42,635 bases of DNA from the IMG/VR virus record IMGVR_UViG_3300010206_000012, positions 1-42,635 of that record; one strand, written 5' to 3'. Below, one piece after another: positions 1-42,635 of the stretch. How positions within the stretch are numbered: the first letter of the stretch is position 1; each line of letters begins with the position of its first letter. The DNA is from a virus. Taxonomy: Duplodnaviria; Caudoviricetes. The notes beneath the pieces are model-generated. The model made no database searches and was not told the origin of the DNA. It saw only the letters and a program-made list of their open reading frames with translations. The position numbers and the translations under genes are program-made.

Positions 1-4
1 CCCG

Positions 5-340
5 ATGTGTGGCGGGCCGGTATCCGATGACGTTCGCGCCGACACGATCTATTGCAGCAAGCTTTGCCAGAGACGGGCGAGCAAGGCTTATGCGCGCGGC
101 AAACGCGAGAAGACGTGCGCTCACTGCGGCAAGCCGTTCCTTGCCCATCACGACACGCAAAGGTTCTGTTCGGTGCAATGCGGCCACAAGGTCGCACCGA
201 TCGAGCCCAAGCCCTGCGCCCATTGCGGCGCGATGTTCATTGGCAGACATGCGCAACGATTCTGCGGCAAAGGCTGCGTCACGGCGGCGCGCTGGGCGGC
301 GGGAACAATGACCCTGCCACCGAAGCGGGGCAAGGGCTGA
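5..340 (+). CDS. Cys-rich Zn-binding repeat protein (possibly 5'-truncated), outside the prophage
   Basis: Repeated CxxCG..F......FCS/GxxC units (CAHCGKPF..QRFCSVQC; CAHCGAMF..QRFCGKGC); typical of phage/HNH-associated Zn ribbons. Confidence 0.55.
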   Translation: MCGGPVSDDVRADTIYCSKLCQRRASKAYARGKREKTCAHCGKPFLAHHDTQRFCSVQCGHKVAPIEPKPCAHCGAMFIGRHAQRFCGKGCVTAARWAAGTMTLPPKRGKG

Positions 341-370
341 CCCGTTCCCCCGGTGTTCCCCAGCCCGAAA

Positions 371-396
371 CGAGAAAAGCCCCCTTGCGGGGGCTT
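371..396 (-). terminator. Rho-independent terminator downstream of the tRNA 3' copy
   Basis: Minus strand AAGCCCCC-GCAA-GGGGGCTT followed by TTCTCGTTT. Confidence 0.7.
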
Positions 397-427
397 GCTC
401 GTAAATCCCTGCTTTCGTTGGGATTTT

Positions 428-473
428 TGGCTCCGGCGGTAGGGATCGAACCTACGACCAATTGATTAACAGT
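428..473 (-). repeat. att core: duplicated 3' 46 nt of tRNA-Asn(GTT), left prophage junction
   Basis: Minus strand ACTGTTAATCAATTGGTCGTAGGTTCGATCCCTACCGCCGGAGCCA gives anticodon loop GTT, T-arm and CCA; the 5' half is absent; identical to 42615-42635 where that is visible. Confidence 0.93.
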
Positions 474-538
474 AATCACAACATTTAGTATACTCAACGG
501 CTTGGCATCCGACGAGTAGTTTCTTGCTCTATTTGTTG

Positions 539-847
539 TCAATGGCTTACGGGGTGCATCGACTTGTAGATGTCGGACTGCCGATCGGCGGCTGATACTG
601 CCAGCGCCCTCGCTCGATCGCAGTCAATCAGCGCATCACCGAGCCGAGTGATCCCTACCGCGTCATCCGCCAACCGCGGCCCATCACCCAGAAGATCCTG
701 CGGATCCGCGCACGCGCGCCGGGCAGCGGCTGGCACGACAATTTGCGGCACCGCAGTTTCAACGGGCGCCCCAGTGGGCCTTGATTTCGGCGCGCACCCC
801 TGCAGGCAGGCCAGGGCGAGACAGATCAAGATCGCGGTCAAACGCAT
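539..847 (-). CDS. o-spanin (Rz1-like lipoprotein)
   Basis: ATG at 847, MRLTAILICLALACLQGC lipobox, Pro-rich linker, two further Cys; overlaps the 3' end of the i-spanin in another frame. Confidence 0.8.
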   Translation of the reverse strand: MRLTAILICLALACLQGCAPKSRPTGAPVETAVPQIVVPAAARRACADPQDLLGDGPRLADDAVGITRLGDALIDCDRARALAVSAADRQSDIYKSMHPVSH

Positions 848-1130
848 CGAAGAGCTTCCTTTCCGCAGCCGCGCGCGCCGCGCGGGCCTGGTCGATATCC
901 GCAGCCATCTGCTCGAGCTGCGCTTGCGCCGCAGTGGCCCGCGCGAGCGCATCGTTCTGCCGGGCGATTGCAGCCGCCACGGCTGACGCCACGGCCTTCT
1001 GTGCTTCGGCTTGCTGTTGTGCGAATGATGCCGTTGCGCGCTCAAGCCGAAGCGTCTGAACAGCCGCAACGCCGATCGCGAGCGCACACAGGGCCGCCAG
1101 CGCCAGCTGCACAGGATTGAGCCGGATCAT
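759..1130 (-). CDS. i-spanin (Rz-like)
   Basis: N-terminal TM (LALAALCALAIGVAAV) followed by an Ala/Gln-rich coiled coil; overlaps the lipoprotein gene. Confidence 0.78.
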   Translation of the reverse strand: MIRLNPVQLALAALCALAIGVAAVQTLRLERATASFAQQQAEAQKAVASAVAAAIARQNDALARATAAQAQLEQMAADIDQARAARAAAERKLFDAFDRDLDLSRPGLPAGVRAEIKAHWGAR

Positions 1131-1360
1131 TGGCCGTCTCCCCAGCCCCAGCGCGGCGGCACCGGTCGACCCAGGCGGATCGAGGCCATGCCGGAATACA
1201 TGATCTCGGCAGCGTCTGACGCGGTTCTGGGGCTATACCCGCAGTCCAGCAACAGCGCCGTGAGATGGCGCGGCTCGAGCGCGTCGAGCGGGTGTTCCGG
1301 CCGCGATTGGCTTCGCAGCCGCTCGCGCAAATCGGCGATGGAGATAACCGCTTTTGTCAT
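1127..1360 (-). CDS. Hypothetical protein (77 aa, MTKAVISIADL...)
   Basis: ATGA overlaps with both neighbours. Confidence 0.6.
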   Translation of the reverse strand: MTKAVISIADLRERLRSQSRPEHPLDALEPRHLTALLLDCGYSPRTASDAAEIMYSGMASIRLGRPVPPRWGWGDGQ

Positions 1361-3351
1361 GCCAGCAACCCGTTCAGCTGCGCCTCGGTCAGTTCCGCAT
1401 TGACGAACACGATGCGCCTGATGGTGCCCGCCCAGCTGCGCAGGCCGTCGTCGCGGTTGCCCACCACAAGCTGTGTCGCCGCTGTCGGCGTGCATGATGT
1501 ATCCGTGCCCCTCGTCGTCCCGTCTACAGACACGATAGTGCTGTTCGCCTTCGCGCGGGCGGCGAGACGGCACGCGGTACTTACTGCCTTCAAGATGCTT
1601 GTGGCCGAACTCGGAAGAGCGGCTAGCTGCGACGTTCCGCCGGTATACATGACTACGTTTGCGTAGCCATTGCCGCCCGTGGTCGACCATGTCAACGCGA
1701 GAAGCTGGTCCGTGGCTGCGCCGTCCGCCCCGTCGTCTATAGCCACCAAATACTGCGGAAGGGACGATCCGGGTAGCACAGACCCCGTAACGCCTGTGGC
1801 CGCAATCGCATAAGAGGCGGCGAGTGTCGGCAGCGCCACCCTGTCTATGCCACCTGTCTGCACGATAGCGCCCGCCGTCCGCGCCGCCGCAATCGAGGCA
1901 TAGGCGGTGCCGTTGACATAGGCGCGGTCGTTCTCGTAATCCAGATCGATGTAAGCGTTCGCCGTCCACCAATCCGAGGGCGCGGCGGCCACGGGACCGA
2001 CAGCGTTTGACCCTGCCGAGGTACTTCCGTCCGCGTTCGTGGCCGTGACGACTACGGTCATAGACGCGCCAACGTCCGCCGCTTGCAAGAGGTACGTCGA
2101 GGCCGTCGCCCCGCTTACCGGCGTCCCGCCGCGCTCCCATGCATAGGTGTAGCCCGACGGGCTTCCGGTCCACGTCCCGGTAGAGGCGGTGAGCGTCTGC
2201 CCCTCGGTCGGCGTTCCGGTGATCGCTGGCAACGCGGTATTCACCGGGGGTGCCGCCGTCCCGACCGATATGCTCGCCGTCGGGCTTGACGTCCCGGCGT
2301 ATGAGCGCGCCCGCAAGCGTACCTCGCGCGCGCCCGATCCGCCAACGGTGACGCTAAACGTGTCGCCCGGCGCAACCCACGTCTGCGGAAACACAACCTG
2401 TTCCGTGTACGCGCCCGTAGACCCCGCCGCCCGGTACTCCACGACGTACGCAGGCGGTTGCGGGTCCGGCACCGTGATCGTGATAACGCCGTCCGACGAC
2501 TGCACAGGCGCGGCGGGCGTAGCGGGCGCCGCAGCTTGCCACGCCGCTATGCGGTTGAGCCACGCCGCCGCCCGAGTGCCTGCGTTGCGGTGCCCCTGCG
2601 CGGTGAAGTGCGAAGGGTCCGTAACCGGATCGATCTGCGTCCCGAACGACGCCGGGACATAGATACACCCGCTTGTGTTGAGCGGGATGGCCTTGTGCGC
2701 CGCGTCGATAACCTGCCGATACGGCAGGTCGGCGAGCGCGCCGTAAAAACGCTCTGGCACCATTTGGTGCAAGAACACTTCCATCGCTGCCGCCCCGGCC
2801 ACGGCGCGAACGCCCGCCAACATATTGTTGAACGCCGTCGTGTAGTTAACCGCAGTAACCGCGTCGTTCGCGTCTTCTTCGCCCTGCGTCCACGACATAA
2901 ACACGCGCGCTCCGGGGAATGCCGCGAGGCACGCCGTCATTCTCGAAATCATCGTCGTGTACGTGGCGCCGCCCACCCCAAGCGAACCGCCCGTGAGCTT
3001 CGCCCCTCCAACCGCACAGTTGACAATGACAACCTTCTTTGCGGGGTTCTGCCGTGCAAGCAACTCCTGCGCGAGCTTGAACGCGCGAAGCGGCGCTTGC
3101 TGCGATCCCGATGGCCACCCTGTCAACGGCTGCACCGCCGCGACGTCCACGCCGCCCGTTGCATCCCAACGGCGGATGCGCCCCGATGCGTCTTGATCAA
3201 GACCGGCGTCGATCAAGTTGCCCGTGAGGTTTGCCCCCTGTTCGTTGCTCTGACCATAGGCAAGGATGATGACATCCGTGTTGATTTCGTAGTCGGAAAC
3301 GCCGTCGCCGCCACCGCTTCCGAACATGGCAGAGAGACCGAGGCCGAACAT
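1357..3351 (-). CDS. Putative head fibre/spike: SGNH sialate-O-acetylesterase-type domain + FN3 + Ig-like + LamG/ConA-like domain
   Basis: MFGLGLS N-terminus; SGNH blocks GQSN, AVGG, WTQGEED, DPSH; Ig repeat PPVNTALPAITGTP..TGTW..YTYAW; C-terminal VVGNR..WAGTIRRI; TGATG coupling to the upstream gene. Confidence 0.75.
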   Translation of the reverse strand: MFGLGLSAMFGSGGGDGVSDYEINTDVIILAYGQSNEQGANLTGNLIDAGLDQDASGRIRRWDATGGVDVAAVQPLTGWPSGSQQAPLRAFKLAQELLARQNPAKKVVIVNCAVGGAKLTGGSLGVGGATYTTMISRMTACLAAFPGARVFMSWTQGEEDANDAVTAVNYTTAFNNMLAGVRAVAGAAAMEVFLHQMVPERFYGALADLPYRQVIDAAHKAIPLNTSGCIYVPASFGTQIDPVTDPSHFTAQGHRNAGTRAAAWLNRIAAWQAAAPATPAAPVQSSDGVITITVPDPQPPAYVVEYRAAGSTGAYTEQVVFPQTWVAPGDTFSVTVGGSGAREVRLRARSYAGTSSPTASISVGTAAPPVNTALPAITGTPTEGQTLTASTGTWTGSPSGYTYAWERGGTPVSGATASTYLLQAADVGASMTVVVTATNADGSTSAGSNAVGPVAAAPSDWWTANAYIDLDYENDRAYVNGTAYASIAAARTAGAIVQTGGIDRVALPTLAASYAIAATGVTGSVLPGSSLPQYLVAIDDGADGAATDQLLALTWSTTGGNGYANVVMYTGGTSQLAALPSSATSILKAVSTACRLAARAKANSTIVSVDGTTRGTDTSCTPTAATQLVVGNRDDGLRSWAGTIRRIVFVNAELTEAQLNGLLA

Positions 3352-3617
3352 CACTCCCATCCCGTCAAGCCGGTGGCGGTGGTGCCGGTGGCCCAAATCC
3401 GGCTCGCCCAGATCGAATAGCTGCCCACCGGCAGCGGCCCGGTGGTGCAAATTTCGGCGGTGCGCGAATGGGTATAGCGGATCGTGCCGCCCGCGGTGCC
3501 GATGGTGATGGCGCGCACCGGCACGGTCAGGTCCGCGCTGTCGCTGGGCGTGATCGCCCGCGCCGAAAGGGCAGGGCCGTCAAGGCCGATGGGATGATCA
3601 CGGAACTTGTTGGTCAT
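3351..3617 (-). CDS. Head-spike base protein, RcGTA GhsA (Rcc01079)-like
   Basis: GLDGPA..A.AITPSDSADL.VPVRAI.IGTAG...RIWATGTTATGL matches the recalled family pattern. Confidence 0.75.
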   Translation of the reverse strand: MTNKFRDHPIGLDGPALSARAITPSDSADLTVPVRAITIGTAGGTIRYTHSRTAEICTTGPLPVGSYSIWASRIWATGTTATGLTGWE

Positions 3618-3629
3618 GTCGACGTCCTT

Positions 3630-4397
3630 TCAGGTGTTGATCATGCACTTGTCGCGCTCATCTGCGCGGCGCACGACCAGGCCGCGCATCACGCGCCGCC
3701 CGGCTTTGTTGAACCAGGTGATCGCATCGCAGGCGCCCGGCACATCGCCCGCATTAAGCCGACGCATCGCCGTCGATCGGCCGCAGCCATCCACACCGAT
3801 GTTGAACCCGAGGCTTGAGAACGCCGCGTCCCGCGTGGGCGGCAGGCGCAGCATGATCGTCTCGGCGGTGTAGTAGCGGCGCAGCCCGTTGCGGTGCTGC
3901 ACCCCATCGGCGCGCAACCGGGCGCGGCACTCGGGCAGCGTCATGCGCATCCCCATTTGCACGCCCGCTGTCGATCCCGCACAAATCGTCGGGATGCCGA
4001 CCGGATCGCGGTAGGCAACCAGCACCATGCCCTCATGCCGCTCAAGCATCGGCAGCAGGATCGCCAGCGTCGCGGGCTCCTGCGCAGCGTATCTCGCCTG
4101 CGCTTGCGCGGCATCGTCGGCGCGCGTCGCCACGGCCGAAACGACGACGATCAGCGCGACCGTGGCCCAAAGGCGGATATGATCCACCCAGGCGCGGCCG
4201 GATTGCTCGACGAGCCGCCCGACCAGAGAGGCGAGCAAGAGCCCAAGCGCAATCAGCCACATCATGTAAGGATCAGTGTCGATCCCGGTCAGCCGATAGC
4301 GCAGCTCGGGCGCCACCAGGGCGACGACGCCCGCCACCGTCGCCCAGAACGAAAACGACCTCGCGACAACCCGCCGCCAGTCCGACACAAGTTTCAT
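3630..4397 (-). CDS. Endolysin (GH24/T4-type lysozyme) with N-terminal holin-like multi-TM extension
   Basis: Catalytic E-x8-D-x5-T in RHEGMVLVAYRDPVGIPT; FNIG; GLVVRR; three hydrophobic segments at the N-terminus; ATG at 4397 overlaps the upstream stop. Confidence 0.88.
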   Translation of the reverse strand: MKLVSDWRRVVARSFSFWATVAGVVALVAPELRYRLTGIDTDPYMMWLIALGLLLASLVGRLVEQSGRAWVDHIRLWATVALIVVVSAVATRADDAAQAQARYAAQEPATLAILLPMLERHEGMVLVAYRDPVGIPTICAGSTAGVQMGMRMTLPECRARLRADGVQHRNGLRRYYTAETIMLRLPPTRDAAFSSLGFNIGVDGCGRSTAMRRLNAGDVPGACDAITWFNKAGRRVMRGLVVRRADERDKCMINT

Positions 4398-4627
4398 TTC
4401 GCCACCCTCCCGATCAGTTCCTTGATGTCGTCGCGCACCTCGCGCAGCATCGCGTTCGTCGTCTCGCGCGCTTCTTTCTGGGCGCGCAAATCTTCGTCGC
4501 GCTGGTGCCAGATCCGGCGGATTTCCGCGGCGTTGGTCTTGGCCGAAAACTCGACGCGCAGCGCCCAAGAAATGAGCCCGATCACGCCCAAGATCACCGC
4601 CCACCAGTCCTTCAGTTCCTGCATCAT
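4394..4627 (-). CDS. Small single-TM coiled-coil lysis-region protein (holin/antiholin candidate)
   Basis: MMQELKDWWAVILGVIGLISWAL TM then a charged coiled coil; GAGGGG RBS; directly upstream of the endolysin. Confidence 0.6.
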   Translation of the reverse strand: MMQELKDWWAVILGVIGLISWALRVEFSAKTNAAEIRRIWHQRDEDLRAQKEARETTNAMLREVRDDIKELIGRVAK

Positions 4628-4634
4628 GTGCCCC

Positions 4635-6545
4635 TCAGTCTCGCCGCACGGCGATGTAAATCGTGGTGCCCGCCGGGATCGCGGCGGCAGTGACGTTGCG
4701 CAGCACCACGGCCACCCGGCCGGAGACGGTGGCGGATTGATCGTGCACAGCCTCGACAATGACGCCCGTCACGCCCTGCTGCAGCATCGCGTCGAAATGC
4801 TGGTAGGAGCCATCCGCAAGGCAGTGGAAGAAGGACGCGCCAAAGGTTGCCCCGGCGGCCAGCGGCGCGGCGAGCGTGAGCTTCGCCAGAAACACGGTCT
4901 GGAACAGCATGTGGCCGCCATTGAACCCGGCAAGCGCCGTGCCCAGCGGCACCAGCGTCACGGCTCCGCCAAGCGACAGACCGGCACGGATGCGCCAGCT
5001 CGACGCGGCGACAAGGTCCGGCGTGAGATGCCGCTCATCGAAGATCTGCGCATCGCAGAAATCGATTTGGGCACCATTCCAATGGCCTTTGAAGATCTGG
5101 GTCGGGGTGGCGTCAAGCAGGCCGATGCCGCCCAGCCAGGTGCTGATGCGCACCGACGGGCGCGGCACAGCATGGCCCGCAATCTGGTTGTCGCAAAACG
5201 CGCCGCCGCCGTGCGTGAAGTCGATGGCGATCATGTTGATCTCAGGCCCGTCATCGGAACAGGCCACGCCCACCCGGCGCAGGAAGGTTGTGGCCTCGGT
5301 CACGAAATTCCCGCGAATGGAGATGCCCTGAATGACGCAATCGGAGGTTTCGGAAGAGATCTCGATGACGGCGCCGCAATTTGCGATCGCATCGAATTCG
5401 ATGGTCGTGTTCAACACGTTCTTGTCGGCGGCCGTCGCCGCCAGCTGGATCGCGCAGCCGCAGCTGTGGCATTCGGGAATGTAGATATGAGCCAGATCGG
5501 TGCCCCGAATGGAAATCCCGTATCCCGAAAACTGATGCAGCTGGGGCAGACAGGTCCAGCCCAGCATCGACCCGGATACGGCAATGATGCCGATCGACGG
5601 GCCACCGCCCCCCGGCAGGGGGCGCAGGATCGCATTGCGATGCGCCTCCACGCTGGCCGCGATAGGCATGACCAAGGTGGTGGCAATCGCATAATCGCCG
5701 GAGAAATAGACGCTCCGGCCGATGCCCGCCGCCGACCAGTTCAGCGCTTTCTGCAAGGCCGCGGCGCTGTCTGTGTAAACGCCCAGCGTCGGGGCCTGCA
5801 CGGCGCCGAACGCCTCGACCGGAATGGGGTTGGTCGACGCCAGAACAGACAGACGCACGCCGCCGGAGGCGCTGTAATCCAGATCCCCGCCCGAAGCGAC
5901 GCGCTCGAAGACGGTGCCCGAAAGCGCGAACACCACCACCCGGCTGCCCACGGCAAGCTGGGCGGGCGTCAGCGCGGCCAGATCGGCAAAAACGGCGCGG
6001 TGCAGCGGCACGGTGGCGGCCGCCGTCTGCGCTTGCATCTGGGCAGCCAGCGCGGCTTCCGCGTGGCCCTCGGCCGCGGCGATCTCGTCGACGGTCGGGC
6101 CTGCGTCCACCCGGCCATCGCCCCAGACGAGCACATGGCCGGGGCTGGGCACTACCGGGGCCATCGCACCGCGCACGCGCACCGCGCCGCCTGCGCGCGC
6201 CTGCAGCTCCTGCAGCGCCATGGTCAGCCGATCGAGCTGGGCCTCCATGCCCACCTCGCGCTCGCCGCTCCGGGCCTCCCAGATCTGCAGGGCAGGGGTC
6301 TCGCGGTCGATCCAGAGCTTGCGACCATCATGCGCCAGCGCGGCCGCGACAGTGAGATAGACATTCCCCTCGCTGTCCGAAGTGGCGGGCGTCACGGTGT
6401 AATCCGTGCTCGCCAGCATCACCGGCGCCCCGTCGATGATCACGCTCACCGTGATGGCGCCATCGGCATAGGGATGCGGGATCGTATAGGGGCCGATCCC
6501 CATCACGGGGTGTTCAGCGGCCTGTTCGAATGCGTCGATCGTCAT
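4635..6545 (-). CDS. Tail fibre/tailspike with beta-helix (pectate-lyase-like) region
   Basis: T7-fibre-like N-terminal anchor (PYTIPHPY..DYTV..RETP..Q..LDRLTMALQE); EAFGA..DSAAALQKAL beta-helix start motif. Confidence 0.75.
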   Translation of the reverse strand: MTIDAFEQAAEHPVMGIGPYTIPHPYADGAITVSVIIDGAPVMLASTDYTVTPATSDSEGNVYLTVAAALAHDGRKLWIDRETPALQIWEARSGEREVGMEAQLDRLTMALQELQARAGGAVRVRGAMAPVVPSPGHVLVWGDGRVDAGPTVDEIAAAEGHAEAALAAQMQAQTAAATVPLHRAVFADLAALTPAQLAVGSRVVVFALSGTVFERVASGGDLDYSASGGVRLSVLASTNPIPVEAFGAVQAPTLGVYTDSAAALQKALNWSAAGIGRSVYFSGDYAIATTLVMPIAASVEAHRNAILRPLPGGGGPSIGIIAVSGSMLGWTCLPQLHQFSGYGISIRGTDLAHIYIPECHSCGCAIQLAATAADKNVLNTTIEFDAIANCGAVIEISSETSDCVIQGISIRGNFVTEATTFLRRVGVACSDDGPEINMIAIDFTHGGGAFCDNQIAGHAVPRPSVRISTWLGGIGLLDATPTQIFKGHWNGAQIDFCDAQIFDERHLTPDLVAASSWRIRAGLSLGGAVTLVPLGTALAGFNGGHMLFQTVFLAKLTLAAPLAAGATFGASFFHCLADGSYQHFDAMLQQGVTGVIVEAVHDQSATVSGRVAVVLRNVTAAAIPAGTTIYIAVRRD

Positions 6546-9022
6546 TGATTGCCTCCCAAGGCATTCCCAAGGTCAGGCAGACGTGAGGGTTTGTTTTGGC
6601 CGTGCTGCCACCAGAAGCCCGTGCCGTAGTCGCGTTGTTGCTGGCGCATGTAGCGGTGGAAATCTGCTTCGGCGCTGGGGTCGATGAAGCGCAGCATGTT
6701 GTCTTCGACCAGCCGCCCAAACGCCGTGCGGATGGCCCAGTTCGACGCCAGCGGATTGTTGCGCAGCACGAACTTCGCATTGTCCTTGGCGAAATGCGTC
6801 TCTTTCCCTTGGAAAGCCTTGACGACATTGGGGCCGTTGGCGCGCATCGCGTCGGCGATCAGGCCAACCGTTGGTCCCGCCAGAACCTCGGCCAAGTCGC
6901 CCCCGGTGCGGCTGGTGGCGCTGGTCAGGAAATCGCCCAGAATGCCGATTGATCCGCCCTGCAGGAAGGCCGCAATCCAGAACTCCGGCGTATCCATCGG
7001 GCGCGGGTCGCGGCCCTTGATGATTTCGCGCAACTGCAGCGAGAACGCCCCGAACAATGTCGACGCCGCCGCCAGCGATGCGGCCCAGGCAAGCCCCCTC
7101 GCGCCACCAACGTCGCGCGCGCGGCGCTGCACATTGATCATCATCATCACCGGATAGGATTTGAACTGCTTGCCGGATCGAATGAACTCGCCCCAAAACG
7201 TGCCCGGCGCCGTTCCCGCCGTCATCGCGGCTGTTGCTGCCGCGTTGCGCGTGGGCAGCGCCATTTCCACAAAGTCTTCGATGACCCCACCCAGCTTGAT
7301 CGCGATTTCTTCGGCTTCGGCACGTGGCAGGCTGGTGTTTTCCAAAAACCACTTCGGGTTGATGTGCTTGCCGCCCACCGGGTCGGTGAAGATCGCGCCG
7401 CTGTCGCGCACTGCGTCCCAATCCGCCGGGGTGAATTCGCGGTTGCGCAGGAGGTTTTTCGTGTTGCGCGGCAGCTTGTCGAAGCTGCGATCCGCAAGCT
7501 TTGCCAGATCCGCGCCGAACGCGGCGAACATCGACATCCGTTCGCGGTTGTCGATATAGGTCATCGCATTGAAGCGCATGGCCGTTTCGCTCAGCCAATT
7601 GCTCCAGTTCGACGACCAGATATCGCGGTCTGCCGAGATCCGGCCTTGGTTGTAACTGTGGGTTCGCTCCAGGATGAACCCCAGCTCGCGGCCCGTTTGC
7701 GCGTCCATGCCCAGGGTGGTCAGGTGGAAGGTTTCCTTCACCAGCTCCTTGATCGGCGAAAACGGGCTCATCCCGGCGGCCATCGAACTGAAGGCCATGG
7801 CTGGAATGTCGGTCATCATCGTCAGCGGCGACGAACCCAGCATGCTTGCCACGTTATAGTTGCGCACGTCGGAGCCGATCGCGGCAAGCACTTCGGAGCC
7901 CGGGTCATTGGCGCGGCCGCTCAGAACGCTCATCGTTCCGCGTGCCAGCTTCGCGCGCCAATGCAGTTTTTGCAGGCGCTTTTCCGCCTTCGGGCCACCC
8001 GCCATTTCGATGGCCTTTTCCGCCGTTTGAACGGCAAATTCCAAGCCCCCGGCCGGGTTCGGCCCAAAGCGGCGCATCAAGGCGATATCGCGCGCCATGC
8101 CGCCAAAATGGTTGATGATCGCCTCGAAAGGGTTGGCCGCGCCGAAAAGTTCGTTGTAGGCCATCCAGCCATCTGCATCCTTGAAATGCAGCACGCGGTG
8201 CCCAGTGCGGGCATTCTTTAGCCCGGCTGCGCCGAAGCTCATGCCCGGTTCGCGCTTCAGCCAGCCATGCCGGGTGCGGTTGCCGTAAAGCTCTTGCAGG
8301 AACTTGCGCGCATCCGCCTCAAGCGGCTTTGCCCCCTTGGCAACGGCAAAGGGCTTTCCGGTGTCGAAATTCTCGATCCGGCTCCAATCAAGGTTGGTAT
8401 AGAGCGCGCGAAACCATGCCTCGAAACCGGCCTTCTTGATCTTGGCCCAGTTGTGCGTATGCGGCAGGCCCCAATCGTCCAGCTTCGGAATGTCCATGCC
8501 GTAGCTGTTCGCAAGGCTGCGGGCGCGCTCGTATTGCTTCAAGATCGCCTCGGCCATCGCCTTGGCTGTCGCGTTGCCGCTGTTCTCGCCGAACAACTCT
8601 CGCACCACATCGCGCAGGCTGGATCGCTGACGAACCTCCCCAATAAGGTTGCGGGCGTGCGCGTTCATGAAGTCCGTGATGCCGCCAAGGAACTGGCGTT
8701 TCAGCCCCGCCTCTTCGCGCTCGGCCATCAACAGGTCTTCCTGAATTTGTGCCGGTCCCTTTTCGGCATCGGCATAGCGCGGGCCTTTTTCTTTCATCCA
8801 TTGCAGCCGTTTCAGCTCATAGTGCTGGCGGGCTTTTGCGCGTCTGGTGAAGCTGGCAACCACCTCATCACCAGCGGCAATGCGCGCATCCGCCTCCGTC
8901 ATGCGCTCGCTCAGCTTGTAGCGCTCAACCAGATCGAGGTATTCCTTCTGCGCCATGTCGGCGCGCGCCGGATCGACCTTTCCCGCCGCCTTCGCTGCCA
9001 TCAAGCAAGCGTCGAAATCCAT
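6542..9022 (-). CDS. Internal virion (ejection) protein
   Basis: 826 aa; GEFIRS..QFKSYP, GRDPRP and LQGGSIGILGDFL motifs seen in podophage ejection proteins; position before the tailspike. Confidence 0.65.
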   Translation of the reverse strand: MDFDACLMAAKAAGKVDPARADMAQKEYLDLVERYKLSERMTEADARIAAGDEVVASFTRRAKARQHYELKRLQWMKEKGPRYADAEKGPAQIQEDLLMAEREEAGLKRQFLGGITDFMNAHARNLIGEVRQRSSLRDVVRELFGENSGNATAKAMAEAILKQYERARSLANSYGMDIPKLDDWGLPHTHNWAKIKKAGFEAWFRALYTNLDWSRIENFDTGKPFAVAKGAKPLEADARKFLQELYGNRTRHGWLKREPGMSFGAAGLKNARTGHRVLHFKDADGWMAYNELFGAANPFEAIINHFGGMARDIALMRRFGPNPAGGLEFAVQTAEKAIEMAGGPKAEKRLQKLHWRAKLARGTMSVLSGRANDPGSEVLAAIGSDVRNYNVASMLGSSPLTMMTDIPAMAFSSMAAGMSPFSPIKELVKETFHLTTLGMDAQTGRELGFILERTHSYNQGRISADRDIWSSNWSNWLSETAMRFNAMTYIDNRERMSMFAAFGADLAKLADRSFDKLPRNTKNLLRNREFTPADWDAVRDSGAIFTDPVGGKHINPKWFLENTSLPRAEAEEIAIKLGGVIEDFVEMALPTRNAAATAAMTAGTAPGTFWGEFIRSGKQFKSYPVMMMINVQRRARDVGGARGLAWAASLAAASTLFGAFSLQLREIIKGRDPRPMDTPEFWIAAFLQGGSIGILGDFLTSATSRTGGDLAEVLAGPTVGLIADAMRANGPNVVKAFQGKETHFAKDNAKFVLRNNPLASNWAIRTAFGRLVEDNMLRFIDPSAEADFHRYMRQQQRDYGTGFWWQHGQNKPSRLPDLGNALGGNQ

Positions 9023-11955
9023 CAGAACACCCCTTTCAGCGCGCAGCTGGTCATGGCTGCAATCAGGTCGGTATCGGCTTGCAGATCGTCGAGCAGGTCA
9101 CCCACGGTGATCGTCGGCACCGTGCCCCCTTCGCCTGCCGGGCCAATCGGCACAGCCGTGTCGCGGCGCATCGACCAGCTGTCCTGCGCCGCGTCCAACT
9201 CGGTGGCGTCCGATATCGGTTTTCCGATATCGGCCTGAAGTTCCGCGTTGGCGCGGGCATCCGTTCCCAGCCACGATTTCATGTCCGCATCGAGCGCTGC
9301 AACGACCCGCTCAACTGCCGGGCTTTCCGCGCCGTCGGTGAACCGCGCAGCGTCGAATGCCGAAATATCGCCCAGCGGCTCAACCGGCGCGTCACCGCTC
9401 ACATCTCCCGTTCTGGCGGGGGTGAATGCCGTGCGCCCGTCGAAGCCCTCCACGGCGCGCGCCAGCGCCTGTGCGGGCGTCACCGGCGCGTCGAAGATAT
9501 CGGCCATGTCGGCGCGGCCCACCACGGCGGCCTCGGCCGCATAGCGGCGCAGGATCTCGCCCACCGCCTCGGCCGGGCGGGCGCGCTTGCCTTTGAAGAA
9601 GGCGCCGATCAGCGCTTCCACCAGCGGGTCACGATCGCCGAACAGATCGGCCTGCGCCAGCCGGTCGCGGATCGCGGCCAGAACGCCTTGGCCGTCCAGG
9701 TTCTCGGTTCGCGCCTTGGCGATCAGGCGCACCGTATCCATCAGCGCATCGGTGATGTCGAATTCGGCGCGCACATAGCCCGCCTCGATCATCGATCGGA
9801 ACGCCGCCCAATCAGGCGCCAGATCCTCGAGCATGCGCAGCAGGCTTTCGATGGCAGGGCTTTCCGTCTCGGCCGCCATGCGCAGCAGATCATCGGCGCC
9901 AAAAGCGCGGGCAAACAGCGCCGAACGGATCCGGCGCAGCCCGTCGATGTTCAGCCGCCCTTCGGCTGTCAGCAGCGCGGCGCGTTCCGATTGCGGCATC
10001 AGCGCCAGCATGGTGCGCACGAAACCGGCGTTCTCCGGGGCATTCAGGCCGCGACCCGGCTGATAGGCATCGAAGCTGCGGGCGGTCAGGTAATCGCCCT
10101 CAAGCCGCGCCTGTTCGCTGGGCGCCATGCGGGCGATCGAGCTGGTATTCGCTTCGCGCACGAAGGCGCGGCGTTCTTCGGGGGTGAACGTGTTGGTGCG
10201 CTCGGCCACCAGAACCGGGCGCGTTACCCCCTCGGGGATCTCGGCATGCTCGCGCACCGCCTTGAGATAGGCGGCATAGCCTTCCGGGTTTTCGGTCGCG
10301 GCCCGGTTCAGCGCCGCTACCCGGCCGTTGCCGCTTTCCACCACCATGTCGGGGCCAATGATCGGCGTGCCCCGGTCTGCCTCGGTCGCGGGCATCAGCC
10401 GGGCAGGGTCAAGCCGCGCCGCCATTTCGGCAATCTGTTCGTCGCTGGCCGCGCGAGAGCGGTCACGCGGCTGCAGATCTCCGGCCGCGGCCTTCAGTTC
10501 CGAGGCGTCGACGACACGGTAACGCACCGGGACGCGGGTGCCGCCCGGCGTCACCACCTCGTCGACACGGGTCGAGAAATCGCGTCGGCCACCAGTGTCA
10601 CTGCCGCGCGACGGGCCAGCATAGGCGCCGCTCGTGCCGGGGCGGAACTCGGCGTTCGGGCCGCGATAGCCGACCCAGGCACCTGTGCCCTGATCGCGGT
10701 AGATCCACTGGCCCAGCCGCTCTTGCAGCGCGGCCGTCATCTTTTCGCTGCCTTTCAGCCCCAGCGCAGCCTTGGCATCGCGCAGGGTCGATCCGACAAT
10801 CTGATAGGCACCCATCGGCGTGGCGACGCGGCCGATCTTCCCCTTCACCCACTGGCCATAGGCGCCATCCGGGGCCGAAAAGGCGATGGCTTCATCCACC
10901 GTCATCTCGGTCAGCTTCACACCGGAAAACGGCCCGCCTGCCCGGTTCGAGAAACTGAACAGCGCGTCATAATCGCCACCGCTCTCTCCCGCAAAAATCC
11001 CGCCTCGGATCGCCTGCCAGTTTGCGGGCGCATCCGGTGTCACGGGGGGCAGGCCATCGGCGGCGGCATGAACGGGCGGCTCCTGCCCCTTGCGCATTGC
11101 GGCCTCTGCGGCATCTGCGGCCAGCTCGCCCTGCAGGCCAGCGCCCTCGGCGGCCATTGCCGCATTTTCCGCCTGCTTGCGCCCCATGACGTAAGACAGC
11201 GCCCGGCCCGCGCCGCCCAGCACACCGGCAAAGGCAGCACCAGCCGCCCCGGCCAGCCCGATCTGGCCTGCGGTTTCCCCGGCGCTTACCTCGCGCCCCA
11301 TTTCTTCGGCAACGCCACGGCGCTTGAAGGCCATCGGCACTTCGGCGGCCATGTTGATCCCGGCTTCGGAGGCCATGAACTTCGCCATGCCCTTCCAGCC
11401 GGTGCCGGTTCCGCCGCCCGCAAAGAGCAGGGGCAGCGACCATTCATCGGTCAGCGCGACCGCGGCAGACCCGGCAAAGCGCGCGACGCCGTGGCTCGAA
11501 TAGCGCAGCACTGCATCTGCATCATCCAGCTCGATCTGGCGGCGCCGGTTCTTCTCGCGCTCCAGTTCTTCGCGGCTGGCGGGAAGCGGATAAAACGCCC
11601 CAGGGTCTGTTTGGCGGCGCTCCCTTACGATGTCGAAGATTTCGTCATCCGACATCTGAAAGGCGAATTGCTGCATCAGACGCGGATCCGGGTTGGCAGG
11701 GCCAGCGTCGCCGCTGAGCAGCCCGTAATCCTGCATCCCTTTCACATAGCCGGGCTCTTTCGCAAAGTTCTCGCCCTTGATCGCCTTGTAGGCGTCTTCC
11801 ATGATTTCGGCTTCGATATACCGATCATGGTTCCAATAGTTGCTGTCGGCTACATCGCGGGCCGCGCCCGCGGAAGCGGTTTCCCACCAGCCCGGAAACG
11901 TGCCCTCGAATTTCGGCAACGTCTCCGGGTCGCGCGGTTTCAGCGGCCAGTTCAT
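9022..11955 (-). CDS. Internal virion protein with lysozyme-like muramidase domain and ddrB-like ParB domain
   Basis: GESGGDY..LTEMTVDE..GAYQIV..TL (lambda-lysozyme-like); VRYRVVD..LQPRDRSR..LDPARL..GTPII..VVESGNGR (ddrB-ParB). Confidence 0.72.
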   Translation of the reverse strand: MNWPLKPRDPETLPKFEGTFPGWWETASAGAARDVADSNYWNHDRYIEAEIMEDAYKAIKGENFAKEPGYVKGMQDYGLLSGDAGPANPDPRLMQQFAFQMSDDEIFDIVRERRQTDPGAFYPLPASREELEREKNRRRQIELDDADAVLRYSSHGVARFAGSAAVALTDEWSLPLLFAGGGTGTGWKGMAKFMASEAGINMAAEVPMAFKRRGVAEEMGREVSAGETAGQIGLAGAAGAAFAGVLGGAGRALSYVMGRKQAENAAMAAEGAGLQGELAADAAEAAMRKGQEPPVHAAADGLPPVTPDAPANWQAIRGGIFAGESGGDYDALFSFSNRAGGPFSGVKLTEMTVDEAIAFSAPDGAYGQWVKGKIGRVATPMGAYQIVGSTLRDAKAALGLKGSEKMTAALQERLGQWIYRDQGTGAWVGYRGPNAEFRPGTSGAYAGPSRGSDTGGRRDFSTRVDEVVTPGGTRVPVRYRVVDASELKAAAGDLQPRDRSRAASDEQIAEMAARLDPARLMPATEADRGTPIIGPDMVVESGNGRVAALNRAATENPEGYAAYLKAVREHAEIPEGVTRPVLVAERTNTFTPEERRAFVREANTSSIARMAPSEQARLEGDYLTARSFDAYQPGRGLNAPENAGFVRTMLALMPQSERAALLTAEGRLNIDGLRRIRSALFARAFGADDLLRMAAETESPAIESLLRMLEDLAPDWAAFRSMIEAGYVRAEFDITDALMDTVRLIAKARTENLDGQGVLAAIRDRLAQADLFGDRDPLVEALIGAFFKGKRARPAEAVGEILRRYAAEAAVVGRADMADIFDAPVTPAQALARAVEGFDGRTAFTPARTGDVSGDAPVEPLGDISAFDAARFTDGAESPAVERVVAALDADMKSWLGTDARANAELQADIGKPISDATELDAAQDSWSMRRDTAVPIGPAGEGGTVPTITVGDLLDDLQADTDLIAAMTSCALKGVF

Positions 11956-14060
11956 TGCCCGCCCCCAAAGCTTGCCAGCTTGGCGGCGTCGATCCGGTAG
12001 GGCGCGCCTTTGGCGTCGGTCAGAACGGCCATCCGGCCCGTGGTCGGGTCAAGCGTTTGCAGCGCGAACTGGCCGTTATAAAGCGGCGTCAGGCTCAGCT
12101 GCCAGCCGCCCCAGCTTTTCAGATCACCGTCCGAAACCGGAACCCCGCCCACCAGCGGCACGCTGTCACTGGCCGAAATCGCCTTCCACGCATCCGGCCC
12201 GGCTTTCGCCACGGTTTCAATGTTGCGCTCCAGCGCGCGGCCGGAAACGCCGCGCGGCATCAGGGTGATTTGCCCCATCACCTTTTGCACGCCGCCCGTC
12301 GCCAGATCGTCGTCAAATCCGCCAGATCCGGCCAGAACCTTGTGCAGGCAATCCCTCCATCGATCTTCGTCGATCAGGATCGGGTCGGATCCGCTCTTGC
12401 GCACATAGCTGTCATCGAAGGTTTCGGCGGCATAAAGCGCATCCGTGGCGGCGATGATCGCATCACGCACCGGTTTTTCGTCCGGCTCTCCCTGCACGGT
12501 GCCATCGGAAAACAATCCGTAGAACTCCTTGAAGAACAGGCTGCGGCGCGCTTTTTCCTGCGGCAGCTGGATGTCCTTCGTTTCCATCAGGCGGCGCCCG
12601 TTGAACACGCGCCGCGCCACGCCCTCATTGCCGCCATTCGCCAGCATACCGCCCACCATGCGGAACACCGGATCGGCGCCGATCTGGGCTGCGGCCACAT
12701 CGGCATCTTCGCCGAACCCGGCGGCGAGCGCGCTCGACAGTTTCACCAGCTGCTCGGGGCTGTTGCTTGGCGCCACTGCCGCCTTCAGGCTTTCGGCCTC
12801 GGCGGGGGTGAAATACTGCGCCTTCGGCAGATAGCCGTTGCTCACCAGCGTATCGACGCCACGGGCGCGCGCCCCGAAGGCGGTGGCGAAATCGTCGGCC
12901 CCGCCCGCCACCGGGTCGGGCAACGGATTGGCATCCATCCAATCCATCTTTGCGGCATAGCTGATCGGGTCTTTCGCCAGCCCCTCTTCGGCGGCGCTCA
13001 CGGCCGATTGCATGGCCTCTGCCAGATTGGCCTCATAGCCTTTCGAAATCGCGGATTTCTGCTCTTCGGCCAGAATGCGCTTTTGCGCCGCCAAAGGCAG
13101 GCTGGTGAATTCCGGCATCGCCTTTGCCAGCGCCTGCGCATGGGCATATTCCCGCGCCTCGGGCAGGGCGGCAATCGTCGGATCGGCCAGCATCGCCCCC
13201 ACGGTTTCGGCATCGGCAAAGGGGCGCCCGGCGCGATAGCTGTCGATCCCGTCTTTCAGCCGCGTCGCGGCATTGGCGAGCCGTTCCTTTTCCGCCACCT
13301 TGCCGCGCGCCTCGGCCTTGGCGGCATTCGCGCGCAGCTGGGCCACAGTGCGGTCGCGCAGATCCACGCGCGCAGCGGGCGACATATTCGGGTAGGCAGG
13401 ATTTTTCGGATCGTCGAGCCGCGCCAACAATGCTTGCGGGTCGCTGTCCAGAAGCTTGCTGGCGTCCAGATTTTCCAGCGCGGCTGCTGTGTCCATTTTC
13501 AGCTTTTGGGCGTCTTCCGGCTTTATCGTGCCGTTGGCGACCATGGCGTCGAGGTGGTCTTCCCATTGCCCGAGCATGACCGCGCGACCGGTTTCGCCTG
13601 CGTTGCCCGCGGTGGTGATCACCGTTTGCTGCATCTGCGCCGTGGTCGCCATGCGCTCGGACTGGCGCAGATCGATCGCCCGCTTGCCCAGTTCGAACCC
13701 GTGCGCCGCCTGCAGCTCGTCGAACATTTCCGCGCCGGGGCCTTGCGAGCGCGCACTCAGCCCGCCCAGGATCTGCTGGCGCAGCTCCTGCGCGCGGGGG
13801 CCAAAGTTGGCGTCGATGTCATCCGGGCTGCCGCTTTGTTCGAATTCAAGCCGCAGGTCGTTCAGCCCCTGCATCGCTTTCACTTTTGCCGCGGCCACTT
13901 CGCGCTGGCTGCGCTCTTCCTCGATCGCCGTGCCCACCTGCAACAGCTTCTCGCCAAGGCCCGCCACGGCGCCCCCGGCGTCCGACGCAACCACCGGCAC
14001 AGCCGCCATGTTCGGCGCGCGCCCTGCGATCACCCCGGCTTGCGGAACGGTCAGGCTCAT
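11952..14060 (-). CDS. Internal virion (ejection) protein
   Basis: 702 aa, Ala-rich and helical, in the ejection gene cluster, coupled to neighbours. Confidence 0.6.
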   Translation of the reverse strand: MSLTVPQAGVIAGRAPNMAAVPVVASDAGGAVAGLGEKLLQVGTAIEEERSQREVAAAKVKAMQGLNDLRLEFEQSGSPDDIDANFGPRAQELRQQILGGLSARSQGPGAEMFDELQAAHGFELGKRAIDLRQSERMATTAQMQQTVITTAGNAGETGRAVMLGQWEDHLDAMVANGTIKPEDAQKLKMDTAAALENLDASKLLDSDPQALLARLDDPKNPAYPNMSPAARVDLRDRTVAQLRANAAKAEARGKVAEKERLANAATRLKDGIDSYRAGRPFADAETVGAMLADPTIAALPEAREYAHAQALAKAMPEFTSLPLAAQKRILAEEQKSAISKGYEANLAEAMQSAVSAAEEGLAKDPISYAAKMDWMDANPLPDPVAGGADDFATAFGARARGVDTLVSNGYLPKAQYFTPAEAESLKAAVAPSNSPEQLVKLSSALAAGFGEDADVAAAQIGADPVFRMVGGMLANGGNEGVARRVFNGRRLMETKDIQLPQEKARRSLFFKEFYGLFSDGTVQGEPDEKPVRDAIIAATDALYAAETFDDSYVRKSGSDPILIDEDRWRDCLHKVLAGSGGFDDDLATGGVQKVMGQITLMPRGVSGRALERNIETVAKAGPDAWKAISASDSVPLVGGVPVSDGDLKSWGGWQLSLTPLYNGQFALQTLDPTTGRMAVLTDAKGAPYRIDAAKLASFGGGQ

Positions 14061-14620
14061 GCCGTGGTTCCTTTCAGGCCTGGCCAGATATCTTGCGCAC
14101 CCGAGACCAGCGATCCGGCGGCAGAGAACACGCCTTTCAGCATCGAGTTTGCCCCATCCGCCAGCACGGCGCGGCGCTGCGCGGTGAGTTCCGTTTGCCG
14201 CGCGGCGCCGCCTGCGCGCACCGCCTGGCTTTCAAAGCTCATTTCCTGCGCGCCGATCTGGCCCAAAAGCAGGGCGGTCGGGCTGTCAGCCTGCACGCCC
14301 CGGGCAGAAAGCTCGGCGCGTTGCTGCGCGAGCTGCGATCGGAACTGCGCGCGGCGCCGGTTGTCCTCGGTCGCATTGAGCTGCTTTTCCGTGGCCATCT
14401 GTTCGGAAATCGCCGCCGCCTGCACCTTGGCTGCCTTGTTCGCGGCGATGCCCTGGACAAGCGATCCGCCTACGGATGCCACGAGGCCAAGCGTTTGCAG
14501 TGTCGATCCGATCCCGGCTGTTGCCGCCGCGGCCGTGCCCGCTGCGGCAGTCGCTCCAGCAGCCGTGGCACCGGCCCCTGTCAGCCCGGCAAAGAGTGGC
14601 GCAAGCGGTCCCCAGCACAT
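14057..14620 (-). CDS. Small internal virion protein (T7 gp14 positional analogue)
   Basis: MCWGP start (TAATG coupling), Ala/Gly-rich, QQRAELSARGV..SP motif. Confidence 0.65.
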   Translation of the reverse strand: MCWGPLAPLFAGLTGAGATAAGATAAAGTAAAATAGIGSTLQTLGLVASVGGSLVQGIAANKAAKVQAAAISEQMATEKQLNATEDNRRRAQFRSQLAQQRAELSARGVQADSPTALLLGQIGAQEMSFESQAVRAGGAARQTELTAQRRAVLADGANSMLKGVFSAAGSLVSGAQDIWPGLKGTTA

Positions 14621-16902
14621 TACACGGTCACCTCTACTTTTGGCGCGATGCCCAGAACGGTCAGCGGCGCGGCGCCATGCGGTTCGATCCGCAGGCTGAT
14701 CGCCACCGCGTTGCCGCAGGCCAGATCCACGGGCGCAATGCCACTCCACTGGGTCGTCAGATCCGAGCTCACCGGCACGCGCAGCAGCGCGGTGCGCGCC
14801 CGTGCACGCTCGGCCTCTGCCGGGTCGCGCTCGATCGCGCGGATATAACCCTGCGCCGTGCGATGCAGGGCAACAGCGGCACTGGTTACGCGCCGCTTCT
14901 TGCCCGTCGTGTCGCCAATGGGCGAGGGCGCTTGCACATCGAGCGTCTCGGCGAAGTGGGTCGCATCGAAAAGGCCGATGAACCCGGCGGTGGCCGCTGA
15001 CGGCAGGGTGATCTCGCCGCCCTCCGGCACCTCAAGGGGGCCGAACTCTCCGGCATCCGTCCAAGCATAGACGGCAGAGCCCACGAGATGGGGAAGCGAA
15101 AAGGTAGCCCGCGGCGCGGCCTCGCTGATGCGCAGCGCGGCGAACAAATGGTTGGCGTCAAAGGGGCCCGCCGATCCGGACAGAAACGCATGCACGTCGG
15201 AAAGCTCCTCGATCATGCACACCGTCGCGCCGTCGATCTCGCGCTCGATCGCCAGCGTGACGGTATCGAAGCCGGCAATCGCGGCCGGCGTGACGGCAAT
15301 CGACACCACGTCGCCACCGGCGCAAGGCAACACGGCCCAACCGATGACTTCCTCGGCAGGCTCATAGAGCATCGCCACCAGGTCACCGTCATCGCGGCGC
15401 AGCCAGCACATGCGCTGGGGCGACGACTGCCAGGCGATTTCCGAAAATCCCTCGGCGCCCAGGTGCTGCGCCGCCCGGCTCAATTCGGTGGCGCGGTTGG
15501 CGTCCTGCTGGAAATCATAGCCCACCGTCATCACGCGCCGACCGTCGCGCGTGATGAAAATCGGGTCACCGTCCGGCACGATTGGCGGCACCGCGCGGGA
15601 GCCATAGCCACTGTCGACACGAAACACCGCGGTGGTGGCCGAAAGATACTGTGCCGACGCATCCGACCGGCTCGAAAACTCCTGCCCGAGCGCGAAGATA
15701 TGCAGCGCCCGCTTGCCGGACTTCAGGCCCACAATCCGGTTCAGGCTGGCCTGGCCGGAAATCGCATAGGCGAACGCGTCATCCGCCTCGGTTCCGGGCG
15801 ACATGTCCGCGTAATCGCCCACCACCGAAAACCAGACAGTGCGCGGCTCCGAGGGCGTTCCCGCCCCCACGAACCGCTGTTCATGGATTTCAACACAGGC
15901 CGGCCAACCGCGCAGATCCGACCAAGCACCCTCCGACCAGCGATAGGTGGTATCGGTCACGACATTCGGCGGCAGCGGCTCGATCACCGTGCCATGGGCC
16001 ACCCGTGCATCGGTCACCGAGGTGATGCGCACGATGCCGGCATCCTTGCCAAGATATTCCCACCAGTTGAGCGGGTCGATCGACACCTGTTGCGTACCGT
16101 CCTCATGAACCGGCGCGTTCACGCCGGTCTTGACCGATCCGCCGGAGCGCTTGAAGCCAATGGTGCCCGTGCTGTAATCCGCCGTCTCACCCGTCGTGAT
16201 CGGGCGCACATAGCGATAAAGCTTGGCGTCGTTCCGCACGATCTGGCCGATCGACATCGTGGTCTGGCCCGTCCACAGCGGAATGCCGGAATAGTGCTGG
16301 GCCCGGATATGGAAGGCGACGCCGACATGTTCCGGGCGAAAGAGATCTGCAGAGGCGGTCAGCGTGACAGCTCCGGTGGCACCGGATGCGATCAGCGTCA
16401 CCGCCTCGTCGAGGTTTTGCGACTGAAAAGGCCCGGTGAAGGTGGCAGGCCCGATCGTCCAATTATTCAGTGCATAGCGCGCCAGCCGCTGCACCGCGCG
16501 GCGCCCATCCGTGATGTAGATCACATCGGCGCTTTGCACCCACGACAGAACCGGCAGGCTCGCGGCATCGAAGGGCGTGACCAGCTCATAAGGGCCGGTT
16601 CCATCGGCCTTCTGCACCAGCACACCGTAGCGCCACACGCGCATGATGCCGGGTGTGAATTCCAGCACCAGCGCGTCGTTCGCGGCAAACTGAAACGAAA
16701 TCAGGCGCGGGCGCAGATTGGCGCGCGAATATCCCCGAAACACGGTGCCCGGTGCGCGGGTAAAGCCACCCTCGACCATCGGCAGGAAGCCGCGGCAGGC
16801 GCGCAGACCGGTCTGAAAGCGCTGATAGTCGGGGCGGAAATGCAGCGTGGGGGAAACTTCCCCCGAAGAATAGGCCCGCTGCACGAGGTTGGCATGGGTC
16901 AT
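14620..16902 (-). CDS. Tail tubular protein B / nozzle
   Basis: SSGEVSP..RPD, GGFTRAPGT, VQSADVIYI, GWP..HEQR..P.TVWFS motifs of podophage nozzle proteins. Confidence 0.8.
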   Translation of the reverse strand: MTHANLVQRAYSSGEVSPTLHFRPDYQRFQTGLRACRGFLPMVEGGFTRAPGTVFRGYSRANLRPRLISFQFAANDALVLEFTPGIMRVWRYGVLVQKADGTGPYELVTPFDAASLPVLSWVQSADVIYITDGRRAVQRLARYALNNWTIGPATFTGPFQSQNLDEAVTLIASGATGAVTLTASADLFRPEHVGVAFHIRAQHYSGIPLWTGQTTMSIGQIVRNDAKLYRYVRPITTGETADYSTGTIGFKRSGGSVKTGVNAPVHEDGTQQVSIDPLNWWEYLGKDAGIVRITSVTDARVAHGTVIEPLPPNVVTDTTYRWSEGAWSDLRGWPACVEIHEQRFVGAGTPSEPRTVWFSVVGDYADMSPGTEADDAFAYAISGQASLNRIVGLKSGKRALHIFALGQEFSSRSDASAQYLSATTAVFRVDSGYGSRAVPPIVPDGDPIFITRDGRRVMTVGYDFQQDANRATELSRAAQHLGAEGFSEIAWQSSPQRMCWLRRDDGDLVAMLYEPAEEVIGWAVLPCAGGDVVSIAVTPAAIAGFDTVTLAIEREIDGATVCMIEELSDVHAFLSGSAGPFDANHLFAALRISEAAPRATFSLPHLVGSAVYAWTDAGEFGPLEVPEGGEITLPSAATAGFIGLFDATHFAETLDVQAPSPIGDTTGKKRRVTSAAVALHRTAQGYIRAIERDPAEAERARARTALLRVPVSSDLTTQWSGIAPVDLACGNAVAISLRIEPHGAAPLTVLGIAPKVEVTV

Positions 16903-17495
16903 CTGGTGACCTCGTCAGCCCACCAGCCGTGCGGTTCGTCATCATCATAGGCTTGCGGCGACGCACTTTCCCGATCGGCGCGCCGCGCGGCCGTCACCTG
17001 CCGATCGAGCTCGGCGGCAATCCGCTCCACATCGGTAGCCGCCTCGGCATGCGATGCCGCCATATAGCTCGCCAGCTGCGCCGCGACTGCCATGCGAAAA
17101 GCTGCGGGAAGCTTCGCCTCCTGGTCGATGATTGCCGTGTAGCGGATCATCAGCGGCCCGGGGGCATCGGCGCGCAGCAGCTGCGATTTGTCGATGCGCC
17201 AGCGCGCGTCACCGAACACCTTGCGCATGGCCACGAAATCACCGGGCAGCGTGTAGGCATAGGGCAGATCCGGGTCCGCAATCACCATATCGCCCAGCAC
17301 CGCCTCTGGCAGTGCAACAACAGACGACGCAAAGGACCAGTCAGCCAGTTCGAGGCAGGCCCGAAGTGCGACGGGGTAAAGCTGGGCCGCATCGCGCGCC
17401 TTGTCGCTGTCATCCGAAAACGACGACGGCGGCGCCAGCTTCAGATAGCGGAACGCCTGGCTGACAATGACGGATGTGGCAGAGGCTTGCGCCAT
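16899..17495 (-). CDS. Tail tubular protein A / head-tail adaptor
   Basis: WSFA..V.L, YAYTLPGD, F..AVAAQLA motifs; position after the capsid module. Confidence 0.78.
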   Translation of the reverse strand: MAQASATSVIVSQAFRYLKLAPPSSFSDDSDKARDAAQLYPVALRACLELADWSFASSVVALPEAVLGDMVIADPDLPYAYTLPGDFVAMRKVFGDARWRIDKSQLLRADAPGPLMIRYTAIIDQEAKLPAAFRMAVAAQLASYMAASHAEAATDVERIAAELDRQVTAARRADRESASPQAYDDDEPHGWWADEVTR

Positions 17496-17552
17496 GATGC
17501 TCCCCGATGCGCAAGGCCCGGGCGCATCCGCCCGGGCCGGTCTCGAAGCGGA

Positions 17553-18011
17553 TCAACGATCGCGGTAATGGATCTCGAATTTCATCGACCCGGCGCCGGT
17601 CGCCGCCGCAATCGCATGCGCGTAAAGCGAGATCATGCCCGAAGGCGGCGGGGCTGCCAGGCCCAGCACCTGCCAAAGCGGCTTGCCGTGGTTCGCATCG
17701 CCAAAGGCGATCGGCTGCACCGTGGCGCCGGCAGATTTCAGCACCTGCGTCAGCGCATCGACGTCGGTTTGGGTGCCGATCGACACGGTGGCGAAGCCCC
17801 AGCCCGAGACCAGAAACGCGGTGCCCGAGCCAAGGATTGCATGCGCCGGGATATCGGCCAGGTGATAGGTCGACCCGGCGCTGTCGCTGGCGCTGTTGGC
17901 GATTGCGCCGGTGGCAACGATCGGGCGGCCGCGCACCAGTTCCGGGTCGGCCGGCCGCGTGCCGGCGGCGATATCCGGCACAAGGTTGGATTTGACTTTG
18001 ACGACGGCCAT
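17553..18011 (-). CDS. Capsid cement/decoration protein
   Basis: 152 aa beta-rich protein directly after the MCP; GGAGG RBS. Confidence 0.55.
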   Translation of the reverse strand: MAVVKVKSNLVPDIAAGTRPADPELVRGRPIVATGAIANSASDSAGSTYHLADIPAHAILGSGTAFLVSGWGFATVSIGTQTDVDALTQVLKSAGATVQPIAFGDANHGKPLWQVLGLAAPPPSGMISLYAHAIAAATGAGSMKFEIHYRDR

Positions 18012-18083
18012 CTGGCCCTCCTGCTACCGAATTGGGGTGGGGAATGGCGGCAGATCAGCCCGCCGCCACAGCGATCAGGCCGA

Positions 18084-19016
18084 TCAGCTTTCCTTGCACT
18101 CGAGCACGATCACGCCTTTGTCCTGGGCGCGCACGACATCGGCATAGGTGTCGACGTGGCAGTAGGGCAGGTTCTTGGCGTGGGTGTCGTTCCACATGTT
18201 GCCGATGATGCCCTGCCATTCGGCATAGATGATGTTCGACTTCGCCCAGATCGGGCAGTAGCGAATATCCGAAGTGGTGGGCTTCAACGGCAGACGGTTG
18301 GTGAAGATCCACGTCACGCCCATCAGCGTGGTGGGCTTGCCGTCCTGGATCTGCTTCAGCTCGAAGGCATTGAGCGCCGTGCCCGACAGCGCGGCGATGC
18401 GCAGCAGGTCGGATTTCTGCTTCGGCGTGATCGCGCAGAACAGTTGATCCATGTTGTCTTCAAGGCCGAAGTCAGCCAGGTTCAGCATCTCGGTTGCGGC
18501 GATCAGCTTGTCGACGGTCATGCCGGTGCCGCCGTTCGCCAGAAACTGGCTGGCGGGCAGGGCGGTGCCCACGCCCGGCGTCTTGCCTTCGCGCGCGATG
18601 CCCAGAATGCCGCCTTCGGTCACCTCATAGGTGCCGTCGATGGTCTTCGAAACGCCAAACGCGATGTCGGCGCAGCCCCGGTTCACCGCCAGCGTATGCG
18701 CGCGGACAAAGGTCGAGGTCGGGTCGGTCGCGGTCCGGAACTTGTCTTCCTTGGTGATGTACTGGCCGCTCTCGATCGAGGGGCCAAGCACCGCCCAGCG
18801 ACGGCTCGCCGTAACCGGGTTTTCCGGGTTCACGCGCGATTTTTCTTCGCCGCGCTTGTATTCGATGCTGCCGATCAGATCCGAAACCGATTGCGCTTCG
18901 CCGCTGGCCGGCGCGCGCGTCACGGCATTCATCACCGGGTTCATGGTCTGCTGTGCGACCATGGCAACCGACGACGCATATTGCAGCTTGTGAAGCTGCG
19001 TCACTTCAAGGGACAT
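18084..19016 (-). CDS. Major capsid protein
   Basis: ATG at 19016 with GGAGGGG RBS; Y..V.M.AQQ, RRW, DK.R...DPTS, F...NRL, R..DKGV motifs of BPP-1-like MCPs. Confidence 0.85.
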   Translation of the reverse strand: MSLEVTQLHKLQYASSVAMVAQQTMNPVMNAVTRAPASGEAQSVSDLIGSIEYKRGEEKSRVNPENPVTASRRWAVLGPSIESGQYITKEDKFRTATDPTSTFVRAHTLAVNRGCADIAFGVSKTIDGTYEVTEGGILGIAREGKTPGVGTALPASQFLANGGTGMTVDKLIAATEMLNLADFGLEDNMDQLFCAITPKQKSDLLRIAALSGTALNAFELKQIQDGKPTTLMGVTWIFTNRLPLKPTTSDIRYCPIWAKSNIIYAEWQGIIGNMWNDTHAKNLPYCHVDTYADVVRAQDKGVIVLECKES

Positions 19017-19059
19017 GCTCCCCTCCATGAAAACTGACGATGTTTTGCGAGTTTTCGGA

Positions 19060-19160
19060 AGGGGTGCCCGGATCTCCGGACCCTGCCTTGATGATCCGCT
19101 CATCTGGGCGGCAGCGCTTGAGCTGCATCAGCAGGACCGCACTATGCGCACGGGTGCCCC
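19060..19160 (-). ncRNA. Candidate structured leader RNA of the capsid gene
   Basis: Two permuted GGGCACCC/GGUCC bulged hairpins flanking a multi-stem junction (CCUGC/GCAGG, UGAUG/CAUCA, GCAGC/GCUGC, CCGC/GCGG). Confidence 0.5.
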
Positions 19161-19199
19161 ACAACATATAGGGCTACCACGATTTTGCCGCACTGCAAG

Positions 19200-19227
19200 A
19201 GTTTTTCGCCCCGGAAAGCCGGGGCGA
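19200..19227. repeat. Hairpin direct repeat, copy 1 (cassette boundary)
   Basis: AGTTTTTCGCCCCGG-aaag-CCGGGGCGA; same as 20870-20897 except the loop. Confidence 0.85.
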
Positions 19228-19245
19228 AGCAATCAAGTGCGAATT

Positions 19246-19500
19246 TCAGCCTGTCCGTCCAAGGCTCGCATCCTGCATCCGGCGCACCTGCACCTCGGCC
19301 ATCTGCCGAAAACAGCTGACCGATTGCACCAGCGCCCAGACCATGTCTTCCTCGGTATGGTCGCGCAGCCGGGAAAAGACTGGCTCAAGCGCCCGGAAAA
19401 GCGCCGTTTCAATCCCGGCAATGTGGCGCAGCGCATCCTGTGCCTCTTCGGCGCCGTCAAACACAACCTGCATCGGGTCTTGCAAAACCGCGTCAGGCAT
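19246..19500 (-). CDS. Hypothetical protein (84 aa) coupled to the antirepressor
   Basis: GGAGG RBS; start overlaps the BRO gene end. Confidence 0.6.
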   Translation of the reverse strand: MPDAVLQDPMQVVFDGAEEAQDALRHIAGIETALFRALEPVFSRLRDHTEEDMVWALVQSVSCFRQMAEVQVRRMQDASLGRTG

Positions 19501-20326
19501 GATCGCCCTCCATGGCTTGCGCGTCAAAAAGCAGCGCCAGCGGCACGATCAGCCCGCGCGTTGCCGTTCCGGCCAGCGTGCGCACGGTTTCATCGCGCAC
19601 CACCCCCGTCAGCGACAACAGCGCCGCCCGGTGCTGCCCGCCTGCAAAGCGGCTGGTCGCAAACACCGCGGCCGCATTCCCCACGAAAAGGCCATTCGGC
19701 ATCAGCCGCAGCCCGGCATGGGCCAAGGCCACATCGTCTTCGCCGCGCCGCAGCCACGCGGCCAGCGCCTCGCCCTCGATCTCGGCCGACAGCAGAACGT
19801 CAAGGCAGGCCCAGCCCTCGGCCGGGTCCGCCGCCGCCAGCACCCGCCCCGCCACATTCGGCAGCGGCGACAGCGCCCACATCCGCCGCCCGGCGCTCAC
19901 CCCGTGCAGGATCCGGGTTTCGCGGATCAGCGCCAGCCAGTCGCGGGTGTTCAGATCCTCGCCAAAGCGCGCGGGGGCCGGGGTGGGCTCGGCCATCTCG
20001 GGCAGTTCATAGCGCCCGGTGCGGCGGATCGCCGGAAGCACCTCGGCGGTGATCCATTTGCGGAAGCGGCGGGCGGCTTCCTTGCGGCTGGTCAGCACGA
20101 GGGCATAGAGGCCGCTTTCGGCGATGATCGTGGTCTTCTGAGCGCCACCAAGGGTATCAGCAGTAATGATACCCTTTTCATCGTCATCAAGCCGAGAGAC
20201 TGCTTGCGCGGTGTTGCCAAGGTCCAACACCCGGCACACGTCAGCCGCCACGAACCACGGCTCACCGTCGCGCATCAGCACGCGCACGGCTTGTTCTTCA
20301 AAGTCGAAAGGAATGATGTCGCTCAT
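19493..20326 (-). CDS. ant: BRO-N domain antirepressor
   Basis: FDFEEQAVRV..DGEPWFVAADVCRVL..ESGLYALVLTSRKEAARRFRKWITAEVLPAIRRTGRY; ATG at 20326 with GGAGG. Confidence 0.9.
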   Translation of the reverse strand: MSDIIPFDFEEQAVRVLMRDGEPWFVAADVCRVLDLGNTAQAVSRLDDDEKGIITADTLGGAQKTTIIAESGLYALVLTSRKEAARRFRKWITAEVLPAIRRTGRYELPEMAEPTPAPARFGEDLNTRDWLALIRETRILHGVSAGRRMWALSPLPNVAGRVLAAADPAEGWACLDVLLSAEIEGEALAAWLRRGEDDVALAHAGLRLMPNGLFVGNAAAVFATSRFAGGQHRAALLSLTGVVRDETVRTLAGTATRGLIVPLALLFDAQAMEGDHA

Positions 20327-20334
20327 GCGAGCCT

Positions 20335-20368
20335 CCTGCGGTTCAGATGAACCCGGGGCCGCTACCAA
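20335..20368 (-). promoter_or_regulatory. C4 target a2-b2 overlapping the antirepressor RBS
   Basis: UUGGUAG (20362-20368) and UGAACCGCAGG (20335-20345), the latter running into GGAGG. Confidence 0.8.
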
Positions 20369-20371
20369 ACG

Positions 20372-20457
20372 GGTGCCCGGGCAACAGCAGGTTGGTAGAC
20401 CGTCGAACCACAGGGGAAAACGGCGCCGCTTGCGCGGCCCCACTGCGCCCGGACATA
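20372..20457 (-). ncRNA. c4: C4 antisense RNA (P1/P7 c4, P4 CI-type)
   Basis: Cloverleaf: UGUCCGGGC/GCCCGGGCA outer stem, GCCGC-GCAA-GCGGC hairpin, b' loop CCUGUGGUUCGA, a' bulge CUACCAA; complementary targets on both sides. Confidence 0.85.
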
Positions 20458-20461
20458 GAAA

Positions 20462-20511
20462 AACCGCGCTTGGCGCGGTTGTCGTGCGCCTGTGTTTCGA
20501 TCGGGCTACCA
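20462..20511 (-). promoter_or_regulatory. C4 upstream target a1-b1 plus terminator-like hairpin
   Basis: UGGUAG (20506-20511), UCGAAACACAGG (20489-20500), then AACCGCGC-CAA-GCGCGGUU followed by a U tract. Confidence 0.75.
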
Positions 20512-20544
20512 CCCCCGGCGCAATCTTTTCTATCGCGCATAGGT

Positions 20545-20573
20545 AGTGTGCCGCTAAGCTGAACAAAAGTCAA
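20545..20573 (-). promoter_or_regulatory. Putative sigma70 promoter of the c4-ant operon
   Basis: TTGACT-17 bp-CACACT. Confidence 0.45.
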
Positions 20574-20589
20574 CATGGGCGATTCCCAC

Positions 20590-20901
20590 ATGAGAAAATT
20601 TGCAGCTACCTTGGCGATTGCGGTCATTTGCTCCGGTGGGGCCAACGCGCAATCTGCCGACTGTGCTTTAACCTCTCCGAAGGCTAAATGGGTTGATCAC
20701 GCTTGCTACATCTACGTCCGGCCAGGAATGGTTTTTGGCAGTAATAAAATTCTTTCGCGTGGCGGGTTCTATCTTCGCGAGGAAGCGGGCGGAGTTTGGC
20801 GGCAAGTGCCCATGTTCTACACCGAGGGCGTAGAAGAGGAAAATTCCGGTGCGCTAGCGATACAAAAGCAGTTTTTCGCCCCGGCGAACCGGGGCGATTG
20901 A
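20590..20901 (+). CDS. Small secreted/periplasmic moron protein
   Basis: Signal peptide MRKFAATLAIAVICSGGANA; lower GC; opposite strand to the head operon. Confidence 0.6.
   Translation: MRKFAATLAIAVICSGGANAQSADCALTSPKAKWVDHACYIYVRPGMVFGSNKILSRGGFYLREEAGGVWRQVPMFYTEGVEEENSGALAIQKQFFAPANRGD
20870..20897. repeat. Hairpin direct repeat, copy 2 (cassette boundary)
   Basis: AGTTTTTCGCCCCGG-cgaa-CCGGGGCGA. Confidence 0.85.
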
Positions 20902-20921
20902 GCGCCGCAACTTTGGTTTCC

Positions 20922-21932
20922 CTACTTCGTGAACGCGGCCAACTGCTTCGTCAGCGCGTCGAACTTCGGCCGCAGCCGCGTGATCGCGGCCAGATCGCGT
21001 GCCGCCGAAGCCTTCGCCCATTCCCCATCAGCCTTGGTGAACTCGGCCAGCGCCGCCTCGGCATCCGCTCGCGTCGGGCCGAAGCCAGCGCCATTGCCGT
21101 TGCCCAGCCCAACACCGGTGTCCTCGCCCAGAAGCTCGCCGATCGCGGCCATGAACTTGATCGCCATGGCGTCGCCACCGGCGTCTTTCGTGATCCGGTT
21201 CGTCAGAGAGGCAAGCGCCTCGGCATCAAACCCCGCCTTTTCGGCAATCGCCTGCGCGCCCTGCTTGGCCCGCGCCAGCACCGCGGGCACCTTGTCGCCG
21301 TAGTCGCGCTCGAGCTCGGCCATCATCTTGGTGTTCGCCTCGGCAAACTTGGCGTCGGCATCGGCGGCAAGCGCCTGCATCTTCCCGGCATAGATCCCAA
21401 CCGCAGCCTTGGCCATGGCGGGCGGCATGCCGGATTTGTGCGCGAACTCGCGAAACTGATCTTCAAACCCTTTGTCCCAAGGCATGTCCTTCGGCCAGCT
21501 GTCGGGCGGCGCCAGATCATATCCCTCGGGCGCATCGGGCAGCCCCAGCGCCTTGGCATTCGCGCGGGCCCATTCGCCATAGTCCTGCCCATCGGCCGGG
21601 CGCTCGATGATCTTCTCGACACCCTTGCCGATGAATTGCTCGGCGCTGCGGTGCCCGCGCAGAAGCTTCGCGGCCGCCTCCGCCGGATCGTCGAGCGTCA
21701 GGCCCTTCGCGCCCAGCCAGGCGCGCTCGTCCGCGGTCAGCAGATCCGCACCTTCGAACCACTTCGGCTGCGGCGCGCCGTCAGACGGCGGCGCGGCGGG
21801 CGGCGCGGCGGGTGGCGCAGCATTGCCCGGCGGGGGCGTCGGATCGCCGCCACCGGGCGGGGTGCCGTCTTCGGGGGCCCAAAGGGGCAGGGGCAGGGAA
21901 ATGGCCATCAGCCAGGGCATGCGGTTACGCAT
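20922..21932 (-). CDS. Capsid scaffolding protein
   Basis: Pro-rich N-terminus, LG.P.APEGY, AH..G, L..DYG, IGELLGED motifs; between portal and MCP. Confidence 0.75.
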   Translation of the reverse strand: MRNRMPWLMAISLPLPLWAPEDGTPPGGGDPTPPPGNAAPPAAPPAAPPSDGAPQPKWFEGADLLTADERAWLGAKGLTLDDPAEAAAKLLRGHRSAEQFIGKGVEKIIERPADGQDYGEWARANAKALGLPDAPEGYDLAPPDSWPKDMPWDKGFEDQFREFAHKSGMPPAMAKAAVGIYAGKMQALAADADAKFAEANTKMMAELERDYGDKVPAVLARAKQGAQAIAEKAGFDAEALASLTNRITKDAGGDAMAIKFMAAIGELLGEDTGVGLGNGNGAGFGPTRADAEAALAEFTKADGEWAKASAARDLAAITRLRPKFDALTKQLAAFTK

Positions 21933-22230
21933 CGTCGGTCTCCATCAGCAGGGTGTTCAGATCGGTGTAGGTGACGTTCATCAGCGCCAGCAGCTGCAGC
22001 GCCAGATCCCGGCGGCCCTTTTCGTAAAGGATCATCTCCGGGTCGATCGGATCGGGGGTTTCCCCCCGCGCCATGGGCACAATTTCGGCCACGCGGCCAA
22101 GGATCAGCAGATCCTCGCGCAATTTCGGGTTCAGCTCGGCCGCCTTGCGCCAGCGCCGCGCCATGTCGGCCGCCTCGCGACGACCGGCAAAGAAGGTGCG
22201 CAGGGTCAGCAGCCGATCGAAGATCTTCAT
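21925..22230 (-). CDS. Conserved phage protein (Bbp19-like) after the portal
   Basis: DL....DP....YEKGRRDLAL motif; position between portal and scaffold. Confidence 0.6.
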   Translation of the reverse strand: MKIFDRLLTLRTFFAGRREAADMARRWRKAAELNPKLREDLLILGRVAEIVPMARGETPDPIDPEMILYEKGRRDLALQLLALMNVTYTDLNTLLMETDDA

Positions 22231-23885
22231 GCGCCTGCGCCCCCCATCATGTCAGGCGAAAGCGCGGCGCCTGCCTGCGCGGCGTCCTTCATGGCACCGG
22301 CGCCCGCCTGCGCCATTTGCAACGCCATGGCGGCCTGCTCTTGCTGGGCCCGCTGCGCCGCCAGCTGGTCAGCCACCTCGCGCGAGCGCAGCACCTTCGC
22401 GGGCGTGCCATAGGCCTCGGCCAGCACCTCGGCCACGCCGTCCGCGTCGATCCGGTCGCGCACACGCGGATCGATCTGCGCAAGCGGCATCAGCGTTTCC
22501 AAAAGCCGCACCGTCGATGCGCCCTGGCCACTCTTCGCCGCCGCGGCCGCCGCCGATTGATAGGTCACCTGCAGGCTTGCCCCACCGGCCTCGGGCGGAG
22601 GCGGCGGCAACTGCCCCGCGCGCCACAGCATCGAAAACCGCCGCTGCACCTTGCGGGCCAGAAACTCCTCCTGCACCCGTCCCTGATGCGGCGCCCAGAG
22701 CCGCGCCTTTTCCTCGTTGATCGTCATCACCTCGGTGGCGGTCATGCCGGTGCGGCCCGCAAGGTTCATCAGCGTGAAGTTGAACGCATCGCGGATCTCT
22801 TCGATCATCTGCTGCTTTTCCTGCAGGGTCAGGGTAATGCCCTGTGCCGGGTTCAGCACATCCACCATCCGCTGCCCGCGCGGCCCGATGCCGTTGTAGA
22901 TCACCCCGCCCGGGCGCACCTTGCCATCGAGCGGCCAATCACCCTTGTCGGGCGCCAGAAGCACGCCTTCGGCCCCCAGCTGCGCCGCGGTCAGCGTGGC
23001 ATGGTGCATCCGCTGATACGATCGGGTGCTGGCCAGCGCCACGAAGCCCGGCCCGGTGCCGTAGATCGCGCCGGTTTCCACATCCCACCGCGGCGCGAAA
23101 AACGGCATTTCCTCATAGCCGCTTTCGCGCAGCAGGCTGTGCTCCACCTCGCACACATAGCGCGACAGCCAGCGCTTGCCGCGCGGGCCCAGCGATCCCC
23201 TGCGCCAGTCGACGTTCTTCAGCACATGGTGATAGAAGGTCAGCTTATCAGTGGCGCCCTTTTCGGCCATCTCCGCCACTTTCGGCGGCACCGCGCCCTG
23301 AAACATCGCCACCGCGGCACGCGGGCGCAGCTGGAACCGGCGCACCACTTCCCAAACCTGCCCCCAGCCATCGATGTCATAGGCCACCTCGGCCAAAGAC
23401 AGCGTCACGTCGAGGATCTTGCGGTTCTCGGGCGACACCTCATCATACTGCGCGGCATTGCCGAAGGCCGACAGATCCGAAAACACCTGCGTCGTGGCCG
23501 GGTAGAAGCTCGACACGCTCGGCCCGAAGCTGTTCAGCACCCGCGTCGTGGTGGCATCGAGCCACAGTTTCATCGGGTGCCAGGCGTTCAGATCGTCATC
23601 GTCGGTCGCAAAGCCGAACCAGCGGTTCGCAGGGTTCGTCAGCGTGCCGTAAAGCCCGCTGGCAAAGTTCAGCTGCGCCATGATCGGCGCCGACGACAGC
23701 GGCTTTTCCAGCTGCCGCCCCATCGGATCATCCGACGAAAACCCGCCCCGCTGCGGGCGGATCAACCGGGCAATGTCCTCCCAGTCGCCCTCATGCTTGG
23801 CCCGCTCGGTTTTCAGCTCGCTCCAGCGCCGGATCGCCTCCTCGGCCTCCGGCGCTTTTTCGCGAATGCGGCCCGGCATCATCAT
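22227..23885 (-). CDS. Portal (head-tail connector) protein
   Basis: ASGLYG.LT.PA.RWF, SSFYP, AFGNA, PF..PRW....YG.GPG, MTATEV..EEK motifs; ATGA coupling at 23885. Confidence 0.9.
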   Translation of the reverse strand: MMMPGRIREKAPEAEEAIRRWSELKTERAKHEGDWEDIARLIRPQRGGFSSDDPMGRQLEKPLSSAPIMAQLNFASGLYGTLTNPANRWFGFATDDDDLNAWHPMKLWLDATTTRVLNSFGPSVSSFYPATTQVFSDLSAFGNAAQYDEVSPENRKILDVTLSLAEVAYDIDGWGQVWEVVRRFQLRPRAAVAMFQGAVPPKVAEMAEKGATDKLTFYHHVLKNVDWRRGSLGPRGKRWLSRYVCEVEHSLLRESGYEEMPFFAPRWDVETGAIYGTGPGFVALASTRSYQRMHHATLTAAQLGAEGVLLAPDKGDWPLDGKVRPGGVIYNGIGPRGQRMVDVLNPAQGITLTLQEKQQMIEEIRDAFNFTLMNLAGRTGMTATEVMTINEEKARLWAPHQGRVQEEFLARKVQRRFSMLWRAGQLPPPPPEAGGASLQVTYQSAAAAAAKSGQGASTVRLLETLMPLAQIDPRVRDRIDADGVAEVLAEAYGTPAKVLRSREVADQLAAQRAQQEQAAMALQMAQAGAGAMKDAAQAGAALSPDMMGGAGA

Positions 23886-24067
23886 GCCACACCGCCCATC
23901 TGGTTGGTGACCGGAATGCCGGTCTGCCCGGTCAGCACATTGGCCGCCGCCCCGGCACGACGGCGGCGCAACCGCGCCTCGAGGTCGGCCTGTTGCACCG
24001 CCTCCCGGTTGTCCGTCGCGGCAACATGGGTTGCCGCCGGGGTTTTCACGCTTCCGCCAAAGCACAT
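23882..24067 (-). CDS. Small virion-associated protein (MCFGG...)
   Basis: MCFGG start and RRR.G...VLTG..G motif typical of the gene before the portal in these phages. Confidence 0.65.
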   Translation of the reverse strand: MCFGGSVKTPAATHVAATDNREAVQQADLEARLRRRRAGAAANVLTGQTGIPVTNQMGGVA

Positions 24068-24600
24068 GGCTTGTCCTTCCTCTGGTTCGGGTGAGAGGCA
24101 GCTTCAGGCAGACAGGCCGTCCAGGCGTACTGGACGAAGATTTCGCGGCCATCCGGGCCGAAGCCCGGCATCGCCGCCTCGGGGGCAAAGCCGATCCCGG
24201 CCAGCAGCGCGGCGGCTGTCGGGTGGCTGGCCCAGGCGCGCGCCTCGATGCGGCGCACGCCCGTTTCGCTGGCCCAGCTTCCAATCCCGGCGCGCATGCG
24301 CGCGGCGGCCTCGGCCAGCGGGCGACGATAGCGGCGGTGATCGCGCGCCAGCAAGGCTGCCGCCGCCACCCCCGCTTGGCCGGTATGGGAAAGGCCCAGC
24401 ACGGCAAAAGGCTCGCCCGCCCCCGTGAACAGCACCCAGCTGGCCAGCCGCGCCGCGTTCATCGCGCGCCAGTCGGCGAACAGCTCCAGCGTGCTGGTCG
24501 CCCGGCCGCGCGTCACCTCGGCCTCGATCAGATCCATCGGATCGAGACGGCTCAGCACGGCATGGGCGGCAAGATCTTCATAGGGGCGGGCGGTGATCAT
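24046..24600 (-). CDS. GNAT-fold protein (T7 gp13-like position)
   Basis: VRRIEAR....HPTA..LL..IGF..E..M..FG.DG..F.QYAW GNAT-like C-terminus. Confidence 0.65.
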   Translation of the reverse strand: MITARPYEDLAAHAVLSRLDPMDLIEAEVTRGRATSTLELFADWRAMNAARLASWVLFTGAGEPFAVLGLSHTGQAGVAAAALLARDHRRYRRPLAEAAARMRAGIGSWASETGVRRIEARAWASHPTAAALLAGIGFAPEAAMPGFGPDGREIFVQYAWTACLPEAASHPNQRKDKPCALAEA

Positions 24601-24890
24601 TCGACGGCCTCGTAAGTGGCCGCGAAGATGTCGGGCTTGCAGGGATAGAACTCGCCCTTCACGCCCTTGATGATCCAGTCACCAATATCGGCGAGCATCG
24701 TTCCCTCAAGCGTGAAGATCTTGAGGCCTTCGCGCGCCACGAGATCCACATACTGCTCCCACATCATTCCGGCGTGGTGTGTGCGCGTGTCTGGGGGACC
24801 ATCCGTGAAGGAAATTACCTCAGCCAGATTTTCCCCCGTCCACTGCACCGCCTCGATCACGACGGGCTTTTTGCGATACAGCCGCCCCAT
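24597..24890 (-). CDS. Conserved phage protein, YRKKPVVIEA family
   Basis: YRKKPVVIEAVQW...TLEG.M.A..GDWIIKGVKGEFYPCKPDIF..TYE. Confidence 0.8.
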   Translation of the reverse strand: MGRLYRKKPVVIEAVQWTGENLAEVISFTDGPPDTRTHHAGMMWEQYVDLVAREGLKIFTLEGTMLADIGDWIIKGVKGEFYPCKPDIFAATYEAVE

Positions 24891-25135
24891 CACGACATCC
24901 CCAGCGCCGACTTGTAGAGATCGAGGATCGCGTCTTCCTCGGCCAGATCGTTCTTGTCGCGTTTGCGCATGGCGATGATTTTCTTCATCACCTTGGTGTC
25001 GTAGCCGCGCGCCTTGGCCTCGCTCATCACCTCGGTCTGTTGCTCGGTGATGTCCTTCTTCTCGGCCTCGAGGTGCTCATACTGCTCGATGAACTGGCGC
25101 AGCTCGTCGGCAGCGACGGTGTAAGCGTCCGACAT
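24890..25135 (-). CDS. gapR: GapR-family (DUF2312) nucleoid-associated protein
   Basis: VAADELRQFIE..E.LEAEKKDI....EV..EAKARGYDTKV.KKII..RK.D.....EE.AILDLY..ALGM. Confidence 0.9.
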   Translation of the reverse strand: MSDAYTVAADELRQFIEQYEHLEAEKKDITEQQTEVMSEAKARGYDTKVMKKIIAMRKRDKNDLAEEDAILDLYKSALGMS

Positions 25136-25137
25136 GC

Positions 25138-25473
25138 TCACGCCTCCGCCTGCAGAAGATACCGGCGCGCAGCGCTGGCCCAGGTGATCACCGCCGCGCG
25201 GCCATCGCCCGCGCAGATGGCGGTGACGCCCGCCATGGTGCAGATCGTGTGCGGGCCGTCTTCGTTCAGCGTCATGCCCTCGTTGTCACGGAGCGCACGG
25301 GAAAACTCGTCGAACGGCGTGAAGCGGCTGGCCTCGATCACCCCGATCAGCTGGCGCAGTTTCTCCAGCCCCAAGGGGGTCAGCGCCCCATCCTCGGCCC
25401 CAGCCACGGGATCGGGGAACGGCGCCTCGGGCTCGATCGAGGGCTCGACAGCGGTGGTGGGTTTCGATGCCAT
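25138..25473 (-). CDS. Hypothetical protein, paralogue of 38828-39097
   Basis: EGM-x13-AGVTAIC-x10-W-x2-AARR. Confidence 0.65.
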   Translation of the reverse strand: MASKPTTAVEPSIEPEAPFPDPVAGAEDGALTPLGLEKLRQLIGVIEASRFTPFDEFSRALRDNEGMTLNEDGPHTICTMAGVTAICAGDGRAAVITWASAARRYLLQAEA

Positions 25474-25476
25474 GGT

Positions 25477-25761
25477 TCAGCCCTCCGCCTGCGCGACGGG
25501 CAACACTTCCACCCAGTCTTCGGCGAGCATGTCGGTTTGGCTTGCCAGCCACGGCACCACCTTGCCTTCGGCGTCCTTCATGTCGATGTGCGGGCGATAG
25601 GTGACCATGGCGCCTTCGCCCATGATCGACAGCAGCGGTTCGCGGTTCACCACGAAGTTGCTGCCTGCGACCAGGAACAGGAACATGCCCTTACCGTTCC
25701 AGCCCGCCCGGGCCACGCGCTTGCCTTCTTTCAGCGCCTCGATTGCCTTGCCAAAGTTCAT
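25477..25761 (-). CDS. DUF2829 / Tad2-family putative nucleotide-signal sponge
   Basis: MNFGKAIEALKEGKRVARAGWNGKGMFL...VPWLASQTDMLAEDW family signature; GAGGAG RBS. Confidence 0.85.
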   Translation of the reverse strand: MNFGKAIEALKEGKRVARAGWNGKGMFLFLVAGSNFVVNREPLLSIMGEGAMVTYRPHIDMKDAEGKVVPWLASQTDMLAEDWVEVLPVAQAEG

Positions 25762-25762
25762 T

Positions 25763-27574
25763 TCACTCTCCTCTTGGGTTGAGAACATCAAATCCGGTCT
25801 TCAGGCCGCCCTCATCCCCGGACAGGCGCGGCCCGCCGTTGTGGCCGATCAGGCCCTTCTGCTCCGGGGTATTCCGTTCAGTGGTGCCATCGGCGCGCAC
25901 GTGGCTCAGCAGCAGGTACTGCAGCGCATCCATCACGTTCGCCTCGGTCAGGGCCTTGTTCGGCACCTTGTGCTTGTCGCCCTTGGGGGTGATTTCCTCG
26001 GTCCAGACGTAGCGGGCCTCGAAACCGGCGATCAGAAACTTGCAGCTCGGGTCGATCAGCAGGCCCACCCGGCCCGCGCTGGTGGGGGCCTCCAGCGCCG
26101 CGCGCACCGCTTCAAGCCGCGGCTGAATGCGGTTCGTGCCGATCTTCTGCGGCCTGATGCGGAACTCTGCCGCGCGGCTCACCAGCCGGTTCCAGGTGTC
26201 GTTTTCGTCGGCGGCTTGGCTCGAGGCATGTTCGCCCGCCATGTCGGCCCATCCACCCGCCACCTGCAACCCGCGAAACCGGTCATCGAGCATGTCGCGC
26301 AGCCGCTCGCCGAACACCTTCGCCATGAGGCGCTCATTCGGGAAGTGCAGCTCGGCCAGGATCTGCCAGAACACTTTCTGCCACTTGCCGGTGCCCTCGG
26401 TGAGGATCTGCCCCACGACGGCCGCACCCTTCAGGCCCTGGTCGAGCCCGATCATCAGCGGCACGCCCGGCCATGGCTTCAGCGGCTTGTCAGAAACATG
26501 CAGGCGGCGCGAAAATTCGCGCTGAAACACCGGCTCACCGGCGCGCGTATGCACCACGAGGTTGCGCACAAGCCGGTCGATCCGGTCGCTTTGGCCCATC
26601 AGGGTCAGCGTGGCGATCTGCGTTTCGTAATACCCCAGCGCCAGATTGTGCATGTTCTCGCAGTCGGGCTCGCCAAAGCCGGGCTGGCGGAAGAAATCGA
26701 TCGTGATTGGCGGCGTGCCTGCGGGCAGGCTCAAGTTCATCTGCGCAAGCAGATCGGTGCGCTTCTCCTCTTCGTGAAACAGCCCCACCGCCCAGTTGTC
26801 CGGCTCCGGCGCGTTGAAATCGCCGCAGAGCTGCCCATAGGCGCACATCTCGGGCGGGTAGCCCCGGTAATGCTCCTGGCCCGGGTAGCGACGAATACGG
26901 GTGATCCCGTTGGAAATCACCTCAACCGGGTTCGTATCCATCTCGTGCAGCCAGAAATCCGTAGTCTGCAACCCGCGGATACTGGCTTCCACATCGTCGC
27001 CATAGGCCATGAACTCGACAGTGAAGAGAATGTCATTGTGCCATTCGCCCACATGGCCCTCCGGCGGCTCAACGGCGTGGCCATCGTCGAACAGCATCAC
27101 GAAGGTGACCGGCCCACCCTTGCCGCCCGCCCAGTCGCCCAGCTGCTTCGGGAACACCTTCAGGAAATCGGGAATGGTGGTGGCCCACAGCTGCCGATAG
27201 TTCGCCCGGGTCACGGTCAGCTTGTAGCGGCGCCGCCCATCGATCACCGATCGCGGCGCGCACATGGCGCGGCGCAGGCGCGATTTCAGCAGCGTGGTGG
27301 TTTTACCCGAACCCACCGGTCCTTGGATGCCAAGCACGCTCGCGTCAGACCAGTAAGCCGCCTCGGCGATCGGGCCCGGGAAGGTTTCCGGGGCGTCAAA
27401 ATCCAGCTTGTCAGCGCCAAATTCCGCGCCTAGGCTCTCGATCGCCTGTTTCGCATCTGCCTGCACCAGCTCGTCAATGCGATCATCCGCCAAGCCGTCG
27501 ACTTGCGCAGTTTCGCGCAACGGATGGGCCGCTCCCCCCGCACCCCATTGACCGCTCCCAAGGTTCGCGCTCAT
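25763..27574 (-). CDS. terL: Terminase large subunit
   Basis: Walker A GPVGSGKT, Walker B-like FWLHE, nuclease IGLDQG and VMDALQY; ATGA coupling at 27574. Confidence 0.88.
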   Translation of the reverse strand: MSANLGSGQWGAGGAAHPLRETAQVDGLADDRIDELVQADAKQAIESLGAEFGADKLDFDAPETFPGPIAEAAYWSDASVLGIQGPVGSGKTTTLLKSRLRRAMCAPRSVIDGRRRYKLTVTRANYRQLWATTIPDFLKVFPKQLGDWAGGKGGPVTFVMLFDDGHAVEPPEGHVGEWHNDILFTVEFMAYGDDVEASIRGLQTTDFWLHEMDTNPVEVISNGITRIRRYPGQEHYRGYPPEMCAYGQLCGDFNAPEPDNWAVGLFHEEEKRTDLLAQMNLSLPAGTPPITIDFFRQPGFGEPDCENMHNLALGYYETQIATLTLMGQSDRIDRLVRNLVVHTRAGEPVFQREFSRRLHVSDKPLKPWPGVPLMIGLDQGLKGAAVVGQILTEGTGKWQKVFWQILAELHFPNERLMAKVFGERLRDMLDDRFRGLQVAGGWADMAGEHASSQAADENDTWNRLVSRAAEFRIRPQKIGTNRIQPRLEAVRAALEAPTSAGRVGLLIDPSCKFLIAGFEARYVWTEEITPKGDKHKVPNKALTEANVMDALQYLLLSHVRADGTTERNTPEQKGLIGHNGGPRLSGDEGGLKTGFDVLNPRGE

Positions 27575-27804
27575 TTCCGCACCTCGCGGAGCCCCGAAAG
27601 GTGGGCTGGCCTCTGTGCGGGGGGCAGACCTTGGGCGCGTTGCGCCCCCCCCGGGGGTCGCGGCCGGGCGGCAAGGGCGCAGGCCCGCGAAGGGGTGGGG
27701 GCCTTGGCCGAGGCCGCAACAGGCCGCGCGGCGGCTTGCTCCGGCTGATTTCCCATCAACTGCCCGATGCCTTTTTCGTGCTGCGATTTCAAAGGCTTGC
27801 TCAT
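27571..27804 (-). CDS. Small hypothetical ORF spanning a G/C-run element
   Basis: ATGA overlaps at both ends; low-complexity translation. Confidence 0.35.
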   Translation of the reverse strand: MSKPLKSQHEKGIGQLMGNQPEQAAARPVAASAKAPTPSRACALAARPRPPGGAQRAQGLPPAQRPAHLSGLREVRK

Positions 27805-28436
27805 TCCGTCCGATCCTTCGCCGCCGACGCGGCAACGGGCTGCGTTGCAACCTCTTGATTTTGCTGGATTTGGTGCGGCATCGGCGGCGGGCCGAAGCGG
27901 CGCGGCTGCGGGGTGACATCGCGGGCCAGATCACCAGGGCGAACCGCCACCGGAGCAGGGGCATGCAGGTGGATCGGCACCGTCACCTGCGGCGCAGGAT
28001 CCGGCGTGACCTTGCCCAGACCGTAGGGCAGCAGCGCCTCAACCATGCGCAGCTGGGCGGTGAACACGAACTGGAACGCCGCCAGCCGCTGCCCAAGGCT
28101 CGGGGCGGCAGGCGCGCCCTTGTAGGCCGTGGCTCCGGCCTGCGCCCACGCCAGCACCTGTTCGGTGCGCGCCAGCGCCGTGACGAATGCATCTTCGGTC
28201 GAGGCCAGACCGGCAATCTCGATCGCCACATCCTCGGGCATCCGGAACCCACGCGCGGCGCACCAATCGCGCAGCTGCGACGTGGCCTTGCCCTTGCCGC
28301 GCTTGGTCCGCTCGCTGTCGCCCGGCTGCGGCTCATCCGGCAGGAACGTCAGCTGCTCTCCCGCGGCCCGCGCATCCTCGATCCGCTTGCCCGCGTCCCG
28401 CGCCAGTTCCTCGAAGCTGGAATTCGGCTTCGCCAT
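27801..28436 (-). CDS. Putative terminase small subunit
   Basis: Upstream of terL; RGKGKAT N-terminal basic motif, LLPY..K motif, Pro-rich tail. Confidence 0.5.
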   Translation of the reverse strand: MAKPNSSFEELARDAGKRIEDARAAGEQLTFLPDEPQPGDSERTKRGKGKATSQLRDWCAARGFRMPEDVAIEIAGLASTEDAFVTALARTEQVLAWAQAGATAYKGAPAAPSLGQRLAAFQFVFTAQLRMVEALLPYGLGKVTPDPAPQVTVPIHLHAPAPVAVRPGDLARDVTPQPRRFGPPPMPHQIQQNQEVATQPVAASAAKDRTE

Positions 28437-28459
28437 GGTCAAAAACCCCCCTTTTTCGT

Positions 28460-28767
28460 GCCGTTGTGGGTTTTTTCCTTGCGATCACAGTCACTTACGC
28501 CAAGCCACAACGGCGCAAATCTTGCCGTTGTGGGGGCGTTGTGGGCATTTTCCCCTTTACCATCAAGGACTTGATACCTACCCACAACGACACAACGGTA
28601 AATCTCTCTCTCTCCCGTGTGTGCGCACATGCGCGCGCGCGCACACACGTAAGAGGCACAAATCGCCGTTGTGGCGTTGTGGGTGCAGGTCAAGAGGCTG
28701 ATTTCGCGCGGCTTTTCTCCACAACGAGGCCCACAACGGCGGGCTTTTCGAGCGTTGTGGCGTTGTG
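28460..28767. repeat. Iteron array / putative replication origin
   Basis: 12 copies of CACAACG in both orientations around an alternating purine-pyrimidine palindrome; directly downstream of the helicase. Confidence 0.75.
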
Positions 28768-28881
28768 ACCCCAAACCCAGCGGTTCGGCACCGGCGCGCA
28801 ACCCGATCATGGCATATCCGCCCGGGTGCGGGTAGCGAATTTGTTGCCGCGAAATCAAGGTATTGCCAAAATGGTCGCGCG

Positions 28882-30912
28882 TCATCGCCACTCGTCTCCC
28901 CATTCCTCGGGCATCGGCGGCGCTGCAGGCGGAACCGCTTGGGTCGGGGCCCTGTCCATCGGAAACGACATCATGCCGCCCACATTGCGCAGCGGCACAT
29001 AGACGCCGCGTGATCGCTGCCCGGCCAGCGTCAGCGGCTGGCTCACCGGCTCGGCGCCGATGATCCGCTTCGCACTCTGCGCCCAGACGCCGTTTGCCCA
29101 GGTCGAATGCTCGAACAGCTTCTTCAGGCCGGGCAGCGGGGCGTGGGGAATGAACAGCGCCGCCTTGTCGCCGCCGTCGCGCACGCGCAGGCCCACCTTG
29201 GCCAGCTTGTTGTTGGCCTCCTTGGCCGCGGCCTGCCTCAGCTCGTCGTCGATCGTCGCCTGATCGCTGATGCCCGCACAGCTGCCCACCAGTGATTTCG
29301 GCGCGGCTGGCAGCTGCGCGGCCACCTGCACCCATTGCGCCACGGTGAACATCTCGCCGCGCCGGAACACGTCGAACGGCTGGCCCATCAGGTGCATCAG
29401 CATGCTGTCGGCATCCGATCCGATCTCTTCGGTCTCGTGCACCGCCGCGCGCGCCGCCTTGGCCGCCCAGCCTGCCAGCTCCTCGGCGCTTGGCAGCCGC
29501 TCGTGCAGCGCCGCATCAGCCATGGCAAGCGTGGTGGCCCAGTTGTCGCCGTTGCGCCCCGACAGGCCCACCTCGGCCAGCGCCATGCGCCACAGCCCCA
29601 GCCGCTCGGCCCAGCTGGGCCAGCGATCGATCAGCGCCCGCTTCATCACCGCGCCCCAGGTGCGCAGCTTGCGCGCATCGAGGATCAGCTTGGGTGTGGC
29701 CGTATCGAGTGGCCGCAGGTGCAGCGTGATGAGCCTCGATCGATCCTGCGGTCCCATCTGGCCCGGGATCAGGATCGACGAGAACAGGAACGCCGAATAG
29801 ACGTTGCCGCTTGCCCCGGTCTGGTCGGCCGAGCCGCGCAGCCATTGCCCGCCGCTCGCCGCCACACGGGCCAGCTCGATCAGCGCTTTGCCCTTGGCGC
29901 CGCTTTCTTCGTCGGGCTCGATCTCATCCAGCGCCACGGGCAGCGAGGCATGGCCCAGCCGCGCCGTGATCCCGCTTTTCGTCGGGTCATTGGATTGAAC
30001 CAGCCCCTTGTCGCCCCCGTGCAGGTGGCGGATCAGATCCTGGAATGCGCTCTTGCCATAGGCCTTGTCGCCGGTGAGCCAATAGACCGGCCGCCAATCG
30101 AGCGCTCCGCCCATCGCCTGCACGCCCCACATGCCAAGCGCCACCATGGGCATCACCTCCTGGTGCTCCCAGCGCCAGGTCGAAAACATCGCCAGCACCT
30201 CGGGCGCAGGGTCAGATCGCCCCATCGCTGCCGCGGGTTCTGGAATGGGCGGATAGGCCGGATAGATCTTGCCGCCGATCTCGCCGGGGTCTTGCCGCCC
30301 CTCGGGCGTGATCAGGTAGCTGCCGCAGTGATAGATCAGCTTGCCGTCATCATCGCACCAGGCGCCAGCGCCGCGCACCGATCCCTGCGGGTTAAAGAGC
30401 CCGCGCTCGGCGCAGGCTGCCACCATTGTCATCGTCGCGCGCTGTGCGTCGAAGCGGAATTTCTGCGGCTCGGTGCCGCCCTTGCCATAGGTCGGGAAAT
30501 GGCGGCACAGCAGCTGGTTTTTCTCGCCGAAGAGGCTGACGATCGTGCCGTTCTTGTGCTCCTTCACCGCGCGCATCTGGCCGTGGCGATCAAGGTAGTA
30601 GCAATGATCGCCATTCACCCCCAGCGGCTTGACCGGGCATCCCTCCCAGATCTCGCCGCGTGGACGGCCGGGCCCTTTCGGGGGCGGCGCGGCATCTTTC
30701 GGTGTCGCATCGGCCGCGCCCTCGGTCGGGCCAGCGACAATCGGCGCCTCCTCGAGCTCGCGCGCCAGACCCTCCGGCGTCAGTCGCCCTTCGGCAATCG
30801 CCTTGCCTTCCGCCGCGGCCTTGCGCTTTTTGGCATGCATCGCATCAAGCGCGCCCTGCTTGCGGGCCGCGAGCTCGGCCTTGAAATCGACAGGGTCGGG
30901 GGCGTCCGTCAT
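28882..30912 (-). CDS. Replicative helicase / DNA-dependent ATPase (SF3, DUF927-like)
   Basis: Walker A LTGDKAYGKS, Walker B VALDEIE, D.SR motif; C-terminal winged-helix-like region. Confidence 0.72.
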   Translation of the reverse strand: MTDAPDPVDFKAELAARKQGALDAMHAKKRKAAAEGKAIAEGRLTPEGLARELEEAPIVAGPTEGAADATPKDAAPPPKGPGRPRGEIWEGCPVKPLGVNGDHCYYLDRHGQMRAVKEHKNGTIVSLFGEKNQLLCRHFPTYGKGGTEPQKFRFDAQRATMTMVAACAERGLFNPQGSVRGAGAWCDDDGKLIYHCGSYLITPEGRQDPGEIGGKIYPAYPPIPEPAAAMGRSDPAPEVLAMFSTWRWEHQEVMPMVALGMWGVQAMGGALDWRPVYWLTGDKAYGKSAFQDLIRHLHGGDKGLVQSNDPTKSGITARLGHASLPVALDEIEPDEESGAKGKALIELARVAASGGQWLRGSADQTGASGNVYSAFLFSSILIPGQMGPQDRSRLITLHLRPLDTATPKLILDARKLRTWGAVMKRALIDRWPSWAERLGLWRMALAEVGLSGRNGDNWATTLAMADAALHERLPSAEELAGWAAKAARAAVHETEEIGSDADSMLMHLMGQPFDVFRRGEMFTVAQWVQVAAQLPAAPKSLVGSCAGISDQATIDDELRQAAAKEANNKLAKVGLRVRDGGDKAALFIPHAPLPGLKKLFEHSTWANGVWAQSAKRIIGAEPVSQPLTLAGQRSRGVYVPLRNVGGMMSFPMDRAPTQAVPPAAPPMPEEWGDEWR

Positions 30913-30957
30913 GCCGAAACCCTCCGACTTTGAAACATTTCGTGATACGGTCCGGGG

Positions 30958-30986
30958 TTGCAAAATAGTGCCAATGGCACTAATTT
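30958..30986 (+). promoter_or_regulatory. Promoter with perfect palindromic operator
   Basis: TTGCAA-17 bp-TAATTT with TAGTGCCA-A-TGGCACTA (30966-30982) filling the spacer. Confidence 0.75.
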
Positions 30987-31034
30987 AGAGATGTCGCCAG
31001 CGCAATGACGCGCGCCTTTTGAGGAGCCGACATC

Positions 31035-31691
31035 ATGAAGCAATCCCCCATCTACGCCGCCATCTTCAACGCTTGGAAAGCTCGCCCCGGGCAGGCCGTG
31101 CACATCGACACCGCAGAAGTGGCAAAACTCATCCGCGGCCAGTTGAAGGCGAAATTTCCCGCCACCAAGTTCTCCGTGCGGATCTCGCGCTACTCGGGCG
31201 GCAGCTCGATCAACGTCGACTGGATCGATGGACCGATCGCCGCCATGGTCGAACCCATCGCGCGCCAATACAGCGGCGCAGGTTTCGACGGTATGCAGGA
31301 TCTCAAATATTACTTCGGCAACTGGCTCATGCCCGATGGCTCGGCCTCGCTGCGCGAAAGCCCAGAGCGCTGGGGCGTCGAAGCCGAGACCCTCGAGGCC
31401 GAGAAAGACGGCGCCATTCCTGTGAGCTTCGGCGGCTGTTTCATCTTCTGCCATCGCGAAATCTCGATCGAGGCGATGCGCCGCGCCCTCGCCAGCTATG
31501 CGGCGCGCTACCGTGGCGACGATCTCGCCGACGCAATTCAAGCCGGAAAGGTGGGCGTCGAGGCTAGCCAATGGGGCGGCTGGCGGTTCTTTGGCGAGCC
31601 CTACGGCTATTCCGGCGTGGGCGCGGGATCGCAGTATGGCGGCGACGCGGTGCTGCGCTCCTGGGCGGCGCGCCGAATGCTGGCCGCGTGA
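31035..31691 (+). CDS. LPD29 (large polyvalent protein domain 29) protein
   Basis: AKLIR..LK..FP..KFSVR...YSGGSSI.V.W.DGP...Y....FDGM.D; GAGGAG RBS. Confidence 0.75.
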   Translation: MKQSPIYAAIFNAWKARPGQAVHIDTAEVAKLIRGQLKAKFPATKFSVRISRYSGGSSINVDWIDGPIAAMVEPIARQYSGAGFDGMQDLKYYFGNWLMPDGSASLRESPERWGVEAETLEAEKDGAIPVSFGGCFIFCHREISIEAMRRALASYAARYRGDDLADAIQAGKVGVEASQWGGWRFFGEPYGYSGVGAGSQYGGDAVLRSWAARRMLAA

Positions 31692-31757
31692 TCCTTTGGT
31701 GCGGGGCGAGCAGATCGCCCCCATCCCAAGGACCAGATCTGAACTAGGAGAAATCAG

Positions 31758-31913
31758 ATGAAACGGAGTGTTTTCGAGAAAAACGGCAAGGCCTACCAGC
31801 GGGCAGAATTCGACAGCTTCGAAGAGCTTGAGGCCTTTTTCGTTGCCCAGATCCTGGGCGGCCCCTACAAAAGCAAGGTGATCGGCAAGGTGCTGATCTA
31901 CTGGAGCGCCTGA
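31758..31913 (+). CDS. 51-aa hypothetical protein (below the ORF-track cutoff)
   Basis: AGGAG RBS; MKRSVFEKNGKAYQRAEFDSFEELEAFFVAQILGGPYKSKVIGKVLIYWSA. Confidence 0.7.
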   Translation: MKRSVFEKNGKAYQRAEFDSFEELEAFFVAQILGGPYKSKVIGKVLIYWSA

Positions 31914-31916
31914 TCC

Positions 31917-32123
31917 ATGACCCCCGCCGAATTCAAGGCTGCCCGTGTCAGCCTCGGCCTGACGCAAGCCCAGCTTGGCGTCATTCTCGACACCAACCCG
32001 ACGACAATCCGCCGCTGGGAAGCCGCGCCGGATCAAAGCATGGCGCGCCCGCCCAATCCGGTGGCGTGCCAGGTGCTGCGCTGGATGCTCAACGGCTTTC
32101 GCCCGCCGGAATTCCCCGCCTGA
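31917..32123 (+). CDS. XRE-type HTH protein, Aca-like
   Basis: MTPAEFKAARVSLGLTQAQLG..L....TIRRWEAA; last gene of a small operon with a palindromic operator. Confidence 0.8.
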   Translation: MTPAEFKAARVSLGLTQAQLGVILDTNPTTIRRWEAAPDQSMARPPNPVACQVLRWMLNGFRPPEFPA

Positions 32124-32125
32124 CA

Positions 32126-32299
32126 TCACTTTCCCCCGACCAGCTTGCCGTCGTTCTCGGCGCAATTGGCCGGGTGCGGGTGGCCCTCAAACGTGCCGCA
32201 GGTCGGGCAGTGGCTTCGCACCGGCGCAGCAGCCTGCGGAATGGCCTCGATCTCGCGGCGCGAGTGCGGGGCGTCGAGCGCGTCACGATCCCAGCGCAT
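32126..32299 (-). CDS. 57-aa Cys/His small protein (not in the ORF track)
   Basis: MRWDRDALD...HCPTCGTFEGHPHPANC...GGK*; TGATG coupling. Confidence 0.5.
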   Translation of the reverse strand: MRWDRDALDAPHSRREIEAIPQAAAPVRSHCPTCGTFEGHPHPANCAENDGKLVGGK

Positions 32300-32457
32300 C
32301 ATTCCCGCTCCGCTTTGGCGGCGGCAACATCGGGCGGCACAAAGCCCAGATCCTCGTCGATCAGCTCTTCATCGATCGGCCCTTCGAGCGCCTCGACCAG
32401 CCAGCCAAACCAGTGCGCCGCCAGCGCTGCAGCTGCTGCAACAAACTCGCCCATCAT
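32299..32457 (-). CDS. Small hypothetical protein
   Basis: ATGA-coupled to the primase; hydrophobic N-terminus, acidic C-terminus. Confidence 0.45.
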   Translation of the reverse strand: MMGEFVAAAAALAAHWFGWLVEALEGPIDEELIDEDLGFVPPDVAAAKAERE

Positions 32458-33596
32458 GCCTCCTCGTCCCTCGCCTGCGCCAGTTTCAGCGCGTCGTTGA
32501 TGTCCTTGCCGCCATGCAGGTTGCGCCACAGCCGCACGGTGCGGCCCTGGGCGCAGAACTGTGCGGCCGCCCTGTCAGTGACCGCGCGGGTTTCCGGGGC
32601 AGCGTCCTGATCCGCCACGAAAACCACTTCCGAAATCGCTTCGGGCAGTCGCAGATTGGCGAAGTTGGTATTGGCGATCGCTGCCATCACCCGCGCATGC
32701 GGCAACAGCATCGCAACGCTGAGCGCGTCCTCGATCCCCTCGGTCAGATACACCCGGCTTCCGGGCTCAGCCTCGGACAAGGATTTGCCTCGGCCACCGC
32801 GCGGCCCAAGCCCGCGCCAGATCCGGATTGCCGCGCCCTTGTAATCGCCGTAAACCTTCTTGGGCTTTGGAAGCGGTGCCTTGCCCCAGCGACCGTCAGG
32901 GCCGAGCGCCAGCCAGGTGCGATGGCAGCTCACCGGGTTTCCCGCCATGTCGGTGATCAGCGCCAGCATCGCCGGTGCCTGACCGCGAAACACCTCGCCC
33001 GTCTCCGGATCCGTCTGGTTGTAATTGAGCTGCGGATGATAGCGCAGCGCCTTGGGCTGATGCCCCAGCTGCGCCAGGTCGATGCCACGTGCCGCGCGCA
33101 GATAGGCTTCTACCGGCGTGCCGCTGATCCGCTCCTGTCCAGACAGCCACAGCGCAAAGGCGCGCTTCTGCCGCTGCACATGCTCGGCCCGCGCCGCGCG
33201 CTCGGCCTCGGCGCGTTGCGCCCGGGCCCGATCGGCCGCTTCCTTGCGCCGCGCCACATCCTCGGGGCTGTCGGATTGCAGGCCCAGAAACGACCGCGCC
33301 TCGCGAAACGCCTCCTTCAGGGTGCAGCCCAGATTGAGGGCGATCAGGTCGAGCAGATCGCCCTTCTCGGCGGTGGCGTAATCGTTCCACCGGCCCGCCT
33401 TCGGCCCGTCGATCCACACAACAAAACTGCCCACGCTGCGATCGGGGCGGCCGGGGTTGAGCGTCCAGTAGCCGCCCTTGTCCTCGTAGCTGCCAGGGCA
33501 CGCAGGCGCATAGCGATAGGCAACCTGATGGCGCTGCGCGTGCAGCAAGTCCTTCACGTCTTCCACGCTCAGCGTCTGGCGGGCCGGGGCAGTCAT
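32454..33596 (-). CDS. DNA primase (TOPRIM)
   Basis: W.DYAT..KGDLLDLI, EAYLR.RGI, HRTWL, LTEGIEDALS, FVADQD, GKDINDAL. Confidence 0.88.
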   Translation of the reverse strand: MTAPARQTLSVEDVKDLLHAQRHQVAYRYAPACPGSYEDKGGYWTLNPGRPDRSVGSFVVWIDGPKAGRWNDYATAEKGDLLDLIALNLGCTLKEAFREARSFLGLQSDSPEDVARRKEAADRARAQRAEAERAARAEHVQRQKRAFALWLSGQERISGTPVEAYLRAARGIDLAQLGHQPKALRYHPQLNYNQTDPETGEVFRGQAPAMLALITDMAGNPVSCHRTWLALGPDGRWGKAPLPKPKKVYGDYKGAAIRIWRGLGPRGGRGKSLSEAEPGSRVYLTEGIEDALSVAMLLPHARVMAAIANTNFANLRLPEAISEVVFVADQDAAPETRAVTDRAAAQFCAQGRTVRLWRNLHGGKDINDALKLAQARDEEA

Positions 33597-33853
33597 TTCC
33601 GTCCTGCCCAGATCCGTGCGCAGATCGAGCGCAGGCGCGAAAATGGTTTGACTTCGTGCTGCAAATTCTGGCGCCGCGTAAACGCCTGGGCAAAGGTTGC
33701 CGTTCGCACGCCTTCTCGGTCAAAACAAGTTGTCGGATACGCGATGCTGACACCGCCCTGCGGCATCCAGCCATCATCCAGCGCACGCGCGATTTTTCTT
33801 TCGAAGAGATCCTCCCCCCGACCAGTAATGACTTGATATTCGCTGTCACTCAT
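33593..33853 (-). CDS. DUF1737-like protein
   Basis: YQVITG....F..KI..AL.DGW.PQGGVSI..AQA. Confidence 0.65.
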   Translation of the reverse strand: MSDSEYQVITGRGEDLFERKIARALDDGWMPQGGVSIAYPTTCFDREGVRTATFAQAFTRRQNLQHEVKPFSRLRSICARIWAGRK

Positions 33854-34062
33854 CCCCGCGCCTCCGTCTCGGCGCGCAGGCGGGCGGCCCGGGTGTGGCG
33901 CGACCATTCCCCTGCGGCGCGGGCCAGCGCCTCGGCCTCATCTTCGCCAAGGCCCGCGAAGCCCGGGCCAATGGCGATGTCGCAGCGCACGCCCTCAAAG
34001 GTTTGTCCAAGCGCCCGGTAGGGGTGGGAAGAAAACCGGATGCAACGCGGATCGAAGCTCAT
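33850..34062 (-). CDS. Hypothetical protein
   Basis: Coupled ORF in the early-right operon. Confidence 0.5.
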   Translation of the reverse strand: MSFDPRCIRFSSHPYRALGQTFEGVRCDIAIGPGFAGLGEDEAEALARAAGEWSRHTRAARLRAETEARG

Positions 34063-34063
34063 C

Positions 34064-35146
34064 TCACACCCCATGATCGGCGGCGAGGAACTTCAGCACC
34101 TCGGCCAGCTGCTCGAGCTGCTTGGGGCTTTCCCCGCTCGGCGTCAGTGCAATGAACCGTGCCCGGGCGTCGCGCCCTTCGCAGCCCAGCTCGTCGGCGA
34201 TCACTGCCCAGGGCAGCTCTTTCAGGCGGCCATCGACCAGCACCAGATCGCGCGCAGCCGTCCAGCCGCCCTTCGAGCCGATCGAGCGGTAAAACGTCAG
34301 GGTGCCAGCCCACCAGCCGGGCAAGGGACCAGCGCCGCCCGCGAACGGCGCCGGTTTGGAAGCGGCCCGGCCATCCGGCCCGCCCTCCGGGGCGGTTTTC
34401 ACCACCTCCGCTTCCGCTGCCGGGCTTTTCTCGGCAGCTTCGGGGCTTTGCACCTGCGCCACCGGCTCGGCCGGTTTTTGCGCAGCCACCGCGGGCCCCC
34501 CGGTATTCTTCTTCATCAGCTTGGAATAGATCCGCACGCTGGTGGCGTCGTAGCTGCGGCCAATCTCGGCCGCGATCTGGCGCACCGTCTTGCCCGCGCT
34601 CTTCAGGCGCATCACCAGCGCGTCTTCTGCCTCGGTCCAGGGACCGGCTTTCAGAACCCCGGCCGGGGCAGCTTCGGGGGCCACCTCGGCCGGGGCAGGG
34701 GCTTCCTCGATGACGGACGAGGCCACCCCTTCATCCGCCGCGCAGGGAGGAGGGGGCGCAGCAGGATCCGCTTCATCTTCGATCGGCCAAGCGCCGTCGT
34801 CGTCATCCTCGGCGGCGTCGGGCGCGGGCGACGGGGAAGGGATCACCCCGCCGCCCTCAACGTCCTGCCCGCTCTCGCAGGACGCGCCCTCGCTGGCGGG
34901 TGTCCCGTCCGCCAGCTCCTGCGCCGCCGGGCATCCCCCCGGATCCAGCGGCACAAATTCGGTTTCGCTGCTCTCCGCGGCCTCGATCGGGGCAAGATCG
35001 TCGTCGCCGATCCAAAGCAAATCCCAGCGCCCCATCCAGCTCAGCACGCGCTGCAGCTCGGGCGCGGTCAGGCCGGTGTCGATTAGCTCGAGCAGCGCAG
35101 GCAGGCCGATCGCCTGCCCCTTGAAATGCGAATAGTCAGGCAGCAT
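34064..35146 (-). CDS. Protein with two Myb/SANT-like HTH repeats and acidic linkers
   Basis: GPWTEAEDALV..L...GKT..QIA.EIGRS..A...R and GWTAARDL.L......W..IA.ELG. Confidence 0.6.
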   Translation of the reverse strand: MLPDYSHFKGQAIGLPALLELIDTGLTAPELQRVLSWMGRWDLLWIGDDDLAPIEAAESSETEFVPLDPGGCPAAQELADGTPASEGASCESGQDVEGGGVIPSPSPAPDAAEDDDDGAWPIEDEADPAAPPPPCAADEGVASSVIEEAPAPAEVAPEAAPAGVLKAGPWTEAEDALVMRLKSAGKTVRQIAAEIGRSYDATSVRIYSKLMKKNTGGPAVAAQKPAEPVAQVQSPEAAEKSPAAEAEVVKTAPEGGPDGRAASKPAPFAGGAGPLPGWWAGTLTFYRSIGSKGGWTAARDLVLVDGRLKELPWAVIADELGCEGRDARARFIALTPSGESPKQLEQLAEVLKFLAADHGV

Positions 35147-35459
35147 CCGTTTTCCCTTTCTTGAACACGTCGAGCGCCTCGCCACCGCGGCGGGCGTGAA
35201 ACACCGCAACCACCGCCGCGCCCTCGGCGCGCAGCAGGCTTGCGGAAAGCGTTTCGCCGGGGGCGAGCGCGAGCACCCGCTCGGCCAGCCCCGCAAAGGC
35301 ATCGATCATCGGCAACCCGCGGTTCGCCGCGGGCAACACCAGCGCCAGCTGCGACAGCATCAGCCCGTCCTTGTCCTTCTCGGACCAGGGCCGCACCATC
35401 CACCAGCTCACCAGGTGCAGCAGTGCCATGTCGGCCGATGTCGGGCGCACCGGATCCAT
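35136..35459 (-). CDS. Hypothetical protein
   Basis: Coupled ORF in the early-right operon. Confidence 0.55.
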   Translation of the reverse strand: MDPVRPTSADMALLHLVSWWMVRPWSEKDKDGLMLSQLALVLPAANRGLPMIDAFAGLAERVLALAPGETLSASLLRAEGAAVVAVFHARRGGEALDVFKKGKTDAA

Positions 35460-35554
35460 CAGGCCACCCAACCGAGAAGTTTCACCACAGCGGCGAGCAG
35501 CCCAAAGACAATGATGGCCATGCCGATCGCCTCGAGCGTCGAGATCTCATCCAT
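35459..35554 (-). CDS. 31-aa single-TM peptide
   Basis: MDEISTLEAIGMAIIVFGLLAAVVKLLGWVA; GGAGG RBS; TGATG coupling. Confidence 0.5.
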   Translation of the reverse strand: MDEISTLEAIGMAIIVFGLLAAVVKLLGWVA

Positions 35555-35831
35555 GAATATCAAGCCTCCCTGCATCAGGCGCAGCGGGCTGCGCCGAAAG
35601 CTCCACCGCGCGCGCCAGCCGCGCCCCTTCCTCGGCCAGCCGGGGCGGTTCGCACACCACCACCGGGAACTGCGTCGCGAAGTCTGAAATCGCCCGGCGC
35701 AGCGGATCGCCCGGCTCCAGCAGCTGCTCGGCCTGCTCCTCGAGCACATCGACATCGAGCGCTTCGAGGCGGCCAGCTTTCGCCCCCATCGCCACCGAGA
35801 ACGCGGCCATCTGGCATTTCAGGCGAGACAT
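35547..35831 (-). CDS. Hypothetical protein
   Basis: GGAGG RBS before ATG 35831. Confidence 0.55.
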   Translation of the reverse strand: MSRLKCQMAAFSVAMGAKAGRLEALDVDVLEEQAEQLLEPGDPLRRAISDFATQFPVVVCEPPRLAEEGARLARAVELSAQPAAPDAGRLDIHG

Positions 35832-36040
35832 GGTTTGGCGGCCTCCGGGGGGAAAAATCGGGGGCAGCAGGTGCCGCCCCCGCAGGCTTGAGGCAGGTCC
35901 GCGCATGCCCACGGGGGCGGCCCGGCGCGGCGCGGGCATTGGTCGGGCAGGGCGGTGGCCCCCGAGGTTTCAGTGACCACCACACCTGCCCGGGGCCCCG
36001 CGCGTTCGGCTGCCTGTTTCGCGCGCGCGGGGCCGTTCCG

Positions 36041-36337
36041 TTATTCCGCCGCGATGGGCGGTTCGACGACCCGCCGGGTCGCCAGAATGCTGTCGATCTC
36101 GGCGGCACTCGCCCCCCAGATCAGATGCGCTTCGGTAAGGCCCAGCCCGCGCGCCGCGGAATGGGCGAGCAGGCTGCGCATGTGCCGCGTGCTGGGAATG
36201 TCCCCCGCCGCGCGATACGCGCTCGGCCTGCGCCAGCAATAGGCAGCCTTTGGCTTCTGCCCGCAGACCGCTTCGATCTGGGGCAGGGGGCCGAGCAGCC
36301 GCTCGCACACTTGCAGTGGTGTCAGGTTGTTACTCAT
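36041..36337 (-). CDS. Cro-like regulator
   Basis: Divergent from cI; G....A.CG...A.Y.W......G.IPS......LL..A.GL.LT...L pattern. Confidence 0.7.
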   Translation of the reverse strand: MSNNLTPLQVCERLLGPLPQIEAVCGQKPKAAYCWRRPSAYRAAGDIPSTRHMRSLLAHSAARGLGLTEAHLIWGASAAEIDSILATRRVVEPPIAAE

Positions 36338-36343
36338 CGCCCA

Positions 36344-36436
36344 GATTTAGTGGCATGAAAATTTTAGCGACGCAACTAAAAAGTTTAGCATAACTGACGA
36401 GTATTTCAGTCGGTAAGTGACTACCTAACACCCACG
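36344..36436. promoter_or_regulatory. cI/cro divergent control region with operator-like sites
   Basis: AT-rich; palindrome TTTTAG-N8-CTAAAA (36362-36381); AAGTTTAGCATAACTGA (36381-36397) recurs at 37400. Confidence 0.6.
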
Positions 36437-37048
36437 ATGGATGAAAAGTGGTTCAAACTTCAGCAAAAGAAGGCAGGGGTGACCGCAGAAGACATCGCGG
36501 CACGCCTCGGCAAGGCGCGCTCGAACGTCTCGCACATCTACTCCGGCAAGCAGAAGATGAGCCTCGACTGGGCGCAGGCCTTTGCTGAAGCTTTCGGTTG
36601 CACCGTCGCCGAAGTGCTTGAGCGCGCGGGCGCCGCGCCGGTCGCGGTTACGCAGCAGCTCACCCCTGGATACGCCGAAAGCGACGCAATTCCCTTCGTG
36701 CACATGGGCCCGGAAGATCGGGCCACCCCCGCTATCGCCCAGGCATTTGGGCAACGTGAGGGCGTCGATATCTGGAGGGCGCGCACATCAGCCATGGCGC
36801 TGGCTGGCTACTTGCCGGGCGATCATTTGCTGGTCGACACGAATGCTGCCGAACGGCTCAAGCCTGGTGACATAGTGATTGCTGAGGTTTACGAACATGG
36901 GCGAGGGGTTGCGGCCACCCTGCTGCGGCGGTTCGAGCCGCCAGTCCTGATCGCTGAGACGACGTCGCAGGAGCAAAGGCGCGTGCACGTCGTCGACGGA
37001 ACAAACGTTGTGATAAAAGGGAAAGTCATCGCAAGCTGGAGGGCTTAG
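36437..37048 (+). CDS. cI: CI-like repressor (XRE HTH + S24-like domain)
   Basis: GVTAEDIAARLGKARSNVSHIYSG HTH; M..AGYLPGD.LLVD..PGDIVIA..T..RR..IKGKVI S24 fold. Confidence 0.85.
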   Translation: MDEKWFKLQQKKAGVTAEDIAARLGKARSNVSHIYSGKQKMSLDWAQAFAEAFGCTVAEVLERAGAAPVAVTQQLTPGYAESDAIPFVHMGPEDRATPAIAQAFGQREGVDIWRARTSAMALAGYLPGDHLLVDTNAAERLKPGDIVIAEVYEHGRGVAATLLRRFEPPVLIAETTSQEQRRVHVVDGTNVVIKGKVIASWRA

Positions 37049-37387
37049 GTGCAGCACTGTGAAGGCGGCATTCTTTGCGGGATATTCCTTCTATTTTCAG
37101 GGGTTTCGTCCGTTCTTGATGGCATATCTGTTTTGCTCGAGGCTGTTTGGCGGCCCGTTGTTTTCGCGTTCATACTGCTCGCGCCCTTCGCGGTGACTAT
37201 GAGCGGCCCTGAGGGGTATAAGCAGAAGCTGCGCGACATGCTGAATGAGGCGAAGGGCTTCTGGTCTGCGCTCAAGACTTCCCCCGTCAGAACGTTGTCT
37301 CTTTCTGCGTTCTTGGTCGGCTACGTGATATTTTTCGGATCCTTGTTCTTGGCTTCAATTGGCGTTCAAACTTGGTGGAAAAATTAA
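37049..37387 (+). CDS. Membrane protein downstream of cI (lysogen-expressed moron candidate)
   Basis: Several hydrophobic segments, lower GC; start uncertain. Confidence 0.45.
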   Translation: MQHCEGGILCGIFLLFSGVSSVLDGISVLLEAVWRPVVFAFILLAPFAVTMSGPEGYKQKLRDMLNEAKGFWSALKTSPVRTLSLSAFLVGYVIFFGSLFLASIGVQTWWKN

Positions 37388-37399
37388 GCGCCCTCGATG

Positions 37400-37455
37400 A
37401 AGTTTAGAAAAACTGAAATTATGAGTTGACAGTAGCAACCTGTCACCCCTAACTT
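37400..37455 (+). promoter_or_regulatory. Early-left promoter/operator
   Basis: AAGTTTAGAAAAACTGA operator copy; TTGACA at 37426 with TAACTT 18 bp later; TGACAG-N7-CTGTCA palindrome. Confidence 0.6.
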
Positions 37456-37485
37456 CTGTGCAGTTGCAATGCACAGAGGTGCCCC

Positions 37486-37749
37486 ATGCCCACGATCCCC
37501 CCGGTGGTGCCGCAGGCCTCGGTCTCGGTCTCCGATGAACTTCTTGAACAGGCCATCGCGGCCTCGGTCGCCTTCGAGGAAGGCCGCCCCGACAGCATCG
37601 ATGAGGCCGCCCAGGCGCTTTTCCTGCATGTCGCTGGCCCCGCGATGCGCGAATGCCTGCAGTTGCGCCGCCGCGCCAAGCTGATCCGCGATCTGGCCGA
37701 TGGCTCGAACGTGATCCTGTTCACTGGCCCGCTGGGCAAGGTGAGCTGA
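37486..37749 (+). CDS. Hypothetical protein
   Basis: GAGGT RBS; first gene of the early-left operon. Confidence 0.6.
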   Translation: MPTIPPVVPQASVSVSDELLEQAIAASVAFEEGRPDSIDEAAQALFLHVAGPAMRECLQLRRRAKLIRDLADGSNVILFTGPLGKVS

Positions 37750-37750
37750 G

Positions 37751-38032
37751 ATGAGCGCCCATCTCGCCACCGCCTCCTTTGCCCTGATGACCGCCGCCGA
37801 ACGGCACGGCGCGCGCATTGCGCTGGAAGCCATGCGCCTGCACGGCGCGCGGCTGGAAATGTCGGGCCGCTTGATCGGCTCCACCGATGCCAGCCCCGTG
37901 CCGCGCGGCGAGCTGCTCCAGCACACCGGCCGCATGGTCCAGATCGTCGCCGATCTGGCCGAGCTCTCGCTCGATTGCGCCGCGGGTGCCTCGGTCATCC
38001 ATCTTCCCAATCCGCCCGCCAAGTCGGGCTGA
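37751..38032 (+). CDS. Hypothetical protein
   Basis: Adjacent coupled ORF. Confidence 0.55.
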   Translation: MSAHLATASFALMTAAERHGARIALEAMRLHGARLEMSGRLIGSTDASPVPRGELLQHTGRMVQIVADLAELSLDCAAGASVIHLPNPPAKSG

Positions 38033-38126
38033 CCGAACCGGGGGCCGTCTGGCGGAAGCTGCCCCGCCCCCCTCCACCACTCACTCCCCGGCTGCGGGCG
38101 GCACGCCGGGGGCACGGAGCCGGAAG

Positions 38127-38333
38127 ATGTTCACCACCCTCGCCAGCCTCATCTGCCTCGCCGCCGCGGTCGCTCTCATGATCGACACGGCGGCACGCTT
38201 CGTGAGCCTCGTTTCCACGCAGGACGGCAACCACCCGGGCGATGGGCTCGGCCTTTCCCTGCGCGTCTGGGGGTCGTTCTGGCTCGCCTTCCTCGGCTTC
38301 GGCATTTTCACCCTGGGCTCGATCCATGGCTGA
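38127..38333 (+). CDS. Small two-TM membrane protein
   Basis: MFTTLASLICLAAAVALMI and VWGSFWLAFLGFGIFTLG; GGAG RBS. Confidence 0.55.
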   Translation: MFTTLASLICLAAAVALMIDTAARFVSLVSTQDGNHPGDGLGLSLRVWGSFWLAFLGFGIFTLGSIHG

Positions 38334-38529
38334 TCTCTCGATTTCCCTTGCCGCCGTCGCTGCGCAGGCACGGGCCACCAACCAACTGGTGGCCGATGTG
38401 CAGGCGATCGCGGCCGATGGCTTTGCCAATCCCGTCACCCGCGCCATGGCCCTGCAGCTGCAGGCCGCGCTGGCCACCGCCTTTTCCGATCTTCGCGTGA
38501 AGATCCAGCACAGGAGCACCGCGGCATGA
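38326..38529 (+). CDS. Hypothetical helical protein
   Basis: Overlapping start/stop coupling. Confidence 0.5.
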   Translation: MADLSISLAAVAAQARATNQLVADVQAIAADGFANPVTRAMALQLQAALATAFSDLRVKIQHRSTAA

Positions 38530-38831
38530 CCGCCCAATCCCAAATGATGCAGGCAAGCCTGCCCACCTTCATCGACACCTCGGCCGTGGCCCAAATGATC
38601 GGCTGCACGCCGGATGAATTCCTGCGTCGGCGCATCGAGCTCGAAGACAGCCACGGCTTCCCGCTGCCGCTGCCGCATTGGCGCAGGCCGCTGAAATGGC
38701 GCGCCGATCAGGTGGCGCTTTGGATCGAGGGGCAGGGCCTGCCGCGCGCGGCCGAGGTTACCCCGGCGATCGACCCGGCGCTGATCGCCGCGGGCAAGGT
38801 GGCCCTGATCGCGGAGGCGCGGCGGGGATGA
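38526..38831 (+). CDS. AlpA/excisionase-like winged HTH protein
   Basis: FIDTSAVAQMIG.T...F......GFPLP.....LKWRADQVALWI. Confidence 0.7.
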   Translation: MTAQSQMMQASLPTFIDTSAVAQMIGCTPDEFLRRRIELEDSHGFPLPLPHWRRPLKWRADQVALWIEGQGLPRAAEVTPAIDPALIAAGKVALIAEARRG

Positions 38832-39097
38832 GCAAGGAACGCAAAGGCGGTTTCGTCTATCTGCATCACGCCGAAATCATGGCCAACTCGCTCGAGCGCA
38901 GGCTGACGGACGGCGCAGACGCAAAGCAACTGCTCGAAAGCAACTCAGGCCCGGAAGGCATGCGCTGGACCCAGGGCAGCGTGACCGATCGACTGTCCTA
39001 TGCGGGCATCACCGCCACCTGCACCTGCGGCCCGCACGGCCTGCTGACCAACTGGATCGCCGCCGTGCGGCGCAAGTCAGGCAAGGCGGTGGCGTGA
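38828..39097 (+). CDS. Hypothetical protein, paralogue of 25138-25473
   Basis: EGM-x13-AGITATC-x10-W-x2-AVRR. Confidence 0.6.
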   Translation: MSKERKGGFVYLHHAEIMANSLERRLTDGADAKQLLESNSGPEGMRWTQGSVTDRLSYAGITATCTCGPHGLLTNWIAAVRRKSGKAVA

Positions 39098-39510
39098 TGG
39101 GCGCGAAACGTTTCGATCAGGAAACCGTCGATCGGGCCATTGCCCTGCGCGAAGCGGGCATATCCTATTCGATGATCTCGAAGCTCACGGGCATGTCGCG
39201 CGGCTCGATCTACTGGAAATGCCTCGCAGCCGGGGCCGAAGCGCCGAACAATCACCAGCGCCCGGGCGCCATTCGCGCGATGATCGTGCAAACGAAACGC
39301 GGGCACACCATCCGCCGCTTCACCGAAGAGGAAGATCGCAAGATCCTCGAAATGGAAGCGGCAGGCATCGGCCCGTTTCAGATCGGCAAGGCCCTTGGCC
39401 GCGCCCACAACTCGATCACCGGTCGCTTGATGGTTCTGGCCCGGCACGAGGAGCGCGCCGCGAACGGCCTGCCTCCGCTCAATGCCCCGCGCGAACGCGA
39501 GGTGGCGTGA
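39097..39510 (+). CDS. Double HTH protein (C-terminal Myb-like repeat)
   Basis: AIALREAGISYSMISKLTGMSRGSI; RFTEEEDRKIL....G....IGKALGRAHNSI..RL. Confidence 0.65.
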   Translation: MGAKRFDQETVDRAIALREAGISYSMISKLTGMSRGSIYWKCLAAGAEAPNNHQRPGAIRAMIVQTKRGHTIRRFTEEEDRKILEMEAAGIGPFQIGKALGRAHNSITGRLMVLARHEERAANGLPPLNAPREREVA

Positions 39511-39740
39511 TGATCGACTACTCCAAAACAAAACCCGGCGACAAACTGCGCATCATTGGCGCTGGCGCGCCGGGGTTCGCGGATCTCGGCGATATTGTCA
39601 CGGTAACCAAATGCAACGGTGAAAATCGCTGTGACGTTGTGCACGACCAAACAGGGCACAGCGCATATTTTGCACTCACCTGCGGCGCGCAACGCCTTGA
39701 GCGTGTGGACGATACCGAGCGCGGCGAAGGGGGTGAGTGA
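39510..39740 (+). CDS. Small SH3/KOW-like hypothetical protein
   Basis: KPGDKLRII..GDIVTV; TGATG coupling. Confidence 0.55.
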   Translation: MIDYSKTKPGDKLRIIGAGAPGFADLGDIVTVTKCNGENRCDVVHDQTGHSAYFALTCGAQRLERVDDTERGEGGE

Positions 39741-40003
39741 TGGGCGATCCGATCCAGAAAAAATATCGCAATGCGATGAACAAGCTTGCCCGGCACCTGG
39801 ACGTTGTTCTCAACGGTCCGCGCAAGCCGGGACGAAAGCCGGTGGTTGGCTTCATCTTGCTGACCGCAGAATTCGGCAAGATCGACAACGGTCGCGTCAA
39901 CTACATCAGCAATGGCGAGCGCGAAGACATGATCGCCATGCTGCGGGAATATCTGGCCCGCGTCGAAGGCCGCTACGTCGAAATCTCGCAACGCCCCCAG
40001 TGA
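39740..40003 (+). CDS. Conserved hypothetical phage protein
   Basis: GFILL..EFG....RVNYISNG.REDMI..L.E.LAR.EG. Confidence 0.65.
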   Translation: MGDPIQKKYRNAMNKLARHLDVVLNGPRKPGRKPVVGFILLTAEFGKIDNGRVNYISNGEREDMIAMLREYLARVEGRYVEISQRPQ

Positions 40004-40007
40004 TCCC

Positions 40008-41273
40008 ATGTCCAAAACCCCCCGCCTTCTGATTGCCACGCCGCCAGAGCTCGTGCGTCAGCGCCAGCGCGCCGATGGTTCGTGGCGGATCTGGTGGGAG
40101 CCCTCGGCCGCGGCGCGCCGCCTTGGCTTCGAGGTGATCGAGCTCGATGCGACCCGCCTCACCTGGTCGGTGCGCGAAGCCACGCGGATCAACCGCGAAC
40201 TTGCCAAAGCGATTGCCACCGGGCGCCGTGCCGAAGCTGCGCCGAACGGCCGCACGATCGAGGCGCTGGCAAACAAATATCTGCGCTCGGACAAGTTCCG
40301 CCGCCTCGCCCCCAAAACGCAGGACAGCTACCGCAAGGCATTCGCGCCCATCATCGTGAAATGGGGGCGCTACGCCGTGGTCGATTTCTCGAAGCCTGTC
40401 ATGCACGAGTGGCACGAGACGCTGCTGGCCACCACGTCGGATGCCACCGCCTCGGCGCGGATCCGCCACTTCTCGATCCTGATGGCCTATGCCGAACTGA
40501 TCGGCTGGCGCGCCGAAAACTCGAACCCCTGCACCAAGCTCGGCATGCGCACCCCGCAAGGGCGCCGCCGCACCGCCAGCTGGGAAGAGTTCGATGCGCT
40601 CCTCGAGGCGGCGCAGGCGCTTGGCCTGCCCTCGATGGCGCAGGCCATCACGCTCGGCCTCTACACCGGCCAGCGCCAGACCGATCTGCGCGAGGCCACG
40701 CTGGGCGCGTTTCGCCGCCGCCCGCTGCAGCTGATGGGCTGGGCCGCCCCGCGCGAGTGCTGGGTGTGGTTTTTCACCCGCTCGAAGCGCGGCAACGATG
40801 GCGCCGTGGTGATCCACGAAGATGCCGCGCCCGCTTTCGAAGCCGCAATCGCCGCGGCCAAGGCCCGCGCCATTGCCGCCGCCGGTGGCGCCCTGACGGC
40901 CGAAGCTGCTGCCGCCACGCCGCTGCTTTGGGATGATCGCGCCAATCTGCCCTTCACTGGCCGCGGCGCCGAAGACCGGTTCCAGAACCGCTGGGGCTCG
41001 ATCCGCCGCGCCGCCGCGAATGCGCTGACTGCGGCCGACAACGAAGAGGGCGCAGCCGCGCTCGCCACGCTGCAGTTTCGGGATCTGCGCCGCACCTTCG
41101 GCGCGCTCTCGCGCCGGGGCGGGGCCACGAAAGACGACACGGCCGACGTGCTGGGCAACTCCGCCGCGACCGACCAGCACCTGGCCGACATCTACATGTC
41201 GCCGCAAATCGAAACCTCCGGCCGCGCCGTCAGCGCCGTGCGCCGCCCAGAAAAGGCGAGGAAGAAGGCATGA
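40008..41273 (+). CDS. int: Tyrosine integrase
   Basis: LAPKTQDSY core domain; catalytic YTGQR..D, RDLRRT (variant HxxR), VLGN, IY. Confidence 0.9.
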   Translation: MSKTPRLLIATPPELVRQRQRADGSWRIWWEPSAAARRLGFEVIELDATRLTWSVREATRINRELAKAIATGRRAEAAPNGRTIEALANKYLRSDKFRRLAPKTQDSYRKAFAPIIVKWGRYAVVDFSKPVMHEWHETLLATTSDATASARIRHFSILMAYAELIGWRAENSNPCTKLGMRTPQGRRRTASWEEFDALLEAAQALGLPSMAQAITLGLYTGQRQTDLREATLGAFRRRPLQLMGWAAPRECWVWFFTRSKRGNDGAVVIHEDAAPAFEAAIAAAKARAIAAAGGALTAEAAAATPLLWDDRANLPFTGRGAEDRFQNRWGSIRRAAANALTAADNEEGAAALATLQFRDLRRTFGALSRRGGATKDDTADVLGNSAATDQHLADIYMSPQIETSGRAVSAVRRPEKARKKA

Positions 41274-41512
41274 GCGTCTCCGTCGACATCATGGGCAGCG
41301 GCAGCGCTTGGGCTGTCTATCACCAGGGCGCGCGGCTTTCCGGCTTCCTCAACCAGTTCGACAAGGCCTGCATCGCTGCCCGCGTCTGGGAGCAGCGCCT
41401 CTCTGCGACACCACGCCGCTGCCTGTGCTGCGGGCGGGATTTCACCAGCTTTGGCAAAGGCCATCGCATGTGCGATGCTTGCCGCGAAGACGCGCGGCAG
41501 ATGCTGGGGTGA
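41270..41512 (+). CDS. Small Zn-ribbon protein
   Basis: RRCLCCGRDFTS.GKGHRMCDAC; ATGA-coupled to int. Confidence 0.65.
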   Translation: MSVSVDIMGSGSAWAVYHQGARLSGFLNQFDKACIAARVWEQRLSATPRRCLCCGRDFTSFGKGHRMCDACREDARQMLG

Positions 41513-41517
41513 CGGAA

Positions 41518-41790
41518 ATGGTGCAAATCATGTTGAAGGATCATGACGATCCTGACTTCGGGGGAATCATCTTCGAGGCGATGACAGTTCCGACGGTTGG
41601 AAGTCAGGTTTATTTTTGGGCCGATAGTGCCGATGCGCATTGCTCTGGGCGCAGCAAGGTCTTCTCCGGCATCGTTTCGAGAGTGATCTTTTGCTACCGT
41701 GACTTCAGTGAGGCCGGGGGAGAAGGCGGCACAGTCACTGAACGTGTTGAGGTGACACTGAAAGAATGGGGTGAACAGCTTCCGCCGTGA
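41518..41790 (+). CDS. Hypothetical protein
   Basis: MVQIMLKD... ORF directly after the Zn-ribbon gene. Confidence 0.5.
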   Translation: MVQIMLKDHDDPDFGGIIFEAMTVPTVGSQVYFWADSADAHCSGRSKVFSGIVSRVIFCYRDFSEAGGEGGTVTERVEVTLKEWGEQLPP

Positions 41791-41853
41791 TCTGAGCACG
41801 GGCAATGCAGTCAGACTCACACGAATTGGTCAGATAGCTGAGGATATTTCATC

Positions 41854-42459
41854 TTGATAAGAAAAGGCTTTTCAATATTCGCTTCAGCTGTACTCGTCAT
41901 TTGGCCGGTCGTCCAGAAAACTGGCGAATTCGCTGGTTTCGTATCAGCCGTGGCACCTTCGCTGGGCTTGGACCCAAAGTACGCTCAGGTGCCATGGTGG
42001 ATCCCTGTGTCGGTCGCAGTGCTCATGCTATTTTGGGGATTTTTTCCGTCGAGCAGGGAAAGCATTCCCCGGGATGACGAGACGAGTGCAGACAAGCCGC
42101 TTGGCAACGATCAATCGATCAACATCGACACAATGATCGGTGGCACCGTGGCGCCGACTTACAACAACATTACCACGACAGTTGTGGCTCCTAGCCGCCT
42201 CGAACTCAACGAGGAGGGTTACAATGATCTCGCCAGAGAGCTTAAGGGACGGAAAGCAATAGTCACAATCGTTGGCGACAAAAGATGTCAGGAAATTGGC
42301 GAGAGGACGATCAAAGCACTCACTGCGAGGGGCATTCAGTGCCAAGATTTCTGCCGTACCGGTATGTTGGCTCCGCCGCCGAGTGGCCCCTATGTCGTTA
42401 ACTCCACAGAGAACGAAGGCGAAGCTACCCTCGTGATCAGCCCCACCACCCTGCCTTGA
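41854..42459 (+). CDS. Membrane-anchored moron protein at the prophage end
   Basis: Two or three N-terminal TM segments, soluble C-terminal domain, lower GC; GAGG RBS before TTG; own terminator. Confidence 0.6.
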   Translation: MIRKGFSIFASAVLVIWPVVQKTGEFAGFVSAVAPSLGLDPKYAQVPWWIPVSVAVLMLFWGFFPSSRESIPRDDETSADKPLGNDQSINIDTMIGGTVAPTYNNITTTVVAPSRLELNEEGYNDLARELKGRKAIVTIVGDKRCQEIGERTIKALTARGIQCQDFCRTGMLAPPPSGPYVVNSTENEGEATLVISPTTLP

Positions 42460-42480
42460 CTGTTCATCGCAAGGATAAGC

Positions 42481-42512
42481 AAAGAGCCCCGCTTTTGGCG
42501 GGGCTTTTTCTT
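42481..42512. terminator. Bidirectional Rho-independent terminator
   Basis: AAAG-AGCCCCGC-TTTTG-GCGGGGCT-TTTTCTTT. Confidence 0.8.
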
Positions 42513-42532
42513 TGCCAGTTGACTGGTCTTTT

Positions 42533-42602
42533 CAGCGTCCAACGTCGGACGCTGTCGGACGTCGGACGCTGACCAAATTGGTCAGCTACTAACGTCTTGA
42601 TT
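42533..42602. promoter_or_regulatory. Integrase arm-type repeats and IHF site
   Basis: GTCGGAC at 42544, 42554 and 42561 plus an inverted copy at 42537; AATCAAGACGTTA (minus, 42590-42602) fits WATCAANNNNTTR. Confidence 0.6.
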
Positions 42603-42614
42603 TTGCTAGATTAT

Positions 42615-42635
42615 TGGCTCCGGCGGTAGGGATCG
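42615..42635 (-). tRNA. 3' end of tRNA-Asn(GTT), truncated by the window edge; right att junction
   Basis: CGATCCCTACCGCCGGAGCCA identical to 428-448; identity inferred from the anticodon in the left copy. Confidence 0.75.

Follow-up and report, generated by a model that had tools for sequence, protein, structure and literature searches.

Among the markers that point to anti-defence genes through guilt by association, aca genes are the principal one. In the portions of the literature compared here (PMC13551039, PMC8633003, PMC9410881, PMC9410906, PMC12658196, PMC5512222, PMC6536676 and PMC9765179), the named Aca families come from gamma- and betaproteobacteria and from Firmicutes. In Aca1, residues R47, R44 and R59 read operator positions 6, 5 and 2, respectively (PMC8633003; positions are numbered from the centre by our own count). 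The predicted Aca10 and Aca12 RNA motifs gave no binding in electrophoretic mobility shift assays according to the parts of PMC13551039 covered. The same portions of the literature hold no description of the helix-turn-helix (HTH) family or of the RNA hairpin that are the subject of this work, although the motif logos and cluster lists of PMC13551039 could include some of these loci.

The DNA under study (the window) is a whole virus record of 42.6 kb, which encodes an integrase and a CI-like repressor along with terminase, portal and major head genes and, therefore, belongs to a temperate phage. Its host can be inferred to be alphaproteobacterial, since the relatives of one helicase-family gene and of the HTH protein discussed below are mostly found in Rhodobacteraceae/Paracoccaceae genomes. 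Among the late genes, positions 9022-11955 encode a protein of 977 aa that includes a DdrB-like ParB domain, a domain that has been reported adjoining virion genes (PMC5512222, in the part covered). Between two replication genes, the phage carries what is probably a swappable early-gene cassette, in which an HTH autorepressor would act on a palindrome, and possibly on a hairpin, to limit to an entry burst the expression of a cargo with a likely counter-defence role. Its parts and flanks are as follows.

28882-30912, minus strand: flanking primase/helicase-family gene, divergent from the cassette promoter
30958-30986, plus strand: predicted sigma70-type promoter-like site (-35 TTGCAA, 17 nt, -10 TAATTT)
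30966-30982, either strand: palindromic operator in the promoter spacer, family consensus TAG(C/G/T)GCC-A-W-T-GGC(G/C/A)CTA
30991-31033, plus strand: predicted outer stem (30991-30996 pairing with 31028-31033) enclosing the hairpin and the ribosome-binding site (RBS; 31021-31026)
31000-31013, plus strand: conserved 5'-UTR hairpin with a 4-bp stem and an AAUGA(A/C) loop, a likely translational operator
31035-31691, plus strand: cargo 1, LPD29-domain protein of 218 aa (Pfam PF18847, E 2.6e-20)
31689-31735, plus strand: strong intergenic hairpin without a U tract (z -3.62 for 31689-31760)
31758-31913, plus strand: cargo 2, 51-aa protein of no known family (RBS AGGAG at 31746-31750)
31917-32123, plus strand: terminal 68-aa HTH regulator with an Aca1-like fold in its model, a likely autorepressor
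32454-33596, minus strand: flanking DUF7146-Toprim primase (DUF7146 and Toprim domains), convergent with the cassette

The layout given by a first-pass annotation of this DNA, an inverted three-gene unit set in a minus-strand primase-to-helicase run, with an LPD29 protein in first place, a 51-aa open reading frame preceded by AGGAG and an HTH protein at the end, was borne out at each of these points, all three reading frames lying on the plus strand between the minus-strand primase and the minus-strand primase/helicase-family gene. The same slot, in the same orientation and with other cargo, is occupied in 10 related phages (a biased sample, as they were found through the HTH), and across relatives the order is fixed: promoter with palindrome, hairpin, variable cargo, HTH. 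A search with the helicase only, over 401 genomes, gave four relatives that lack the cassette, and in one further locus (L212) the slot is taken up by LPD29 and, after it, an HTH of another family; locus searches of viral contigs that started from a single protein, either LPD29 or the helicase, found nothing. These comparisons mark the cassette as an accessory insertion whose cargo can be exchanged. In three other loci (L038, L145 and L166) a cargo protein of 190-200 aa (phrog_37844) opens a cassette in the primase-helicase slot.

The terminal protein matches the Pfam HTH_3 family at 24.4 bits (cut-off 23). Homologues number 73 proteins at E <= 1e-8, which are 50-78% identical when the window's own protein is excluded; a profile search returned 413 clusters at 1e-10, including repeat-rich unrelated HTH proteins. 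The family is tight and common to Rhodobacteraceae and related phages and prophages, while a search of plasmids gave no match. Loci were drawn from viral, genome and metagenome contigs and from annotated phages: 189 had an HTH match, 129 of them at 70 bits or more, and 106 were left, the window included, once near-duplicates had been removed. Four proteins of 140-190 aa (P0114, P0115, P0116 and P0119) carry two matches to the HTH each and are possibly single-chain dimers. The structural model of the 68-aa protein (pLDDT 97.8) consists almost entirely of the HTH plus one helix, and a structural search with it ranked the Aca1-DNA structure first (TM 0.81, rmsd 1.8, E 0.03), the HigA2 antitoxin scoring nearly as high and MqsA domains also being near. 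Two general traits of Aca systems are found here, namely a small HTH gene that ends an operon on a mobile element and, as described next, a conserved inverted repeat overlapping the promoter of the cassette.

The promoter-like site proposed earlier is present, with -35 TTGCAA at 30958-30963 and -10 TAATTT at 30981-30986 separated by a 17-nt spacer. It fell below the threshold of a consensus promoter scan, and was not listed by it, because its -10 hexamer matches weakly; relatives have a better -10 (TATATT consensus) at the same place and, in most of 58 cases, a TTG at the matching offset. The perfect 8-bp inverted repeat at 30966-30982, which had also been described, lies across the spacer and covers bases 1 and 2 of the -10 hexamer, and it is the single match to the palindrome in the window at up to three mismatches, against a chance mean of 0.06. 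A sigma-54 reading of the minus strand, considered by eye, was rejected, its spacing falling one base below the consensus.

The palindrome accompanies the HTH, and its arms covary. A leave-one-out matrix was built from 31 perfect palindromes of the upstream regions; at 14 bits or more, and in loci of at least 700 nt, it placed the operator upstream of the HTH in 54 of 92 cases and downstream in none of 89; the other 38 of the 92 have no operator at this threshold, with variants in some. Operator sites lie 16-17 nt past a TTG. Among 58 sites, both arms always have G6 and CC at positions 3 and 2, while position 5 varies (G, C or T) and is complementary between the arms in 57 of them, as compared with a shuffle mean of 23, a contrast that is inflated by the relatedness of the loci. 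At the centre, 28 of the sites have A and 29 have T, and this near-equality fits a strand-symmetric DNA site. Furthermore, a scan for operator plus hairpin that took no account of the protein yielded 16 viral loci, several of them near-identical, of which 15 end in the same HTH family; the sixteenth is cut off only 308 nt downstream. In one locus (L180), a single HTH is preceded by two promoters that carry the operator and by four hairpins, that is, an arrangement of multi-operon control.

The base-reading residues of Aca1 provide a further point of contact, since R44, R47 and R59 align to HTH residues 29, 32 and 44, respectively. R32 and R44 of the HTH are nearly or fully invariant, and the matching bases, G6 and C2, do not vary among the 58 sites. 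Mutual information with the operator base peaks at HTH column 29: after one truncated HTH had been left out, Arg29 goes with G5 in 26 of 26 loci, and all 31 others, with C or T at this position, lack G5. Another 27 loci, several of them near-duplicates, are concordant (23 with Arg-G and 4 with other pairs). On the tree, which is poorly resolved, the residue-base code changes three times, each time concordantly, and a sign test is underpowered, as three changes cannot reach significance. The pair found in the window itself, T29/T5, departs from the usual T29/C5. Taken together, the pairing of residue 29 with base 5 is suggestive of, and fits, the mode of reading in the Aca1 structure.

We are therefore confident, at the level that sequence and modelling allow, that an HTH dimer binds the palindrome and blocks RNA polymerase, i.e. 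that the cassette is autorepressed. The cycle may be pictured as follows. On cell entry, the strong promoter would be fired by the host polymerase, so that cargo and HTH are made; the HTH dimer would then contact the palindrome, with R32, R44 and residue 29 serving it as R47, R59 and R44 serve Aca1, and close the promoter, stopping RNA polymerase. The outcome would be a burst of cargo in the new cell followed by shut-off, which, more speculatively, may also limit head-on transcription into the primase-helicase unit.

A second layer of control may be sought in the leader, where a hairpin that the first-pass annotation did not list is placed just past the predicted transcription start. In 41 hand-picked leaders, 162 of 162 cells are paired, with G-C, A-U and C-G exchanges and no G-U, two of the pairs showing two-sided changes. 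When the hairpin pattern was sought over the 106 loci, 91 copies were upstream in the sense orientation, none was antisense and one was downstream, in similar amounts of DNA; as these loci had themselves supplied the pattern, the evidence lies in the bias of strand and position, not in the count. Indeed, 88 of the 92 copies precede, by 16-24 nt, an ATG that has an RBS-like motif, and in 46 of 58 operator loci the hairpin is found 15-40 nt past the operator. Several cassettes repeat it before internal genes, at some of these places without an operator. A covariance model of the leader also matches upstream of more distant HTHs that had been left out of its building; it gave no match to the JBD30 aca1 leader, and an Rfam search of the leader returned no meaningful match. 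A stem akin to the predicted outer stem occurs in 20 of 48 leaders, and the fold energy of the window's leader is not above that of shuffled sequences (z -0.19). Between the two cargo genes (31689-31760), the intergenic hairpin is followed by a short stem that encloses the RBS of the 51-aa gene.

The hairpin can be read in two ways. It may be that the same HTH binds the hairpin beside each RBS, thereby blocking translation as Aca2 does, or that the HTH acts through DNA only, in which case the hairpin could enhance translation, act as a signal for RNA stability or processing, be bound by a host protein or serve as a repeated recombination handle that drives cargo shuffling. The DNA-only reading, to which we give a substantial, if minority, share of belief, draws on the subclade with Asp29 (L053, L056, L062, L065, L067 and L069), in which the palindrome, where a promoter is visible, is of the GTGAC..GTCAC type and the same hairpin is kept, so that the hairpin does not follow DNA specificity, on the flanking sequence that repeated leaders have in common and on the unbound Aca10 and Aca12 motifs mentioned above. 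Against it, the hairpin is nearly confined to the region upstream of this HTH family, with one further copy in 68 LPD29 loci besides the single family member among them, and it sits where the RNA motifs of Aca1 and Aca2 sit (PMC13551039, in the part covered). With the Aca10 and Aca12 precedents on one side and position and repetition as in Aca1 and Aca2 on the other, binding of the leader hairpin RNA by the HTH is about an even bet, towards which we lean slightly.

As for the cargo, 181 genes, as called in this analysis, fall into 117 families, 87 of which are singletons, with a median length of 76 aa and one to four genes per cassette; they come from 115 loci that were not deduplicated. The expectation that genes upstream of the HTH homologues would be variable and small is confirmed; known Acrs, the other support named with it, did not turn up: none of the 117 family representatives matched a known Acr in NCBIfam (a single match among the 117 was sub-threshold), none was found in the cargo scanned with Pfam and PHROGs, and a link to CRISPR is not supported by these scans. 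Among 73 proteins scanned, ArdC was recognized in L081, L115 and L128, LPD29 in L047, and DUF4942 with a methyltransferase-like part in L048; in a set of 59 proteins, ArdA and GP88 were recognized in L053 and DUF6011 in L180. L053 has one hairpin before each of its ArdA, GP88 and 110-aa genes. Recognized anti-defence proteins account for only two of the 117 families.

In the window, the LPD29 protein is a member of PF18847 by a clear margin (73.3 bits, gathering cut-off 27) and, at 218 aa, it does not fit the description of the cargo genes as small, which holds for the 51-aa one. It has 37 homologues; the form found here is stand-alone with a C-terminal helical extension, and forms fused with PF18840 exist. 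Its confident model gave no Foldseek match, and the best Z, 7.8, was to small BON/KH/OsmC-like domains (residues 17-144), a similarity within the range of common arrangements from which no function is drawn. LPD29 is not tied to this HTH family, which occurs in one of 68 non-redundant LPD29 loci: among nine genes downstream of LPD29, picked by eye, one is Aca2-like above the cut-off and the rest include weaker HTH and RHH matches, and in L266 (3768-4232) an Aca2/YdiL-like gene lies two genes downstream of the LPD29 gene. LPD29 is also present in aca4 operons (PMC13551039, in the part covered), and the portions of the LPD29 literature covered report no experimental function. For the 51-aa protein, one homologue was found, which is 61% identical to it across 78% of its length, and atlas searches with this protein and with a 55-aa cargo protein were uninformative. 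For neither cargo protein of the window did the searches support the anti-defence function that had been proposed for them. Still, because the cargo of known function is anti-restriction, counter-defence is the favoured reading, and it seems reasonable, with some reserve, to expect that most cargo, including these two proteins, counters host defence, restriction being the best-supported target; exclusion or takeover are possible roles.

These latter roles are central to the alternative by which the cassette is a general platform for early or lysogenic-conversion genes, its cargo serving superinfection exclusion, host takeover or phage-phage competition. The largest cargo family (23 genes) speaks for it, consisting of proteins of 50-70 aa with a helical N-terminal part and a hydrophobic C-terminus, which match no Pfam family, are candidates for an exclusion protein or a membrane toxin and are often found alone with the HTH in two-gene units (L031:4816-5001, L046:369-533, about 20 more loci and phage Pkon1, where one such unit is inverted inside the lysis module); so do GP88, DUF6011 and DUF4942, cargo without a shown anti-defence role, and the fact that most families are unannotated. 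However, the cargo of known function consists of ArdA, ArdC and a methyltransferase-like protein, and tight shut-off would suit an entry burst over steady expression in the lysogen, so that we regard such a platform as rather improbable.

The HTH family offers such a guilt-by-association marker for alphaproteobacterial phages, with about 117 cargo families listed, nearly all of them unannotated, and the cassette likely marks more than 100 candidate counter-defence genes. The HTH is a further candidate for a protein reading both DNA and RNA, and the natural residue-base switch can be tested by one mutation; the cultured Paracoccus phage Pkon1 carries the cassette. With this family, what LPD29 does also becomes open to direct tests. 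In its most ambitious form, which we offer tentatively and would not yet back, an undescribed Aca lineage would exert two-level control, through a DNA operator and through an RNA hairpin repeated ahead of single genes, over counter-defence that is not directed at CRISPR, a switch of one residue and one base would insulate co-resident phages from each other, and a 14-nt hairpin would tag more than 100 anti-defence families, LPD29 included.

Comparison with described systems places the cassette among these. A toxin-antitoxin system of the HigBA or MqsRA type, in which the upstream gene would encode a toxin and the HTH both antitoxin and autorepressor (a possibility that the first-pass annotation had itself raised), has in its favour the same gene order, with the HTH downstream, the HTH fold, with HigA2 and MqsA domains as close structural neighbours, and a weak, sub-threshold match to the MqsA family, but is very unlikely, as no fixed partner is found: variable multi-gene cargo of 117 unrelated families, at one to four genes per cassette, takes the place of a conserved cognate toxin, no toxin family reaches the cut-off in it, ArdA and ArdC are not toxins and the 68-aa protein is almost entirely HTH plus one helix.

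Among the Aca families, Aca2 resembles the present system in having leader RNA motifs also between operon genes (PMC13551039, in the part covered), but it is a 125-aa DUF1870 protein with another motif, and RNA binding is shown for Aca2 and predicted here. The resemblance to Aca3 noted in the first-pass annotation holds for residues 2-42 only; of the solved structures, Aca3 is the one that matches best in sequence (E 3.2e-6); its context is Neisseria type II-C, and in fold and operator geometry the HTH is nearer to Aca1 and Aca10. Aca10 (acrIC7-acrIC6-aca10) has the same -35 hexamer, the same operator geometry and a CA-W-TG centre (PMC9410881, in the part covered), a covarying DNA motif with a predicted RNA motif (PMC13551039, likewise) and a weak sequence match (E 0.0035, residues 3-39); the operator arms and the leader are different, identity is 24% and no AcrIC cargo is found, so that neither Aca10 homology nor an Aca10 operator can be claimed. 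Aca1 (acrIF1-aca1 of the Pseudomonas phage JBD30) is the top structural match, with aligned base-reading arginines, 8-bp arms around a 1-nt centre in the -35/-10 spacer and a hairpin directly past the start site whose end lies some 20 nt ahead of the start codon (PMC13551039, in the part covered). However, identity to it is 14-15% in structural and profile alignments, with a profile probability of 46%, which falls short of family-level homology; its GGCAC half-site and its RNA motif are replaced here by a different core and a different hairpin, and the present cassette resides in alphaproteobacterial hosts with no acr cargo found. The HTH would work in the manner of Aca1, Aca2 and Aca10. Lying outside these families by sequence and operator, and with no acr partner found in the cargo scanned, it cannot be counted as an Aca in the strict sense. 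Within this comparison with named families, it is best described, from its sequence and predicted structure, as an unnamed Aca-like autoregulatory family.
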